DNA of 64,000 nucleotides from a bacterium UBP14_UBA6098. Lineage in GTDB: Bacteria > UBP14 > UBA6098. Both the position numbers and the translations under genes were made by a program. The notes below the pieces were generated by a model that worked only from the letters and a program-made list of their open reading frames with translations, was not told the origin of the DNA and ran no database searches. Below are positions 1-64,000 of the stretch, piece by piece (the stretch's first letter is position 1; every line of letters begins with the position of its first letter). The stretch lies in NCBI GenBank assembly GCA_002428525.1, contig DIWU01000032.1, positions 1,269 to 65,268 on the forward strand, written 5' to 3'.

Positions 1-73
1 GAGGATTCGAACCTCCGAAGGCGTCGCCGACAGATTTACAGTCTGTTCCCTTTGGCCGCTCGGGAACCCCACC
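1..73 (-). tRNA. tRNA-Tyr (anticodon GTA), 3' end truncated by the window edge
   Basis: The reverse complement reads GGTGGGGTTCCCGAGCGGCCAAAGGGAACAGACTGTAAATCTGTCGGCGACGCCTTCGGAGGTTCGAATCCTC. It has a cloverleaf with a long variable arm, a CTGTAAA anticodon loop and a GGTTCGAATCC T-loop. It is nearly identical in architecture to E. coli tRNA-Tyr. Confidence 0.85.
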
Positions 74-97
74 CTAAAAGAGCAAAAGAATTTCAAC

Positions 98-169
98 AGC
101 CGACGGTGGGAATCGAACCCACAACCTGCGGTTTACAAGACCGCTGCTCTACCCTTGAGCTACATCGGC
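98..169 (-). tRNA. tRNA-Thr (anticodon TGT)
   Basis: The reverse complement reads GCCGATGTAGCTCAAGGGTAGAGCAGCGGTCTTGTAAACCGCAGGTTGTGGGTTCGATTCCCACCGTCGGCT. The 7-bp acceptor stem pairs, the anticodon loop CTTGTAA gives UGU, and the T-loop is GGTTCGATTCC. Confidence 0.85.
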
Positions 170-263
170 GAAATCGCCGGGTCACAGTTTCGCCAAATAA
201 ATACATCGGAGCCATAAAAGTCAAGGAATTTTTTTATTTTTTTAACTTTTTTTATTATTGTTG

Positions 264-292
264 TTGACTTTCGATATGTTCAGGAATATTAT
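264..292 (+). promoter_or_regulatory. sigma70-like promoter TTGACT-17-TATTAT upstream of the small Zn-ribbon ORF
   Basis: TTGACT sits at 264-269, a 17-nt spacer follows, and TATTAT sits at 287-292. It lies about 55 nt upstream of the GTG start at 347 and is divergent from the tRNA pair. Confidence 0.5.
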
Positions 293-346
293 AAAGCTCG
301 TTTTTAGCCCGGATAACGAAATCGATTGATTGTATAGGAGGAGATA

Positions 347-547
347 GTGGCCAAGAAACAGAAGAGTTTTACCGATAAAATCGCCAAGGGGACAGGTGTC
401 CGCGGGCAGGTTTGCCCCGTCTGCGAACAGGTCATTCGCGAGATCAAGGTCATCCGCGCGGCGCGGAACGAGGAAAAGGATTCGTGGCGATTTCTCGAGT
501 CGGTCGAGAAGGTTTGCAAATGCAACGAAAAGGAAGTCCTCGGTTAA
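347..547 (+). CDS. small hypothetical protein (66 aa) with CPVC...CKC cysteines, possibly a zinc ribbon
   Basis: It has a GTG start preceded by GGAGGAG, its own promoter and a strong downstream terminator. Cysteines are spaced CxxC...CxC. No family was recognised. Confidence 0.4.
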   Translation: MAKKQKSFTDKIAKGTGVRGQVCPVCEQVIREIKVIRAARNEEKDSWRFLESVEKVCKCNEKEVLG

Positions 548-578
548 GTTCCGTTGGGGACTCCCCTGCTATTATCGA

Positions 579-606
579 ACGGCCGAAACCTTTTCGGCCG
601 TTTTCT
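579..606 (+). terminator. rho-independent terminator
   Basis: ACGGCCGAAA-CCT-TTTCGGCCGT forms a 10-bp stem followed by TTTCT, immediately after the small ORF. Confidence 0.7.
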
Positions 607-718
607 ATTATGGATCGCTCTCCTTCTCATGCCGGCATAACGATTCCGAGCCTGCGAGAGGGATTCTCGAGCTCTGGAAAAAGTGTTTATTTTTTAACAA
701 AATAATATTTATTTCCGC

Positions 719-747
719 TTGAAATGGCCCGCGTAAATTTATATAAT
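719..747 (+). promoter_or_regulatory. near-consensus sigma70 promoter TTGAAA-17-TATAAT for the zapB-like/zapA operon
   Basis: TTGAAA is at 719-724, a 17-nt spacer follows, and TATAAT is at 742-747. The AGGGGG Shine-Dalgarno site and ATG at 795 follow. Confidence 0.65.
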
Positions 748-794
748 CTAAACAGAAAGCGAAACCAATTAGAGTAATATATTAGGGGGTTATA

Positions 795-1073
795 ATGGAT
801 TTGGCATATTTTCAGGCTCTCGAAGAGAAGGTCAACGGTCTTATAAACCGTATGGTCACGCTTCGCAACGAGAACAGCGAAATGGCTCAGGCTAACCGCC
901 TCCTCGAGGAGAAGATGCAGAACCTTATGGGCGAGATAACCCATCTTCGCGAGGAAAACGACAGGCTTAATTCCAAGGCGAGCGAGCTTTCCGCCTCGAG
1001 CGCTCACGATAACGAGATCGCAAGCCGTCTTCAAGAGATACTTCGCAAGATTGACGAGGTCGTCGAGGCTTGA
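795..1073 (+). CDS. coiled-coil cell-division protein, ZapB-like
   Basis: The 92-aa protein is entirely heptad-like coiled coil (LEEKVNGLINRMVTLRNENSEMAQANRLLEEK...). It sits immediately upstream of zapA, as is typical for ZapB-like partners. Confidence 0.5.
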   Translation: MDLAYFQALEEKVNGLINRMVTLRNENSEMAQANRLLEEKMQNLMGEITHLREENDRLNSKASELSASSAHDNEIASRLQEILRKIDEVVEA

Positions 1074-1089
1074 ATTTAGGACTATCGGG

Positions 1090-1398
1090 ATGATAGACGA
1101 AAACAGGAATAGCAAATCAACGATAAGAGTTAATATCTTCGGAAAAGAATATTCTATCCGAAGTAACGAAAATACCGAGTATGTCGCCGAGGTCGCGCGA
1201 TTCGTCGATAGCAAAATGATCGAGGTCGATCGGAGTATAGCCTCGTCCAATCCGGTGCAGGTCGCGGTTCTCGCGGCGATGAATATCACGGACGAGTTCT
1301 TTTCCGAGCGAAAAAAGACCGAGGATAATCTTTCCAAGGTCGATCAGCGATGCAAGGAGCTTATAGAACGGATTTCTTCGGTTCTACACCCGGATTAA
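1090..1398 (+). CDS. zapA: cell division protein ZapA
   Basis: IRVNIFGKEYSIRS...QVAVLAAMNITDEF matches the ZapA fold pattern (single strand then coiled coil). The start was moved to the internal ATG at 1090, after the upstream stop. Confidence 0.65.
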   Translation: MIDENRNSKSTIRVNIFGKEYSIRSNENTEYVAEVARFVDSKMIEVDRSIASSNPVQVAVLAAMNITDEFFSERKKTEDNLSKVDQRCKELIERISSVLHPD

Positions 1399-1500
1399 GC
1401 TGAAAATTCCCCTATCGTCTACCCTCCCCTCCGCTTTTCGAGCGGCGGTGTTTTTTATTTTGACCCGCCCCGAAAGATCATAGTCCTCCATTTACAAGTT

Positions 1501-1526
1501 TTGAAAACCATTGAAGGTCGTATAAT
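1501..1526 (+). promoter_or_regulatory. putative promoter for rny (TTGAAA-14/15-TATAAT, suboptimal spacer)
   Basis: TATAAT is at 1521-1526 and TTGAAA at 1501-1506. The spacer is short, so confidence is low. Confidence 0.3.
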
Positions 1527-1585
1527 CACTCGCAGGCTTATTTACTGCGGACGGCCGGATAGTTCGATATAAATCGGAGGTCATT

Positions 1586-3151
1586 TTGGAAGCGATCCTT
1601 ATCCCTGCAATCGTTGCAATATTAGGCCTTTTGGCGGGTGGAACTGTAGGCTGGATTATCGCCAGCAAGGCCGGTAAAAGCCGCCTTCGCGACGCCGAGG
1701 CCAAGGCCCAACAGATAATCGCCGAGGCAAACCACCGCTCGGAGATCCTCATCAAAGAGGCCGATCTCGCCGCAAGAGACAAATTAATTCAAATAAAACA
1801 AGATTTCGAGCGTGAAACTCAGACCAAACGGAACGAAATCATCCGTGAGGATAAAAAGCTCATTGAAAAAGAAAGCTCGATAGAACGAAAGATGGACCTC
1901 CTCCGAAAAAAGGAACGCGATATACAAACGCGCGAGCGCCTCACCGCGATAGAGGAAAAACAGCTTAAGTCCAAACAGAACGAACTCGACGATTTAATCG
2001 AGCATCAGAATAAACAGCTCGAGAAGGTCGCGATGATGAGCGCCGGCGAGGCCAAAGCGCTTCTTATGGAGAACCTCGAAAACGAGGCGCGTGCCGAGGC
2101 GGCCAAGATCATCAAGGATATCAAGGAAAGAGCCGAGGCAAACGCCGAACGCGAAGCCCGTCAGATCATCGTCGATTCGATTCAACGCTGTGCCGCGGAC
2201 ACCACCGCGGAATCGACGGTTAGTGTGGTCAGCCTTCCGACGGACGAGCTGAAGGGCAGAATTATCGGCAGAGAAGGCCGAAATATCAGAGCCTTCGAGA
2301 CCGCGACCGGTGTCGATGTCATTGTTGACGACACACCGGACACCGTTATTCTGTCTGCCTTCGACCCGATTCGCAGAGAAACCGCGCGAATCGCCCTCGA
2401 GAAGCTGATCGTCGATGGAAGAATCCACCCCGCAAGGATTGAAGAGGCCGTTAAAAAGGCCGAAAAGGAGATGGAGGTCATAATCCGCGAGGCCGGCGAA
2501 CAGGCCTGTTTCGAGGTGGGAATACACGATCTCGACCCCGAGCTGGTGAAACTCCTCGGTCGCTTGAAATACAGAACTTCCTACGGACAGAATGTTTTGC
2601 TCCACGCTATCGAGGTCGCCCATCTTTCGGGCTATATTGCCTCGATGCTCGAGCTGGATCCAATTATGGCAAAGCGTTGCGGCCTGCTCCACGATATAGG
2701 TAAATCGGTCGATAAAGGCCAAGAGGGAACACACACCGAACTTGGATATGCAATCGCGAGAAGGCATAATGAAAATCAGATTGTCCTCAATGCGATCCTA
2801 TCGCATCATGAGGATGTCGATGCCGAAACCCCCTATGCGATCATCACAAAGGCCGCCGATGCGATTTCTGGGGCTCGCCCCGGCGCTCGCAGGGAAACCT
2901 TGGAGAACTACGTCAAGCGCCTCGAGCGCCTCGAGAAGGTCGCGGACGGCTTCCCGGGAGTCGAGAAGTCCTACGCAATTCAGGCGGGCAGAGAGATTCG
3001 CGTGATAGTCGAACCGGAGGAGGTTAGCGACAAAGAATCCACGCTCATCGCTTCCGAGGTGGCACAGAAAATCCAAGAGGAACTCGAATACCCCGGTCAG
3101 ATCAAGGTGACGGTTATTCGCGAGACCCGAGCAGTCGATTACGCGAGATAA
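1586..3151 (+). CDS. rny: ribonuclease Y
   Basis: It has an N-terminal TM helix, a coiled coil, a KH domain (GRIIGREGRNIRAFE) and an HD domain (LLHDIGK...HHE). It has a TTG start with GGAGG upstream and is about 520 aa. Confidence 0.9.
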   Translation: MEAILIPAIVAILGLLAGGTVGWIIASKAGKSRLRDAEAKAQQIIAEANHRSEILIKEADLAARDKLIQIKQDFERETQTKRNEIIREDKKLIEKESSIERKMDLLRKKERDIQTRERLTAIEEKQLKSKQNELDDLIEHQNKQLEKVAMMSAGEAKALLMENLENEARAEAAKIIKDIKERAEANAEREARQIIVDSIQRCAADTTAESTVSVVSLPTDELKGRIIGREGRNIRAFETATGVDVIVDDTPDTVILSAFDPIRRETARIALEKLIVDGRIHPARIEEAVKKAEKEMEVIIREAGEQACFEVGIHDLDPELVKLLGRLKYRTSYGQNVLLHAIEVAHLSGYIASMLELDPIMAKRCGLLHDIGKSVDKGQEGTHTELGYAIARRHNENQIVLNAILSHHEDVDAETPYAIITKAADAISGARPGARRETLENYVKRLERLEKVADGFPGVEKSYAIQAGREIRVIVEPEEVSDKESTLIASEVAQKIQEELEYPGQIKVTVIRETRAVDYAR

Positions 3152-3154
3152 CCG

Positions 3155-3961
3155 ATGCGAGTCCTTTTCATCGGAGATATCTTCGGAAAACCCGGCAGGA
3201 TGGCCCTTTATGAGTATCTTACTGCGCTGAAGGAGGATTATTCGCCCGATTTCACCGTCGCAAATGCCGAGAATATCGCCGGCGGTTTCGGGATTACGGA
3301 CAATCTCTGCAAGAAGATATTCAAATACGGTGTCGATGTTATCACTACCGGCAATCATGTATGGGACAGGCCCGAGGCGGATGAGTTTCTCCAGAGGGAG
3401 AGGTTGATCCTTCGGCCTATTAATTTCCCCGAGGGAACTCCGGGATTCTCTTCGGCGATCGTCGAGAAGAGCGGAGGCCCGAAACTGGCGGTGATCAACG
3501 CTCAGGGGCGGATATTCATGCGCGCTATCGACGACCCCTTCAGAACTGTGCTTGCCGAGGTCGAGAGGCTCAGAGAGATAACACCCAATATACTTATCGA
3601 TTTCCACGCCGAGGCCACCTCCGAAAAGATGGCGATGGCCTATTTCCTCGACGGCAAGGTCAGCGCGGTTCTCGGAACACATACTCATGTCCAAACCGCG
3701 GACGAGCGCATCCTCGAACACGGCACCGCCGCAATTACCGATGCCGGCATGACCGGCCCTCACGATTCGATCATCGGGGTCAAATCCGAGCTTGCGCTCA
3801 AATTCGCGATGTCGGGGCGCAATGTCCGCTTCTCCCCCGCCGAGGGCAATGTCCGAATTCAGGGATGTATAGTCGATATCGAAGAGGCCACCGGCAAAGC
3901 CCAATCGATCGAAAGAATAGATATTAGCGTCGAGACAAATTTAAGTTCGGGAGAAGGGTGA
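3155..3961 (+). CDS. ymdB: YmdB-family metallophosphoesterase (2',3'-cyclic nucleotide phosphodiesterase-like)
   Basis: MRVLFIGDIFGKPGR...GNHVWD is the TIGR00282 signature. rny-ymdB synteny is conserved. Confidence 0.8.
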   Translation: MRVLFIGDIFGKPGRMALYEYLTALKEDYSPDFTVANAENIAGGFGITDNLCKKIFKYGVDVITTGNHVWDRPEADEFLQRERLILRPINFPEGTPGFSSAIVEKSGGPKLAVINAQGRIFMRAIDDPFRTVLAEVERLREITPNILIDFHAEATSEKMAMAYFLDGKVSAVLGTHTHVQTADERILEHGTAAITDAGMTGPHDSIIGVKSELALKFAMSGRNVRFSPAEGNVRIQGCIVDIEEATGKAQSIERIDISVETNLSSGEG

Positions 3962-4845
3962 TGTCAAACTCAAGCGAAGTGCTTTACACAAATCTCGGAA
4001 GAAAGCCCGATTATTCGGGAAAGGTGCGGGATATTTACGAACTCGGCGATAGGCTGATGATCGTCGCCACCGATAGGCTCAGCGCCTATGACCGAATCCT
4101 CCCGAATGGAATCCCCGAAAGAGGCAAAATCCTCACCGAGATGAGCGTCTTTTGGTTCAATATGATGTCGCCGCTCGTCCCAAATCACCTGATCTCGGCC
4201 GATGTGGCCGATTTTCCGCCCGAAATCGCAAAATACCGCGATCAGCTCGAAGGCCGGACGATGCTTTGCCGTAAAGCCCAAAGAGTCGATATCGAGTGCG
4301 TCGCGCGTGGATACCTCGCAGGTAGCGGATGGAAAGAGTATCGCCAGACCGGAAAGGTATGCGGTATCGAACTTCCCCCCGGGCTTCGCGAGTCGGATAG
4401 GCTCCCCGAGCCGATCTTCACGCCCGCAACCAAGGCCGAACAGGGCGAGCACGACATCAATATCTCGGTCGAACGGGCTGGAGAGCTTGTCGGAACCGAA
4501 CTTGCCTATCAGCTGAAAAAACTTACACTCGATATCTACTCCAAAGCCGCCGAGTTCGCTCTCTCGAAGGGTATTATAATCGCCGACACAAAGTTCGAGT
4601 TCGGCTTCATCGAGGGCAAACTCAGCCTCATAGACGAAATCCTCTCGCCCGACAGCAGTCGCTTCTGGGACGCGGAAACCTATGCCCCCGGCAAACCCCA
4701 AGACAGTTTCGATAAGCAGTTCGTCCGCGATTGGCTCACGAAAACAGGCTTCACCGGCGATGGAACTCCCCCCTCGCTTCCCAGCGAAGTCGTCCAAGGA
4801 ACACTCGAAAGATACTCGCAAGTCCGCGATCGATTGATAGGCTGA
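3958..4845 (+). CDS. purC: phosphoribosylaminoimidazole-succinocarboxamide synthase (SAICAR synthetase)
   Basis: GKVRDIYE...DRLSAYD... is the PurC signature. The gene overlaps the ymdB stop by 4 nt. Confidence 0.9.
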   Translation: MMSNSSEVLYTNLGRKPDYSGKVRDIYELGDRLMIVATDRLSAYDRILPNGIPERGKILTEMSVFWFNMMSPLVPNHLISADVADFPPEIAKYRDQLEGRTMLCRKAQRVDIECVARGYLAGSGWKEYRQTGKVCGIELPPGLRESDRLPEPIFTPATKAEQGEHDINISVERAGELVGTELAYQLKKLTLDIYSKAAEFALSKGIIIADTKFEFGFIEGKLSLIDEILSPDSSRFWDAETYAPGKPQDSFDKQFVRDWLTKTGFTGDGTPPSLPSEVVQGTLERYSQVRDRLIG

Positions 4846-4857
4846 CCGAAACCACCC

Positions 4858-4980
4858 CGCGTGCGGCGTCGGCCCGACCGAAGGTCGGCGCGGGGCGATC
4901 GAGAGGTAATTTCCAACAATAAGCGATCTGCGCCTCGACCGCCCCGCCGGCGTCCGAAGGACGCGCCGACGCCGCACGCG
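4858..4980. other. GC-rich nested inverted-repeat element (16-bp closing stem around two GAA-loop hairpins)
   Basis: CGCGTGCGGCGTCGGC (4858-4873) pairs with GCCGACGCCGCACGCG (4965-4980). Inner hairpins are CCGACC-GAA-GGTCGG (4874-4888) and GCGTCC-GAA-GGACGC (4950-4964). No T-tract follows. Confidence 0.5.
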
Positions 4981-5092
4981 ATCGCCGCAAGCTGTCGAGT
5001 TTATATCCAAAACCGATTTTGCTTGACTTTTTTTTATTAAAGAGTAGTTTTGCTTTCCGAAAAATAACAAATTTATGTTAAGAGAGGTTGAG

Positions 5093-6013
5093 ATGAAACG
5101 CGACTTTTTATCGATCGACGACTTGAATGCTAAGGAGATAAAGGATATCCTCGCCGGCGCGAAGGTTTTGAAGCACATGTCGAGTTGGGGCGACAACAGG
5201 CGTCCTCTCGAGGGGAAATCTGTTGCGCTTATCTTCCGCAAGCCGAGCCTCAGAACACGCGTCAGCTTCGATGTCGGTGTTTCGCAGTTCGGCGGACATC
5301 CGATAGTTATCTCGGACGCCGAGATCGGAATGGGCAAGCGCGAAACGGTGCATGATATTGCGAAGGTTCTTTCGCGTTATGTTTCCATGATCGTGATTCG
5401 CACCTTCGAGCAATCCGAGGTCGAGGAGTTGGCGAAGTATGCCGATGTTCCGGTTATCAACGCCTTAACGAATCTCCTTCATCCTTGCCAGATTATGGGC
5501 GATGCGCTTACAATCATGGAGCACAAGGGTTCTATCGACGGCATGAAGATCGCCTATGTCGGCGACGGCAATAATATTGTAAATAGCTGGTTGAATTTTG
5601 CAAAGAAGATCAAGATCGACCTTCGAATCGGGACCTCGGCCAACACGCATCCGGATACCGCAATCCTTTCGGCGGCGAAGGCGGCGGGTATGAGCCAGAT
5701 CACTCTCACTCACGACCCGATCGAGGCTGTGCGGGATGCCGATGTCGTTTATACAGATGTTTGGGCGAGTATGGGCGAGAAGGAAAGGGCCGCTGAAAAG
5801 GCCGCTCAGCTCGGAAATTTCCAGATTAACAGTGAGCTTATGAAAAACGCGTCACCGAACGCTATCGTGCTCCATTGTCTTCCGGCGGAACGCGGCCGAG
5901 AGATCACAGACGAGGTTATCGACGGACCGCAAAGCGTCGTCTTCGACGAGGCAGAAAACAGGCTTCATATACAGAAGGCGATTATGCAGTTCTTGACTAC
6001 CGGATTAGTCTAA
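5093..6013 (+). CDS. argF: ornithine carbamoyltransferase
   Basis: It has the SLRTR carbamoyl-phosphate motif, HPCQ and HCLPA motifs. The start was set to ATG 5093, which follows AGAGAGG. Confidence 0.9.
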   Translation: MKRDFLSIDDLNAKEIKDILAGAKVLKHMSSWGDNRRPLEGKSVALIFRKPSLRTRVSFDVGVSQFGGHPIVISDAEIGMGKRETVHDIAKVLSRYVSMIVIRTFEQSEVEELAKYADVPVINALTNLLHPCQIMGDALTIMEHKGSIDGMKIAYVGDGNNIVNSWLNFAKKIKIDLRIGTSANTHPDTAILSAAKAAGMSQITLTHDPIEAVRDADVVYTDVWASMGEKERAAEKAAQLGNFQINSELMKNASPNAIVLHCLPAERGREITDEVIDGPQSVVFDEAENRLHIQKAIMQFLTTGLV

Positions 6014-6032
6014 TCTATTATTAGACAATCGC

Positions 6033-7574
6033 TTAGGAGCCTCGCCAGTATTTTCTGTCGAGGCTTCTGTATTGTATGGCCTCGGAAACATGGTGCGGTG
6101 CGATCTCGGGCGAATCGTCGAGGTCGGCGATTGTTCGCGAAAGCTTTAGGATTCGGTCGTAAGCCCTCGCCGAGAGGCCGAGCTTTGTGATAGCCATTCG
6201 AATAAGGGCCTCGGAGGGCTCGTCGAGTTGGCAAAAAGTCCGAATGAGCTTTGTTCCCATATGCGCGTTGCAGAAGACCTTCTCGATGCCCCTGAATCTT
6301 TCGCTTTGGTGCCTTCGACTTCGTGAAACACGCTCGCGGATTTTGTCCGAATGGTCGCCGGAACTCGGGCCGGAGAGCTCGTGATACTTCACAGCCGGAA
6401 CCTCGATATGAATATCTATTCGATCTAAAAGCGGGCCTGATATCCTGCCGACATAGTTTTGAATCTGCGCCGGAGTGCAGGTGCATTCGTGGTAGGGATC
6501 GCCGAAATAGCCGCACGGACATGGGTTCATCGCCGCGACGAGTGTGAACTGCGAGGGAAAGGTCAGAGTCACCGCCGCTCTTCCGATCGTCACATGGCCG
6601 TCCTCCATGGGCTGGCGCATCACCTCGAGGACATTCTTCTTGAATTCGGGAAGCTCGTCGAGAAAGAGCACGCCGTGATGGGCAAGCGAGACCTCCCCCG
6701 GCCTCGGATAGACCCCGCCGCCGATGAGGCCGGCGTCCGAGATAGTGTGGTGCGGCGCTCTGAAGGGTCGTGTCGCGATGAGGGCCGTTTCACCGGGGAG
6801 TGTGCCGGCAACCGAGTGAATCTTTGTCGTCTCGAGCGATTCCTCGATAGAAAGAGGCGGGAGTATCGATGGGAAGCGCCTCGCGAGCATGGTCTTGCCC
6901 GACCCGGGGGGACCGATCATGAGGACATTATGCCCGCCCGCCGCGGCGACCTCGAGCGCGCGTTTGACATGATCTTGGCCGCGCACATCGCTAAAATCCG
7001 CCGAATATATACTCGCCGCTTGAAAAACATCCTGCACGCTCGCCTTGAAGGGATCGATGTCGAGATTCCCGCATATGAAATCGACGGCTTCCTTCAAGTT
7101 CGATACCGGATACACCGGCGCTCCCTGCGCGATAGCCGCTTCACGGGCGTTCGCCATCGGGACTATCATTCCGGCCGCTTTTTCCTTTTTTGCCAAAATC
7201 GAGATCGGAAGCATACCCCTAACCGGCGCGACCGAGCCGTCGAGCCCAAGCTCACCCGCAATATAATAGCCCTCGATATTCTGTAGCGGGATTATCCCGA
7301 TAGCCCCCAAAAGCCCTAAAGCTATCGGAAGATCGAAGGCGCTACCCTCTTTCTTGATATCCGCAGGGGCTAAATTGAGTGTGATCTTCCCCTGCGGAAA
7401 CGGTAGGCCGGCGTTCTTTATAGCGCTCATCACGCGCTCGCGGCTCTCCCTGACAGCGTTGTCCGGAAGGCCGACTACATTGAACGACGGCAACTTAGCC
7501 GAGACATCGGTCTCGACATCGACACGATATGCGTCGATTCCGAAAAGTGCGGCTGTGATAATTCGAGAAAACAT
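6033..7574 (-). CDS. comM: YifB/ComM-family Mg-chelatase-like AAA+ ATPase
   Basis: The N-terminal Lon-like domain is followed by Walker A GPPGSGKT and a C-terminal domain, about 510 aa. The gene is convergent with argF. Confidence 0.85.
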   Translation of the reverse strand: MFSRIITAALFGIDAYRVDVETDVSAKLPSFNVVGLPDNAVRESRERVMSAIKNAGLPFPQGKITLNLAPADIKKEGSAFDLPIALGLLGAIGIIPLQNIEGYYIAGELGLDGSVAPVRGMLPISILAKKEKAAGMIVPMANAREAAIAQGAPVYPVSNLKEAVDFICGNLDIDPFKASVQDVFQAASIYSADFSDVRGQDHVKRALEVAAAGGHNVLMIGPPGSGKTMLARRFPSILPPLSIEESLETTKIHSVAGTLPGETALIATRPFRAPHHTISDAGLIGGGVYPRPGEVSLAHHGVLFLDELPEFKKNVLEVMRQPMEDGHVTIGRAAVTLTFPSQFTLVAAMNPCPCGYFGDPYHECTCTPAQIQNYVGRISGPLLDRIDIHIEVPAVKYHELSGPSSGDHSDKIRERVSRSRRHQSERFRGIEKVFCNAHMGTKLIRTFCQLDEPSEALIRMAITKLGLSARAYDRILKLSRTIADLDDSPEIAPHHVSEAIQYRSLDRKYWRGS

Positions 7575-7624
7575 ATCATCCAGACTCAGTGGCGCGCAGA
7601 ACGAATGCGCTCCGAAGCGCCTTG

Positions 7625-7984
7625 TTAACAGGTTGCTTTAAAGCCCTCGTGAAAAAAGACAAAACCTTGCGGAAAAGTTCCATCAAACGAAAGAACGGAG
7701 AAAACCTCCGGCGGCACACCTTCGTGCGATAGCTCATCAATATTTTCAAAGCCGAATTGTCGATAGTATTGTGGGTGCCCGACAACACGGCCATTCACCT
7801 CTGCAACCAATGAAACTGTAAGCGCATTTGCGGATCTAAGTGCATCGACGATATAATGTTCCGTATGATTGCTGATCTCCATTTTTTCAAATGCCACACA
7901 AGTAACTTCCGAGATGGCGGGATGATCATCGCTCGTCTCGTCTCTGATCAATAACTCAAGCTTCGCCAAACTAATTGCCTCCAA
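7625..7984 (-). CDS. GNAT-like (YhbS-type) acetyltransferase remnant, apparently lacking the acetyl-CoA-binding core
   Basis: The N-terminal (SLVAEVNGRVVGH) and C-terminal (YYRQFGF) blocks resemble YhbS-type GNATs. The protein is only 119 aa and has no Q/RxxGxG/A motif. Confidence 0.45.
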   Translation of the reverse strand: MEAISLAKLELLIRDETSDDHPAISEVTCVAFEKMEISNHTEHYIVDALRSANALTVSLVAEVNGRVVGHPQYYRQFGFENIDELSHEGVPPEVFSVLSFDGTFPQGFVFFHEGFKATC

Positions 7985-8116
7985 TTGGCATTCTCAAACT
8001 ATTCAGTCAGTATTTGAATATACTCTCGATTTATAGCCCTGTAAAGCGCTTTCTGTAAATTCCGTATTCTTTTTGTCTCCATAAGATCCCGCAAACTGAC
8101 ACCCGCGCTCACAAAA

Positions 8117-8236
8117 GGGGGCTTCGGGCGAGCATGCTCGCACCGAAGCGGTCGGCGAACAATCTCGCAAGAACTGAAATCGCCGAGCCGACCGCTTCGG
8201 GCTGATCTGCGTATTCGCAGATCAGCCGAAGCCCCC
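8117..8236. other. highly structured GC-rich intergenic element (nested stems)
   Basis: The outer stem GGGGGCTTCGG (8117-8127) pairs with CCGAAGCCCCC (8226-8236). Inside are the palindrome GCGAGCATGCTCGC (8128-8141), a 14-bp stem (8143-8156 with 8187-8200) and a perfect 11-bp hairpin GCTGATCTGCG-TATT-CGCAGATCAGC (8201-8226). Confidence 0.55.
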
Positions 8237-8288
8237 GAGGCCTCTGCCGGCGCCGGATTTTCAAAATAGGTCGATTAGGTTAAATGAT

Positions 8289-10502
8289 TTATTCGGATGG
8301 TTTTAGGGCGAATTTATTGCCCTGTTCGAAGGAAAGGCGTATTCGCGAGTCGAGGGCGGTGCACCTATGGCTCGATTCTGATCGACCGATGGCGATAGAC
8401 AATGCCGAGGGCTGGCCGACTAATACACAAAGGCGTTTTGCGCGGGTGATCGCGGTATATAAAAGATTTCTATTTAAAAGGATGAAATGCTCTTTGTAAA
8501 CCGGCATCACAACGCAGGGGACCTCTCCCCCTTGCGACTTATGGGCGGTGATCGCATAGGCCAAAACGATATCCTCGGCCGAGTCGCGGTCATATGTCAC
8601 AAGGCGATTGAAATCGACTGTTAAAGAATCCTTTGTGATGGATTCTACGAAACCTATATCGCCGTTGAAAACATTAAGGTCGTAATTATTGCGGGTTTGC
8701 ATCACTTTGTCGCCCTGAAAAAACCTTGAATCGGATCGCTTATCGGCGAAATTTAGCTCTCGGCGTAGCGATTCGTTGAGGGCGTTGGCTCCGCAGATGC
8801 CCTTATACATTGGGACAATGACCTGAATATCGCGTATCGGGTCCAGACCGTATGTTTTCGGCAACCGCCTCGACACTAAGTCAACTATCGTTTTCAGGCC
8901 TGCTTCTCGGTCTTCTTCATGGATGAAAAAGAAGTCGCCGGAGGGGTCGTTGCGAAGATCGGGCATTCTGCCATTGATAATATTGTAAGATTCATGTATA
9001 ATTCTGCTTTTCTCGGCTTGTCGGTGTATCGATTCGAGCCTGACAACCGGAACTTTACCGCTCGAGATGATATCCGACAGAACCTGTCCCGGACCGACAC
9101 TCGGGAGCTGATCGGCGTCGCCGACGACGATAACGCGCGTTCCGGGCTTCAAGGCCGTAAGTAACGAAGAAAGAAGCTCGATATCGACCATGCTCGCTTC
9201 GTCGAGGATCAGCATTCCGGTGTCGAGTGTTCGGCCTTGGCCGTATTTGAATCCTTGTCCGGGCGTCCATTCTAAAAGCCTGTGAATCGTGAAAGCCTCG
9301 TGGTCGGTGGTCTGCGAAAGCCTATTCGCGGCCCTTCCGGTCGGGGCGCATAGTAGCGGCTGAAAAGAGGCTTTTCGCGCCAACGAGACTATTGCTTCGA
9401 TAACAGTAGTTTTGCCGGTTCCGGGGCCGCCGGTTATCACTGAAACACAATTTTCGCATAAACCCGACTCCACCGCGGCCCTTTGCTCTCGTGTAAAGAC
9501 AATCCCCCTTTCGCGTTCGAAGGCCTCAAGGCGCTTTTCCACTTCCTCCCTCGGCAACGACCTCGACGGGTTGCGCGCCAATAATGCGAGGGCTTCGGCG
9601 GATTGGATCTCTGCACGATAAAGCGATGGCGGATAGACCCTGTCCTGATCGGCGATCAGCTTTCCCGAAAGCGCTAACACCTCTATAGATTTAGCGATCG
9701 GGGCGCGGTCGAGGCCGAGCAAGCTCGATGCGTTGTCGGCGAGCGCATAACTCGGAACAAAGCAATGGCCGTCCTCGGTGGCTTTTTTTAGGGTATATAG
9801 AACACCGGCGCGGATTCTCGAGGGCGAGTCCTTCGGCGTGTTCATCTTCTTCGCGATTTTATCGGCGATCTGAAAGCCGATTCCCTCCATCTCGTCCGCG
9901 AGCCTGAAGGGATCGCGCGAAAGGATATCGAGCGCCGCGCCCTTATATTTGCTGTAAATCTTTCGAACCTTTGCCGGGCCTATGCCCTCACCGAGCAGTC
10001 TTATCGAAAGCTCGCGAATGATCTGCGCCTCTCGGTCCTCCGCGGTAATCGCCTTACATATAGATTCGGCCTTTTTCTTGCCGATTCCCTCGACCTCGAG
10101 AAGCCTCTCCGGATGTTCGCGAATTATCTCGAGGAGGTTTTCGCCGAAATGGGACACCAATCTCGCGGCAAACTTCGGCCCTATCCCCTCGATCAGGTCG
10201 CTTGCGAGGTATTTTTTCAAGGACTCCAGACTATCCGGCTCGGCAACCGTGAAACTATCGACAACAAACCTGAAGCCCCAACCCTCCTTCATTTCCCATT
10301 TGCCCGAAAGCAAGAGCCGTTCGCCCGGAGTTCTTCTGCCGAGCGAACCGACAGCATCCAAAACTCCGCCTTTGCCGGTCTTCAGCTTGATCACGGAATA
10401 ACCGTTCTCTTCGTTGTAGTAAACAACACGCTCGACCGACCCGGATATCTTTTCAGCCCCGGTTTTCCCGCCATCGTTTTTCATGATTGAAAAATACTGC
10501 AT
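8289..10502 (-). CDS. recD2: RecD2-type ATP-dependent DNA helicase (SF1B, RecD-like)
   Basis: It has an N-terminal OB/SH3-like region, HhH motifs, Walker A GGPGTGKTT and a C-terminal UvrD-like part. The start was placed at MQYF (10502), so the tool ORF is over-extended. Confidence 0.85.
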   Translation of the reverse strand: MQYFSIMKNDGGKTGAEKISGSVERVVYYNEENGYSVIKLKTGKGGVLDAVGSLGRRTPGERLLLSGKWEMKEGWGFRFVVDSFTVAEPDSLESLKKYLASDLIEGIGPKFAARLVSHFGENLLEIIREHPERLLEVEGIGKKKAESICKAITAEDREAQIIRELSIRLLGEGIGPAKVRKIYSKYKGAALDILSRDPFRLADEMEGIGFQIADKIAKKMNTPKDSPSRIRAGVLYTLKKATEDGHCFVPSYALADNASSLLGLDRAPIAKSIEVLALSGKLIADQDRVYPPSLYRAEIQSAEALALLARNPSRSLPREEVEKRLEAFERERGIVFTREQRAAVESGLCENCVSVITGGPGTGKTTVIEAIVSLARKASFQPLLCAPTGRAANRLSQTTDHEAFTIHRLLEWTPGQGFKYGQGRTLDTGMLILDEASMVDIELLSSLLTALKPGTRVIVVGDADQLPSVGPGQVLSDIISSGKVPVVRLESIHRQAEKSRIIHESYNIINGRMPDLRNDPSGDFFFIHEEDREAGLKTIVDLVSRRLPKTYGLDPIRDIQVIVPMYKGICGANALNESLRRELNFADKRSDSRFFQGDKVMQTRNNYDLNVFNGDIGFVESITKDSLTVDFNRLVTYDRDSAEDIVLAYAITAHKSQGGEVPCVVMPVYKEHFILLNRNLLYTAITRAKRLCVLVGQPSALSIAIGRSESSHRCTALDSRIRLSFEQGNKFALKPSE

Positions 10503-10604
10503 ACCGAGCTCTATGTCAAAGCATTTCGATGAACACTCACCGACGGTGCCTCGGGAGATTCTGTTTGAGTTAAGTGAAATAAATCTTTTTAGGGCATATT
10601 GTCT

Positions 10605-10633
10605 TTGACAAATTCGTATTCGAGAGTTATATT
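10605..10633 (+). promoter_or_regulatory. consensus sigma70 promoter TTGACA-17-TATATT for gyrA
   Basis: TTGACA is at 10605-10610, a 17-nt spacer follows, and TATATT is at 10628-10633. A GGAAGG Shine-Dalgarno site and ATG at 10697 follow. Confidence 0.65.
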
Positions 10634-10696
10634 TATTAGATTTTTTCAATCTGAGTTCTGCGAGGTTTTTACCCCGAAATAAATCGGAAGGTCACA

Positions 10697-13174
10697 ATGG
10701 ACGAGAATTATATTGGCGACGTAATGCCGGTCGATATCGAAGATGAGATGCGTAGAAGCTACATCGATTATGCGATGAGCACAATCATCAGCCGCGCCCT
10801 GCCGGATGTCACCGACGGACTGAAACCGGTGCACCGCAGGTGCCTTTATGCCATGTTCGACATGGGAATCCTGCACAACCGCTCCCATGTCAAATCCGCA
10901 AGGCTTGTCGGCGAGGTCATGGGTAAATACCACCCGCATTCGGACTCCGCTATCTACGACACCGTTGTCAGGCTGGCACAGGATTTCCGAATGAGATACC
11001 CGCTCGTCGATGGGCAGGGCAATTTCGGCTCGATCGACGGCGACCCCGCGGCCGCCACGCGATATACCGAGGTTCGCATGGCGAGGATCGCAGAGGAGCT
11101 TCTTCAAGATATCGACAAAGAGACGGTCGATTTCGTCCCAAACTACGACAACTCGCTTACAGAGCCCATGCTCCTTCCCGCGAGATTCCCTAACTTCCTC
11201 GTTAACGGCAGTTCCGGCATCGCGGTAGGCATGGCCACCAATGTTCCGCCTCACAACCTTGTCGAGGTATGCGATGCTGTAATCCATCTCGTCGATCATC
11301 CGGACGCCACGATCAAAGACCTCATGCAATTCGTCCTCGGGCCGGATTTCCCGACCGGCGGAGTTATACTCGGGACCAGAGGGATCAGGGAGGCCTACGA
11401 AACAGGCAGAGGCTCTATAGTCATGCGAGCGCGAGCCTTCATCGAGCCGGTTCACAAGGGCACCAAAGAGGCGATTATCGTCAACGAGATCCCCTATATG
11501 GTCAATAAATCGACACTCATCGAGCAGATCGCAGATCTTGTCAAGGATAAAAAAATCGAATCGATCTCGGATATTCGCGACGAATCCGACCGCGAGGGAA
11601 TGCGTATCTATATCGAACTCAAACGCGGCGAGAATGCGCAAGTCGTTCTCAATAAACTCTTTAAGATGACACGCCTCACCGAGAACTTCGGTGTCATTAT
11701 GCTCGCTATCGACAAAGGCGTGCCGAAAGAAATGAACCTAAAAGAGGTGCTTAAGGCCTATGTCGAGCATCGCCGACAGGTTATCATAAGAAGAACGATC
11801 TTCGATCTGCGCAAAGCGAAAGAACGCGCTCATATATTGAAGGGGCTCGCTATCGCCCTTCAAAATATCGATTTGGTTGTCAAGATAATAAAAGAGTCCA
11901 GAACCGTCGGAGAAGCCTCCGAAACGCTACAGGCTAAGCTCGGCCTATCGGAGATTCAGGCCAAGGCCATCCTCGATATGCGGCTCGCGCGCCTCACCGG
12001 CCTCGAGCGCGACAAGATTATCTCCGAGCTCGAGGATATTTTGAAGCTCATCGAGTATTTGCAGGGCATCCTCGACGACGAGACCAAGGTCATGGACTTG
12101 ATCAAAGCGGATATGGCCGACATCAAAGAAAAATTCGGCGACAAGCGCCGGACCCAGATCGTTCCGAACTTCGAGGAGATGTCCGCCGAGGATTTCATCG
12201 TCGATGAGGAGGTCGTCGTCAGTGTGACGCACCGGGGTTATATCAAACGCACCCCGACGAGTATCTATCGCCAACAACACCGCGGCGGAAAGGGCATTCA
12301 GGCAATGGGCACCCGCGACGAGGATTTCGTCGAAAAGCTCTTCACCGCAACAAACCACGACACTATACTTCTCTTCAGCTCGAGCGGAAAGGCTTATTCG
12401 CTCAAGGTTTACGAGATCCCCGAGGCCTCGAGGACAGCCCGCGGCATGGCGATCGTCAATCTGATCGGCCTCGCCGGCGGCGACAGCATCGCGAGCTGTT
12501 GCAAAATTCGGGACTATGAGGAAGAAAAGGATATTATCTTCGCGACTGCAAAGGGCAAGGTTAAACGGACATGCCTGTCCGAATATGTCAACGCCAAGAA
12601 AACCGGCGTCATCGCGATAAATGTCAACGACGGCGACCGCCTTATCTCGGCGGAGCTGGTCGATGAGCCGGATCGCGAGATTCTGCTCTTCACCCGCGAG
12701 GGTATGTGTATTCGCTTCAATGTCGAAGAAGTCCGCCAGATGGGCCGTTCCGCTCAGGGGGTCATCGGAATCGGTCTTCGAGATAAGGACGAGCTTGTCG
12801 CGATGATCGCCCTCACGCCCGAGGGCAAGATCCTCACCGCGACCGAGAAGGGCTATAGCAAACGTAGCAATCTCGAGGAATACCGCCAACAACACCGCGG
12901 CGGTGTCGGCATTATAGGCCATAAGATCACTCCGAAAACCGGCGGGGTCGTTGCGGCACTTCAGGTAAACGAGGACGAGGAGATTATCGTCATCACCTCC
13001 GAGGGAGTCCTGCTACGCACCACTGTCTCGAGCATCAGCGAATACGGCCGATCGACGCAGGGCGTCAAGCTCATGCGCGTGCCGGCCGGACACGCAATCT
13101 CGGGGGTTGCCAGAGTGATGGACAACGACGAGGAACCGGCCGATGAGACCGATCAAACCGAGTTGGATGTTTAA
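10697..13174 (+). CDS. gyrA: DNA gyrase subunit A
   Basis: SYIDYAMS...[16 protein letters not shown] and the active-site Tyr region are present, with C-terminal beta-pinwheel repeats. The protein is 825 aa. Confidence 0.95.
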
Positions 13175-13935
13175 AGGGTGAAATCCCTTACGATGAATTG
13201 ATCCCCAACCTGAACGACGGTTTTGCCGAAATCGCCTGAAAAGGCCTCCTTGGCCTCTTCGAGGACAATCTTTGGAAGATTGTTCGCGCGCGAAAGATGG
13301 CTGAGAAGAAGCGCTTCGAGGTTGCATCGGTTCATCTCACGAAGGAGCGCTCCCGAGGTCTTGTTGGAAAGGTGACCCACCTCGCTGGCTATCCTCGCTT
13401 TCAGATATTCCGGATAAGGCCCGTATTTAAGCATATGCTCGTCGTGGTTCGACTCGAGCACCAGCACTCTCGCTCCATCTACAACCTGTCTGATCTCGTC
13501 GGTTACCTTGCCGGTATCTGTCGCGAGGACAATATCCCCCTCGTCCGAGAAGATTCGAAAGCCCACCGGATCGACCGCGTCGTGCGATACCGGGAATGGC
13601 AGTATCTTCAGGTTGCCCTTCTCAAACGGCCTCCCGGAGTGAAAGAAACTGACCTCTTCGACCTGCCGGTGTTTGGAAACCTCGGTATAGGTTCTGAAGC
13701 TCATGAATGCGGGAATACCTAAACGCTTAGTCAGAGTATAGGCTCCTCCGATATGATCGGAGTGTTCGTGGGTAATCAGCAGGGCATCGATTTTCTTTGT
13801 ATCGACACCGTTCTCCGCAAGCCGCTCGATAGCCGAGCGGGCGGAAATGCCGCAATCCACGAGGATGTTTGTGTTCGCGGCGGATACAAAGTAACAGTTT
13901 CCCGAAGATCCGCTCGCCAGGGAGAGAACACGCAT
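13171..13935 (-). CDS. MBL-fold metallo-hydrolase (YycJ/WalJ-like)
   Basis: The HEHSDH metal-binding motif is present. The start was set to the ATG preceded by AAAGGA. The gene overlaps the gyrA stop by 4 nt (convergent). Confidence 0.75.
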   Translation of the reverse strand: MRVLSLASGSSGNCYFVSAANTNILVDCGISARSAIERLAENGVDTKKIDALLITHEHSDHIGGAYTLTKRLGIPAFMSFRTYTEVSKHRQVEEVSFFHSGRPFEKGNLKILPFPVSHDAVDPVGFRIFSDEGDIVLATDTGKVTDEIRQVVDGARVLVLESNHDEHMLKYGPYPEYLKARIASEVGHLSNKTSGALLREMNRCNLEALLLSHLSRANNLPKIVLEEAKEAFSGDFGKTVVQVGDQFIVRDFTL

Positions 13936-14098
13936 CTCGTCCTTTCGCGTCAAATTTTTACTTCAAAAATATAAAGACTTATTGGCGACTTTGCAAAGCC
14001 TTTCTGAGGAAAATACGCCGGGGATACCCTGCGATTCGATTTGCATATTCGGGAAAAAGTATATATATTTGATAGATTTTAACTTGAAGGAGCGGACG

Positions 14099-14506
14099 AT
14101 GGCCTTTTATAACGACGGCCTGAGATTTACTTGCCAAAGATGCGGCGACTGTTGCAAGGGCGCCGACGCCTATGTTTGGCTTTATTCCGACGACCTCTCG
14201 AATATGGCGGCCTATCTCGGCATTACCGAACGCGAATTCCGCGCCGAATATACCTCGGTATTCGATAAAGCGCTTGTCCTGAAGAGCTTTCCGAACGGCG
14301 ATTGCATCTTCTTTGACGAGAAAAAGGGTTGCCGCGTTCATCCCGCCCGACCGACTCAATGCCGAACATTCCCTTTTTGGGCGGAGTATCTTCGCAACGA
14401 GAATTCGTGGGCGTTAGTCGCAAAGCGATGCCCGGGGGTCAATATCGGAGAGCTCCACTCGAAGGAGGAGATTATGCATAACCTCAAAGAAATGGGCGGT
14501 TTTTAG
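14099..14506 (+). CDS. YkgJ-family cysteine-cluster protein (UPF0153, putative Fe-S/zinc)
   Basis: CQRCGDCC...C motifs are present. The start is ATG 14099 after GGAGCGGACG. The upstream part of the tool ORF was rejected. Confidence 0.7.
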   Translation: MAFYNDGLRFTCQRCGDCCKGADAYVWLYSDDLSNMAAYLGITEREFRAEYTSVFDKALVLKSFPNGDCIFFDEKKGCRVHPARPTQCRTFPFWAEYLRNENSWALVAKRCPGVNIGELHSKEEIMHNLKEMGGF

Positions 14507-15276
14507 TGGATTGCTACGAAGTGCGTCGCGAAATAATCGGCTTCATCCGCTCCTATTTAGCCGAAACTCCCTGTAAAGGCGTTGTTATAGGCCTTTCGGG
14601 GGGGCTCGATTCTGCGGTCGTCGCGGCGCTTTGTATCGAGGCCGCCGGCGCGGAGGCGGTCGATCTCGTGGCAATGCCCTATCGTTCGAGCGACGGCTCG
14701 AGCCTCGAGGATGCGCGCAGGATCGCTCGTCATCTCGACCGACCGCTCGAGGTGATCGATATATCCCCCCCGGTCGATTCGCTCGCAGAAACGCTCGGGA
14801 GTTTGACTAACCTTCGATTAGGCAATATGTTAGCTCGAATGAGGATGATAATCCTCTATGACCTCTCAGCCTCCCGCGGAAGGCTTGTTGTAGGGACTGG
14901 CAACCTTAGCGAGGCTTTGCTCGGATATTCGACCCTCTGGGGCGATACGGCCTGCGCATTCACTCCAATTGGCGGGCTTTACAAAACACAAGAGCGCAAA
15001 CTCGCGTCTGTGCTTGGCCTTCCGCAATGGATAATCGAGAAAACCCCGACAGCCGACCTCTGGAAAGGCCAAACCGACGAAGGCGAGATGGGCATTTCAT
15101 ACGAAACTGCGGACAAAATCCTATTCAATATCAACGAGCGGGGTCTTTCGCCCGAAGAGCTCGAGTCCCTCGGCATCTCGGCCAAAGATATAAAAATCGT
15201 GCTCGAAAGAGTGAAAAGAAGCGAATTTAAAAGGAGAATGCCGGTTTACCCGACTTTTGAGGGTCTGCCGCTTTAA
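14506..15276 (+). CDS. nadE: NH3-dependent NAD+ synthetase
   Basis: The PP-loop SGGLDSAVVAAL is present. It has a GTG start that overlaps the previous stop by 1 nt. Confidence 0.85.
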   Translation: MDCYEVRREIIGFIRSYLAETPCKGVVIGLSGGLDSAVVAALCIEAAGAEAVDLVAMPYRSSDGSSLEDARRIARHLDRPLEVIDISPPVDSLAETLGSLTNLRLGNMLARMRMIILYDLSASRGRLVVGTGNLSEALLGYSTLWGDTACAFTPIGGLYKTQERKLASVLGLPQWIIEKTPTADLWKGQTDEGEMGISYETADKILFNINERGLSPEELESLGISAKDIKIVLERVKRSEFKRRMPVYPTFEGLPL

Positions 15277-15281
15277 GTAAT

Positions 15282-16238
15282 ATGAGTGTAAAAGTAATAT
15301 CTGAGCTTCTTCAGGCCGAATCGGCCGCAATCGCAAACCTCGTCGGAAAAATCGAGGGGCAGATAGTAAGCGCCGCAGACCTCTGCAGTTCATGCTCCGG
15401 TCGCATAATCGTAATGGGCCTCGGCAAAAGCGGCCTCGTCGGCCGCAAGATCGCCTCAACTCTGGCCTCGACTGGAACATCGAGTGTCTTTATCCACGCC
15501 GCTGAGGCGCTCCACGGCGATTTGGGCATGATAACCGATCGCGACTGCGCAATACTTATATCGAAAAGCGGTTGCACGCCCGAAACACTGATGCTGATCC
15601 CGCCGTTAAAGCGTTTGGGCGTGAAAATAATTGTCATCACCGGGAATCCGGCCTCGCCGGCGGCCAAAGAGGCCGATGTAGTCCTCGATATAGGCGTTTC
15701 AACCGAGGCCGAACCGATAGGCGTCGTCCCGACGACCTCGACTACTGTGACTATGGCCATCGGCGATGCGCTCGCTATCGCGCTTATGACGCGAAAGGGT
15801 TTCTCGAAGTCCGATTTCGCCCAGATACATCCGGCCGGCAACCTCGGAAGCCTTTTGAAGCGAGTCTCAGAGGTGATGCACACTGGGAATGCAATTCCAC
15901 AGGTGCCGCCATCGGCCTCGACCATGGAGGGGATATTAGAAATGAGCGAAAAGCGCCTCGGGCATGTTTTAGTGGTCAAAGAAGGGAAACTGCTCGGGAT
16001 CTTCTCCGACGGCGACCTGCGAAGAGCGCTTCAAGCGCATCCTAACGAGGACATCACCTCGCTTTCGATAACCGCCCTCGCCACAGCCGGACCTAAAACA
16101 ATCGACGCCGGTGCTCTCGTCGAGGAGGCGGTCCGGACAATGGAGACGAAGAAGATCACAGCATTGCCCGTGCTTTCGGACGGTCTTCTCGTCGGAATAG
16201 TGCATCTTCATGATATTTTATCTGCGAGGGCCGTTTAG
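15282..16238 (+). CDS. kdsD: KpsF/GutQ-family arabinose-5-phosphate isomerase (SIS + tandem CBS)
   Basis: The SIS domain (GLGKSGLVGRKIASTLASTG) is followed by two CBS domains. Confidence 0.85.
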   Translation: MSVKVISELLQAESAAIANLVGKIEGQIVSAADLCSSCSGRIIVMGLGKSGLVGRKIASTLASTGTSSVFIHAAEALHGDLGMITDRDCAILISKSGCTPETLMLIPPLKRLGVKIIVITGNPASPAAKEADVVLDIGVSTEAEPIGVVPTTSTTVTMAIGDALAIALMTRKGFSKSDFAQIHPAGNLGSLLKRVSEVMHTGNAIPQVPPSASTMEGILEMSEKRLGHVLVVKEGKLLGIFSDGDLRRALQAHPNEDITSLSITALATAGPKTIDAGALVEEAVRTMETKKITALPVLSDGLLVGIVHLHDILSARAV

Positions 16239-16241
16239 GCG

Positions 16242-17690
16242 ATGTCCCTCAAGCGCGATCTGATACGCGATACGGCCCTTTACGGCCTCGGCGATATTCT
16301 CACAAAGGCTATCGCTTTCCTGCTTATACCCCTCTATACGAACTCCCTCGTGCCGGAGGAATACGGTATCTACCAGTTGGTCGTCCTGTATGTCACAGTC
16401 GCGATGGTTTTCTCTCTGAGCGGTATGAATGTCGCATTGTTCAAGCATTTTGTCGTCACACCGGAGGAGGGGAAGCGGCGAGAGCTTTTTACGATTACTG
16501 TTTTGTGGGTGTTTTTAAGCTCGGCGCTGATAATCGGTCTTTCGATGCTTCTTTCCGGGCCGCTTTCGGAGCTTGTGGCCGGCAATACCGGCCGAAGAGA
16601 TATCGTCGGGCTCGCGGCGCTCAGTTCCGGCCTCGACACGCTTTTACTCGTGCTCCTTTTGATCTTTCGCATGGAAAAACGCCCGATCGGCTATATAACC
16701 TTTTCCCTGATAAAGATTGTCGTTATTTTGGCCGGCAATTATTTTCTGGTTTGGAAGATGGGCATGGGCGTCGTCGGGATATTGATCGCGGGGATAATCG
16801 CGAATCTTGTTATCCTGATTCCGCTTTTGATCAAGGTCGGTAACTACTTCATCTGGCCGGTTTCGAGAAAGCTATTCATTGAGCTCCTTGTATGGGGAAT
16901 CCCGTTCATCCCTTCATCGCTGTCTTCGGTGATCTTGACGCTTTCCGACAGGCTCGTTCTTCGTTATATGGCGGGTTTCGACTCGGCGGGGATTTATTCG
17001 GTGGGCTATAAGATCGGCGGTGCGGTTTTACTTCTATATACAGCTTTCAGGTTCGCGTGGGGGCCGTATATGTTCGAGCTTGCGAAGGATATCGAAACCG
17101 CCCGAAAGACCTACCCGAGGGTTTTAAATGTGCTTATTGCACTGCTCGGGTTGGCGGCGCTCGGGCTGGTCGGCTTTTCGAGCGAGATCTTCCGGTTTTT
17201 CGTTGGAGAGCTTTATTATTCGGCGCGTGCGGTGCTGATCCCAATATCGCTGTCCGTTCTCTTCGACGCCTCCTCGCTGTTCTTCGGCGCGGCACTCCAG
17301 ACGCGCGATAGGACAATCTATATCCCCGTGGTCACCGGTCTTGCGGCTGTCTCGAATATCCTGCTGAATATACTGCTCATCCCGAAATACGGTTTCATGG
17401 GCGCGGCTTGGGCGACACTCGCTTCCTATATCGCCTTGGCCTATATGAACTTCCGTGTTGCGAACCCCTTCATGCCGGTGAAATACGATTGGCTTAAGCT
17501 GACCTCGATAGTCGCCTCGGTGTCCGGCGGGATGGCGCTTATGTGGTTCGTGGAATCCTTTGTTTTAAGGATAGTATTATTTATTGGAGTCAGTGTGATA
17601 GTTTTCTTTATCTCCTGTGAAAACCCTAAAAACTTTGTTAATAGTATTTACCGCTCGTCGAATATGTATCATCGGCGATGCTCTAAATAA
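16242..17690 (+). CDS. Wzx-like polysaccharide flippase (MOP/PST family), core-GC copy
   Basis: The protein is 482 aa with about 12-14 predicted TM helices and a typical PST-family N-terminus. Confidence 0.7.
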   Translation: MSLKRDLIRDTALYGLGDILTKAIAFLLIPLYTNSLVPEEYGIYQLVVLYVTVAMVFSLSGMNVALFKHFVVTPEEGKRRELFTITVLWVFLSSALIIGLSMLLSGPLSELVAGNTGRRDIVGLAALSSGLDTLLLVLLLIFRMEKRPIGYITFSLIKIVVILAGNYFLVWKMGMGVVGILIAGIIANLVILIPLLIKVGNYFIWPVSRKLFIELLVWGIPFIPSSLSSVILTLSDRLVLRYMAGFDSAGIYSVGYKIGGAVLLLYTAFRFAWGPYMFELAKDIETARKTYPRVLNVLIALLGLAALGLVGFSSEIFRFFVGELYYSARAVLIPISLSVLFDASSLFFGAALQTRDRTIYIPVVTGLAAVSNILLNILLIPKYGFMGAAWATLASYIALAYMNFRVANPFMPVKYDWLKLTSIVASVSGGMALMWFVESFVLRIVLFIGVSVIVFFISCENPKNFVNSIYRSSNMYHRRCSK

Positions 17691-17725
17691 CAATATTCAG
17701 ACTCAAATACAGCAGACTTGAACAA

Positions 17726-19222
17726 ATGATGAATGACAACAACTACATTCAACAAAATGGGCAATTATCCCGATCTGTAGTTTCTGGTGGTATATGGATT
17801 ACATTATCTAAGATATTACAACATAGTTTAAATTTCATTAGGACAATAACACTTGCTCGTTTGCTCTCTCCAGACAACTTCGGCCTTTTCGGCATAGCAA
17901 TGCTCGCGCTTACAGCAATAGATAAATTTTCTTTCACTGGTTTCGATCAAGCACTGATTCAGAAAAGAGAGAATATTGAGCCTTATCTCGATTCTGCATG
18001 GACTATTCAGGTTATTCGCGGTTTAATCTTAGGATTATTATTGTTTTGCACAGCACCTCTTGTCGCGAAATTCTTCCATGAACCGCAGGTTACATTACTA
18101 TTAAAAGTTCTGGGCTTTTCAATTTTCATTGGAGGTTTCAGAAACATAGGTATCGTGTTTTTCCATAAGAATATCCAGTTCAATAGAATGTTTATATATG
18201 AATTAAGTGGTACAATAACTGATTTTGGAGTCGCGCTAACTGCCGCCATTATATTGCGTAACGCATGGGCGCTAGTCTTTGGTTTCACGGCAAGGAATAT
18301 TGTCCAAACAATTGTTTCGTATGTCATCCATCAATATAAACCGCGCTTTAAAATTAATTGGAAGCATACAAAGGACCTCTTGAGTTTCGGCCAATGGATT
18401 TGGGGTAGCACGATACTGATATTTCTGCTAACTCAAGGAGACGATATTTTAGTTGGAAAGATACTTGGAACAACAGCGTTAGGGTTTTACCAAATGGGAT
18501 ATAAAATCTCGAACCTTCCAGCTACAGAGATTACTCATGCCCTTTCGCAAGTGATTTTCCCAGCCTATTCAAGACTGCAGGACAATATTCCAAAGCTTAG
18601 AGCCGCTTTCTTGAGAGTTTTCCAAATGATGACATTTATCACCTTTCCAATTGCGATACTGATATTCGTCCTCGCGCCAGATTTTACTATTGTTTTTCTC
18701 GGCGAAAAATGGATGCCTATGGTGCCGGTGATGAAAACACTATGCTATTTTGCTGTTATTAGGACGATTAATTCTGTGTTTTCAGCTGTGTTAACTGCAT
18801 TGGGCAAGCCGCGTATTTCAACGATAGGATCGTTTTTCCAATTGATATTATTCGTAATAATTGTGTATCCATTGATAATAAACTTCGGACTAGTTGGTGT
18901 AGCTTATGCCACTATTATCCCGAATGCTTTCTTCCTGATATATATCGGCATCAGGCTACTGAAAGAAATTGACACACAGTTTTCAAAGCTGTTGAGTGTT
19001 ATCCTTCCATCGATTGCGGGATGTCTATCAACTTATTTATCTGTAACCTTTGTGAATAATACGTTTTCTTTTAATGCCTCTGTGATCTCCATTATTTCAC
19101 TCGCTATTTTAGGGGGTGGAGTATATATTGTTGTTGTTTATTTGTCGGATATTCTAACAAAGGGAAGTCTTACTAATAGTGTTAAACAGATTCTTTTATA
19201 TAAACGAGCGGATTTATTATGA
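17726..19222 (+). CDS. Wzx-like polysaccharide flippase (MOP/PST family), low-GC copy
   Basis: The protein is 498 aa, multi-TM and AT-rich. Its stop overlaps the next start (ATGA). Confidence 0.7.
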   Translation: MMNDNNYIQQNGQLSRSVVSGGIWITLSKILQHSLNFIRTITLARLLSPDNFGLFGIAMLALTAIDKFSFTGFDQALIQKRENIEPYLDSAWTIQVIRGLILGLLLFCTAPLVAKFFHEPQVTLLLKVLGFSIFIGGFRNIGIVFFHKNIQFNRMFIYELSGTITDFGVALTAAIILRNAWALVFGFTARNIVQTIVSYVIHQYKPRFKINWKHTKDLLSFGQWIWGSTILIFLLTQGDDILVGKILGTTALGFYQMGYKISNLPATEITHALSQVIFPAYSRLQDNIPKLRAAFLRVFQMMTFITFPIAILIFVLAPDFTIVFLGEKWMPMVPVMKTLCYFAVIRTINSVFSAVLTALGKPRISTIGSFFQLILFVIIVYPLIINFGLVGVAYATIIPNAFFLIYIGIRLLKEIDTQFSKLLSVILPSIAGCLSTYLSVTFVNNTFSFNASVISIISLAILGGGVYIVVVYLSDILTKGSLTNSVKQILLYKRADLL

Positions 19223-19902
19223 GCGATGAACTAAATAAATTCAACGAAGCATATACCGGTAACAGGCCGGATGTCCAACAATTGATTCCCGATAATGTTC
19301 AGAGGGTTCTGGATTGTGGTTGTAGTGTAGGCGCTCTCGGGGAAGAGATCGCAAAAAGGCCTAATAAACCCGAGGTCTGCGGGATAGAATTAGACGAACA
19401 AACTGCACAAATCGCTAAGAGTAAGTTAGATCGTGTCATTATCGGAAATCTCGACACGATCGATTTCGCGGAACACTTCCAAAAGGGATACTTCGATTGT
19501 ATAATATTCTCCGATGTGCTCGAACATACACAAGACCCATGGGGTATTCTAAAGAATGCAATGCCTTTTCTAAACAACGATGGTTTCGTGATAATCAGTA
19601 TTCCAAATATTCGTCACTACACCACGATATGCAATCTAATCTTTCGCGATTATTGGCCATATAGAGAAAGAGGTCTTCACGATAAAACACACCTAAGGTT
19701 CTTCACGCTTAAAAGTATTAAAGAACTATGTGAAAATGCCGGCCTCCAAATCCAAAGATTGGAACGCAATTATCGGATCTACGAAAGGCCACATTATAGG
19801 AACAGGTTCGCGAAATACTTAGCCATCCCGTTCTTGCGCGGTTTTCTTGTTTTCCAGTATCTCATTGTCGCAAAAAAAAGAGGGCCGCATGGCGGGGAAT
19901 AG
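19219..19902 (+). CDS. class I SAM-dependent methyltransferase
   Basis: Motif I is VLDCGCSVG and motif II is DCIIFSDVLEH. Confidence 0.75.
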   Translation: MSDELNKFNEAYTGNRPDVQQLIPDNVQRVLDCGCSVGALGEEIAKRPNKPEVCGIELDEQTAQIAKSKLDRVIIGNLDTIDFAEHFQKGYFDCIIFSDVLEHTQDPWGILKNAMPFLNNDGFVIISIPNIRHYTTICNLIFRDYWPYRERGLHDKTHLRFFTLKSIKELCENAGLQIQRLERNYRIYERPHYRNRFAKYLAIPFLRGFLVFQYLIVAKKRGPHGGE

Positions 19903-20956
19903 AAAAACTACAATGAGACTTAAAATATCCTCATACTTGAGGAGAATAGCATCTAAAGAAAAAAATTCATTTTCGGAGAAGCTCGCACTTTTTGCACGAG
20001 CTATTTATTTGAAGCTAAAAAGTGTGTATAAAGCTATCATGCTGTCAATGTCGAAAAGTAACTCAAAAATGGTCTCAAGGCTTTACCTGAAGCAAAGAAG
20101 TTTCATGAGAGCCAAGCTTGAAGGGCGCTATTCTTTCGTCACAATCGACGAACTCGTTCTGTGGACGATGGATTGGATTAAAACCAACAAAATCGACCAC
20201 GACATTATTGTCGGAATACCGCGGAGCGGATTATTAGTCGCTAATATACTGGCATTAAAACTTGGGAAACCTTTATCTACGCCGGAGCTTTTCGTGCAAG
20301 GTTCCCTCTGGAATAGCAAGTATATTGAATTAACCGAAAACATTAAGAGTGTTCTATTGGTCGATGACACAGTTAGTTCGGGTAAAACTCTGGATGATAA
20401 TCTGCAAGTTATACTCCCCTATTGCGAAAAACGAGGAATTTCGATTACCAAAGCGGCTCTTATCGTTACCGACGAAGCGCTTTCTTCAGTGGATGCTTTC
20501 TATAAGATCCTTCCTCAACCGAGGCTATTCGAATGGAACTTGATGCACTCCAAAAAGGGGATTATTTGTTCGGATATGGACGGCGTTATATGTGAAAATT
20601 GTCCTCCCGGCGTGGATGCCGATGAAGACCGGTATCTCGAGTGGCTCGATAATGCAAAGCCATATATGATACCTGCTTTTGAAATCGATGTTATTGTTTC
20701 GGGGCGTCTGGAAAAGTATCGGGAGCAAACAGAACATTGGCTCAAAAAATATAAAGTCCGATATAAAGAGCTTTGCCTTTGGGATTTGGAATCCAAAGAA
20801 CTAAGATTAGGCAATTATGTTAAACATAAAATCGATGTAATCTTGAAGACAAAGCCGGATATGGTATTCGAAAGCGAGCATAACCAAGCTGAAGAGATAT
20901 GGAAAGCTACTCATGTCACTACAATATGCACTGACGATATGATTATCTTCTCATAA
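19889..20956 (+). CDS. fusion of an N-terminal type I phosphoribosyltransferase domain and a C-terminal HAD-like phosphatase domain
   Basis: The PRPP-binding motif is VLLVDDTVSSGKTL (PRTase). HAD motif I is SDMDGV, with a downstream S/T and Lys. The start is uncertain (19889 or 19913) and the tool ORF is over-extended. Confidence 0.6.
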   Translation: MAGNRKTTMRLKISSYLRRIASKEKNSFSEKLALFARAIYLKLKSVYKAIMLSMSKSNSKMVSRLYLKQRSFMRAKLEGRYSFVTIDELVLWTMDWIKTNKIDHDIIVGIPRSGLLVANILALKLGKPLSTPELFVQGSLWNSKYIELTENIKSVLLVDDTVSSGKTLDDNLQVILPYCEKRGISITKAALIVTDEALSSVDAFYKILPQPRLFEWNLMHSKKGIICSDMDGVICENCPPGVDADEDRYLEWLDNAKPYMIPAFEIDVIVSGRLEKYREQTEHWLKKYKVRYKELCLWDLESKELRLGNYVKHKIDVILKTKPDMVFESEHNQAEEIWKATHVTTICTDDMIIFS

Positions 20957-21171
20957 TACATTCAAAGAAGAGGATATATTGCAAATTCGTCTGACAAGCT
21001 TGATAATCCATGGGTTAATAATCGACAAAGAACACTTCGAGAAATAGAGTGAGTATTCTTTGAGAATCTTCAGAAACATAAATAAACTTGGCCAAAAACC
21101 CCATAATCAGCTTAAGTTCTGTAGATATCCATACGACATCTCTTCCATAATCAAAGAGGTGTATATTTGAT

Positions 21172-22293
21172 ATGAAGATACTCTTTACCACAGGAAGGAT
21201 ACATCAAATCGGAGGCGGTGCTGAAAGATCGGCGACGACTCTCATAAGAAAACTATCTGAAAAGCATCATGTATGTGTGTTCAATATAGTATTTGAACCA
21301 CAGCCTGAAAAGAATCCAGGGCTTATAGGAAGCAACATCGAGATAATCGACTGGAATTTCCCCATAAAGACAAAGAAAACTCTTAGAATGCCATATCACG
21401 CCAGATTACTCTCCTGCGATATTCAAGCACAGAGGGAACTTAACAAGATAGCGAGAAACTTCCAGCCGGAAATTGTAATAGCTCAGAAACCTCCTGTGGT
21501 ATATGAAGATCCTATTCCGAGCAATAAAGCACCAATCATCACATTTGTTAGAGATACGGAGTATTTAGACCCATTCAACATAGAACATAAGTGTTTTATT
21601 CATTACAACACCCTATTTATGAAATTAAGGCAAAAAAGGATGCTAAAATTATTGAAAAAAAGTAACTTGCTTATTGTCGCAAGTGATTTTATGCGGGAGA
21701 AGCTCAATGGATTCGGCTTGTCCGCTGAGGTCGTTCCACCCTTTATTGAATTTGAAAAATATGCCTCTAACCCTGCGGGTGATAGAGATTCCATTACAAT
21801 GATAGCCGCAAATCTTGCAAAACATAAAGGGGTAGATATCTTTTTGCGTATTGCTGAGAAGTGTCCCGATTTGAAGTTTCTGTTGGTAGGGCGTTTGCCA
21901 GAAGAGCATGGAGATTTGCCTTCCAATGTTGTCCATTTGAGATGGACAGACGATATCAAGTCGATACTTGCGAAAACGATGCTTCTTCTTGTTCCGTCCC
22001 GCTGGGAAGAACCTTTTGGTAGATTGCCGGTAGAGGCGGGAGTTAACGGCATTCCCTCTATTGCAAGCAACAGAGGAGGGCTGGTCGAAGCCGTTGGAGA
22101 AGGAGGTATATTGATTCAAAATTACGAGGATATCGACCTTTGGGTTGAGGCAATTACAAGTGTTCTCAATAATTCTGCTATATATAACTCTCTGTCAAAA
22201 AACGCTATAGAGAATGCTAATCGTTTTGAATTTTGCTATTCTTATGCTAAATTTACATCTTTGGTAAAAGAGTATTTTGGGATTGAGCTGTGA
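21172..22293 (+). CDS. GT4-family glycosyltransferase (GT-B, retaining)
   Basis: The EX7E motif is EPFGRLPVEAGVNGIPSIAS. The gene is AT-rich. Confidence 0.8.
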   Translation: MKILFTTGRIHQIGGGAERSATTLIRKLSEKHHVCVFNIVFEPQPEKNPGLIGSNIEIIDWNFPIKTKKTLRMPYHARLLSCDIQAQRELNKIARNFQPEIVIAQKPPVVYEDPIPSNKAPIITFVRDTEYLDPFNIEHKCFIHYNTLFMKLRQKRMLKLLKKSNLLIVASDFMREKLNGFGLSAEVVPPFIEFEKYASNPAGDRDSITMIAANLAKHKGVDIFLRIAEKCPDLKFLLVGRLPEEHGDLPSNVVHLRWTDDIKSILAKTMLLLVPSRWEEPFGRLPVEAGVNGIPSIASNRGGLVEAVGEGGILIQNYEDIDLWVEAITSVLNNSAIYNSLSKNAIENANRFEFCYSYAKFTSLVKEYFGIEL

Positions 22294-22384
22294 AATCGGC
22301 CGCAGTTTATTCCCTTTGGTTTTTGTCGTTTATTAAGTCCATTAAAACAGTAATGAATACATCTTGTATTTCAAGGCGGAGTTC

Positions 22385-23494
22385 ATGAGAATAGCAATCG
22401 ACATTTCTACATTGTGTAGATCGCGGACTGGCGTAGCACTATTCACATATTATACATTGCGTGAGCTTACACTTATTGATAATTCCAATACGTACTTTCT
22501 CTATGTTAATAAGGCCGTTTCCCTCGATTTCCCTCTGCCGCCGAACTTCTTCATCCGCCCGACGCAGATCCCCTTGCCGCAGTTCCAGCTGTGGTTTCAC
22601 ATCGGCCTGCCGATGTTTTTGCGAAGTGATAAAATCGACATCTTCCACGGGACGAATTTCCTCATCCCGCCTTTCCCCGGGTGCAAGACGGTCTCGACGG
22701 TTCACGACCTTTCGAGCCTTGTTATGCCATCACAACATAAGACTTTTCATCGAATCTCTCACGGCCTTTTCCTCAAAAACTCTATGCGCAGAGCGGATGC
22801 GATTATCGCAGTCAGCGAGTTCACGCGGAGCGAGATTTCCCGCCTCTTTCCCGAAATGTCTGATAAGACTGTCGTTATTCACGAGGCAGTATCGCCGGAA
22901 TTTCGGGCAATAGAAGATGTCGCCCTATTGCGCAATATCAGCGAAAAACACGGCCTCCCCGAACGCTTCATTCTCTTCGTCGGCACGCTGGAGCCGAGGA
23001 AAAACATCGAGGGCCTCATGCGAGCGTTCGCTGGAATCAAGGGCCAAATTCCCCATAAACTCGTTATCGTCGGCGGAAGGGGTTGGAAGTTCTCCGGAAT
23101 ATTCGATCTGGTGAAAAGGCTCGATATCGAGGATGATATAATTTTCACCGATTATGTCCTCGCAGGGGATCTCCCGGTGATATACAACCTCGCTGATATT
23201 TTCTGCTATCCATCTTTTTACGAGGGCTTCGGACTGCCGGTGCTCGAGGCGATGGCCTGTGGAACTCCGGTGTTGACCTCTAATGTCAGCTCCTTGCCGG
23301 AGGTCGCCGGGAATGCGGCCCTACTATTCGACCCCCGTTCACCGGAGGATATCGCGGAGAGGATAATTCAGCTGGCCAATAACGAGACCCTCCGCGCGGA
23401 GCTTTCCAAAGCGGGCCTTCGACGCGCGTCCGAATTCTCTTGGGCGGATACCGCGAAAAAAACACTCGAGACCTACCGCCGCGCCCTCGAATAA
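22385..23494 (+). CDS. GT4-family glycosyltransferase
   Basis: EGFGLPVLEAMACGTPVLTS is present. The start is ATG 22385 after AAGGCGGAG. The first ~40 codons are AT-rich and the rest is GC-rich. Confidence 0.8.
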   Translation: MRIAIDISTLCRSRTGVALFTYYTLRELTLIDNSNTYFLYVNKAVSLDFPLPPNFFIRPTQIPLPQFQLWFHIGLPMFLRSDKIDIFHGTNFLIPPFPGCKTVSTVHDLSSLVMPSQHKTFHRISHGLFLKNSMRRADAIIAVSEFTRSEISRLFPEMSDKTVVIHEAVSPEFRAIEDVALLRNISEKHGLPERFILFVGTLEPRKNIEGLMRAFAGIKGQIPHKLVIVGGRGWKFSGIFDLVKRLDIEDDIIFTDYVLAGDLPVIYNLADIFCYPSFYEGFGLPVLEAMACGTPVLTSNVSSLPEVAGNAALLFDPRSPEDIAERIIQLANNETLRAELSKAGLRRASEFSWADTAKKTLETYRRALE

Positions 23495-23576
23495 AGACCC
23501 TCTTTTCCCACTTGTTAATAAAGCCGAATTTTATATATTACTATAGAAACTTTCTATCGAGCTATTTGGAGGAACG

Positions 23577-24587
23577 ATGAAAAAAGCCCTTATAACCGGC
23601 ATTACCGGACAGGACGGCTCCTATCTCGCCGATTTTCTTCTCGAAAAGAGATACAGCGTTTACGGCATGATCCGGCGTAATTCCACGGAAAACCTCGGGC
23701 GCATCGAGCATATTAGAGATAGAATACAGCTTGTTCAAGCGGATCTTCTCGACCAGATGTCGATAATGAAACTTATTCGCGAGATACAGCCCGACGAAAT
23801 ATATAATCTTGCGGCTCAGTCCTTCGTCCCGACATCGTGGAGCCAGCCGCTTTACACCGGAGAGGCTACCGCCCTCGGCGTCACGCGCATGCTCGAGGCT
23901 ATGCGTTATGAAAAAAGCGACAGCAAATTCTACCAAGCCTCGTCTTCCGAGATGTTCGGCAAGGTGCTCGAAATGCCCCAAAGCGAGAACACACCGTTCT
24001 ATCCGCGAAGCCCCTACGGCGTCGCCAAGGTTTACGGCCATTTTATTACTGTGAACTATCGCGAAAGCTACGACCTCTTCGCCGCTTCGGGGATTCTTTT
24101 CAACCACGAATCGCCGCGCCGCGGCAAGGAGTTCGTCACGCGCAAGATCACAAACGCGGCGGCAAGAATCAAGTTCGGCCTGCAGGATATTCTCGAGCTG
24201 GGAAACCTCGACGCCAAGCGCGACTGGGGTTTCGCCGGCGATTATGTCCGAATGATCTGGCTTATGCTCCAGCAGGACAGCCCCGACGATTATGTCATCG
24301 GAACCGGTGTCGCCCATTCGGTGCGCGAATTCGCCACACACGCCTTCGAGACCGCCGGCTTCGATATCGCGTGGGAAGGAACCGGTATCGACGAGGTCGG
24401 GTTCGACCGAAAGACCGGCAAGCCCTTGGTGAGGTTGTCCGAGGAGTTCTTCCGCCCGGCCGATGTCAATCACCTTTTGGCGAACCCCTCCAAGGCGAAG
24501 GCCAAACTCGGATGGGAACCGACGGTGAGCTTCGAGGAACTCGTTCGTAAGATGACCGAGGCCGACATCGAAAGCTATCGGAGGTAG
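23577..24587 (+). CDS. gmd: GDP-mannose 4,6-dehydratase
   Basis: [19 protein letters not shown] is present, together with the YGxxK catalytic region. Confidence 0.9.
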
Positions 24588-24590
24588 GGT

Positions 24591-25538
24591 TTGCGTGTTT
24601 TTATAACAGGCATCGAGGGATTCGTCGGCCGACACCTTGTCATGGAGTTGGTCAAAGCCGGCCACGAGGTTTCGGGTTTATACTTCGACAAGATGGATCT
24701 CGATGAAATCGAAGCTTTGGCTGAGAGGCTTTATCGCGGCGATCTTCGCGATAGTGTTTCGTTGAACCAAATCCTCGATTCCGCCCGACCCGATGCGATC
24801 GTCCACCTCGCGGCGATCAGCTTCGTCCCGGCCGCGTCGAGCGATCCGCGAACCGCTTGGGATATCAACCTTGGCGGGACTTTAAACATACTGGAGTGGA
24901 TCAGGGTGGCAAAGCCCGATACACACCTGCTTTTCGTCTCAACCTCCGAGGTTTACGGCCGTTCGGATGGCGGCGACTTGCCCTTCACCGAGGAAACCCC
25001 GCTCAGGCCGGCGAATATGTATTCCGCAACCAAGGCCTCCGCGGATATGGCCGCGGATCAGTATCGAAGCCTCTTCAGTTTGCGAATCGCAACCCTGCGC
25101 CCGGCCAATCATATCGGCCCCGGCCAGTCGGAGAATTTCGTTGTATCGAGTTTTGCCAGACAGGTCGCGGAGGCCGCCTTGGGACTCGGCGATGGAGTTA
25201 TTCGCGTCGGCAACCTCTCCGCGATGCGCGATTTTCTCGATGTCCGCGATGTCGTTCGGGCATATAGGCTCGTTCTCGAACAGCAAATCACCGGCATCTT
25301 CAACCTCGGCTCCGGCAAAGCGGAGCGAATCTCAGATATTTTGGATAGCTTGGTCGAGATCGCCGGTGCGAGGATCTCGGTCGTGGTCGATAAAGAAAGG
25401 CTTCGTCCCGTCGATGTCCCGATTATCTTCATCAGCCGTGAAAAACTTTCGGCCGAATCGGGCTGGACTCCCGAGATTCCGCTGATAAAAACCCTCGAGG
25501 ATACTCTCAAATGCTGGAAAGACAAGCTCCGCAAATAA
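24591..25538 (+). CDS. rmd: GDP-4-dehydro-6-deoxy-D-mannose reductase (GDP-D-rhamnose forming), Rmd-like SDR
   Basis: It has GxxGxxG, and VHLAA...NLGGTLN and RPANHIGPGQSENFVVSSFARQ...RDFLDVRDV closely resemble Pseudomonas Rmd. It sits directly downstream of gmd. Confidence 0.8.
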   Translation: MRVFITGIEGFVGRHLVMELVKAGHEVSGLYFDKMDLDEIEALAERLYRGDLRDSVSLNQILDSARPDAIVHLAAISFVPAASSDPRTAWDINLGGTLNILEWIRVAKPDTHLLFVSTSEVYGRSDGGDLPFTEETPLRPANMYSATKASADMAADQYRSLFSLRIATLRPANHIGPGQSENFVVSSFARQVAEAALGLGDGVIRVGNLSAMRDFLDVRDVVRAYRLVLEQQITGIFNLGSGKAERISDILDSLVEIAGARISVVVDKERLRPVDVPIIFISREKLSAESGWTPEIPLIKTLEDTLKCWKDKLRK

Positions 25539-26701
25539 TTACCGCTCGCGGAACAAAACCGAGAGTCGCGATAGTTCACGATTTTCTCAACCAATCCGGC
25601 GGAGCCGAGGAGGTGCTCCGCGAGATTAAGGGCCTTTTCCCCGAAGCGCCGATTTTCACCCTCGCTTACGACAAGAAGCGCGTCCCGTCGGACTTCAACG
25701 AATGGAAGATCGAACCTTTGGGCTGGTCGAAGCGGCTTCCTAAAATGCACAAATGGTATAAGTATTACATGCCGCTTTACCCCACGATGATCGAGCAGAT
25801 GAACCTTCAGGACTTCGACCTCGTGATCTCGAGTAGCTATCTCGTCGCCCATGGCGTTCTGACGCGAAGCGAGACGGCTCATCTGTCCTATTGCTACACT
25901 CCAATGCGTCAGGCATGGGAGCTGTATTTCGACTACAAACATGATTACACGAAAACCGGCTTCAAACCGAAACGCGACCTATTCAAATTCTTCTATCCGA
26001 TTGTCTTCAACTATGTTCGAATGTGGGACCGCCTCGCCTCCGAAAGGGTTGATTTTTATTCATGCATCTCGGAAACGACAAGGCGAAGGATCGATAAATT
26101 CTACTCGAGAACCGCGGATATTATCTATCCGCCTGTTCACACAGGCAAGTTCAAAGTCAGGCCGAAGAATGAAATTGGCGAATTTTACCTTTGTCTTTCG
26201 CGTCTCGTGCCTTATAAGCGGATCGATATTGCGGTCGAGGCCTTCAGGAAACTCGATCTTCCGCTGATAATCGCGGGTGATGGCGTTCAAATCAACTATT
26301 TGAAGAAGATTGCCGGCCCGAAAACCAAGTTCTTGGGATGGATCGACGAGGCAGAGAAAATCGAGCTTTTAGAAAGTTGCAGGGCCTTAGTTTTCCCCGG
26401 TGTCGAGGATTTCGGGATCGTTCCGGTCGAGGCTCAGGCCGCCGGTCGGCCGGTAATCGCGCTCGGCGAGGGCGGCGCGACCGAAACTGTTATTCCCGAA
26501 CAGACCGGTGTTTTCTTCGAACACCAGTCGGCCGAGTCTTTGCTCGATGCTGTCGAGAGGTTTCAAAGGCTCGACTTCGATCCGGCGATCATCGCAAACT
26601 CGGCTAAGCGTTTCGATACCGCGGTATTCCGCGAAAATTTCAAGCTGTGGGTGGAAAAGAGATTCTCGGAATTCTCAAGAAAAATTCAGGAGGGGAAATG
26701 A
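25511..26701 (+). CDS. GT4-family glycosyltransferase (WbpX/Y/Z-like, possible D-rhamnosyltransferase)
   Basis: It has VAIVHDFL near the N-terminus and VEDFGIVPVEAQAAGRPVIA (EX7E). It lies downstream of gmd-rmd. Confidence 0.7.
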   Translation: MLERQAPQIITARGTKPRVAIVHDFLNQSGGAEEVLREIKGLFPEAPIFTLAYDKKRVPSDFNEWKIEPLGWSKRLPKMHKWYKYYMPLYPTMIEQMNLQDFDLVISSSYLVAHGVLTRSETAHLSYCYTPMRQAWELYFDYKHDYTKTGFKPKRDLFKFFYPIVFNYVRMWDRLASERVDFYSCISETTRRRIDKFYSRTADIIYPPVHTGKFKVRPKNEIGEFYLCLSRLVPYKRIDIAVEAFRKLDLPLIIAGDGVQINYLKKIAGPKTKFLGWIDEAEKIELLESCRALVFPGVEDFGIVPVEAQAAGRPVIALGEGGATETVIPEQTGVFFEHQSAESLLDAVERFQRLDFDPAIIANSAKRFDTAVFRENFKLWVEKRFSEFSRKIQEGK

Positions 26702-29478
26702 AACAAACAGCCATCTTTTTATGCGCAATTTGTATTCTTTTTGCGGAGACATCGCCCGCATCTTTTTCGGGCTTCGAGCCGGAGGCCTCGCCCTTCGATT
26801 CGACGATAACCCCGACATTCTTTTCACTTGTCGCGCTCTCCGATTGGATTCCGGACGGCGGTGCGCAGGTAGTTATTCTGTTTCCGAAAACACCTATCGG
26901 TTACGGCATCGATCCGGGCTGGTCGGGGTCGGCGCGACCGAACATTTTCTGCGAGAGCACTGTCGATATGCCGTTCTTGCAGGATCCGATGACCGGCCTT
27001 CCGATCGAAACTATCGCGAGTTCGGCCTCGATGGGCCTCGCATTGCTTCGGGCCTCTGGAAGCGGCTATTTCAGTATTTCGGCTAAGGACAATCTCGGCC
27101 TTATAAAACCATCGATGCCGCTTCTATTCGAGGTGATCCCATCCGGCACCTCCGCGATCGAATGGCAAATACACGGGCCGAGCCGGATGAATTACCCCGG
27201 CGATTTCTCGATTCATTGGGCCGTCGCGGCGGATTTCGAGGGCAGACCGGTTCCCTCGGCCTTTCCGGGCCTTGTCAGCAGTGTAGTCCGCGTCAGGATC
27301 GCCGGTGAAAGCAGGCCGGACTCGAGCGCCCGCGTCGCTAACGCCTTCGACAGAACACCTGTTTTCGAGGCAAGCCTCACAGGCTTCTACGGCATCTTCC
27401 CGTTTATCATCACAAACGACCAGCCGGAGACAGTCACTGTGGTGGCGGAGGACCTCGCCGGAACATTAGCCGGTAGCGATACCTTCGAGGTAGTCTTCTT
27501 GCCGGGGGACGATCCCGCCAACCTGCTGATCTTCCCCGCCAACGGCATCCGAGTAGCCCGGAATACTAACGCCGGCCTCGTTGCGATGGCCTTTTCGAAC
27601 GGCTTTCCCGATCCGGTGAACTACTCGACGCGCGTCCGGATCAGCTCTGTCGATCTTTCGGGCGCTCCGAGCGTCTCGATCACGCCCTCGGGATGGCAAA
27701 CCCTGATCGGCGGGGTCGCAGGCTTCACATTCAGGGACACCGAGGCCGACACAAACTGGGTCTTTTTCCGCGCTGATATCGATTCCACGCCGCTCCTATT
27801 CGCCCCGATCAAAACACCGATTCAGGTCGTTCCCGAAGAAACAGCGATCAAGCTCGATATCGAATGCCCGAGCGTTGGCTTTCCCTTGGACTCGATCCCG
27901 CTAATAGTCTCGGCCCTGAACTCGCGCGGCGAGATTGACAACGATTGCGCGGGCTGGTTTATCCTCGACCTCCAATGCGAAGGGCCCGGAGCAATTTCGA
28001 TAATCGATTCGCTCAGCGGTGAGGTTTTTTCGCCCTCGGAACTCGCCTCGCGAGGGATCCAGCTCAATGCAGGTCGGCGGGTTTTCACTATTTACGAAGA
28101 CTCGGGGGCAACCATCGAGATTCAGCTCTCAGCCTCGGATGCCGAAATCGTCGGGCTTTTCGACAACGGCATGCTTCTTCCCGGCGCTACTGAAAACCTC
28201 TCCATCGGGATGCCGGACACCGGCGCTGTGGCCTACTCCTTCGTCACACCTTCAGAGGAGTATTTCCGCACGGGCGAGGAATTGATCATCACCGTCACCG
28301 CGCGAACCGGCATGACCTCGCTAATCGACCGTAGCTATTACGGAAGCGCGTCGATATCGGTCACCGGCGGCGCCTTCACCGTTCCCTCAGACGGCATCAT
28401 CGATTTTCACGGCGGAATCGCGACCTTCGCGCTGATCGACACAGTCTCCGAGGCGGTCGATATCGAGGTTAGCGGCCCGCTTTTCCCCGACACGCTAAGG
28501 GTTCGCTTCGTCCGCACCGGGGTTATGGCCTATTCGCAGGATTACAACTGGATTCCCCTCGGTGCGCAGAGAAATATGCGCATGGCGATTTTCAACGAGA
28601 CCTTCATCGCCACCGAATTCTGCGGCCCCGCCACGATCTCGGCCATCGAGCCGGATGGCGATGCGAGCGCGGTATTTCCAACCACCGTCGATTTCGTCTC
28701 GGGGATCGGGTTTTTCCCGCTTTCGAACTCCGATGCCGAGATAGTGACAGTCTTTGTCGATGGCGGCCCCGATGTCGGTTCCACGAGTTTTATCCTCGAA
28801 AGCCGTGCGCGGGTGAATTTCTCTTTGCCCCCGGTCACTCAGGTCGCCGCGGCCTTAGATACAATCCTCTTCGAGCTGACCGATTTTTACGGCGCGCATT
28901 ACTCCGCCGATTGCACAATCACAATCGATATCTCGGAGCAATTCGAAAACACCTCCGTTTCTTACGAAAACACGCTTGTCTTCGAGGATGGCAGTGCGGT
29001 TTTCACTCTCGAAAACTCCGAACCCGAATCGATATGGCTTCATGTTAGAATCCCCGAAGGACAGCTTCTCTATATGGATTCCGAGGAAATAGCCGATTGG
29101 GAATACTATATCGGCGCCCTCGATTATGTCGTCTGCGATATCGAGGAGACCGATCTTCCGCGAACGATCTCGCTCAGCGCTCATCCGAACCCATTCAACT
29201 CCGCGGTCAAGATCGTTCTCGATTCACCAAGCGGCCTCGATGCCTCGAGCTTGGAGATGGAAATCTTCGATATCGCGGGGCGGATCGTCGCCCGCACGGG
29301 CACCGAAGACCCGGTTGGCAACCCCTCAAACGAATTAAGCCGGAATACAAAGAGCGCTTCGACGGCTCATGAGTTCATATGGCACCCCGGAGAGTCCCAC
29401 GGTTCGGGCGTTTATTTCGTTCGAGTATCCTTACCGACTGGCGTTCCGATGACTATTAAGGCGGTTTATTTGAAATGA
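26698..29478 (+). CDS. large secreted protein (927 aa) with T9SS type-A C-terminal sorting domain, function unknown
   Basis: The signal peptide is MKQTAIFLCAICILFA. The C-terminus reads HPNPFNSAVKIVL...EIFDIAGRIV...SGVYFVRV...KAVYLK. The start overlaps the GT4 stop (ATGA). Confidence 0.6.
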   Translation: MKQTAIFLCAICILFAETSPASFSGFEPEASPFDSTITPTFFSLVALSDWIPDGGAQVVILFPKTPIGYGIDPGWSGSARPNIFCESTVDMPFLQDPMTGLPIETIASSASMGLALLRASGSGYFSISAKDNLGLIKPSMPLLFEVIPSGTSAIEWQIHGPSRMNYPGDFSIHWAVAADFEGRPVPSAFPGLVSSVVRVRIAGESRPDSSARVANAFDRTPVFEASLTGFYGIFPFIITNDQPETVTVVAEDLAGTLAGSDTFEVVFLPGDDPANLLIFPANGIRVARNTNAGLVAMAFSNGFPDPVNYSTRVRISSVDLSGAPSVSITPSGWQTLIGGVAGFTFRDTEADTNWVFFRADIDSTPLLFAPIKTPIQVVPEETAIKLDIECPSVGFPLDSIPLIVSALNSRGEIDNDCAGWFILDLQCEGPGAISIIDSLSGEVFSPSELASRGIQLNAGRRVFTIYEDSGATIEIQLSASDAEIVGLFDNGMLLPGATENLSIGMPDTGAVAYSFVTPSEEYFRTGEELIITVTARTGMTSLIDRSYYGSASISVTGGAFTVPSDGIIDFHGGIATFALIDTVSEAVDIEVSGPLFPDTLRVRFVRTGVMAYSQDYNWIPLGAQRNMRMAIFNETFIATEFCGPATISAIEPDGDASAVFPTTVDFVSGIGFFPLSNSDAEIVTVFVDGGPDVGSTSFILESRARVNFSLPPVTQVAAALDTILFELTDFYGAHYSADCTITIDISEQFENTSVSYENTLVFEDGSAVFTLENSEPESIWLHVRIPEGQLLYMDSEEIADWEYYIGALDYVVCDIEETDLPRTISLSAHPNPFNSAVKIVLDSPSGLDASSLEMEIFDIAGRIVARTGTEDPVGNPSNELSRNTKSASTAHEFIWHPGESHGSGVYFVRVSLPTGVPMTIKAVYLK

Positions 29479-30443
29479 CGCTCGCGAGAGTTGGAATTAG
29501 TCTCGGCGACCCGGGCGGAATCGGCCCGGAGGTTCTATGCAAGGCTTTGCCGCAGTTTGCCGAATCGAATGCGACCTTTAAAATATTCTGCGACCGGTTT
29601 TTCTTCGAGCGCTTGGCTAATCGTTGCTTATGGATTCGGCCCTTCCTCGATTTCGCCGAGATCTCCGGAAAGATTGAATTCTCCGAGGATTGCACCTTCG
29701 AATGGAACGGCTTGTTCGGTCGAGAAGATCCCCTTAACGGCCTCTTTGCCTTCAGGTCTCTTGAAGCCGCCGTCGATTCCGCACTTAGCGGCGAAATCAC
29801 CGCCCTCGTGACGGCCCCGCTCTCGAAGAATGCCGTCGAGATGGCCACTCGAAGCGGCTTCCGCGGTCATACCGAATACCTTCGCGACCGCACGGGGGTC
29901 GAAGATATCGTTATGATGCTGATCGCCGGAGATTTCAGGGTAGTCCCCGTGACAAGGCACATCCCGATATCGGAGGTTCCGTCGAATCTTAACGAGCGCT
30001 TGATCCGCAGGTCGGTCGAAATAGTTGCGCTGGCGATGTCGAGATACGAGCACCTCGAGCGCCCATCGATAGGGGTTCTCGCGCTCAACCCGCACGCCGG
30101 CGACAACGGCCTTTTCGGCACCGAGGAGGCAATGATCGCACGTGCGGTGAAATCCTTCGAGGGTGCTAACTTCGAGGTCGTCGGGCCGCTTGTCCCGGAT
30201 ATCGCTTTCATTCCGCGGTTTCGGACTAAATACGACGCAATCGTCGGGATGTTCCACGACCAAGTGCTGATACCATTAAAAATGGCCGGCTTTGACCACG
30301 GAGTCAATGCCACATTGGGTTTGCCCTTCATCCGAACAAGCCCGGATCACGGCACCGGCTTCGATATCGCCGGCGAGAATATTGCCGATCCCTCCAGCAT
30401 GATCGAGGCGATCTCCCTCGCGATCCGCTGGGCGGATAAATAA
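29475..30443 (+). CDS. pdxA: 4-hydroxythreonine-4-phosphate dehydrogenase
   Basis: GDPGGIGPE and the HxGxxE-like metal site are present. Confidence 0.9.
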   Translation: MTLARVGISLGDPGGIGPEVLCKALPQFAESNATFKIFCDRFFFERLANRCLWIRPFLDFAEISGKIEFSEDCTFEWNGLFGREDPLNGLFAFRSLEAAVDSALSGEITALVTAPLSKNAVEMATRSGFRGHTEYLRDRTGVEDIVMMLIAGDFRVVPVTRHIPISEVPSNLNERLIRRSVEIVALAMSRYEHLERPSIGVLALNPHAGDNGLFGTEEAMIARAVKSFEGANFEVVGPLVPDIAFIPRFRTKYDAIVGMFHDQVLIPLKMAGFDHGVNATLGLPFIRTSPDHGTGFDIAGENIADPSSMIEAISLAIRWADK

Positions 30444-30508
30444 GATAATATGTTTACTTCGATATATAATTTATTATAATTTATAATAACGATACGAGGT
30501 GGCTTTTC

Positions 30509-32371
30509 ATGATGAAAAAAATAATCTTACTGCTTGTAATACCCATCTTTAGCCTATTTGCGTGGGAGGAGATCGGCCCGATAGGCTTCTCCGCCAATCG
30601 TGTTCTCCCCGACCCAACTCGGCCGGACTCGATCTATGCAATAATCGGCGGAGGCGCTTCGGAAAGGCGTCTCGAACTCGTGCGAACACCGGACCGAGGC
30701 GCTAGCTGGGATTCCCTCGGCGAGTACGAAAGCGCCGTCCTTCATCCGGCGACCGCAGAGACCGTTTTCGCCTCTCTCGGCATCGGCTCTTTCTCCGACG
30801 GAGTTTGGCGAAGCAACGATTTCGGGCGAACCTTCGAGTTCCCGCCGCCGGACTGGCTTTATCTCGCAAAAGGTGCGATTTATGATCCCCGAGACCCCTC
30901 GAGGCTCTTCGCTTGGGGCTCTACGATCGACCGATCGACCGACGGCGGGAGTAGCTGGGAGGTTGTCTATTCGACAATCGGCACACCGGACATGTATTTC
31001 ACCGGTGTTGCAGTTGACCCGGTTTATAACCACCGCGTCTATGCTTGGGACGGCATGGGCCGCCTCTTTCACTCGCTCGACTACGGCTCCTCATGGCGCC
31101 TTCTTTTCACCTTCACCGAGCATATGTCGCCCAACGAGATAGCGGTTTCCCCTCGGGATTCTTGCATCCTTTACGCCGCTTGTTGGTGCGGCTTCGCCTT
31201 CAGCCGAAACTGCGGTTTTGATTGGGAATATGTTGACCTCGATCCGCAACCCTCGAATTGTATCTTCGTTCAGGGCGGAGCAACAGAGCATATATATATC
31301 GGCGGGGCTTACGGCGCGTTGGCCTCGGAGGACGAGGGCATGTCATGGGCGCCGCTCGGCGACGATATACCCTGCGCGGTTTTCGATATTGCCCAAGGCC
31401 CGGAACCATCCGGGGGACAGTATTTATACGTAGGCACCGAGCGCTTTGGCGCAATGCGTATGCCGATCGGGCCTTCCTCAGAGGGGCCTATCGTCGGGCC
31501 ATACAGCCCGCTAAACGGCGCATGGGTCTCTCTCGATAGTTTCGCTATCTTCGTAGGTTTGCGCGATCCCGATGGCATCGACGAGGCAAGCCTGATTTTT
31601 TCGGTTAATGACGTAGAATTCGATTGCTCTAATCCTCAGCTTTCCTTGGCAGATTCTGGCATGTTATTTATAAGCGAATATACTGATGGCGAGACCCTGC
31701 ACCTCGCCCTCGAACGGGCAAACGACTGCTTGGGTAATCCCTCGGACATGCTCCCCCTCGAATGGACGATCTATATCGACCGCTCACCCGCGGCAATGCT
31801 TTATCGCCATCCGGATTCGGCCGATGTCGTGATTGGCTCGGATATTACTGCAAAATTCTATATCCGCGATCTCGGCGCAGGAATCGACACTTCAACCTTT
31901 TACGCCGTTTTCGGCTCCGATACCGTCAGATTGTCCTCCATGGCGGCCATCTTCGATGCGGACACGTTCATTATACACCTCCCCACCGCTGGAATTTCCC
32001 CCGCACCCGGCGAGACCGTGTCGGTGGAGGTCGGAATCGCCGACAAAGCAACATTTGCGGGGCCAAACTCGATGCTTCGCAGATGGTTTTTCAGCGTCAG
32101 CCCGACAGGCCTTTCCGAGGCCAGTTTGCCGTCCGGTCTTGAGCTCTCTGTTCATCCCAATCCATTCAACTCCGCTCTAACAGTCGAGACCAATCTACCC
32201 GTAAAGATAGAAATCATCGATATTTCCGGCCGATCCGTCGCAAAACTCGATTACCCCGGCGGTGTTGCACATTGGCAACCGGATGTTTCTATTCGTTCCG
32301 GGCTATATCTTCTCCTCATCAGGACTGAGAGGGGAGAGGTTTTCACGAGAAAGATATTCTTATTGAAGTAA
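30509..32371 (+). CDS. secreted BNR/Asp-box repeat protein with T9SS C-terminal domain
   Basis: The signal peptide is followed by multiple SxDxGxSW motifs (STDGGSSWE, SLDYGSSWR). The C-terminus reads HPNPFNSALTVE...IIDISGRSV...SGLYLLLI...K. Confidence 0.65.
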   Translation: MMKKIILLLVIPIFSLFAWEEIGPIGFSANRVLPDPTRPDSIYAIIGGGASERRLELVRTPDRGASWDSLGEYESAVLHPATAETVFASLGIGSFSDGVWRSNDFGRTFEFPPPDWLYLAKGAIYDPRDPSRLFAWGSTIDRSTDGGSSWEVVYSTIGTPDMYFTGVAVDPVYNHRVYAWDGMGRLFHSLDYGSSWRLLFTFTEHMSPNEIAVSPRDSCILYAACWCGFAFSRNCGFDWEYVDLDPQPSNCIFVQGGATEHIYIGGAYGALASEDEGMSWAPLGDDIPCAVFDIAQGPEPSGGQYLYVGTERFGAMRMPIGPSSEGPIVGPYSPLNGAWVSLDSFAIFVGLRDPDGIDEASLIFSVNDVEFDCSNPQLSLADSGMLFISEYTDGETLHLALERANDCLGNPSDMLPLEWTIYIDRSPAAMLYRHPDSADVVIGSDITAKFYIRDLGAGIDTSTFYAVFGSDTVRLSSMAAIFDADTFIIHLPTAGISPAPGETVSVEVGIADKATFAGPNSMLRRWFFSVSPTGLSEASLPSGLELSVHPNPFNSALTVETNLPVKIEIIDISGRSVAKLDYPGGVAHWQPDVSIRSGLYLLLIRTERGEVFTRKIFLLK

Positions 32372-32479
32372 ATTATTATTATTGTTATTCATAGTATTCA
32401 TTATGTAATATTACTCTTTAAACATTTAACCGCATCATTAAAGCATTTGTCAATAATTAGTATTATATCATAAAGGAGT

Positions 32480-33475
32480 ATGATGAGAGATATAAATATC
32501 GATAGAATACTATCGCTTCATACGAAAGCACCGCTAGTCGATCTTCACGCGGATACCTTCTCGATGTCGAAAGATTCGCCTCGTTTCGTCGAGGGATCGT
32601 TCGAAACCAAGCTCGATCTCCCTCGGATGTTCGAGGTAGGGCTTTGGGCGGAGGCCTTCAGCCTCTTTGTATATCCTAAATGGGGTGACGAAATCCCCGA
32701 AAAATGGCGCGAAATAGCGCATAAACAACTTATCGGGATAGAAAGTGCAATAGCGAGTTCCGGCGGAAAGCTCCGTCTTGCGAGGAACTCGACCGAGCTT
32801 CTCGAAAACCGCAATAACGGGGCAGTTAGCGCGATAATAGAGGTAGAGGGTTTACATTCCCTTTGCGGCAACCTCGAAGATATTAACATGCTTTTCAATC
32901 GCGGAGTCCGTATTTTTACTCTTACTTGGAACAACTCAAACGATTGGGCGACCTCGTGTATGGATCCCTCGGCTAACTCCAAGGGGCTCACAGCTTTAGG
33001 AGAAGAGGCAGTGCGCAAAATCGACGCTCTCGGCGGACTGATCGATTTTTCTCATTCAGGTGAAAAAACATTCTGGGAAACAATGAGTATCATCAGGAAA
33101 CCACCGATTTGCACCCATTCGTGTTGCATGTCCCTTCAAACCTCGCCGAGGAACCTCACCGACGAACAAATTTGCGCAATCATAGACAAACAAGGCATCA
33201 TCGGTGTTAATTTCTATCCCGGATTTCTCTCCCCTAAGGACAAATCCGAGGTCACTTCGGCGGATATCGTCGATCATATCGAGCACATAGTTTCGCTCGG
33301 CGGTGAAGAAAATGTCGGCCTCGGCTCGGATTTCGACGGCGTCAGTTACCTGCCGACAGACATCTCCGACTGTCACGGGCTTGTCAATATCACTCGAGAA
33401 ATGATCATTCGCGGCTTCGACGAAGAAACCTTGCTTAGGGTTTTAGGAGGAAATTTTCTTAGAGTATTTCAATAG
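32480..33475 (+). CDS. membrane dipeptidase (peptidase family M19)
   Basis: DLHADT, FTLTWN and HSGEK are M19 signatures. Confidence 0.8.
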   Translation: MMRDINIDRILSLHTKAPLVDLHADTFSMSKDSPRFVEGSFETKLDLPRMFEVGLWAEAFSLFVYPKWGDEIPEKWREIAHKQLIGIESAIASSGGKLRLARNSTELLENRNNGAVSAIIEVEGLHSLCGNLEDINMLFNRGVRIFTLTWNNSNDWATSCMDPSANSKGLTALGEEAVRKIDALGGLIDFSHSGEKTFWETMSIIRKPPICTHSCCMSLQTSPRNLTDEQICAIIDKQGIIGVNFYPGFLSPKDKSEVTSADIVDHIEHIVSLGGEENVGLGSDFDGVSYLPTDISDCHGLVNITREMIIRGFDEETLLRVLGGNFLRVFQ

Positions 33476-33790
33476 AATATTTCGTAAATATTGAAGTGAG
33501 AAAAAAATCAGCAAAGTTAAAAATTGTTTGAAATTCTAAGCATTTATTTGTAAATTATGTCGAGCATCCTAAAACCAGTGGTGAATTAGGCCATGGAGAA
33601 ATCGAAATGAGCGCATCAAACAACGAAAATCGTAACTGCGTCGAACCGAATCTTAGCGATCGAGACGACCCCGGACCACGACGAAAGTTCCTCGCGGCCG
33701 CTCCCGCGAAAGCGCCTACGCTCTGATCGAGCCTTCCCGCTTCGCCTCCGGCCGCAATGGAAATAGTCTGCGGCGGATAGGAGGCGAGAG
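33476..33790 (+). promoter_or_regulatory. long (about 315 nt) untranslated leader upstream of mgtE, candidate cis-regulatory RNA
   Basis: No plausible ORF is present. The region is GC-rich and ends with the GGAGG Shine-Dalgarno site of mgtE. mgtE genes are often riboswitch-controlled. Confidence 0.3.
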
Positions 33791-35173
33791 ATGAAAAATA
33801 CAAATCCCCTTCTCGTTCCGGAACTTCGCGAACTGCTCGCGACGAAGGACGGCAAAACAATCCGCGATCTCTGCGAGACAGGCCATCCGGCTAATGTCGC
33901 GGATCTGATCTCCCCGCTCGAGCCTAAAGAGGTTTGGGCGATCCTCGAGTATTTGAACTCAGAGCTTCGAGCCGAGATTTTCCGGCATTTAGACGAGGAT
34001 GTTCAAATCGAAATAATGGAGGATCTCCCCCGAAAGGAGGTTGCCCATATACTCGCCGAGATGCACCCCGACGACAGAGCCGACCTTTTCAAACAGCTTC
34101 CCGAAAGCCTTCAGGAATCGGTCCTTCCAGCCATGGCACAAGCCGAACGCGAGGATATTCGCAGGCTGATCTCCTTCCGTGAAGGAACCGCGGGGGCCGT
34201 GATGACCTCCGATTACGCCGCTCTTCCTCCGCAACTCACTGCCGCGCAAGCGATAGACAGGCTTCGAGAGGTCGCACCCGACAAAGAAACGATCTACTAT
34301 GCTTATGTAGTCGATGACGAGCGCAAATTGCTCGGTTATGTTTCCTTGAAAGACTTGATCATCGCGCGGAGGGATGCGAGAGTCGAGGCGATTATGCAAA
34401 CCGAAGCAGTTTACTGCCGTGTTGACGACGACCAAGAGGACGCCGCGAGGAAGATCCAAAAATACGACCTTTTGGCACTGCCGGTCCTCAACGGCGGCGA
34501 CGCGCTCGTCGGCATCATCACTCATGACGACGCCCTCGATATCATCACTCAAGAGCATACCGAGGATATGGAGAAATTCATGGCGATCGCGGGGAGCCAC
34601 GAGGATTCGGTTTATATTAAAACCTCGGCTTGGAGGCATTTCAAGAACCGCGCTCCGTGGGTCGTGCTCCTCGCTATCCTCGGACTTTTATCGGGGTTTA
34701 TCGTGCAGTCGTTCGAGGGCCTTCTTTTTCAGTTTGCGATACTCCTCACATTCATGCCGATGCTCGCCGCTACCGGCGGTAACACCGGTAGCCAAGCCGC
34801 TTCCCTCGTTGTGCGAGCCCTCGCACTCCGCGAAATCCACCCGAGGGATATCCTCGGGATATTAACTAAGGAATTCCAAGTCTCACTGATGCTCGCTATA
34901 TTGCTCGGTGTAATTGCCTTCGCCAGAGTGATGATCTTCGAAGGCAACGCCAATACCCCCGGAAACTCACTCCTAACAGTGGGTTTAGCGATATCTATCG
35001 CCCTCGGGCTTCAAGTTATAACCTCGACTCTCATCGGAGCGCTTCTTCCACTCGGAGCCGCAAAACTCAAACTCGACCCCGCGGTGGTTGCAAGCCCGGC
35101 ACTTACAACCATCGTCGATATTACAGGCCTCCTCATCTTCTTCCTCACAGCGAAAACAATGCTCAGTATATAA
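33791..35173 (+). CDS. mgtE: magnesium transporter MgtE
   Basis: It has the MgtE N domain, tandem CBS domains and a C-terminal 5-TM domain with PMLAATGGNTGSQA. Confidence 0.9.
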   Translation: MKNTNPLLVPELRELLATKDGKTIRDLCETGHPANVADLISPLEPKEVWAILEYLNSELRAEIFRHLDEDVQIEIMEDLPRKEVAHILAEMHPDDRADLFKQLPESLQESVLPAMAQAEREDIRRLISFREGTAGAVMTSDYAALPPQLTAAQAIDRLREVAPDKETIYYAYVVDDERKLLGYVSLKDLIIARRDARVEAIMQTEAVYCRVDDDQEDAARKIQKYDLLALPVLNGGDALVGIITHDDALDIITQEHTEDMEKFMAIAGSHEDSVYIKTSAWRHFKNRAPWVVLLAILGLLSGFIVQSFEGLLFQFAILLTFMPMLAATGGNTGSQAASLVVRALALREIHPRDILGILTKEFQVSLMLAILLGVIAFARVMIFEGNANTPGNSLLTVGLAISIALGLQVITSTLIGALLPLGAAKLKLDPAVVASPALTTIVDITGLLIFFLTAKTMLSI

Positions 35174-35434
35174 ACTTCAGCCCCTTCGTTCAGGGGCGTC
35201 GGGATTTCGGCGGCCTCCGGAAAGCTCGCTTTCCTCTGGCCGTCGAAATCGCCGTCGAGCCGGAGCACGATCGCGCCCATAACTCCTCTATCGTCCCGGC
35301 CCGACGGCCCGCGCATGCGCGACCGACGCCCCGAAGCGCGGAACATGATCTGTTCAAACCACTAATCTCTTGGGCGATGAACATTTGTGGAGGTCCGAAG
35401 CGGAATTTGAAAATCTATTATTAATAATAATGGC

Positions 35435-35462
35435 TTGACAATACCGTTTATCGACTTATATT
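35435..35462 (+). promoter_or_regulatory. near-consensus sigma70 promoter TTGACA-16-TATATT for cmk-rpsA
   Basis: TTGACA is at 35435-35440, a 16-nt spacer follows, and TATATT is at 35457-35462. Confidence 0.6.
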
Positions 35463-35509
35463 TCACCGATTATTGTAAAATTTGGAGAGGACTCCAAAGG
35501 GGTATTGAT

Positions 35510-36184
35510 TTGTCTGGAAAGAAGATAAGAATTGCAATCGACGGACCTGCAGGTTCAGGGAAATCCACAATAGCGAGGCTTTTAGCCGAACGCCTTGGCT
35601 ACACCTATCTCGACACGGGTGCGATGTATCGCGCCCTGACACTGATCGCGATCGAGGAGGGCATCGATCCCGCGGACGGCGAAGCGCTTGCCGAAAGGTT
35701 GCATTCGATGGAGATACGCCTTGAGCCGGGAAGAACGTTTATCGGCTACGACGATGTGTCCGAGGCGATTCGCACACCTCGGGTCGATGCATTGGTCTCG
35801 CAGGTTTGCGCTCATCCGGCGGTTCGGCGCGAGATGGTTCGGCGACAACGCGAAGGGGCGCAAATAAATTCTATTATCATGGAGGGCCGCGATATAGGCA
35901 CTGTAGTTCTCCCAGATGCGGAAATCAAGCTTTTTCTGACAGCGACTTCCCTTTCGAGGGCCAAACGCAGGGCAAAACAACTCGAGCAAGCCGGGATCGA
36001 TTTCGATTTAGAGGCGCTCGAAAGCGACATAATCCGCCGAGACAGGATGGACTCCACTCGCGCGGACAGCCCCCTTCGCAAGGCCGAGGACGCGATCGAG
36101 ATCGACAATACCGACGAAACACTAATCGAATCGGTAGATCATATCGAACGAATTGTCCGTAACTACTTGGAAGATAATAACTAA
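35510..36184 (+). CDS. cmk: cytidylate kinase
   Basis: IRIAIDGPAGSGKST is present. The start was set to the in-frame TTG at 35510 after AAAGGGG, and the tool start at 35435 coincides with the -35 box. Confidence 0.85.
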   Translation: MSGKKIRIAIDGPAGSGKSTIARLLAERLGYTYLDTGAMYRALTLIAIEEGIDPADGEALAERLHSMEIRLEPGRTFIGYDDVSEAIRTPRVDALVSQVCAHPAVRREMVRRQREGAQINSIIMEGRDIGTVVLPDAEIKLFLTATSLSRAKRRAKQLEQAGIDFDLEALESDIIRRDRMDSTRADSPLRKAEDAIEIDNTDETLIESVDHIERIVRNYLEDNN

Positions 36185-36206
36185 CCCATAATTAAGGAGA
36201 AACCCG

Positions 36207-38420
36207 ATGAACCAACAAGTCCCAGAGGAGTATTTCGAGGAGGCTCAATCGAGCCCGACTCCCGAATACCAACCGACCGATGAGGCCGGCGACGAGATCG
36301 CCGAAAAGGCCTCAACGGCCGAACCGGACCCCGTTCCGGAAGAAGAAACCTCTTTCGCCGGCCGCGAAGAGCTGGCCGATGAGTCAATCGCTACTAAAAC
36401 AGCGGAAAAAACAAAGCCGGAAAAGGCCTTTACTCCTCAGCCTTCCAAACTCGTCCCCCTCTTCTCCGAGGGCGATGTTCCCGACGACGACGACCTCTCC
36501 GAGGACTACACCCCGGAAGAGCGCCTCGCTATGTTAGAGCGCATGGAAGAGACTATGACCACGCTCAAACAACACGAGGTCATCGAGGGTAAAATCCTTC
36601 GTTTTTCAGGCGAAGATGTCGTTGTCGATATCGGCTTCAAGTCCGAGGGTATTGTCCCGCGCGCAGAGTTCGAGGGCGAGATCAAGATAGGCGAAACTAT
36701 ACTCGTTTTTGTCGAACAACTCGAAGACGAACACGGACAGGTTGTTATCTCCAAGCGCAAGGCCGATTTCGTCCGCGTTTGGAAGGAGATCCGCGAGGCC
36801 TATGAATCGGGCGAGCTCGTAAAGGGCATCATCCGCAAGCGCATCAAGGGCGGCATGGTAGTGGATATCATGGGCGTCGATGCCTTCCTCCCCGGAAGCC
36901 AGATCGCCCTTCGCCAAGTCCCCGACTTCGACGCGCTCATCAATCAAGAGATGGACTTCCGCGTTATCAAGCTCAATAAGATCCGTAGGAATATAGTCGT
37001 CAGCAGGCGTATCGTCCTCGAGGACGAGCGTTGCAACAAGCGCCAAGACCTGCTCTCGGAGATCGAGGAGGAACAGGTTCGCCTCGGTATCGTCAAGAAC
37101 ATCACCGACTTCGGCGTGTTCATCGACCTCGGCGGCCTCGACGGCCTTCTGCACATCACCGATATGTCTTGGTCGAGGATCAAACACCCCTCCGAGATGG
37201 TCAAGATCGGCGACGAGATCAATGTCAAGATATTGAAATACGACAAAAAGAAGGAAAGAATCAGCCTCGGACTCAAACAGCTCACGCCTTCGCCTTGGGA
37301 GGCCGTCGAGGAGAAATACCCCGAAGGCGCCCGTATTCGCGGCAAGGTCGTCAATATCACCAAGTATGGTGCGTTTGTCGAGCTTGAAGAGGGCATCGAG
37401 GGGCTGGTTCATATCTCCGAGATGTCTTGGACGAAGCATATCAACCACCCCTCCGAGGTCATCGCCCTCGGCGACGAGATCGATGTCATCGTCCTTTCGG
37501 TCGATAAGGAAAACCAGAAGATCTCCCTCGGCGTCAAACAACTTCAGCCCGATCCGTGGACGATGCTTGCGGCCAAGTATCCCCCCGGAACGAGAATCAC
37601 CGGCGTCGTCCGCAACCTCACAAGCTTCGGCGCATTCGTCGAGGTCGAGGAGGGGATCGACGGTTTGGTTCACATCTCCGATATGTCTTGGACGAAGCGC
37701 ATTATGCACCCCTCCGAGATCATGAAGAAGGGCGACGAGAAGGAACTCACCGTCCTGAATATCGACCCGGAGAACAGGCGCGTCAGCCTCGGCCTCAAAC
37801 AGCTCGAGAAAGACCCATGGCCGGAGCTTTCCGGCAAATACTCGGTCGGGCGCGAGACAGAGGGCAGAATCCTCCGTATGAACGACCGCGGCGTCACAGT
37901 CAAGCTCCCCGACGATGTCGAGGGCTTCGTTCCGGTGACCCAGCTCGGAAAAGAGGTCAACAGGCCGCAGGACGCCTTTGCGGACGGCGATCTTCTTCCT
38001 CTCAAGGTGCTCGAGTTCGACAAAAACGAGCGCCGAATCGTCCTCAGCGTGAACGCCTTCTTCGATACCAAAGAGCAATCCGATCTCGAACGCTACCTCG
38101 GCGCGCATCCCACCAAGACAGCGGCCTTTGGCGACGCACTCGGCGAGGCGCTCAATATCGAGAACGAGCCTGAGGCTCAGGACTTCGGGTCGGCCGAAGA
38201 GCCGGTAGCTTTTGAAGAGGCTCCGGTCGAGGCTCCTGTCGAAGAGCCTGTTGAGGAGACTCTTGAGGAGACTATCGAGGAAACGGTCGAAGAACCGGTT
38301 GTCCTCGAGGAGGCTCCAGTCGAAGCCCCTATCGAAGAACCGGCCGAAGAACCGGCTGTTTCCGAGGAGGCTCCGATCGAGGAAATCGCAGAGACCACTG
38401 ACGAAACTGAAAAAAAATAA
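36207..38420 (+). CDS. rpsA: 30S ribosomal protein S1 with N- and C-terminal acidic low-complexity extensions
   Basis: Six S1 domains are present, and cmk-rpsA synteny is conserved. The C-terminal ~110 aa are an E/P/V-rich repeat (EEAPVEAPVEEPVEE...). Confidence 0.9.
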   Translation: MNQQVPEEYFEEAQSSPTPEYQPTDEAGDEIAEKASTAEPDPVPEEETSFAGREELADESIATKTAEKTKPEKAFTPQPSKLVPLFSEGDVPDDDDLSEDYTPEERLAMLERMEETMTTLKQHEVIEGKILRFSGEDVVVDIGFKSEGIVPRAEFEGEIKIGETILVFVEQLEDEHGQVVISKRKADFVRVWKEIREAYESGELVKGIIRKRIKGGMVVDIMGVDAFLPGSQIALRQVPDFDALINQEMDFRVIKLNKIRRNIVVSRRIVLEDERCNKRQDLLSEIEEEQVRLGIVKNITDFGVFIDLGGLDGLLHITDMSWSRIKHPSEMVKIGDEINVKILKYDKKKERISLGLKQLTPSPWEAVEEKYPEGARIRGKVVNITKYGAFVELEEGIEGLVHISEMSWTKHINHPSEVIALGDEIDVIVLSVDKENQKISLGVKQLQPDPWTMLAAKYPPGTRITGVVRNLTSFGAFVEVEEGIDGLVHISDMSWTKRIMHPSEIMKKGDEKELTVLNIDPENRRVSLGLKQLEKDPWPELSGKYSVGRETEGRILRMNDRGVTVKLPDDVEGFVPVTQLGKEVNRPQDAFADGDLLPLKVLEFDKNERRIVLSVNAFFDTKEQSDLERYLGAHPTKTAAFGDALGEALNIENEPEAQDFGSAEEPVAFEEAPVEAPVEEPVEETLEETIEETVEEPVVLEEAPVEAPIEEPAEEPAVSEEAPIEEIAETTDETEKK

Positions 38421-38427
38421 TCTATCG

Positions 38428-39780
38428 ATGTTTCGCATCATCGACAAAAACAGCGTGATCGGCTATTGGGCGGCTCTCCGCCCGATAGCCGTCGCCGTTT
38501 TGACCCTATTTGCCCCGCTGAACGCCGCGCCAGTTGTTCGCTTCGGCGTTGAAGCCAACCTCGCCAATCAAAACTATTCCGAGATTACAAGCTCTGAGAT
38601 GAACTCGGGGGCCTTTCTCGAGTTTTCGAGAAGCGTCGATTGCCCGATGAGATTATCCGGCGGCGTCAGAGCTGTCTCGATAACCTCGGACGACTTAGGT
38701 TATCTTCTTGTGGGGCCGGAGGTTAACGCATTTTACTATCTTCCCCTCGCGAGAAGGATAAGCCTATCCGGCGGCCTCGGCGCTGGATATCTTATCTCGA
38801 ATGCAGACGAGATCGAGAGCGGAGCTTATTGTCGCGTCGCGGTTGGCGCGAAAATTAACCCCTTGCCCGTTATAGATTTACGGTTATCACTATCCGCGAT
38901 TCCATTTAAATCGCCCAACGAAACAGCATTCTCGAACTACGGTTTCGGCCTCGGGATTTCCTATATGTTCGGCTTTAAGGACAGAGACCGCGACTGGGTT
39001 TCAAACGATCTTGACATATGCCCGAATACACCTCGCGGCGCTAAGGTTGACGAGATGGGTTGCGCCTTCGACAACGACGGCGACGGCGTTTTCGACGGTC
39101 TGGACAAATGCCCGAACACCGCTTCGGGATGTATCGTTGACGAGGATGGTTGCCCGGTGGACTCCGATGACGACGGAGTTTGCGACGGTGTAGATAAATG
39201 CTCAGAAACTCCGGGCCATATTGAGGTCGATTCGACCGGTTGCCCCAAGGACTCCGATGGCGACGGCGTGCCGGATTACATGGATAAATGCCCGGGCACT
39301 CCTCGAAAAGCGATAGTTGACGAGTTCGGTTGCCCCAAAGACTCCGACGAGGACGGCGTGCCCGACGGCCTCGACCAATGCCCGCAAACACCGAGCGGAT
39401 TTATCGTAAATTCGGTCGGTTGTCCCTTTGTCTCCCCCGTCGAATATGAGGAGATCCGCGACGCCTACGATATCAGTCTGAGCCTCAAGGCCGCCGCGAT
39501 GCAGAAACTGGAAAACATCGCCGAACGGCTCAGGGCCTACCCATTCCGCATCGTGGAAATCGGCGTTTATACAGACAGCGAGGGCAGTGTCACCTATAAT
39601 ATCAACCGCGGAATGCGTGTCGCGGAAAAGGTTAGAGATGTGTTGGTCGCGCGTGGCGTCACGGCCGACCAGCTTAAGCTCAAGGGCTACGGCGAGGCCG
39701 ATCCCGTGGCGCCGAACTCCACCTCGGAGGGCCTTCTTCAGAATAGAAGAATTGTGTTCAAATATATAAACGATAAGTAA
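38428..39780 (+). CDS. OmpA-family outer-membrane protein with thrombospondin type 3 (TSP3) calcium-binding repeats
   Basis: The N-terminal signal/beta region is followed by about 7 DxDxDGxxDxxDxCP repeats. The C-terminal OmpA peptidoglycan-binding domain reads GYGEADPVAPNSTSEGLLQNRRIVF. The start is ATG 38428, and the tool ORF start inside rpsA was rejected. Confidence 0.75.
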   Translation: MFRIIDKNSVIGYWAALRPIAVAVLTLFAPLNAAPVVRFGVEANLANQNYSEITSSEMNSGAFLEFSRSVDCPMRLSGGVRAVSITSDDLGYLLVGPEVNAFYYLPLARRISLSGGLGAGYLISNADEIESGAYCRVAVGAKINPLPVIDLRLSLSAIPFKSPNETAFSNYGFGLGISYMFGFKDRDRDWVSNDLDICPNTPRGAKVDEMGCAFDNDGDGVFDGLDKCPNTASGCIVDEDGCPVDSDDDGVCDGVDKCSETPGHIEVDSTGCPKDSDGDGVPDYMDKCPGTPRKAIVDEFGCPKDSDEDGVPDGLDQCPQTPSGFIVNSVGCPFVSPVEYEEIRDAYDISLSLKAAAMQKLENIAERLRAYPFRIVEIGVYTDSEGSVTYNINRGMRVAEKVRDVLVARGVTADQLKLKGYGEADPVAPNSTSEGLLQNRRIVFKYINDK

Positions 39781-39813
39781 AAACAAAGCCATTTTGCCCC
39801 GACAGGAGGGAAA

Positions 39814-41736
39814 ATGAAGAAATTGCTGTTAGCTCTAGTGATGTTAGTTCTCGTCGGAAGTTTAGCCTTCGGCGAAGAGGTGCTCTACAAGTTTTCCGCA
39901 GGCCCAAGCGCCGGTTTAGTCAAAACCGGTGGAGTCTTCGACTATTGGGCACTCGGACAAACCTACGGCGGCGTGTTTAAGTTCGGGATTACTAAAGAAT
40001 TCGAAATTGGTATTCAAGGGGCTTATAACTATTCCTACCCGGGGAATAATATCAGCATCTTCCCCTTCCCCCTCAGAGATGCGGAAACAAAGGTTTTGCT
40101 CCCCCTTACCGACTTCCATCCTCCGGGAAACGCCTTCGTTGTCATTCCGGATTCTACAAACATCAACGGCTATCGGCTCGAGAGCTACAAAAAGATCCGC
40201 TTCTCAATGGATAGGCACCCCAACCTGCCGATTAAGCTCACAGCTATACCGATCGAGCTTTTCATGCAGTGGCGCAGTTTCACGCATACAATCTTCAATC
40301 CATATATCCAAATCGGCGGCGGCCTGATGTCATGGAAGGCTGTCAATGACGAAACCGGCAAGCTGTTCGAGGTCGCATATGAACCGGACGCTAGGTATGG
40401 CGATGTTCTGCCCGAAACGACATGGGTCGAGTTCAAGGGTCGCCATTTCCATATGATGCTCGGTCTCGGCTTCGAGGTATTCCCCGTCGAACAGGTCGGT
40501 ATCGATGTCGGTTTCCGCGGATACTATCCGTTCATGGACGATATGGCTGTCTTCACCCTCGACACTATCGTCGGTTGGGCGGAGATCTCCGCGAGGCTGA
40601 ATTTCTACTACGGCGGTGTCCGCGATAGCGATAAGGACGGCGTCTTCGATAAGGACGATAAGTGCCCGCATACACCATTCGGCGCTATCGTCGATGAATT
40701 CGGCTGTCCCGTGGATACCGACGGCGATGGTATCTTTGACGGCCTCGACAAATGCCCCAACACGGCGATCGGCTGTATCGTCGATATTGAGGGCTGTCCG
40801 TTAGATATCGATGGCGACGCTATTTGCGACGGTATCGATAGATGTCCCGAAACACCCTCCGGCGTGAAAGTTGACGAATTCGGATGTCCGGTCGATTCCG
40901 ACGGCGACGGCGTGCCGGATTATTTGGACAATTGTCCGAATACACCGCTCGGGGCCTTGGTCGATGTCAGCGGCTGTCCGATGGACACCGACGGCGACGG
41001 CGTTTACGACGGCCTCGACAAATGCCCCAACACTCCTATCGGCACTGTTGTTAACCAGTTCGGTTGCCCGCAAACGAAGGCCGATACCGATGGCGACGGC
41101 ATCTCCGACGATCAGGACAGGTGCCCCGACACACCGCGTGGCGCAAGGGTCGATGATTTCGGTTGTCCGGTCGATTCCGACAGCGATATGGTGCCCGATC
41201 ATAAGGACAAATGCCCGAACACCACAAAGGGCTGTATCGTCGATGCCGATGGTTGCCCGCTCGATTCCGACGGCGACGGCGTCTGCGACGGCCTCGACAA
41301 ATGCCCGAATACTCCAAAGGACATCGAAGTCAACGAGGACGGCTGTCCTAAGCTGAAGAAGCTCAAGAAGGGCGAATCGATTCGTGTTAAGGTCTATTTC
41401 GAAACGGCCAAATGGGACATCACTCCTCAAGGTGCTAAAGACCTGCAAATCGCCTTTAACACCCTCAAGGCCTACCCCGAAATGATGGTCGTGATCGAGG
41501 GCCACACAGACGCGAGAGGCGCTGAGGATTACAACCGTGAGCTATCGATCAAACGCGCGAAGAGCATCAAGGAATGGCTCGTCAAACAGGGCATCGAGGA
41601 TAGCCGCCTCGAAACTGTAGGCTATGGCGAATCCCGCCCGGTTGACACAAACGAAACCGCGGAGGGAATGGCGAACAACCGCAGAATCGAATTCAGATGC
41701 ACGAGCGGTTGTGCCGAAGAGGTCGAATTCGAATAG
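39814..41736 (+). CDS. OmpA-family outer-membrane protein with TSP3 repeats (paralog)
   Basis: The signal peptide is MKKLLLALVMLVLVGSLAFG. About 12 TSP3 repeats are followed by an OmpA C-terminal domain (NRRIEF). AGGAGGG precedes the start. Confidence 0.75.
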   Translation: MKKLLLALVMLVLVGSLAFGEEVLYKFSAGPSAGLVKTGGVFDYWALGQTYGGVFKFGITKEFEIGIQGAYNYSYPGNNISIFPFPLRDAETKVLLPLTDFHPPGNAFVVIPDSTNINGYRLESYKKIRFSMDRHPNLPIKLTAIPIELFMQWRSFTHTIFNPYIQIGGGLMSWKAVNDETGKLFEVAYEPDARYGDVLPETTWVEFKGRHFHMMLGLGFEVFPVEQVGIDVGFRGYYPFMDDMAVFTLDTIVGWAEISARLNFYYGGVRDSDKDGVFDKDDKCPHTPFGAIVDEFGCPVDTDGDGIFDGLDKCPNTAIGCIVDIEGCPLDIDGDAICDGIDRCPETPSGVKVDEFGCPVDSDGDGVPDYLDNCPNTPLGALVDVSGCPMDTDGDGVYDGLDKCPNTPIGTVVNQFGCPQTKADTDGDGISDDQDRCPDTPRGARVDDFGCPVDSDSDMVPDHKDKCPNTTKGCIVDADGCPLDSDGDGVCDGLDKCPNTPKDIEVNEDGCPKLKKLKKGESIRVKVYFETAKWDITPQGAKDLQIAFNTLKAYPEMMVVIEGHTDARGAEDYNRELSIKRAKSIKEWLVKQGIEDSRLETVGYGESRPVDTNETAEGMANNRRIEFRCTSGCAEEVEFE

Positions 41737-42594
41737 ATGAAGCCCTTCATCCTGATAATAACGCTTTTCATCGTGGCAGGGGCGGCGTTTGCCGCCCCCT
41801 TGCCCGATGAAGAGGTCGGGGACAGTATCCCAACCCTCGAAAGGCCGCTTGCACTTCAACTTTACAATCCCCCTGAACCACAAATCGTGCCGTGGAGATT
41901 GGGAGTCTATTCCGCGATGACACTCGGACTTGTCGGCTACTGCTTTTCCCGCATGGACGACTGGTGGGGCCGAATTTACTGTCCCTTTCATATCAAACAC
42001 AACGACTGGGCGGGGGATAATCTCGCTCAAACCGACGAAGTAAGCCACGCCTTCGTATCTTACAAGATCGCTCAGGCCGCGACAGGTTTGTCCAATTGGA
42101 GCGGCTTCAAGCCCGGGACATCGCGGATAATCGGAGGCGCCTTCGCGGGATCTATTATGCTCTTCGTCGAGTATCCGGTGGACGCACACAACCTGTATCA
42201 GGGGTTCGGCTACTCGGATATGATCGCAAATTCCCTCGGAATTACCCTCGCCCTCGCGAAGAACAGATGGCCGAAATACCTCGACCCTATCGATTTTCGT
42301 TTCTCGATAAAGGATTTGAGCGAAACGCCCAACGAGCTTATAGCTCAAACATTCGCGCAGAATGACAACTACATCTATTGGTTGACTGTCAATCCAATAG
42401 ATGATTACCCTTTCCATTTCGGTGTGGGATATTCGGCGAACCATGATAATCCGGAGTTTGCGGCCGAGCGCGAAGTTTACCTCGGCTTTGGGACAAGCAT
42501 CGCGGAACTCGCCGGTCTATATAACCCAAAATGGAAAAAGAGCCTTCAAACCTTTAATTTCTACGAACTCTCCTTTGCTTTGAGGGTTCATTAG
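41737..42594 (+). CDS. hypothetical secreted protein or lipoprotein co-transcribed with the OmpA pair
   Basis: A signal peptide is present. The start abuts the ompA stop. No family was confidently recognised (possibly DUF2279-like). Confidence 0.45.
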   Translation: MKPFILIITLFIVAGAAFAAPLPDEEVGDSIPTLERPLALQLYNPPEPQIVPWRLGVYSAMTLGLVGYCFSRMDDWWGRIYCPFHIKHNDWAGDNLAQTDEVSHAFVSYKIAQAATGLSNWSGFKPGTSRIIGGAFAGSIMLFVEYPVDAHNLYQGFGYSDMIANSLGITLALAKNRWPKYLDPIDFRFSIKDLSETPNELIAQTFAQNDNYIYWLTVNPIDDYPFHFGVGYSANHDNPEFAAEREVYLGFGTSIAELAGLYNPKWKKSLQTFNFYELSFALRVH

Positions 42595-42686
42595 GCACCG
42601 CGACTTAAGATATTAGTTTAACATTTTGAACTAATCTTAATATTGGGCTTGATTTACACCGTCAGTTTACTATTATTTTAATTACT

Positions 42687-44015
42687 ATGTCGTCTGAAGA
42701 TAAAAAAAGTATTTTCATCGAGACACTCGGATGCCCCAAAAACCAAGTGGATTCGGATATTCTCGCGCAATCCTTGGTTGGCTCGGGATGGCATATCGTC
42801 GATCGCGCCGCCGACGCAAATATTGTAATTGTCAATACCTGCGGATTCATTGAGGACGCCAAGGCGGAGAGCATCGAGTCGATATGGGAATACATCAGGG
42901 CAAAGCAATGCGGTCAAATCGACTCGGTCGTCGTCACGGGATGCCTCGCTGAGAGGTATCCCTCGGTTCTCGAGCAAGAAATGCCCGAAATCGACCTCGT
43001 TTTCGGCAACCGTAACCCAAAGCTCATAGCCGAAGCGATACTCGGAGGCACCGCCCAAAAACCCCGCCTTTCTGTTCCATCGAATTTCCTTGTGGATTGG
43101 TATGAACACCCCCTTGGCACTAACGGTCACTATTGGGCATATCTGAAAGTCACCGAGGGATGCAACAACCGCTGTAGCTATTGCGCTATCCCCTCGATTC
43201 GCGGCGGTTTGCGGAGCGCGCCAATAGAATCCCTTATAGCTCAAGCGAGGTTTTATATCGAGTCCGGTATCAAGGAGATTATCTTAGTCGGGCAAGACAC
43301 AAGCGCATACGGCCTCGACACCGGCAGGTCTCGATTCCCGGAGCTTCTGCGCCGAGTCTCGGAGATCGAGGGCGATTTCTGGATTCGGATTCTCTATACC
43401 CATCCGCGAAATATGACCGACGAGGCTATCGCCGCGATAGTTGAAACACCCAAGGTCTTACCCTATATCGATATGCCGATTCAGCATATCTCCGATCGTT
43501 TGCTGGCGCGTATGGAACGCCACGTGAATAGCGAGCAGATCAGGGAAATAGTCCGCAAACTCAAATCCGGCAAGCCGGATATCGTCCTTAGGACAAGCGT
43601 TATCGTCGGCTTCCCCGGAGAAACACAGGAGGATTTCGAGCAACTCTCCGCCTATCTCGACGAGGGGCATTTCATCCACGGCGGTGTTTTCGCCTATTCG
43701 CCGGAGGATGGCACGCCGGCTGTTAGCTTTAAAGATGAACTTGAACGCGACACGATAGCCGAGCGCAAGATGTTCATCGAGATGATCTTCGATAGGATAA
43801 GACAGGAGACAAATTCGGCTTTGCAGAACCGAGTTTTAGAGGTTCTCGTCGAAAAAGAGGGATCGCGATCCGGCGTTATGTGGGGCCGAACGCGCTACGA
43901 TGCCCCCGAGATCGACAGGACTGTCCGTTTCCGCGGCTCGGCGAAGATAGGTTCTTTCGCTCAGGTGATGATAATAAAAGGCTCGGGATTTCATCTTCTG
44001 GGAGTGCAAAAATGA
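42687..44015 (+). CDS. rimO: ribosomal protein S12 methylthiotransferase RimO (radical SAM MTTase)
   Basis: It has an N-terminal MTTase domain (LGCPKNQVDSD), a radical SAM CNNRCSYC motif and a C-terminal TRAM domain. Confidence 0.85.
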   Translation: MSSEDKKSIFIETLGCPKNQVDSDILAQSLVGSGWHIVDRAADANIVIVNTCGFIEDAKAESIESIWEYIRAKQCGQIDSVVVTGCLAERYPSVLEQEMPEIDLVFGNRNPKLIAEAILGGTAQKPRLSVPSNFLVDWYEHPLGTNGHYWAYLKVTEGCNNRCSYCAIPSIRGGLRSAPIESLIAQARFYIESGIKEIILVGQDTSAYGLDTGRSRFPELLRRVSEIEGDFWIRILYTHPRNMTDEAIAAIVETPKVLPYIDMPIQHISDRLLARMERHVNSEQIREIVRKLKSGKPDIVLRTSVIVGFPGETQEDFEQLSAYLDEGHFIHGGVFAYSPEDGTPAVSFKDELERDTIAERKMFIEMIFDRIRQETNSALQNRVLEVLVEKEGSRSGVMWGRTRYDAPEIDRTVRFRGSAKIGSFAQVMIIKGSGFHLLGVQK

Positions 44016-45082
44016 GGCGATTGCCATGCATCGCTTTGCTTCTCGCCCCCGCCTTCGTCGCGACGGCCGCGCCTAATTATAATGCGGTTTACAACGAGGC
44101 CTATCAGCTCCTCGAAGCGGGACGGAACTCCGAGGCGCGAAGCAAGTTCCAGATAGTACTCGAGGCCCCGCCGGAAAGCGGCCTCCTCGATAACGCCGAG
44201 TATTGGATCGCAAACAGCTTTCTTCGGGAGTCCAACTACAACGAAGCGGTCAGGCACTACAAGCGCGCGCAGGTTCTTCCCGACGGCAATAAGCACGCCG
44301 CCTCGCAGTTCGAGCTTGCAAAGGCGCTCTCTATGGCCGGCGACTCGATCGGTGCGGTGATCGAATACTACAAGGTTTTAACACTCTATCCCGACGAGGA
44401 CGAGGGGAATCTTGCAAAACGGGCTCTCGCCCGAATCGATTCTCTGGGAGATTTCTCAAAACCCGCCGCGACCGACTCCCAATCCACCTCGCCACCTCTG
44501 TATTCCCCGCAAACACGCCCCACACCCGCTTCGATAGCTTCAATAAAACCACGGGTTCAAACCCAGACTCAAACTCCACCACCGCCAAAGCCTGAAGCTG
44601 TAAAACCCGAAGCGCAAACCGCCGCCCCTAAAGCGTATGCGCAGGTTCAACCCCAATCCAAACCGGAGACTGCACCTGCACCTCCACAGACAATCGCGGT
44701 GAAACCGGAGTCAGCCGCGGTAGGCAAACCCGCCGAGGGAAACGCTCAGCAGAAGACGACTCCGCCACCGCCGGTAACTCAGCCACAGGGGGAAACCGCA
44801 CAGGCTCAACAACCTCCCGCCCCGGCTCCGATAACCCCTCAACCCGCGCAAACCGCCGAAGGGCAAGACTCTACCGGCTCCGCGCCTGCGATCGGCGGAC
44901 TTGCGCAGTATTCACAGGATTCGATGAATACCCAATATACCCAAGATTACCCCGAGGGCGAGGTCCCCGGAGTGCCATGGGATCAGCCTTCACCAGTTAA
45001 ACGCGAAGACGGGATTCTCACACTGCCCCTCCACGCCGATCCGCGAACATTAATCTTACCTAAAGACAAGCAGGGATTTTGA
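44012..45082 (+). CDS. secreted TPR-like protein with long Pro/Gln/Thr-rich low-complexity linker
   Basis: The signal peptide is MRRLPCIALLLAPAFVATAA. A YbgF/BamD-like TPR region is followed by a proline-rich region of about 170 aa. The start overlaps the rimO stop (ATGA). Confidence 0.55.
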   Translation: MRRLPCIALLLAPAFVATAAPNYNAVYNEAYQLLEAGRNSEARSKFQIVLEAPPESGLLDNAEYWIANSFLRESNYNEAVRHYKRAQVLPDGNKHAASQFELAKALSMAGDSIGAVIEYYKVLTLYPDEDEGNLAKRALARIDSLGDFSKPAATDSQSTSPPLYSPQTRPTPASIASIKPRVQTQTQTPPPPKPEAVKPEAQTAAPKAYAQVQPQSKPETAPAPPQTIAVKPESAAVGKPAEGNAQQKTTPPPPVTQPQGETAQAQQPPAPAPITPQPAQTAEGQDSTGSAPAIGGLAQYSQDSMNTQYTQDYPEGEVPGVPWDQPSPVKREDGILTLPLHADPRTLILPKDKQGF

Positions 45083-45846
45083 TGAATTTTCCACGATTTC
45101 TCACAGGCCTTATCTTGATTTCCACACTCTTTTTTGCATGCTCGAAAGCCCCAGTCCTTACGAACCAAGGGGATTCCGCGAAATCCGACCTTCTCTTCGA
45201 GCGGGGGATGAAGTTTTTCGACGCGGGCAAATTCGACAAAGCGGCCACAGTTTTCAACGAGTTCGTCTATTCCTATCCATACCATGAAGATATCGCCAAA
45301 GGAACATTCATGTTGGCGGAATCCTATTTCAAAGACGGCCAATTCGAGTTGGCCTCGATGGAATACCGCCGAATCTCACAGCGCTTCGAGGATAGCGAAT
45401 ATGCCGAGCGTGCCGAACTCATGATCGGCGAATCCTATCTTTCTGCCTCGCCGAGAACCGACCTCGAGCAGGACAAAACCAAGACCGCGCTCGAATACTT
45501 CAAAGATTTCCTGACCTTCCGCCCCGGCTCCGAGTTTGTCCCGATGGCCGAGGACGGTATCCGCCGATGCCGGGAAAAGCTCGCAAAGAAGGAATTCGAT
45601 ATCGCCCTTAGCTATTTCAAGCTGACACAGTTCGACGCGGCGATCCTCTATTGCGATCTCATCGAGGAGGAATACGGCGGCACTATTTATGTGCCTCGAG
45701 CAAGACTATTGAAGGCGAGATCGTTGATAGGCCTCGAAAAAATCGAGGACGCGCGCCCGATTTTAAACGAACTCGCCGATTCCTCGGCAACAGATGAGAC
45801 CTCGAAAGAGGCGACTAAACTTTTAAAAAAAATAGACCAACGATAA
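45079..45846 (+). CDS. bamD: outer membrane protein assembly factor BamD (TPR lipoprotein)
   Basis: The lipobox is LFFACS. TPR-like repeats are present, and the size and arrangement are typical of BamD/YfiO. Confidence 0.7.
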   Translation: MMNFPRFLTGLILISTLFFACSKAPVLTNQGDSAKSDLLFERGMKFFDAGKFDKAATVFNEFVYSYPYHEDIAKGTFMLAESYFKDGQFELASMEYRRISQRFEDSEYAERAELMIGESYLSASPRTDLEQDKTKTALEYFKDFLTFRPGSEFVPMAEDGIRRCREKLAKKEFDIALSYFKLTQFDAAILYCDLIEEEYGGTIYVPRARLLKARSLIGLEKIEDARPILNELADSSATDETSKEATKLLKKIDQR

Positions 45847-45967
45847 CGGTTTTTATAAGCTGACGAAAATCGGCCTTCCGGAACAAAACTTTTCTATTGC
45901 TCGCTTAGGTCGATGCATTGAACACTCGAGACTTATAAACCGGCCAATCCGGCACTCAAGAGGGAAA

Positions 45968-46576
45968 ATGTCACGGCGAGGAATATTCGGTGGCACATTC
46001 GACCCCCCTCATGTGGGGCATATCTCCTTGGCCTCGAATATGGCCGACCTAATTCCCCTCGACACAGTCCATTGGGTTCCCGCAAAAACACCGCCACACA
46101 AGAACGAACGGGCGATCTCCCCCGCAGAACATCGCGTCGCCCTGCTCGAACTTATCATCGATATGGACCCTCGATGGGAACTTTGCAGATTCGAGCTGGA
46201 GTCCGAGCAACCGCCGTGGACTGTCTTCCTGCTCGAACGCTTCAAGCGCGAATACCCCGGCGACAAGCTTCATCTTTTGATCGGCGGAGATTCGCTCGCC
46301 GAACTGACAACTTGGCGGGACTATCGCCGCCTTTGGGAACTCGCCGAGATCGATGTCGCGGTGAGGCCCGGCTGGAAACTCTCGGAGGTCGATGAGGAGG
46401 TTGTTTCCAATGTCGTCCTTATCCCCTGTCCTCAGATAGAGATCGGATCGACCGAGATTCGCGGCCGAATCCGCCGCGGAGAGCCTGTCGATGGCCTTGT
46501 GCCGGCGAGGGTTCTCGATTATATTGTGCAGAACGGCCTTTTTTCAAACATTCTTCACGGGAGTGAAAATGAGTAA
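45968..46576 (+). CDS. nadD: nicotinate-nucleotide adenylyltransferase
   Basis: GIFGGTFDPPHVGH is present. Confidence 0.85.
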   Translation: MSRRGIFGGTFDPPHVGHISLASNMADLIPLDTVHWVPAKTPPHKNERAISPAEHRVALLELIIDMDPRWELCRFELESEQPPWTVFLLERFKREYPGDKLHLLIGGDSLAELTTWRDYRRLWELAEIDVAVRPGWKLSEVDEEVVSNVVLIPCPQIEIGSTEIRGRIRRGEPVDGLVPARVLDYIVQNGLFSNILHGSENE

Positions 46577-48287
46577 AGAATTTCTCGCCGAGTCGATCGC
46601 TGTAGCCCTTGGAGAAAGACCCGCCGATCTCGTTTTGCGCGGGGCAAAGATTGTCAACACGTTGTCCGGCGAGGTGCACGGCGGCGATGTCGCAATATTC
46701 GCCGGAAGGATAGCCGGTATCGGGAGTTACGACGGCGAAAGCATCGTCGATCTCCACGGAGGCTATCTCGTTCCCGGGCTTATAGATAGCCATTGCCATA
46801 TCGAATCCGGAATGCTCGCGCCGGCCGGTTACGCCGCGGCGGTTCTCCCCTTCGGAACGACGACGGTCTTCGCCGACCCCCATGAGATCGCCAATGTTAT
46901 GGGCATCGAGGGAATCGAGCTGATGATTCGCCTTTCCGAGCACCTGCCCCTGTCGATACGATTCTTAGTGCCTTCCTGCGTTCCGGCCACCGATATGGAA
47001 AGCTCCGGCGCATCGATAGGCGCCGAGGAGGTCGCGGCTTTGCTTGGAAATAAAGCGATCGTCGGCCTCGCCGAGATGATGAATTACCCGGGGGTTATAT
47101 ATCGTGTTCCGGCAGTTCTCGACAAGATCGAAGCCGCGTTAGGGCGAATAATAGACGGCCATGCGCCGGGGCTTTCGGGGAAAGCCCTCAACGCTTACGT
47201 CTCCGCCGGAATCAGCTCCGAGCATGAGGCGACGACGGTCGAAGAGGCGGCGGAGAAACTTCGTGCAGGCATGTATCTCATGATTCGCGAGGGAACCGGC
47301 GCGCGCAACCTCGAGGCCCTACTGCCCGTTATCAATCGTGCCAATTCGCGCAGAATCCTCTTCGCCTCCGACGACCTCCATCCGCCCGAATTACTCTGTA
47401 GAGGCCATATCGACTACATGATCCGCAAAGCAATCGATTTCGGGGTCGAACCGATAGAGGCTATCCGAATGGGAACATTGAATGCCGCAGAGCATTTCGA
47501 GCAAACCGATATCGGCGCTATCGCCCCGGGGCGAGCGGCGAATTTAGTCTGGGTCGAGAGCCTCGAGGAATTCCACCCGAGGATGGTCTGGGCAAAGGGT
47601 GTCCTTCGCGCCGAGGACGGCCTTTTGATCGACAACAAATGGCAATCCGGCAGAATAGAGCCGCCAAACACTATGAATACGGCCCCCTTCGACGAATCCG
47701 ATTTTGCGATTATCGCCGAAGACCAAAAAAAGGCCCATATCATCGGTCTCATTCACGGCCAGATCGTCACCGATAACCTCCTCGAACCGGTGAAGGTCGA
47801 GGGCGGCCTCGCGGTCGCGGACATCGAACGCGATATCCTCAAACTCGCGGTAATAGAGCGCCATCGCGCCACCGGAAATATCGGCCTCGGATTCGTGAAG
47901 GGCTTCGGCTTGAAGCGCGGGGCGCTTGCAAGCTCAGTCGCGCACGATTCGCATAACCTCATAGTCGTAGGAACAAACGACGCCGATATGAGCCTCGCCG
48001 CAAAGGCGGTTGTCGAGATGCGCGGCGGTTTCGCGGCGGTAGCCGAGGGGAGGGTTTTGGGAACCCTCGCCCTTCCGCTGGCCGGCTTGATGGCCATCGA
48101 TAACGCGGCCAATATCGACCGACGTCTCGGGGAGATGAAATCGCTTGCCGAGTCGATGGGATGCGTGATCGAGGATCCATTCATGTTGCTCGGTTTTCTT
48201 GCACTGCCCGTGATACCGAAGCTAAAGCTAACCGACCGGGGCCTCGTCGATGTCGAACGGTTCGCGCCGATAGGCCTTTTCGATTAA
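46569..48287 (+). CDS. ade: adenine deaminase
   Basis: GLIDSHCHIESGM is the amidohydrolase signature, followed by an adenine deaminase C-terminal domain. The start is MSKEF at 46569, overlapping the nadD stop. Confidence 0.8.
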   Translation: MSKEFLAESIAVALGERPADLVLRGAKIVNTLSGEVHGGDVAIFAGRIAGIGSYDGESIVDLHGGYLVPGLIDSHCHIESGMLAPAGYAAAVLPFGTTTVFADPHEIANVMGIEGIELMIRLSEHLPLSIRFLVPSCVPATDMESSGASIGAEEVAALLGNKAIVGLAEMMNYPGVIYRVPAVLDKIEAALGRIIDGHAPGLSGKALNAYVSAGISSEHEATTVEEAAEKLRAGMYLMIREGTGARNLEALLPVINRANSRRILFASDDLHPPELLCRGHIDYMIRKAIDFGVEPIEAIRMGTLNAAEHFEQTDIGAIAPGRAANLVWVESLEEFHPRMVWAKGVLRAEDGLLIDNKWQSGRIEPPNTMNTAPFDESDFAIIAEDQKKAHIIGLIHGQIVTDNLLEPVKVEGGLAVADIERDILKLAVIERHRATGNIGLGFVKGFGLKRGALASSVAHDSHNLIVVGTNDADMSLAAKAVVEMRGGFAAVAEGRVLGTLALPLAGLMAIDNAANIDRRLGEMKSLAESMGCVIEDPFMLLGFLALPVIPKLKLTDRGLVDVERFAPIGLFD

Positions 48288-48488
48288 AATAAGCCGCATC
48301 GTGCCGTCACACAAGCATTTGCGGATTTCCTTGCCTCAATTCAATGCTGGAAAGCGCAAGCTTTTTTCTATCCCGCCTTTCGGGGACTTAAGAAAATTTT
48401 TAGTTGAACGAACTTAAGTTAATGCATATTATTATAATTGAGTGTTTCATAAGCGCTTTCGCGCTGTATTCGTTCAACGGAGGTTGAG

Positions 48489-50192
48489 ATGGCTCTTCGA
48501 CTCGGCGAGATGTTAATTAGAGCTGGTAGGATAACTCAAGCCCAACTCGACGAAGCCCTTGTGGCACAAAAGGATTCCGGCGAAAAACTCGGGCAGGTGC
48601 TTCTCAATCTCGGCTATATCCGCGACGAGAATGTCATCAACGAGTTCGTCGCGAAACAGCTCAATGTCGGCACAATCAAGCTCGAAGACCTCGAGCTGGA
48701 CCCCAATGTCGTCGAGCTGATCCCTGTCGATATCGCCCGCAAATTCTTTGTTATCGCAACGATCAAGGTCGGGCGAATGCTCTTCGTCGCAACCGAAGAC
48801 CCCACTAACCTTTTCGTCCTCGACACCCTGAAATTCGTGACGAACTGCGATATTCAGCCGGTGATGGCCACTAAAGGCCAGATTACCACCGCAATCGATA
48901 AGTATTACGGCTCGGATGTCGAAACCATCGACGATATTCTCGAGGACATGGCCGGTGAAGAAGACCTCGATGTTATCGAGGACAAAGACGACGATTTCTC
49001 CGAATCCGACCTCCAACAGGCAATCCAAGAAAAACCGCTTGTTAAATTAGTGAACTCGATTATCATGGACGCAATCCGCCGAAACGCCTCGGATATCCAT
49101 ATCGAGACCTTCGAGAAGCGAACCCGTTGCCGAATGCGTATCGACGGCCGCCTCTACGAGATGGCGCCGATGCCCTTCAGGCTTAGATACGCCGTTGTCA
49201 GCCGTATCAAGATCATGGCCAAGCTGAATATCTCGGAGCGAAGGCTTCCTCAGGACGGCAGAATCAAGGTTCACGCACAGGGCAGGTCTATCGACCTTCG
49301 TGTGTCCGTACTTCCGACGATCTTCGGGGAAAAGGTCGTTATGCGTCTCCTCGACCCGGAAACCCTCATGCTTGATGTCACGAAGCTGGGCTTCCCGAAG
49401 CGGGCGCTCAAAGAATTCAACAAGGCCATTCATATGCCATTCGGGATGGTGCTCGTCACGGGGCCTACAGGCTCGGGTAAAACGACTACGCTTTATTCGG
49501 CATTGAGCCAACTCAACACGCCGGAGATCAACATCATGACCGCGGAGGACCCGGTCGAGTTCAACCTCGACGGAATCAATCAGGTGCATATGCATTCCGA
49601 GATCGGACTCACCTTCGCCGCGGCGCTAAGAAGCTTCTTGCGTCAGGACCCCGATGTCATCCTCGTCGGCGAGATCCGCGACGGCGAAACCGCCTCGACG
49701 GCAATCAAAGCCGCTCTTACCGGTCATTTGGTCTTCAGCACGCTTCACACAAACGACGCCCCGAGCACGATCACAAGGCTTGTCGATATGGGCACGCCGC
49801 CGTTCTTGGTCGCCAGCTCGATCAGGCTGATCATGGCGCAGAGGCTTCTGCGGCGTGTATGCAAGTTCTGTAAACACGAGATAAAACCGGATCCGGAGAT
49901 GCTCGAGATCATCGGAATGAGCTCCGAGGACGCCGAAAAGGTGACCTTTTATGAAGGTGCCGGCTGTCCGCAGTGCAACGGCTCGGGATACAAGGGCCGT
50001 ATCGCGGTTTTCGAGGTCATGCCGATGTCAATCGGGCTTGAAAAGATGATTATCGAGGGTGCGAGCGCTCTCGAACTCAGCGAACAGGCCGCAAAGGACG
50101 GAATGAGAACGCTCCGTCAAGAGGCCATCAGGTTTATGATCGAGGGGATCACCTCGATAGAGCAGGTTATCACCGAAACAGCCGCTCATTAG
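48489..50192 (+). CDS. pilB: type IV pilus assembly ATPase PilB (GspE family)
   Basis: It has an N-terminal GSPII_E_N domain, Walker A GPTGSGKTT and a C-terminal tetracysteine CKFC...CPQC. The protein is 567 aa. Confidence 0.85.
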   Translation: MALRLGEMLIRAGRITQAQLDEALVAQKDSGEKLGQVLLNLGYIRDENVINEFVAKQLNVGTIKLEDLELDPNVVELIPVDIARKFFVIATIKVGRMLFVATEDPTNLFVLDTLKFVTNCDIQPVMATKGQITTAIDKYYGSDVETIDDILEDMAGEEDLDVIEDKDDDFSESDLQQAIQEKPLVKLVNSIIMDAIRRNASDIHIETFEKRTRCRMRIDGRLYEMAPMPFRLRYAVVSRIKIMAKLNISERRLPQDGRIKVHAQGRSIDLRVSVLPTIFGEKVVMRLLDPETLMLDVTKLGFPKRALKEFNKAIHMPFGMVLVTGPTGSGKTTTLYSALSQLNTPEINIMTAEDPVEFNLDGINQVHMHSEIGLTFAAALRSFLRQDPDVILVGEIRDGETASTAIKAALTGHLVFSTLHTNDAPSTITRLVDMGTPPFLVASSIRLIMAQRLLRRVCKFCKHEIKPDPEMLEIIGMSSEDAEKVTFYEGAGCPQCNGSGYKGRIAVFEVMPMSIGLEKMIIEGASALELSEQAAKDGMRTLRQEAIRFMIEGITSIEQVITETAAH

Positions 50193-50209
50193 GGCTTTTA
50201 GGAAGATCT

Positions 50210-51376
50210 TTGATAGAGACTCAAACATCGGTTAAAAGCGAGAGTTTACTGAAGATGCTTCTCGGAGAGATGATCCGAAAGCAGGCGACCGATATGCATA
50301 TATCGGCGGATAGCTCGCCGATGCTCAGGATCGACGGGAAGCTTATTATGATGCAATTGCGACCGTTTTCAGAAGAAATGACCAAGATGTTGGCCTATTC
50401 GCTTATGACCAACGCCCAAAGACGCAAATTCGAGCGAGATCTCGATCTCGATTTTTCTTTCGGGGTGAAGGGGCTTTCGAGGTTTCGTTGCAATGTTTTT
50501 CACCAGCGCGAATCGATAGCGATCTCGATAAAATCGATACCTTACGAAATAAAGACTCCGCAAGACCTCAGGATTCCACCGGAGGTTTTTCAATTCGGCG
50601 AGGTCAAGAACGGCTTGGTTTTAGTCACCGGCCCGAGAGGTTCCGGCAAATCCACGACCTTGAGCGCTTTGATCAAACGGCTTAACGAAGAGCGGCGCTC
50701 GCATATTCTAACTGTCGAAGACCCTATTGAACTTGTGTATAATTCGATGAGCGGAATAGTGAACCAGCGTGAGGTTTTGAAGGACACCAAGGCCTATGAG
50801 ATAGCCCTCGCATCGGTGCCGAGGCAGGATGTGGACATTCTGTTCGTTAGCGAAGCGAACGACGCCGAAAAACTGCTCTCCACCTTGAAGGTGGCCGATA
50901 TGGGCCTTTTGGTTTTTGCAACTATGCGTTCGAGAGACGCGGTGAGCGCGGTGATGAGGTTTATCGATCTGAATATGCCGTATTATCTGATAAACGGCGC
51001 TTTGAGGATGATCATCTCTCAGAGGTTGCTTCGACGAATATGCCCTAATTGCCGGCGCGTCGTGACCCCCGACGACGACCTTCTAAGGTCGATCGGGATC
51101 GATCCGATGAAGGTGAAAAACTACAATTTTTACCGGGGGTCGGGTTGCCCGAAATGCAACGGCACCGGTTATCAGGGAAGGATCCCTGTTTTCGAGTCTT
51201 TAAAAATAACGCCCGTCATAAGGACGATGATCCAAGCCGGAACCTCGGTGATCGAACTCTGGCGCGAGGCGGTGAACGAGGGCATGATACCCATGAGAAA
51301 AGTAGCGCTTAGATATATGCTCGAAGGCGAAACGACGCTCGATCAGGTCGCCTCGGAGACTATTAGTTACCAATAG
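50210..51376 (+). CDS. PilT-like retraction ATPase paralog carrying a GspE/PilB-type C-terminal tetracysteine zinc motif
   Basis: The PilT-like N-terminus reads ATDMHISADSSPMLRIDGKL. Walker A is GPRGSGKST. The C-terminus has CPNC...CPKCNGTGYQGRIPVFE. The exact start is uncertain (TTG 50210 or downstream). Confidence 0.75.
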   Translation: MIETQTSVKSESLLKMLLGEMIRKQATDMHISADSSPMLRIDGKLIMMQLRPFSEEMTKMLAYSLMTNAQRRKFERDLDLDFSFGVKGLSRFRCNVFHQRESIAISIKSIPYEIKTPQDLRIPPEVFQFGEVKNGLVLVTGPRGSGKSTTLSALIKRLNEERRSHILTVEDPIELVYNSMSGIVNQREVLKDTKAYEIALASVPRQDVDILFVSEANDAEKLLSTLKVADMGLLVFATMRSRDAVSAVMRFIDLNMPYYLINGALRMIISQRLLRRICPNCRRVVTPDDDLLRSIGIDPMKVKNYNFYRGSGCPKCNGTGYQGRIPVFESLKITPVIRTMIQAGTSVIELWREAVNEGMIPMRKVALRYMLEGETTLDQVASETISYQ

Positions 51377-51386
51377 AGGGAGAACC

Positions 51387-52604
51387 ATGCAGAAAGAAGA
51401 GCAAAACAATTTCGATCAGGGCGATGATTTTTTGGGGAGTGAACTGCCCGAAGAGATTAAGGATAAAAAACCCGCCCCGAAACCTTCGGACAATAAAACT
51501 CAAGCGCCACCGCCGAAGCGCGATCTCTCGATGCGCACACTGCTCGACGAGATGATCCACCGCGGTGCCTCGGATTTGCATATCACTGTTGGCTCGCCGC
51601 CGGTCTTTCGCCTCGACGGTAGCCTTCATAAGATGGCCGCGGATATTGTCACAGAGGATACCGCAAAGCGCTTCGCCTATTCGATCATGACCGAAAAACA
51701 AAAACAGCAATTTGAGGAGAACTGGGAGGTTGACCTTTCTTTCGGGATCAAGGGTCTCTCGCGCTTCAGATGCAATGCCTTCCTTCAGCGCGGCTCGGTT
51801 GCTTTAGCGGTTCGTGCGGTGCCGTTTAAGATTCACACGCTCGAAGAACTCGGTCTTCCCGCGACGGTTAACAAATTCTCGGATTACCCGCGCGGGCTTA
51901 TTCTCGTGTGCGGCCCTACAGGCTCGGGCAAATCGACAACGCTCGCCGCGATTATCGATAAGATCAACCGCGAGCGCCACGAGCATATTCTCACCGTCGA
52001 GGACCCGATCGAGTTCGTCCATCGCCATAAGAACTGCATTGTAAACCAGCGCGAGGTTCACAGCGACACTCTCTCCTTCTCCCGCGCCCTGAAATACGCC
52101 CTCCGCGAGGACCCCGATGTTGTCCTGATCGGCGAGATGCGCGATCTGGAGACGATCTCCTCCGCGCTGACAATCGCAGAAACAGGCCATTTGGCCTTCG
52201 CGACTCTGCACACAAACTCCGCCGCGGAAACTATCAACCGTATTATCGATGTCTTCCCTACGAACCAACAAACACAGGTCAGGGTTCAGCTTTCGTTCGT
52301 CCTGCAGGCTGTTCTTACACAGACCTTGGTGCCGAAGATCGGCGGCGGCCGCGTGGTTGCCACCGAGGTTATGGTCGCGACGGCCGCTATCCGCGCCCAG
52401 ATCCGCGACGACAAAGTTCATCAGCTCTATAGCTCGATTCAAGCCGGCGGGAAATATGGAATGCAGACCCTCAACTCGTCCCTCGCGGAACGCTATCTCG
52501 AGGGTGTCATCACTCTCGAGGATTGCCTCGGCCGTAGCCCCGACCAACAGGAGTTAAACGACATTATTGCCCGCAAGAGAATACAGAGCGAAGAGGGCAG
52601 ATAG
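51387..52604 (+). CDS. pilT: twitching-motility ATPase PilT (with an N-terminal extension of about 50 aa)
   Basis: GASDLHITVGSPPVFRLDG, GPTGSGKSTT and an AIRNLIRE-like region are present, and there is no C-terminal cysteine motif. Confidence 0.85.
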   Translation: MQKEEQNNFDQGDDFLGSELPEEIKDKKPAPKPSDNKTQAPPPKRDLSMRTLLDEMIHRGASDLHITVGSPPVFRLDGSLHKMAADIVTEDTAKRFAYSIMTEKQKQQFEENWEVDLSFGIKGLSRFRCNAFLQRGSVALAVRAVPFKIHTLEELGLPATVNKFSDYPRGLILVCGPTGSGKSTTLAAIIDKINRERHEHILTVEDPIEFVHRHKNCIVNQREVHSDTLSFSRALKYALREDPDVVLIGEMRDLETISSALTIAETGHLAFATLHTNSAAETINRIIDVFPTNQQTQVRVQLSFVLQAVLTQTLVPKIGGGRVVATEVMVATAAIRAQIRDDKVHQLYSSIQAGGKYGMQTLNSSLAERYLEGVITLEDCLGRSPDQQELNDIIARKRIQSEEGR

Positions 52605-52614
52605 GCGGTAAATT

Positions 52615-53814
52615 ATGCCTCAATTTAAATACGAGGGAAAAAGCGCGAGCGGCCAGATGGTCGAGGGGGTTCTCGAGGCGAGGAGCGCGGAGGAACTCAC
52701 CGCTTTTCTGAGACGGCAGAGAATCGTCGTCACGAAGATCAAGAAAAAGCCCAAGGCGATGAGTATGACAATCGGCACCGGCGTGAAGGCCGTCGAGATC
52801 TCGCGCTTCACCCGGCAGTTCGCGGTTATGATCGAGGCCGGTTTACCGCTGGTTCAATGTCTCGATATCCTCTCAGAGCAATCGGAGAATCCGGTTCTTG
52901 CTTCGACAATAGGCAAGGTCAGGGACACGGTTGCCTCAGGAACTACCCTCGCCGCGGCCCTCGCGAAGCATAAGAAGATATTCAACGAGCTCTACGTCAA
53001 CATGATCGAAGCCGGTGAAATAGGCGGCGCTCTCGAATCTATTCTCAGAAGGCTGGCGGATTATCAAGAAAAAGCGGACAGGCTCGCGCGAAAGGTCAAG
53101 GGCGCGCTCATCTATCCTGCTATGATGTTGGTCATGACTATCGGCATGACCTTCGTTATGCTCACATTCATTATCCCGATCTTCGCGGACATGTTCAACG
53201 AGCTTGGCGGAACCCTCCCCGCACCGACGAGATTTGTGATGTCGATCTCGAATGTGCTTGTCTCAAACCTTGTTTTCATTATTATCGGGGTTGCCGCTTT
53301 GATTGGCGCTTATGTTTTCTTCAACAGCAGAAAAGCCTCGCGGTATTATATCGATATGGCAAAACTGCAAATGCCGATGATCGGCTCGCTACTGAGAAAA
53401 ACAGCTGTCGCGAGATTCTGCCGAACACTCGGAACCCTGCTTCGAAGCGGTGTTAACCTCATCGACGCCCTGAATATCACCGCAAAAACCGCCGGAAACT
53501 TAGTCCTCACGAGGGCGATTCACAAATCGATGGTTTCTATCTCCGAGGGCGAGACTATCACCGCCCCGCTCGGCGAATCCAAGGTCTTCCCGACGATGGT
53601 GATTCAGATGATCGGCGTCGGCGAAAAGACCGGTAATATGGACGAGATGCTCGAGAAGATCGCGGAGTTCTACGACGAAGAGGTCGATGCGGCGGTATCC
53701 TCGCTCACCGCGATGATCGAGCCGGTGGTTATTGTCGTCATGGGAACGGTCATCGGAGGTATGCTTATCGCCATGTATCTTCCCATGTTCGATATTATCG
53801 GTCAGATTAAATAG
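52615..53814 (+). CDS. pilC: type IV pilus platform protein PilC (GspF family)
   Basis: It has two GspF repeats and three TM segments. The protein is 399 aa. Confidence 0.85.
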   Translation: MPQFKYEGKSASGQMVEGVLEARSAEELTAFLRRQRIVVTKIKKKPKAMSMTIGTGVKAVEISRFTRQFAVMIEAGLPLVQCLDILSEQSENPVLASTIGKVRDTVASGTTLAAALAKHKKIFNELYVNMIEAGEIGGALESILRRLADYQEKADRLARKVKGALIYPAMMLVMTIGMTFVMLTFIIPIFADMFNELGGTLPAPTRFVMSISNVLVSNLVFIIIGVAALIGAYVFFNSRKASRYYIDMAKLQMPMIGSLLRKTAVARFCRTLGTLLRSGVNLIDALNITAKTAGNLVLTRAIHKSMVSISEGETITAPLGESKVFPTMVIQMIGVGEKTGNMDEMLEKIAEFYDEEVDAAVSSLTAMIEPVVIVVMGTVIGGMLIAMYLPMFDIIGQIK

Positions 53815-53835
53815 CCGAAAGGAAAGCGATCACCG

Positions 53836-55620
53836 ATGTTCGATGAGACACGGGCGGAGAATATAGCCGGAACCTCGATCCCCTTCGAGCCTATCGACAC
53901 GGGCGATTACTTCCGGAGCAAGATCCGCTGGCTTCTCATCGCGCGATTCGCGATGTTTGTCTTCATCACCTCGGCGGTGTTGATTATTTTCGAAGGCAAA
54001 GGCCTGCTGTCAACCTTGCTCTTCTCCTACGGCCTTATCACTCTCGGCTATCTGCTGACCCTGTTCTATTGGGAAAAAACCCGCAGGGAACTCAGCTTTA
54101 GGTTTATTTGCGCTGTTCAGCTTTTCTTCGAGCTTTTGGTCGAGATAGGGATTATTCATTACTCCGGTGGCGCCGGGTCGCCTTTCATTCTGCTCTTCGC
54201 GCTATCGGTGATCACCTCGGCATTTATATTTCAACTGACAGGAACACTCATCACCGCCACCGGCTCGGTCCTGCTTCTCAGTGCGCTTGTGATTCTCGAA
54301 TACAGGGGCGTTATCGAGCTTGTCACCGACCGCTTTCCGATCACCGCGATGCTCTACACCGACGGCGACCTGCTGTTCTTAACGACCTATATTTACGCGC
54401 TCTTCATCTACCTCGTCGCGTTCATGATGGGCTATATATCCGGCAAATTGGGCGTCCGAACCGGAGAGCTGAAGGTGACCGGCGAGGCCCTGCGCCGAAT
54501 CAGTATGGACACCGACGACATACTCATGCATATGCGAAGCGGTCTCATCACACTCGACGCCGAGGGCAGAGTCGTTTATTTGAACAAGGCCGCGAGCGTG
54601 CTCTTGGGCATCGACGCGAAAAAGCTCAGGGGGAGGTTTCTCGACGAGATACTGCCTCCGGCCTCGAAGGTCTTCGCTACCAAGCTCGCCGAACTGCTCG
54701 GCGAGGGCGTTCACAGCGAGCGCACCGGCGAGTTCTTCCTGAAATCCGACGAGGGCATGCGGACAATGTATCTGACATGCAGTTTCCTCAATGCCCCCGA
54801 TGGCGGGCTTCGAGGGATAATCGCGCTTTTCGAGGATGTCACCGAACAGAAGCGGCGCGAGGTTTATCTCAAGGAGGTCGAGAAAATGGCCGCTATCGGC
54901 GAGCTTTCGGCCAGCCTCGCCCACGAGATTCGCAACCCGCTCGCCTCGATACGAGGCTCCGTCGAAACGATTATGAGCTCGGATAACTTCGCCGAGGGCG
55001 ATTACGAACGGCGCTTGATGAACCTCATCGTGAAAGAAACCGACCGACTCACCAACGTCCTCGAGGAATTCCTCGTTTTCGCGAGGCTCAAGGAACTCCC
55101 CGTCGATCACATCATATATAACAAAATCGATCTTTCGAGGCTGATCGCGGAGATCGTCCTGATGATTCGACATACCCCCGACTTCGCGGATCATATCGTA
55201 ATAGAGAACCTGCTCGAGGGCGAGCTTTGGACGCTCGGCCGCGAAGAGCAACTCAAAGACGCCTTTTACAACCTGATAATCAACGCAAAGGACGCAATCG
55301 GGAATCAACCGGGGACAATTCGTATCGAGCAGGCGCGCGAAAGATCGGGCTTCTACGCCGAAAAGCGCTTGATCGGAGTATGCATCAGCGACACCGGCCC
55401 GGGGATTCCCGAGGATATCCTGCCGCGGATATTCACACCCTTCTTCAGCACAAAACCGCGTGGAACCGGCCTCGGCCTCGCGATCGCTCAGGGGATAGTC
55501 AACCGCCATCGCGGTATTATCGAGGCTGAAAATATCGAAGGCGGAGGCGCCAGATTTACCGTATTTTTGCTCAAAGCGATCTCCCAACAGGAAAACCTTT
55601 TCGGACCTGATTCCATGTAA
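53836..55620 (+). CDS. PilS-like membrane sensor histidine kinase (multi-TM, PAS, HisKA, HATPase)
   Basis: It has about 6 N-terminal TM helices, a PAS domain, an H-box (ELSASLAHEIRNPL) and a G-box (GTGLGLAI). It sits directly downstream of pilC. Confidence 0.75.
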   Translation: MFDETRAENIAGTSIPFEPIDTGDYFRSKIRWLLIARFAMFVFITSAVLIIFEGKGLLSTLLFSYGLITLGYLLTLFYWEKTRRELSFRFICAVQLFFELLVEIGIIHYSGGAGSPFILLFALSVITSAFIFQLTGTLITATGSVLLLSALVILEYRGVIELVTDRFPITAMLYTDGDLLFLTTYIYALFIYLVAFMMGYISGKLGVRTGELKVTGEALRRISMDTDDILMHMRSGLITLDAEGRVVYLNKAASVLLGIDAKKLRGRFLDEILPPASKVFATKLAELLGEGVHSERTGEFFLKSDEGMRTMYLTCSFLNAPDGGLRGIIALFEDVTEQKRREVYLKEVEKMAAIGELSASLAHEIRNPLASIRGSVETIMSSDNFAEGDYERRLMNLIVKETDRLTNVLEEFLVFARLKELPVDHIIYNKIDLSRLIAEIVLMIRHTPDFADHIVIENLLEGELWTLGREEQLKDAFYNLIINAKDAIGNQPGTIRIEQARERSGFYAEKRLIGVCISDTGPGIPEDILPRIFTPFFSTKPRGTGLGLAIAQGIVNRHRGIIEAENIEGGGARFTVFLLKAISQQENLFGPDSM

Positions 55621-55636
55621 CTCATTGGGAGGAAAA

Positions 55637-56914
55637 ATGTTGAACAAGTCTATTATTGCCGCGCTGTGCCTTTATATCTTGACCGCGATGGCCTATTCGC
55701 TCAATCCCGATATTCCATACTACCCCGAGGGCACAGCCCCGAATCCGCCTAAAAATATGCTCGATGTCTATGTCCCGAGCGGGATTATCGAGGCGGCTCC
55801 CGTTTTGTTCTTCGTTCACGGCGGGACATGGACCTACGGCGACCGATCAGACTACACGGCCGTCGGCGCTTATCTTGCCGATCAAGAGGGCTATGTCACG
55901 GTCGTGATTTCATACAGCCTCAGCGATTCGCTCCATCCCGAGGTCTCGCACCCCGACCATATCCTCGATGTTGCGCAGGCCTTCAAATGGACTGTGGACA
56001 ATATTGCCGATTACGGCGGCGATCCCTCGCGCATCGTTGTGATCGGGCATTCCGCCGGAGCGCACCTCGCGACGTTGCTCGCTACCAACACGCGTTTTCT
56101 CGACTCGCTGTCGATCGGGATCGAGTCAATCAAGGCCGTTGTGTCATTCAATATGGGCATCTATGATATTCCCAAGCTCTATCGCGATTGCGGCATGCTC
56201 GGACCCACAGGATATAGCATGATGGGTTTTTCGGCGATCTTCGGCCCGATTGCCGACAGCTCCTTCAATTGGTATGACGCCTCGCCGAAGTATCATGTCT
56301 CCGAGGAAACTCCGCCTTTCGTGTTCTTCGTTTCGACAGCGGATATGGAACAGATCATCGGCGGCGACTTCGGCGGTTACGGTGTTCTGATTCTTCCCGG
56401 CGAGGTTCAGTTCACATACAGCGATTTCCGCGCCTATCAGCCTTCGGACACCTTTTGGCTCGTCGGCGACCACAACAGCGCATTCTCGGACTTTGTTTAC
56501 GATCGGCTCTCGCGCGGGCGGGTTCTGACTATGGCCTTCCTCGACGAGGTTTTCACTGGAATCGAGGAAGACAGGGACTTGCCGACAGACCTTGTGATTT
56601 CCGCCCACCCGAACCCCTTCAACTCCGCGGTGACGATTTCCCTCGACGGCGCGGCCATTTGTCATTCCCGCGAAAGCGGGAATCCAGAAGGCGTTCGCGT
56701 GGAGATTTTCGACCTCGCGGGGCGAATCGTCGAAACCCTCCGGCCTTCGGCCACCACCCTTGAAAAGGGAGGCCAAGAAATCCAAATTCTTGAGGGGGGT
56801 TCCGTCCTTTGGACACCCGCCCCCTCGGTCGGCTCGGGCGTATATCTCGTGCGTGTTGGGTTCGGCCCTTCGGACGTTAAGGCCGCGGCGAAGAGGCTGG
56901 TTTATCTGAAATAG
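55637..56914 (+). CDS. secreted alpha/beta-hydrolase (esterase/lipase) with T9SS C-terminal sorting domain
   Basis: A signal peptide is present. The HGGTW oxyanion motif and GHSAG nucleophile elbow are present. The C-terminus reads HPNPFNSAVTISL...EIFDLAGRIV...SGVYLVRV...K. The start is ATG 55637 after GGAGG. Confidence 0.7.
   Translation: MLNKSIIAALCLYILTAMAYSLNPDIPYYPEGTAPNPPKNMLDVYVPSGIIEAAPVLFFVHGGTWTYGDRSDYTAVGAYLADQEGYVTVVISYSLSDSLHPEVSHPDHILDVAQAFKWTVDNIADYGGDPSRIVVIGHSAGAHLATLLATNTRFLDSLSIGIESIKAVVSFNMGIYDIPKLYRDCGMLGPTGYSMMGFSAIFGPIADSSFNWYDASPKYHVSEETPPFVFFVSTADMEQIIGGDFGGYGVLILPGEVQFTYSDFRAYQPSDTFWLVGDHNSAFSDFVYDRLSRGRVLTMAFLDEVFTGIEEDRDLPTDLVISAHPNPFNSAVTISLDGAAICHSRESGNPEGVRVEIFDLAGRIVETLRPSATTLEKGGQEIQILEGGSVLWTPAPSVGSGVYLVRVGFGPSDVKAAAKRLVYLK
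56650..56676. repeat. 27-nt palindromic hairpin repeat (ATTCCCGC-GAAA-GCGGGAAT core) embedded in-frame in the esterase CTD
   Basis: TGTCATTCCCGCGAAAGCGGGAATCCAGAAG encodes CHSRESGNPE in the gene frame. The opposite strand encodes IPAFAGMT, the hallmark translation of a widespread small palindromic repeat. Confidence 0.6.
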
Positions 56915-57059
56915 CGAGTTTCACTCGAAAACCCGCTTTAAAGATCGAGTTCAACTCGGCAAAACTTCCTTCAAAGAATTAAGCTTTTCCGGCTTGATTT
57001 CGCTTTAATTCGCCAATTCTTTCAATATAATATGGCGAATTTACAAGCTGGAAAAACGC

Positions 57060-57779
57060 ATGAAAAAAACCGCTCAAAAGAAAAGACTTTTCAAAATAGT
57101 ATTGTTCGCGATCGCGCTTTTGCCCCTGCTTGCGGCGGCAAAGATCGCCTTCGCCGTTTATGTTCGCCCGAATATCGACAGCATCGAGAAGGGCTTTCCA
57201 AAGGAAACCGCTATGATGCGCCACAACGGCGACGCAGGCAAGGTCAAGCTTTCGCCGGTTCCGCTTTCGAGCATCTCGCCCAAGCTCATTCGCGCCGTGC
57301 TTTTGTCCGAGGATATCTCGTTCTTCTATCACAACGGTATCGACTGGGCGGAATTTCGCCTCTCGATGGAATATAACTGGAAGAGGAAGGAGATTCGCCG
57401 CGGCGGTTCGACAATCACGATGCAACTCGCGCGGAACCTTTTCCTGTCGCCGGCGAGAAATCCCTTCAGGAAAATCGAGGAGATGCTACTCGCAAAGCGC
57501 ATCGAACGCCGGCTTTCCAAGCGGCGCATTCTGGAGCTTTACCTGAATATCGCCGAGATGGGGCCTCATATCTATGGTATAGAGCCGGCCGCGCGGCACC
57601 ATTTCGGGGTCTCGCCATGGCAGTTGAGTGTCGAGCAATCCTGCGCGATCGCTTCTATCCTGCCCTCGCCGAAGAAATGGGATCCAGCCAATCCAAGCAA
57701 GGGCGTTCAAAAAAGGATAGATTCTTTGATCAAGCGTTATCAAACCTCACCGCTGAGGTTGCCGGAGGATCTTTCGTAA
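57060..57779 (+). CDS. mtgA: monofunctional biosynthetic peptidoglycan transglycosylase (GT51)
   Basis: It has an N-terminal TM anchor and the motifs EDISFFYHNGID and RGGSTITMQLARN. Confidence 0.85.
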   Translation: MKKTAQKKRLFKIVLFAIALLPLLAAAKIAFAVYVRPNIDSIEKGFPKETAMMRHNGDAGKVKLSPVPLSSISPKLIRAVLLSEDISFFYHNGIDWAEFRLSMEYNWKRKEIRRGGSTITMQLARNLFLSPARNPFRKIEEMLLAKRIERRLSKRRILELYLNIAEMGPHIYGIEPAARHHFGVSPWQLSVEQSCAIASILPSPKKWDPANPSKGVQKRIDSLIKRYQTSPLRLPEDLS

Positions 57780-57800
57780 AGTTAGGGGGTCTTTCTCGAT

Positions 57801-59474
57801 TTAGCGCTCATAGCTCGCGGGAAGCTCGATATAGAAGGCACAACCCTCACCGAGAGTCGATTCGACCCAAACCTTGCCGGCGTGCTTCTCGACAATCTTC
57901 TTCACAACGGATAGCCCCAAACCTTCGCCGTTGCCGGAATTGGTGTCGATCTTGTAGAACAAAAGGAAGATGTCCTCGATCTTATCCTTTGGAATTCCAA
58001 TTCCGTCATCGCGGACACAATAGACTACTCGCTTCCCCTTTTTCTTTCCGCTGATCCATATATGGCCTTGCTTTTCCGGCTTTTGGAACTTTATCGAGTT
58101 CTCGATGAGGTTCGAGAAGACCTGTGTGATCTTCGCCTTGTCGGCCACACAGGGCGGAAGTGTTTCGAGGTCGAAACTCAATCCTGTCTCGCCGATATGG
58201 AACATCGCGGAATCGAGGATTTTTCGGACAATTTCGGTCATATCGACCAGCTCGAGATTCAACTCTTGGCGTCCGGTTCGCGAATAAACAAGCAGGGCAT
58301 CGAGCATCAACTGAATCCTGTCAACACCCGAGGACATGAACTTGAGCGACGAGAGGATATCCTCGTCGATGAGGAATTTGATCTCGCTCGCGTTTTCGCC
58401 TAAATCGATATCCTCTGATTCGAGGTGCGAGATTATGCTCTTGAGGGCCAATGCGATCTCGTGGCTGAAGCCGGCGATGGTCACGAGCGGGGTTCGCATA
58501 TCGTGGGATGCGACGAAGATTATCTGCTCGAGTTCTCGATTTTTCTCTTTAAGCTCGATATTTGCGCGGTCGAGTTTTTCCTCGGCGGCCTTTCTCTCCT
58601 CGATCTCGCGCTTCAAGTCGTCCATAAGGTTGAGCATCGAGCGCTGAATCGTCCGCAGTTCTTCATTCGCGAGGTGAAGCTCGGTGCTCCTTTTTTTCTC
58701 GATCTCAGCGATATGCGAGGCCTTCTCGCGAAGGGATTTTATCTCGCCGAGCTTGCCAATCCATCCCGCGAGTGCTTCGATGAAGACCGCCTCGTGCTCA
58801 TCTATAAGCGGGCGTTCGCATTCCTCATCGACTGCAACCTCGATCTCGCCGACCTTGTTGCCATATTCGAGGATATCGTATTTGAAATGACTTTGTGCAT
58901 TTTCGACAAGGCCGCTCTCGAATTGGTTGAATTTGTAGGAGATTTTAAAATAGACATCTTCGGGGCAGTGAAAGAGCGCGGGCAGGTTTTCCACTATCGA
59001 GTCGAAGATATCCATCTCTGTGGTGTCGGCGGCCATCGCCAAATCGGCGATCTCGTATATACAGCGCTTCCGATCACAGGCGAATTCGAGCTGTTCTCGG
59101 GGGATCGGTTCGGTTTTTCGAACGAAACACCAAATCTCGGGGGGATTCCCCGACTCGCTGAGAATCGAGATCGCAAAGACCTCTGCGGGAAACTCCGCAC
59201 CGTCCGATTTGTCAAATCCAATCTCGAGCAACTCGGTCTCGGCCTTTCCAGAGCTTAATTCTCGGAGGGCTTTTTCAACGCGCCTCTGAAAGCGCCTCGA
59301 GATCATCTCCAAGAATGAGGCGCCTTCGAGGCTCGAGAGCGCTCTCCCGACCAGCTGAGCGAATACATCGTCCGCCTCGACAACTTCGCCCTCGGCCGAA
59401 AGCCTTAGCGCACCCTCCCGAGGGTTGTGTTTAAGTTTGTCCCAGATTGCATTTTTACTTCGATTATTGATCAT
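57801..59474 (-). CDS. cytoplasmic PAS-domain sensor histidine kinase
   Basis: PAS/GAF-like N-terminal regions are followed by HisKA (ASHDMRTPL) and HATPase_c (NLIENSIKF...GLGLSVVKKIV). Confidence 0.8.
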   Translation of the reverse strand: MINNRSKNAIWDKLKHNPREGALRLSAEGEVVEADDVFAQLVGRALSSLEGASFLEMISRRFQRRVEKALRELSSGKAETELLEIGFDKSDGAEFPAEVFAISILSESGNPPEIWCFVRKTEPIPREQLEFACDRKRCIYEIADLAMAADTTEMDIFDSIVENLPALFHCPEDVYFKISYKFNQFESGLVENAQSHFKYDILEYGNKVGEIEVAVDEECERPLIDEHEAVFIEALAGWIGKLGEIKSLREKASHIAEIEKKRSTELHLANEELRTIQRSMLNLMDDLKREIEERKAAEEKLDRANIELKEKNRELEQIIFVASHDMRTPLVTIAGFSHEIALALKSIISHLESEDIDLGENASEIKFLIDEDILSSLKFMSSGVDRIQLMLDALLVYSRTGRQELNLELVDMTEIVRKILDSAMFHIGETGLSFDLETLPPCVADKAKITQVFSNLIENSIKFQKPEKQGHIWISGKKKGKRVVYCVRDDGIGIPKDKIEDIFLLFYKIDTNSGNGEGLGLSVVKKIVEKHAGKVWVESTLGEGCAFYIELPASYER

Positions 59475-59519
59475 GATCTTTTCAATATAATGTGTTTTTT
59501 CTCGAGAACAAGCGATTTG

Positions 59520-60179
59520 TCAATCGGAGATGGAGTATTTCGGCTTCTCGCCTCTCTCGGTTAGAAACCGGTTAACCTCCTCCTTAAGCTCGATCATCTT
59601 AAGCTCCCTTCCGCTCAAGAAACCGATCACATTCTTAAGATCCTCGATCTTTTCAGCAATCTCGATCCTCGCTTTGCTGATCTCGCACATATCACGAATG
59701 ATCGCGATGACTATTCCCCTGCCGTTTATCGTCCCGAAGGTCGCTTTGATATTCACAGGAAGCTCCGTGCCGTCCGCGCAGACAAGGCTTTCGTTGATAT
59801 CGTTATCCGGAGGCCGGCCGAGCAGTTCCTCGAATCGGGTCCGTGTCTGTTTTGGAGAATACTTTGGGAAAAGCCTGTTAGCGGCCATTTGAGTGAACTC
59901 GTTTTTTGAATAGCCGAATATCTCGACGGCCTCTTTGTTCGTCTCGACTATCGAGAGGGTTTCGAGGTCGATAACGATTATCGCATCCTTAATGGCATCG
60001 AATAGCGAGCGAAACTTGATCTCGCTCTCGACGACCGCCCTTGCGGATCTTTCCCGATTGATAAGCGCAAGAGCGATACAGTATATCCCAAAGGAGACTA
60101 AACCGCCGAATGTTAGTGCCGAAACGATGAATATCATTTTAATAGCGATTTCCATAGTATCCCAGAAACTCCAAGCCAT
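59520..60179 (-). CDS. membrane-anchored PAS domain protein
   Basis: It has one or two N-terminal TM helices and a PAS fold (FRSLFDAIKDAIIVID...). It sits directly upstream of the HK in the same operon. Confidence 0.55.
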   Translation of the reverse strand: MAWSFWDTMEIAIKMIFIVSALTFGGLVSFGIYCIALALINRERSARAVVESEIKFRSLFDAIKDAIIVIDLETLSIVETNKEAVEIFGYSKNEFTQMAANRLFPKYSPKQTRTRFEELLGRPPDNDINESLVCADGTELPVNIKATFGTINGRGIVIAIIRDMCEISKARIEIAEKIEDLKNVIGFLSGRELKMIELKEEVNRFLTERGEKPKYSISD

Positions 60180-60805
60180 AATGTATAGCTGAAAATCAGC
60201 GATACGGTGTTAAGGTTGTAGTTGTCGTTGAAGGATTTGGCGAGGTAGAACGACACTACCATCTGGAAGCAGAAAAAAACAAGGAAACTGAAAGTGATAA
60301 TGAACAACTCGAGGTTCACGCGAAGTGCGTCTCCAATTATAATCTTGCCGAGCACAAAGAAGCATATTCCTGTCTTCACGACCAACGCTAAGAAATCGAC
60401 GATATTCAGCAGATCGAAGGAGTTGGCAATAAGCGTCGCGATCATAGCGATGATCATCAGCTCGGAGATAAGGATAGCGAGCAGTGTCACTGCGGAGTTC
60501 TTAGCGGAGAATTCGGCGGAGATCGAGCCGATGATGAAGAACTCGTAAACCACTATCGCCGTGAAGAATATTGTGAATACAACATTGCTGAAACCGGAGG
60601 CTATCATCGCCATATCCTGCGCGAGTATCGCAGTGAAATAGACGACAAGCATAGCCTCCAGCCTCGGAACAACAGGCCCGTCGCTATTGGAGTGGCGTGT
60701 CGAGAGTGAATTCGACGAAGACAGGGGTTTCCGTCGATCTCTCCTGAACAGCAAAAACCACGAGGCAAGATTAGCGATCACCAGTATTTCGGTGATAACC
60801 GCCAT
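60134..60805 (-). CDS. polytopic membrane protein (about 6 TM), possible sensor membrane module
   Basis: It is hydrophobic throughout. It overlaps the downstream PAS gene by 46 nt in a different frame, so a frameshifted single 7TM-PAS gene is possible. Confidence 0.4.
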   Translation of the reverse strand: MAVITEILVIANLASWFLLFRRDRRKPLSSSNSLSTRHSNSDGPVVPRLEAMLVVYFTAILAQDMAMIASGFSNVVFTIFFTAIVVYEFFIIGSISAEFSAKNSAVTLLAILISELMIIAMIATLIANSFDLLNIVDFLALVVKTGICFFVLGKIIIGDALRVNLELFIITFSFLVFFCFQMVVSFYLAKSFNDNYNLNTVSLIFSYTLWLGVSGILWKSLLK

Positions 60806-60811
60806 TGCGCG

Positions 60812-61270
60812 CTATTCCTCGGATTCTCTTCCGCCCCAACCCTTGGGCTTCCATGCCGATCTCGAGCCTGTAATGGAGATAGGCACTACAGTGCCGGATG
60901 CGGCGTAAATACCGATTGTCGAGATAGTCGAGTTCGGCTCGAGCTTGTAAGTCTGCCCTTGCGCATCCATATACTCGCCATCCCCGACAAAAGAACCGAC
61001 ATAGACCGTTGTCGGGCCGTCGGGAAACTCGACTCGGTTATTGCCTAAAAGCTCTGCGACATACGTTTGGCCGTTGGTGTTTCGAGCCTCGTAGTTCTCA
61101 AGCATCGCTTGGCCTTGCGTGGCGGGCATCCACTGCGAATAGGGAGTTTTATATTCCGTTTCCTTGGGGACTACCGTCAGGTATGCCACCACAGACCTCG
61201 TCTCGGCTTCTTCGGTTGCAATAACCGAGCAGGCAATGGTCGCGAGAATCAAATAGATCAGGCCTTTCAT
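60812..61270 (-). CDS. small secreted hypothetical protein (152 aa)
   Basis: The signal peptide is MKGLIYLILATIACSVIA. It is the first gene of the minus-strand operon. Confidence 0.5.
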   Translation of the reverse strand: MKGLIYLILATIACSVIATEEAETRSVVAYLTVVPKETEYKTPYSQWMPATQGQAMLENYEARNTNGQTYVAELLGNNRVEFPDGPTTVYVGSFVGDGEYMDAQGQTYKLEPNSTISTIGIYAASGTVVPISITGSRSAWKPKGWGGRESEE

Positions 61271-61595
61271 TCAACCTCCTTTAAGTTGTTTTTGGGGATC
61301 ATCCCTTTTGTGATTGAGAGTATAACAATCGTATTTGGGATTTCAAGACAAATCAAATATTACATCGATTATTGTTAATATTTTTAATTAGTATAATTTC
61401 AACAAATATCTATTTAGTGAATTTATTACATTAATATGTGCACATTATCCTTATCTTATTACTTTAACTCCTTGTTTTATAAATATTTTTCATTTTGCTA
61501 TTGAAATATGTTGATAAATATGTATTATGTTTTTAAAATTATACTATGATATGAATATCTAATATTTAGAAAGAATTACAAGAATTGAAGCCTCA
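61271..61595. promoter_or_regulatory. extremely AT-rich (about 20% GC) divergent intergenic control region
   Basis: It lies between the minus-strand signalling operon and the plus-strand receiver genes. It has A/T tracts and multiple TATAAT/TTGATA-like boxes. Confidence 0.5.
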
Positions 61596-62063
61596 ATGAT
61601 GAACCAGAACACGCAAATCGTGATATCCGAAGACAACGACGGCCATGCCGCGCTGATCGAGAGAAACCTGCGTCGAGCAGGTATCAAAAACGATATCATT
61701 CGATTCGAGGACGGGTATAAAACACTCGAATACTTCGCTAAGTTCAAAGAGGACATCGACTTTCGGCCATACAACAGCTTCATTCTAATCCTCGACCTCA
61801 AGATGCCGAAAATCGGCGGAATCGAGGTCCTGAACGAGGTCAAAAAGAGCCTGCTCCTGCGCAAGATCCCAATCATCGTTTTCACGACAACAAACAGCCC
61901 CCAAGAGGTCGATAGATGCTACTCCCTAGGATGTAGCAACTATGTCCAAAAACCGATAGACTACACGGAGTTCGTCAACGCGATCAATCTCATAGGCAAA
62001 TTCCTGCTGGTCAATGAGATGCCCAGCCTCGAAAGAGAGGTTATCTATGATATTTCAAGATAA
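61596..62063 (+). CDS. single-domain CheY-like response regulator receiver
   Basis: The receiver fold has a conserved Asp (ILILDLKMP) and Lys (VQKP). Confidence 0.75.
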   Translation: MMNQNTQIVISEDNDGHAALIERNLRRAGIKNDIIRFEDGYKTLEYFAKFKEDIDFRPYNSFILILDLKMPKIGGIEVLNEVKKSLLLRKIPIIVFTTTNSPQEVDRCYSLGCSNYVQKPIDYTEFVNAINLIGKFLLVNEMPSLEREVIYDISR

Positions 62064-63795
62064 GGCTCAGAAGGCGATTGAGCCGGACAAATGGACCATC
62101 CTTGTCGTCGAGGATGACGAGGGGCTGAACTCTCTCCTTCGAAAGAATCTCGAACGCGCCGGTTTCACCGCCCTTGGCGCGACAACCGCGGAGGGCGCAC
62201 TCGAATTATTTCCAACTAAAAGCGATATACTGGTCATACTCGACTATTGCCTTCCGGAAATGGATGGAATCCGCTTCGTCGAAGAACTCACCAAACGCGA
62301 AAAGGCGGTTCCCTTTCTGGTCCTCACCGGCCAAGGCGACGAGCGAACCGCGGTCGAGATGATGAAGCTCGGAGCGAGGGACTATCTCGTAAAAGAGCCG
62401 AGCATTCTCGAATACCTTCCGGAGAGCGTCGAGAAGGTTATCAGAGACATCGAGACCGAGCGGCGCCTGCGCTTAGCGGAACGGGCACTTGTCGAGAGCG
62501 AGGAAAGATATAGGGCGCTTCTTCAGAACCTGAACGAGGGCGTCGCGGTCTTCAATCGCGAGGGAACTCTTACCTACGCTAATCCCTCCGCGGAGAGCAT
62601 CTTCGGCTTTGAAACAAACTCACAGCTGGGGAAAAACACGGTTGAGTTTCTCTCAGAATCACAGATCGAAGCTGTCAAAAAACAGATTGAAAAATCGGAT
62701 AATAAGTCCGTCTCAAACATCGACCTGATAATCTCAAAACCTGACGGCGAGCCGCGCGATATCATCGCGAGTGTCGTTATGTTGCCCCCTTCGGAAAGCC
62801 GAATCGAGGGCTATTTAGTGACCTTCAGGGATATCACCGAGCGCATTCAAGCGCAGGAGAAGGTTAAATACCTTGCAAAACTCGTCGAGGGCGTTTCCGA
62901 CGCAATTATATCCACCGACTCGGATTTCAATATCGCCTCTTGGAACTCCGCCGCAGAGAAGCTTTACGGTTGGAAGGCCGAGGAGGTGATCGGGAAACCG
63001 ATCGGCGAGGTTTTGAAAACCGAATACCCCGAAAAGAGCGAAGATGAGGAGTTCGGCGAGGTCAATCAGTTGAGCAAATGCGGGAAGAAGATCTTCGCTT
63101 TGCCCTCGGTTTCCTTTCTTCGAGAAAACGGCAAAGAAACTAACGGCATGGTCGTCGTCTATCACGATATCACCGAGCGGCGAAACGCAGAGATCGAGCT
63201 GAAAAAGAGCTTCGAGAAGCTGAAGCAGATCTTCAACAGCGTTGTCGATATCGTGGGACGAATCGTCGAGGTCAGAGACCCCTACACCGCCGGGCACGAG
63301 CGTAGAGTCGCGAAGCTCTCCGTTGCGATCGCCAAGAAAATGGGCCTTACTCAGGACAAGATCGACGCGATTCGAACCTCGGCGCTCGTTCATGATATTG
63401 GAAAAATCTATGTTCCCTCGGAGATACTCAGCAAGCCGGGACGACTCACCAAGCAGGAATTCGACCTCATAAAGGCCCATCCGTTAAAGGGTTATGAGAT
63501 TTTAGAGGCTGTGGAGTTCCCATGGCCGGTCTCGACTATCGTCCTACAACACCATGAGAGACTCGACGGCTCCGGCTATCCCAACGGCCTGAAATCCCCC
63601 GAAATCCTGACCGAGGCGAAGATACTCGCCGTCGCCGATGTCGTCGAGGCTATGTCCTCGCATCGGCCATACAGGCCGGCCCCGGGCGTCGATGCCGCCC
63701 TCGAAGAGGTCATCCAAAACCGAGGCAAGCTGTTCGACCCGCAAGTCGTCGATATATGTCTCAACCTATTGCGAGACAATAGCTTCACTTTTTAA
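62047..63795 (+). CDS. response regulator with receiver, two PAS domains and an HD-GYP c-di-GMP phosphodiesterase domain
   Basis: The N-terminal receiver reads ILVVEDDEG...ILDYCLPEMDG. PAS domains follow. The C-terminal HD-GYP reads HERRVAKLS...LVHDIGK...HHERLDGSGYPNGL. Confidence 0.8.
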   Translation: MIFQDKAQKAIEPDKWTILVVEDDEGLNSLLRKNLERAGFTALGATTAEGALELFPTKSDILVILDYCLPEMDGIRFVEELTKREKAVPFLVLTGQGDERTAVEMMKLGARDYLVKEPSILEYLPESVEKVIRDIETERRLRLAERALVESEERYRALLQNLNEGVAVFNREGTLTYANPSAESIFGFETNSQLGKNTVEFLSESQIEAVKKQIEKSDNKSVSNIDLIISKPDGEPRDIIASVVMLPPSESRIEGYLVTFRDITERIQAQEKVKYLAKLVEGVSDAIISTDSDFNIASWNSAAEKLYGWKAEEVIGKPIGEVLKTEYPEKSEDEEFGEVNQLSKCGKKIFALPSVSFLRENGKETNGMVVVYHDITERRNAEIELKKSFEKLKQIFNSVVDIVGRIVEVRDPYTAGHERRVAKLSVAIAKKMGLTQDKIDAIRTSALVHDIGKIYVPSEILSKPGRLTKQEFDLIKAHPLKGYEILEAVEFPWPVSTIVLQHHERLDGSGYPNGLKSPEILTEAKILAVADVVEAMSSHRPYRPAPGVDAALEEVIQNRGKLFDPQVVDICLNLLRDNSFTF

Positions 63796-63805
63796 AGGAT
63801 TGTCC

Positions 63806-64000
63806 ATGGGCGAAAGCGATCATATCATTCCCTACAGTAACGGCAACGGAAAACCAATTGTAATCGTTGTCGAGGACGATGTCTGCCTCAACCGACTACT
63901 CCAGCGGATTATCGCGCGCTCGGGCTACAAGGTCGCGGGTGCGACAAGCGGCGAGAAGGGCATCGACCTGATCTCCTCGTCGCAAAACAGCTTCCTCGTT
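63806..64000 (+). CDS. response regulator receiver domain protein (5' part, runs off the window)
   Basis: AAAGGA sits before ATG 63806. The visible protein reads PIVIVVEDDVCLNRLLQRIIARSGYKVAGATSGEKGIDL. Confidence 0.65.
   Translation, partial: MGESDHIIPYSNGNGKPIVIVVEDDVCLNRLLQRIIARSGYKVAGATSGEKGIDLISSSQNSFLV

Follow-up and report, generated by a model that had tools for sequence, protein, structure and literature searches.

The esterase gene and its C-terminal domain

The forward strand of the window (the whole 64,000-nt stretch of DNA analysed) carries a gene for a secreted alpha/beta-hydrolase whose product ends in a predicted T9SS type A C-terminal domain (CTD) (Table 1). By inspection, the hydrophobic N terminus of the protein, MLNKSIIAALCLYILTAMAYS, resembles a signal sequence; residues 8 to 21 form a helix in the predicted structure. 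The CTD runs to the stop codon at the extreme C terminus, the placement of a sorting domain. The T9SS CTD is a secretion tag that is removed after export in Bacteroidota; to our knowledge, T9SS export and cleavage of the CTD by the PorU sortase are known from Bacteroidota only.

A short palindromic unit lies in frame within the longest esterase ORF, where it encodes ...TISLDGAAICHSRESGNPEGVRVEIFD..., and the ORF is uninterrupted through it, as a sequence-only reading of this DNA had stated. The same reading had assigned the unit to a variable loop of the CTD, and the predicted structure agrees, since the unit falls in loop 1 between two predicted strands. The pLDDT was below 50 at residues 345-354 exactly, which is the sole such stretch of loop 1. 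The remaining CTD was modelled as a β-sandwich, and the ten residues encoded by the unit were its lowest-confidence stretch. As it stands, the CTD scored 24.9 bits against PF18962 (cutoff 27) and 22.9 against TIGR04183 (cutoff 23). After in silico removal of the ten residues, the scores were 27.6 and 29.0, respectively, and trimming of both loop inserts gave 28.3 and 31.6. The CTDs of the orthologs carry PF18962. A recent disruption of the gene, which had been raised as one possibility, did not hold up: the ORF ends with the canonical ...VYLK and stop, conserved strands follow the insert, and the model shows a folded domain. The esterase gene is intact despite the insert.

Table 1. Positions of the esterase gene, its inserts and the comparator domains in the window.
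Feature	Position	Strand	Remarks
Secreted alpha/beta-hydrolase (BD-FAE / Abhydrolase_3 esterase) gene	55637..56914	+	ATG at 55637; 425 aa in public gene calls
Longest esterase ORF	55625..56914	+	TTG start at 55625; 429 aa
T9SS type A CTD	56588..56911	+	residues ~322-429 of the 429-aa ORF; PNPFN from 56609; ends ...RLVYLK
Codons of residues 345-354, ICHSRESGNP (REP-encoded)	56657..56686	+	between strands 336-341 and 357-362
CGTC-1 REP unit (assigned by sequence)	56660..56687	+	28 nt including final G; perfect hairpin ATTCCCGC-GAAA-GCGGGAAT
REP tag TGTC	56660-56663	+	unpaired end of unit
REP left arm ATTCCCGC	56664-56671	+	8-bp stem
REP loop GAAA	56672-56675	+	4 nt
REP right arm GCGGGAAT	56676-56683	+	8-bp stem
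REP tail CCA+G	56684-56687	+	CCA itself 56684-56686
Second inserted block ETLRPSATTLEKGG, CTD loop 2	56732..56773	+	two small hairpins
Hairpin GGCC-TTC-GGCC in loop-2 block	56742-56752	+	
Hairpin CCACCCTT-GAA-AAGGGAGG in loop-2 block	56754-56772	+	one A.A mismatch
Comparator CTD of unrelated 943-aa protein	29172..29475	+	long loops, no recognised REP
Comparator compact 75-aa CTD of 620-aa BNR/sortilin-like protein	32146..32368	+	no inserts

Identification of the insert as a CGTC-1 palindrome

The 27-mer GTCATTCCCGCGAAAGCGGGAATCCAG spans 56661..56687, and the hairpin alone spans 56664..56683. The perfect palindrome with an 8-bp stem and a 4-nt loop noticed in the sequence-only reading is present, but the interval given for it, 56650-56676, is about 11 nt off and takes in its left part only. 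Similarly, of the flanks described as GTC and CAG, the 5' GTC is found within TGTC, whereas the 3' flank is really CCAG. The minus-strand ORF at 56144..56785 does read WIPAFAGMT. The folding energy of the unit was −9.0 kcal/mol as DNA (z −6.2) and −13.6 kcal/mol as RNA (z −5.5), and 0 matches to it are expected in shuffled windows with 3 mismatches allowed. In the genome collection, at least 120 stretches contain the exact 20-mer, with hosts in many phyla, against a chance expectation of about 1 by our own estimate (2 x 5.96e11 / 4^20). The unit is a copy of a widespread small palindromic repeat, as it had been taken to be. No further tagged copy and no inverted partner were found elsewhere in the 64-kb window, and an Rfam search at the hairpin returned no family at either threshold.

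The CGTC-1 repetitive extragenic palindromes (REPs) are identical with dRS3 of Neisseria and RPE-6 of Rickettsia conorii (Di Nocera, De Gregorio & Rocco 2013, BMC Genomics 14:522). They are defined by the tag CGTC (often TGTC or CCTC), a 4-nt loop and a short unpaired CCA tail, and their copies are numerous per host genome, chiefly extragenic and frequently arranged as head-to-head dimers (Di Nocera 2013). Intragenic copies in R. conorii encode CHSRESGNP, VIPAKAGI, SFPRKRES and DSRFRGND (Di Nocera 2013). The window element has a TGTC tag, a perfect ATTCCCGC/GCGGGAAT stem, a GAAA loop and a CCA tail. These features of its sequence place the 27-nt repeat in the CGTC-1 family.

The 146 genome copies listed consist of (C/T)GTC, an 8-bp stem starting with AT, a 4-nt loop and CCA, and beyond these limits their sequences are unrelated. 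Among them, position -4 was C in 53% and T in 32%, GTC was 90-97% conserved, and the CCA tail was 79-95% conserved; an inverted partner was present at a distance of no more than 77 nt in 63 of 144 listed copies. Within the 64 kb of the window, the esterase copy is single, intragenic and partnerless; elsewhere most genome copies lie at ORF ends. Because the overlap of genome copies with long ORFs mostly involved ORF ends or spurious high-GC ORFs, it gives no evidence for intragenic copies elsewhere.

A MITE-like element had also been proposed. MITEs are 70-300 bp long and have terminal inverted repeats and target duplications, and those found inside genes (such as Correia/NEMIS, Nezha and ERIC) are likewise non-autonomous and readable in frame. 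The window REP, in contrast, is a 27-nt single hairpin with no terminal inverted repeats past the hairpin and no target duplication, the flanks are unrelated among copies, and the unit fits the published CGTC-1 definition; the MITE assignment was rejected. A CRISPR or attC-like site was rejected since neither an array nor a partner is present, and a terminator was rejected since no T run stands behind the stem.

Comparison with orthologous esterases

Aligning the esterase with its orthologs, as the sequence-only reading had recommended, brought out insert-free forms: the closest ortholog, P0005 (68-73% identity), has no insert, and compact loops are found in most of the 20 orthologs. The peptide is present in one ortholog, P0024, a 40% identical protein. 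At the element, 29 of 33 bases are the same as in the window, versus 63% nucleotide identity in the CTD framework. The stem of P0024 has two differences, which are mutually compensatory (C:G to T:A) and change S to N in the peptide. The same peptide encoded by divergent DNA would have spoken for ordinary coding sequence; what was found in P0024 instead favours an element conserved at the DNA level. In the 13 distinct in-CTD copies, 95% of the stem cells were paired, and the closing pair was CG in six, UA in five and AU in one. P0124 is identical to P0024, and that pair yields no presence/absence polymorphism.

The insert thus has the characteristics of an in-frame intragenic REP/RPE, in that the frame is kept, insert-free homologs exist, and the site is, by prediction, a loop. 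It is extremely improbable that the stretch is ordinary coding sequence palindromic by chance, or an assembly chimera. An uninterrupted ORF, and nothing more, speaks for such an origin, whereas the 27-mer exactly matches a repeat for which at least 120 unrelated stretches of genomes are listed versus about 1 expected, most orthologs have no insert, and it is the DNA and not the peptide that is conserved. Furthermore, the same esterase DNA is present, identical, in two assemblies from different pipelines (ENA ERZ27315036 and JGI 3300001567), and contigs with the REP-in-CTD architecture number in the dozens and reach 770 kb.

Loop-2 block and other CTDs of the window

Loop 2 of the esterase CTD contains a second inserted block. 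Folded alone, this block was not significant (z −1.7 as DNA and −0.8 as RNA), and we call it a repeat because of its identity across loci, not because of fold energy: 40 of its 41 nt are identical to a block in the unrelated CTDs L121 and L140, the neighbouring codons of which are 67% identical. As for the two comparator CTDs, the framework of that of the 943-aa protein is 81% identical in nucleotides to the esterase CTD framework. The CTD of the 620-aa protein passes TIGR04183 and scored 25.4 against PF18962 (cutoff 27).

A CTD subfamily rich in palindromes

The CTD subfamily HPNPFNSAVTI...GSGVYLVRA...KRVVYLK comes from uncultivated bacteria that are Zixibacteria-like or related to these. It carries, in frame, a great variety of palindromes of GTAG and CGTC type, nearly all of them in two loops. 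Perfect hairpins amounted to 6.30 per kb in 74 distinct CTD DNAs versus 0.41 in the coding DNA that precedes the CTD in these ORFs, with 0.94 in downstream DNA and 0.51 in dinucleotide shuffles for comparison; this corresponds to a 12-15-fold enrichment relative to the genes' own upstream coding DNA and to the shuffles, in an 80-locus DNA sample biased by ranking on likeness to the window's long CTD. The anchored hairpins were in loops in 135 of 138 cases. A profile search that ignored insert columns found recurrent loop motifs in 120 of 139 CTDs, the patterns for these protein-motif counts having been defined after the data were seen. The first clue came from a word-indexed search of proteins for which just the CTD was the query; it gave only 3 hits from 25 candidates and is too insensitive for counting carriers.

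About 30 further CTDs have CGTC-1 in the same frame and the same loop, and these loops are also filled by REPs of other families; a lone accident in one loop is therefore not what the esterase represents. These loop-1 CGTC-1 copies all use the same one of five open frames/orientations, and other frames occur in loop 2. The contents of loop 1 and loop 2 combine as a mosaic. The 4-nt loop of the hairpin, GAAA in the window, is GAAG, GCAA or GAAC in relatives. On the same contigs, extragenic GTAG dimers and CGTC copies lie directly 3' of stop codons, the usual REP niche. No earlier account of REPs in T9SS CTDs turned up in literature searches, whose coverage was incomplete and whose evidence is weak, and the loops of these CTDs are apparently a habitat of REPs undescribed so far.

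The 12-15-fold enrichment exceeds what simple tolerance requires. Together with the location of 98% of the hairpins in loops, it speaks for hairpins that are functional in place, the CTD loops being a selected and not merely permissive habitat. In that case, hairpins folded in the mRNA close to its 3' end could make the transcript more stable or set the pace at which the secretion tag is translated; or DNA hairpins and short identical blocks could be recombination hot spots at which CTD cassettes are swapped between genes. The preservation of the stem through compensatory changes, with GAAA, GCAA, GAAG and GAAC loops, the mosaic loop contents, frameworks that look recombined, and the 98% identity of the loop-2 block between CTDs with 67% identical neighbouring codons all agree with function. 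However, one stem position is unpaired in 5 of the 13 distinct in-CTD copies and T.G in a sixth, so that the stem is not strictly kept, and the compensatory variants may be different source subfamilies. Moreover, the hairpins in the loops belong to dozens of unrelated families, which occur outside genes too, hairpins are missing from most of the esterase orthologs and from two of the window's three CTDs, and no Rfam family matches. We consider a function in place unlikely. We likewise give little credence to the broader proposal that two loops of a large T9SS CTD subfamily of uncultivated FCB-group bacteria are a preferred, possibly selected, habitat of working REP hairpins.

Probable origin and spread of the inserts

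The insert is probably a tolerated passenger, a CGTC-1 REP in a disposable secretion tag, belonging to a habit of CTD loops that would go back to few insertions followed by recombination of CTDs. The single REP sits in the DNA for the predicted surface loop 1, between strands 1 and 2 of the CTD. As the unit of 27 nt equals nine codons with a stop-free frame, it adds about ten residues, predicted to be disordered (ICHSRESGNP), and by the model disturbs neither the β-sandwich nor the catalytic domain. Most likely the esterase has no use for this passenger DNA, which would be tolerated because of the loop site and because the CTD, by analogy with Bacteroidota, would be only a cleaved secretion tag. 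Many in-frame palindromes with GTAG or CGTC tags have gathered in both variable loops of the subfamily. That the CGTC-1 copies agree in frame, orientation and site, together with the partly shared flanks and the loop mosaic, suggests few insertion events; the copies would then have spread, probably by CTD duplication, gene conversion or inter-CTD recombination, and not by fresh transposition into the esterase. The copies are weakly linked to the framework: greater likeness among carriers was confined to the 30 nt downstream (0.715 versus 0.679, p=0.006), and no linkage was seen for the upstream segment (p=0.68) or the distal segment (p=0.95). Given this weak linkage, repeated site-specific insertion keeps some probability, and common descent of the copies is not claimed.

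If an active REP/MITE-like element had transposed anew and independently into the esterase, with CTD loop 1 as the preferred target, this would account for the perfect consensus 27-mer, for the closest ortholog without a copy, and for the recurrence of site and frame among CTDs that show no particular kinship in their frameworks. The perfect consensus without decay could indeed mark a recent event. On the other hand, only one copy is present and, as 64 kb hold no second tagged REP, the genome may host no active family. The upstream flank GGCGCGGCCATTT resembles that of the carrier CTD L136 and the downstream flank AAGGCGTT... those of the carrier CTDs L131, L145 and L146; about 30 loop-1 copies all share a single one of five open frames/orientations, whereas loop 2 has others; no target duplication is visible at the esterase copy; and CGTC REPs are without a known transposase. 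Such a transposition is accordingly quite improbable.

Relation to known palindromic elements

The window element is like the CGTC-1 REPs in its tag, 8-bp stem starting with AT, 4-nt loop and CCA tail, and its CHSRESGNP peptide is a published one. Genome copies are often head-to-head dimers, and the family occurs in many phyla. The window element differs in being a lone copy, with no other REP in the window, in a T9SS sorting domain of an uncultivated Zixibacteria-like bacterium. CGTC REPs have been reported from five phyla, mostly from Alphaproteobacteria (Di Nocera 2013). Among the matches listed here, the exact 20-mer also occurs in Chloroflexota, CPR, Omnitrophota, Planctomycetota, Nitrospirota, Zixibacteria and Cloacimonadota.

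Rickettsia palindromic elements, said to have been described by Ogata and colleagues in Science in 2000, reportedly lie in frame within protein genes. Like the CTD REPs, they are in frame in functional genes, are tolerated at surface segments and comprise several families. In Rickettsia, many housekeeping proteins that are unrelated to one another have such inserts, in all frames (Di Nocera 2013), whereas the CTD REPs are confined to two loops of one domain family, at 6.3 per kb and in mosaic arrangement, with one frame and orientation for loop-1 CGTC-1.

Many of the other palindromes in CTD loops and 3' of genes are like the GTAG REPs and REPINs, which are mobilised by RAYT, in having GTAG...CTAC tags and forming dimers. 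The tag of the window element is TGTC, not GTAG, which sets it apart from the REPIN/RAYT system. No dedicated transposase is known for CGTC-type REPs, and no RAYT was seen in the part of the window ORFs that was screened. An ORF between inverted copies in L097 was rejected as a mobilising gene because it encodes a CCG-type redox protein, not a transposase.

Implications

The REP family and its in-frame peptide are both known, and what is new is apparently the T9SS CTD habitat. REPs in CTDs generate the familiar junk peptides IPAFAGMT, VIPAKAGIQ and HSRESGNP of hypothetical proteins. Since the inserts push genuine T9SS CTDs under curated thresholds, secreted proteins of candidate phyla are likely under-called. 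The range of CGTC-1 now extends well past the five phyla of the 2013 report. A disposable secretion tag can be a sink for selfish palindromes, at 12-15 times the density of adjacent coding DNA, and these CTDs offer a natural experiment on the tolerance of a β-sandwich signal domain for foreign sequence. Should the hairpins be functional or recombinogenic, they would represent a new bacterial route to diversify or redistribute secretion signals, and if cassette-like recombination is true, secretion tails would be shuffled among genes and genomes.

Position and fold of the element

The perfect hairpin reported by the sequence-only reading occurs once in the window; its placement at 56650..56676, however, was about 11 nt too far to the left. 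On its 3′ side the element is flanked by CCAG. Shuffles of the window contained no match to the element even when three mismatches were allowed. Folded as a single strand, the element gave −9.0 kcal/mol (z −6.2) as DNA and −13.6 (z −5.5) as RNA. As had been claimed, it is located in frame within an ORF. Direct translation of the unit in all six frames showed five to be open, and the minus-strand ORF reading WIPAFAGMT, which does exist, is a by-product of the palindrome.

Coordinates of the features described in the text
Feature	Sequence	Position	Strand	Remark
Perfect hairpin	window	56664..56683		ATTCCCGC-GAAA-GCGGGAAT
27-mer containing the hairpin	window	56661..56687		GTCATTCCCGCGAAAGCGGGAATCCAG
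ORF carrying the element in frame	window	55625..56914	+	public gene calls begin 55637
Esterase CTD	window	56596-56914		
CTD of the 943-aa protein	window	29172-29475		
Loop-2 block	window	56732..56773		
ATPase/T2SSF/PAS kinase cluster	window	48489-52604		
Thrombospondin type-3 repeats	window	38929-41315		
OmpA-family protein	window	39814..41736		
Structured intergenic element	window	4858-4980		
Partial copies, P0024 gene	L124	3497-3560		
DUF772 ORF	L124	2020-2367		
GTAG dimer clusters	L202	1850-1975		
	L204	1942-2019		
	L206	1853-2036		
	L187	2154-2353		

Identification of the repeat as a CGTC-1 REP

In the species-representative genome collection, at least 120 stretches contain an exact match to the 20-mer, compared with about one expected by chance according to our own estimate. 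Its hosts, among the matches listed, were Chloroflexota, Alpha-, Beta- and Gammaproteobacteria, CPR groups, Omnitrophota, Planctomycetota, Nitrospirota, Acidobacteriota, Zixibacteria, Cloacimonadota and Bacteroidota. When 146 genome copies were aligned on the hairpin loop, the unit boundaries were sharp and the sequence outside was unrelated. GTC was 90–97% conserved on the 5′ side of the stem, with C (53%) or T (32%) as the base before it, and C, C and A followed the stem at 95, 79 and 82%, respectively. An inverted partner was present at most 77 nt away on the tail side of 63 of 144 copies. Since the majority of the genome copies lie at the edges of stop-free stretches, they are positioned just outside genes.

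CGTC-1 tagged REPs are defined by a CGTC tag, often TGTC, an 8-bp stem beginning with AT, a 4-nt loop and a CCA tail; head-to-head dimers predominate, a dedicated transposase is not known, and the family is identical to dRS3 of Neisseria and RPE-6 of Rickettsia conorii (PMC3733652). Judged from its sequence, the window element fits this definition, and the suggestion of a MITE-like element was thus not borne out. The intragenic CGTC-1 insert of R. conorii RC1314 encodes CHSRESGNP, and other intragenic copies of this bacterium encode CHSRESGDP, CHSRRSGNP, VIPAKAGI, SFPRKRES, DSRFRGND and WIPAFTGMT (PMC3733652, table). Therefore, the element family and its in-frame intragenic occurrence were already known.

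The insert in the CTD of the esterase

The gene encodes a BD-FAE/Abhydrolase_3 esterase that carries a T9SS-type sorting domain at its C terminus (CTD); as it stands, this domain scores slightly under both curated cutoffs (PF18962, 24.9 bits against 27; TIGR04183, 22.9 against 23). Twenty full-length orthologs with 40–68% identity were found. Their alignment shows short CTD loops 1 and 2 in most orthologs, including the closest one (P0005); in the window protein, loop 1 contains DGAAICHSRESGNPEG and loop 2 contains RPSATTLEKGGQEIQILEGG. The minimal architecture is exemplified by a compact 75-aa CTD, also in the window. In an AlphaFold model built from the ortholog alignment (mean pLDDT 81), residues 345–354 (ICHSRESGNP) all had pLDDT values below 50 and lay between strands 336–341 and 357–362; loop 2 was likewise of low confidence. 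In-silico deletion of only these residues increased the PF18962 and TIGR04183 scores to 27.6 and 29.0, respectively, and trimming of both inserts gave 28.3 and 31.6. The gene DNA is identical in the ENA (236.9-kb contig) and JGI (232.1-kb contig) assemblies, which came from differing pipelines and possibly related read sets.

The insert is derived and loop-located, and the gene is intact. The sequence-only reading, which had offered either a tolerated in-frame repeat or a recent gene disruption, was therefore partly right: short-loop orthologs exist, and the intact ORF has conserved strands past the insert and a conserved ...VYLK terminus, which supports tolerance and not disruption, of a REP and not a MITE.

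Conservation of the element at the DNA level

The same peptide encoded by divergent DNA in an ortholog would point to ordinary coding sequence. Only P0024, the most distant ortholog (40% identity), has such a peptide in the same loop (CHSRENGNPEG). Its element (TGTCATTCCCGTGAAAACGGGAATCCGGAAGG) shares 29 of 33 bases with that of the window, and the two differences in the stem are compensatory (C:G to T:A), keeping the hairpin and changing the peptide from S to N. On the other hand, the CTD frameworks of the two esterases show only 63% DNA identity. These comparisons show that conservation lies in the DNA element rather than in the peptide.

In the P0024 gene, two partial copies (tag plus left arm) with a 21-nt period lie upstream of the element, and the tandem array reads CHSRTPV-CHSNSSN-CHSRENGNPEG in coding form. 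Tandem partial copies (GTCATTCC...), with periods of about 16–27 nt, are located directly upstream of the full CGTC-1 unit, and they also precede CGTC-1 units in loci L111, L102, L068 and L090. Extragenic CGTC-1 units show such an arrangement as well: among 144 genome copies, partial copies were upstream in 19 cases versus 6 downstream. An ORF with DUF772 (IS5-type transposase N-terminal) is situated just upstream of the P0024 esterase.

Survey of palindromes in CTD loops

The first three CTD homologs carried other palindromes in the same loops (GCGTATTG/CAATACGC, GGGCGGGTC-TGA-GACCCGCCC and CCCTCTCCC-AGA-GGGAGAGGG). When metagenome contigs were scanned with a CTD alignment, 80 loci were obtained, 74 with distinct CTD DNA. 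The density of perfect hairpins (stem of at least 7 bp, loop of 3–8 nt) was 6.30 per kb for CTD DNA, compared with 0.41 for the part of the same ORFs that lies upstream of the CTD, 0.94 for the DNA downstream and 0.51 for dinucleotide-shuffled CTDs. The domain-anchored hairpins (n = 138) were located in loop 2 (90), loop 1 (42), loop 3 (3) and strand-coding DNA (3). They are of many families, with GTAG...CTAC tags or GGG...CCC stems frequent. The same contigs also have GTAG dimers of the classic type outside genes, and CGTC copies right after stop codons, indicating that these organisms carry REPs in the normal niche too. Clusters of GTAG-tagged dimers, such as cGTAG GGGCGACCC-GGT-GGGTCGCCC and GGGTCAACC...GGTTGACCC CTACg, begin 50–200 nt past the stop codon of CTD-bearing genes, and their stem families recur in frame within CTD loops.

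The window-type CGTC-1 element was found in loop 1 of about 18 of the 74 distinct CTDs, in a single orientation and frame (CHSRE.GNPE) and with GAAA, GAAG, GCAA or GAAC loops. Across 13 distinct in-CTD copies, 95% of the stem cells were paired and five copies had an unpaired position; the loop-closing pair was C:G in six, U:A in five and A:U in one.

Because the 80 loci had been ranked by likeness to the long CTD of the window, the survey was redone at the protein level using a profile without the insert columns as positions. The number of matching cluster representatives was 85,740 with E ≤ 1e-3 as the limit and 1,008 with E ≤ 1e-10. At least one recurrent loop motif was present in 120 of the best 139 CTDs (86%), a proportion that is indicative only, since the patterns were set after viewing the data. 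Among these 139, the window-type peptide was in loop 1 of 11–12, being identical (CHSRESGNPE) in the match P0301, and three had a loop-2 dimer of the CGTC-1 family in other frames. Giant proteins of 1,799–4,691 aa (P0249, P0250, P0251, P0383, P0386 and P0388) had 8–18 internal matches to the distal CTD profile (positions ~41–81); the CTD-like module seems to be an internal repeat there.

Genomic context

The window is ordinary chromosome encoding RNase Y (nearest named relatives Zixibacteria, 60–64% identity), RecD2, MgtE, ribosomal protein S1, OmpA/TSP3, pilus and T2SS ATPases, and sensor kinases. The esterase is directly preceded by a gene group in which three adjacent paralogous T2SSE/PilB/PilT-type ATPase genes come first, then a T2SSF gene and one for a PAS histidine kinase. 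A repeat with a period of ~90 nt, present in eight copies, corresponds to thrombospondin type-3 repeats of an OmpA-family protein and its upstream neighbour. A GC-rich, strongly structured intergenic element (RNA MFE −86.1 kcal/mol, z −6.7), single-copy in the window, has a 16-bp outer stem (CGCGTGCGGCGTCGGC / GCCGACGCCGCACGCG) around three inner hairpins, two with GAA loops. An Rfam search gave only a plant miRNA precursor match, on both strands and far below threshold, which reflects a generic long hairpin.

Origin and tolerance of the copy

No other tagged REP was found in the 64-kb window. The immediate flanks of the element resemble those of other carrier CTDs (locus L136 upstream; L131, L145 and L146 downstream), and all of the approximately 30 loop-1 copies share one frame and one orientation, although loop 2 has copies in other frames. 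The loop-2 block is identical to that of L121/L140 at 40 of 41 nt, whereas the adjoining 33 nt of strand-coding DNA is 67% identical. The CTD framework of the esterase showed 81% nucleotide identity (68/84) with that of an unrelated 943-aa protein in the window and 70% with that of its closest ortholog, which hints that CTDs may evolve in concert within one genome. The lone copy, the similar flanks, the use of one of five open frames and the 81% versus 70% identity favour few insertion events, after which duplication and recombination would have carried the element to further CTDs. In a linkage test, the only segment with greater similarity among carriers was the 30 nt downstream of the loop (0.715 vs 0.679, p = 0.006); no such excess was seen for the upstream segment (p = 0.68) or the distal one (p = 0.95). 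Direct linkage between element and framework is thus weak, which makes repeated insertion at a preferred site a possible alternative to few insertions and spread.

The T9SS CTD of Bacteroidota is a secretion signal that is cut off by the PorU sortase after export. A disposable β-sandwich loop would be about as permissive as coding sites get, and the insert may be tolerated in this way. REPs tend to sit within tens of bases of the 3′ ends of ORFs (PMC3733652), a bias that would coincide with the location of the CTD. No description of diverse REPs concentrated in two loops of a T9SS CTD subfamily was found in the searchable literature. The element belongs to a known family, and the concentration of REPs in the two CTD loops is a more interesting result than the element itself.
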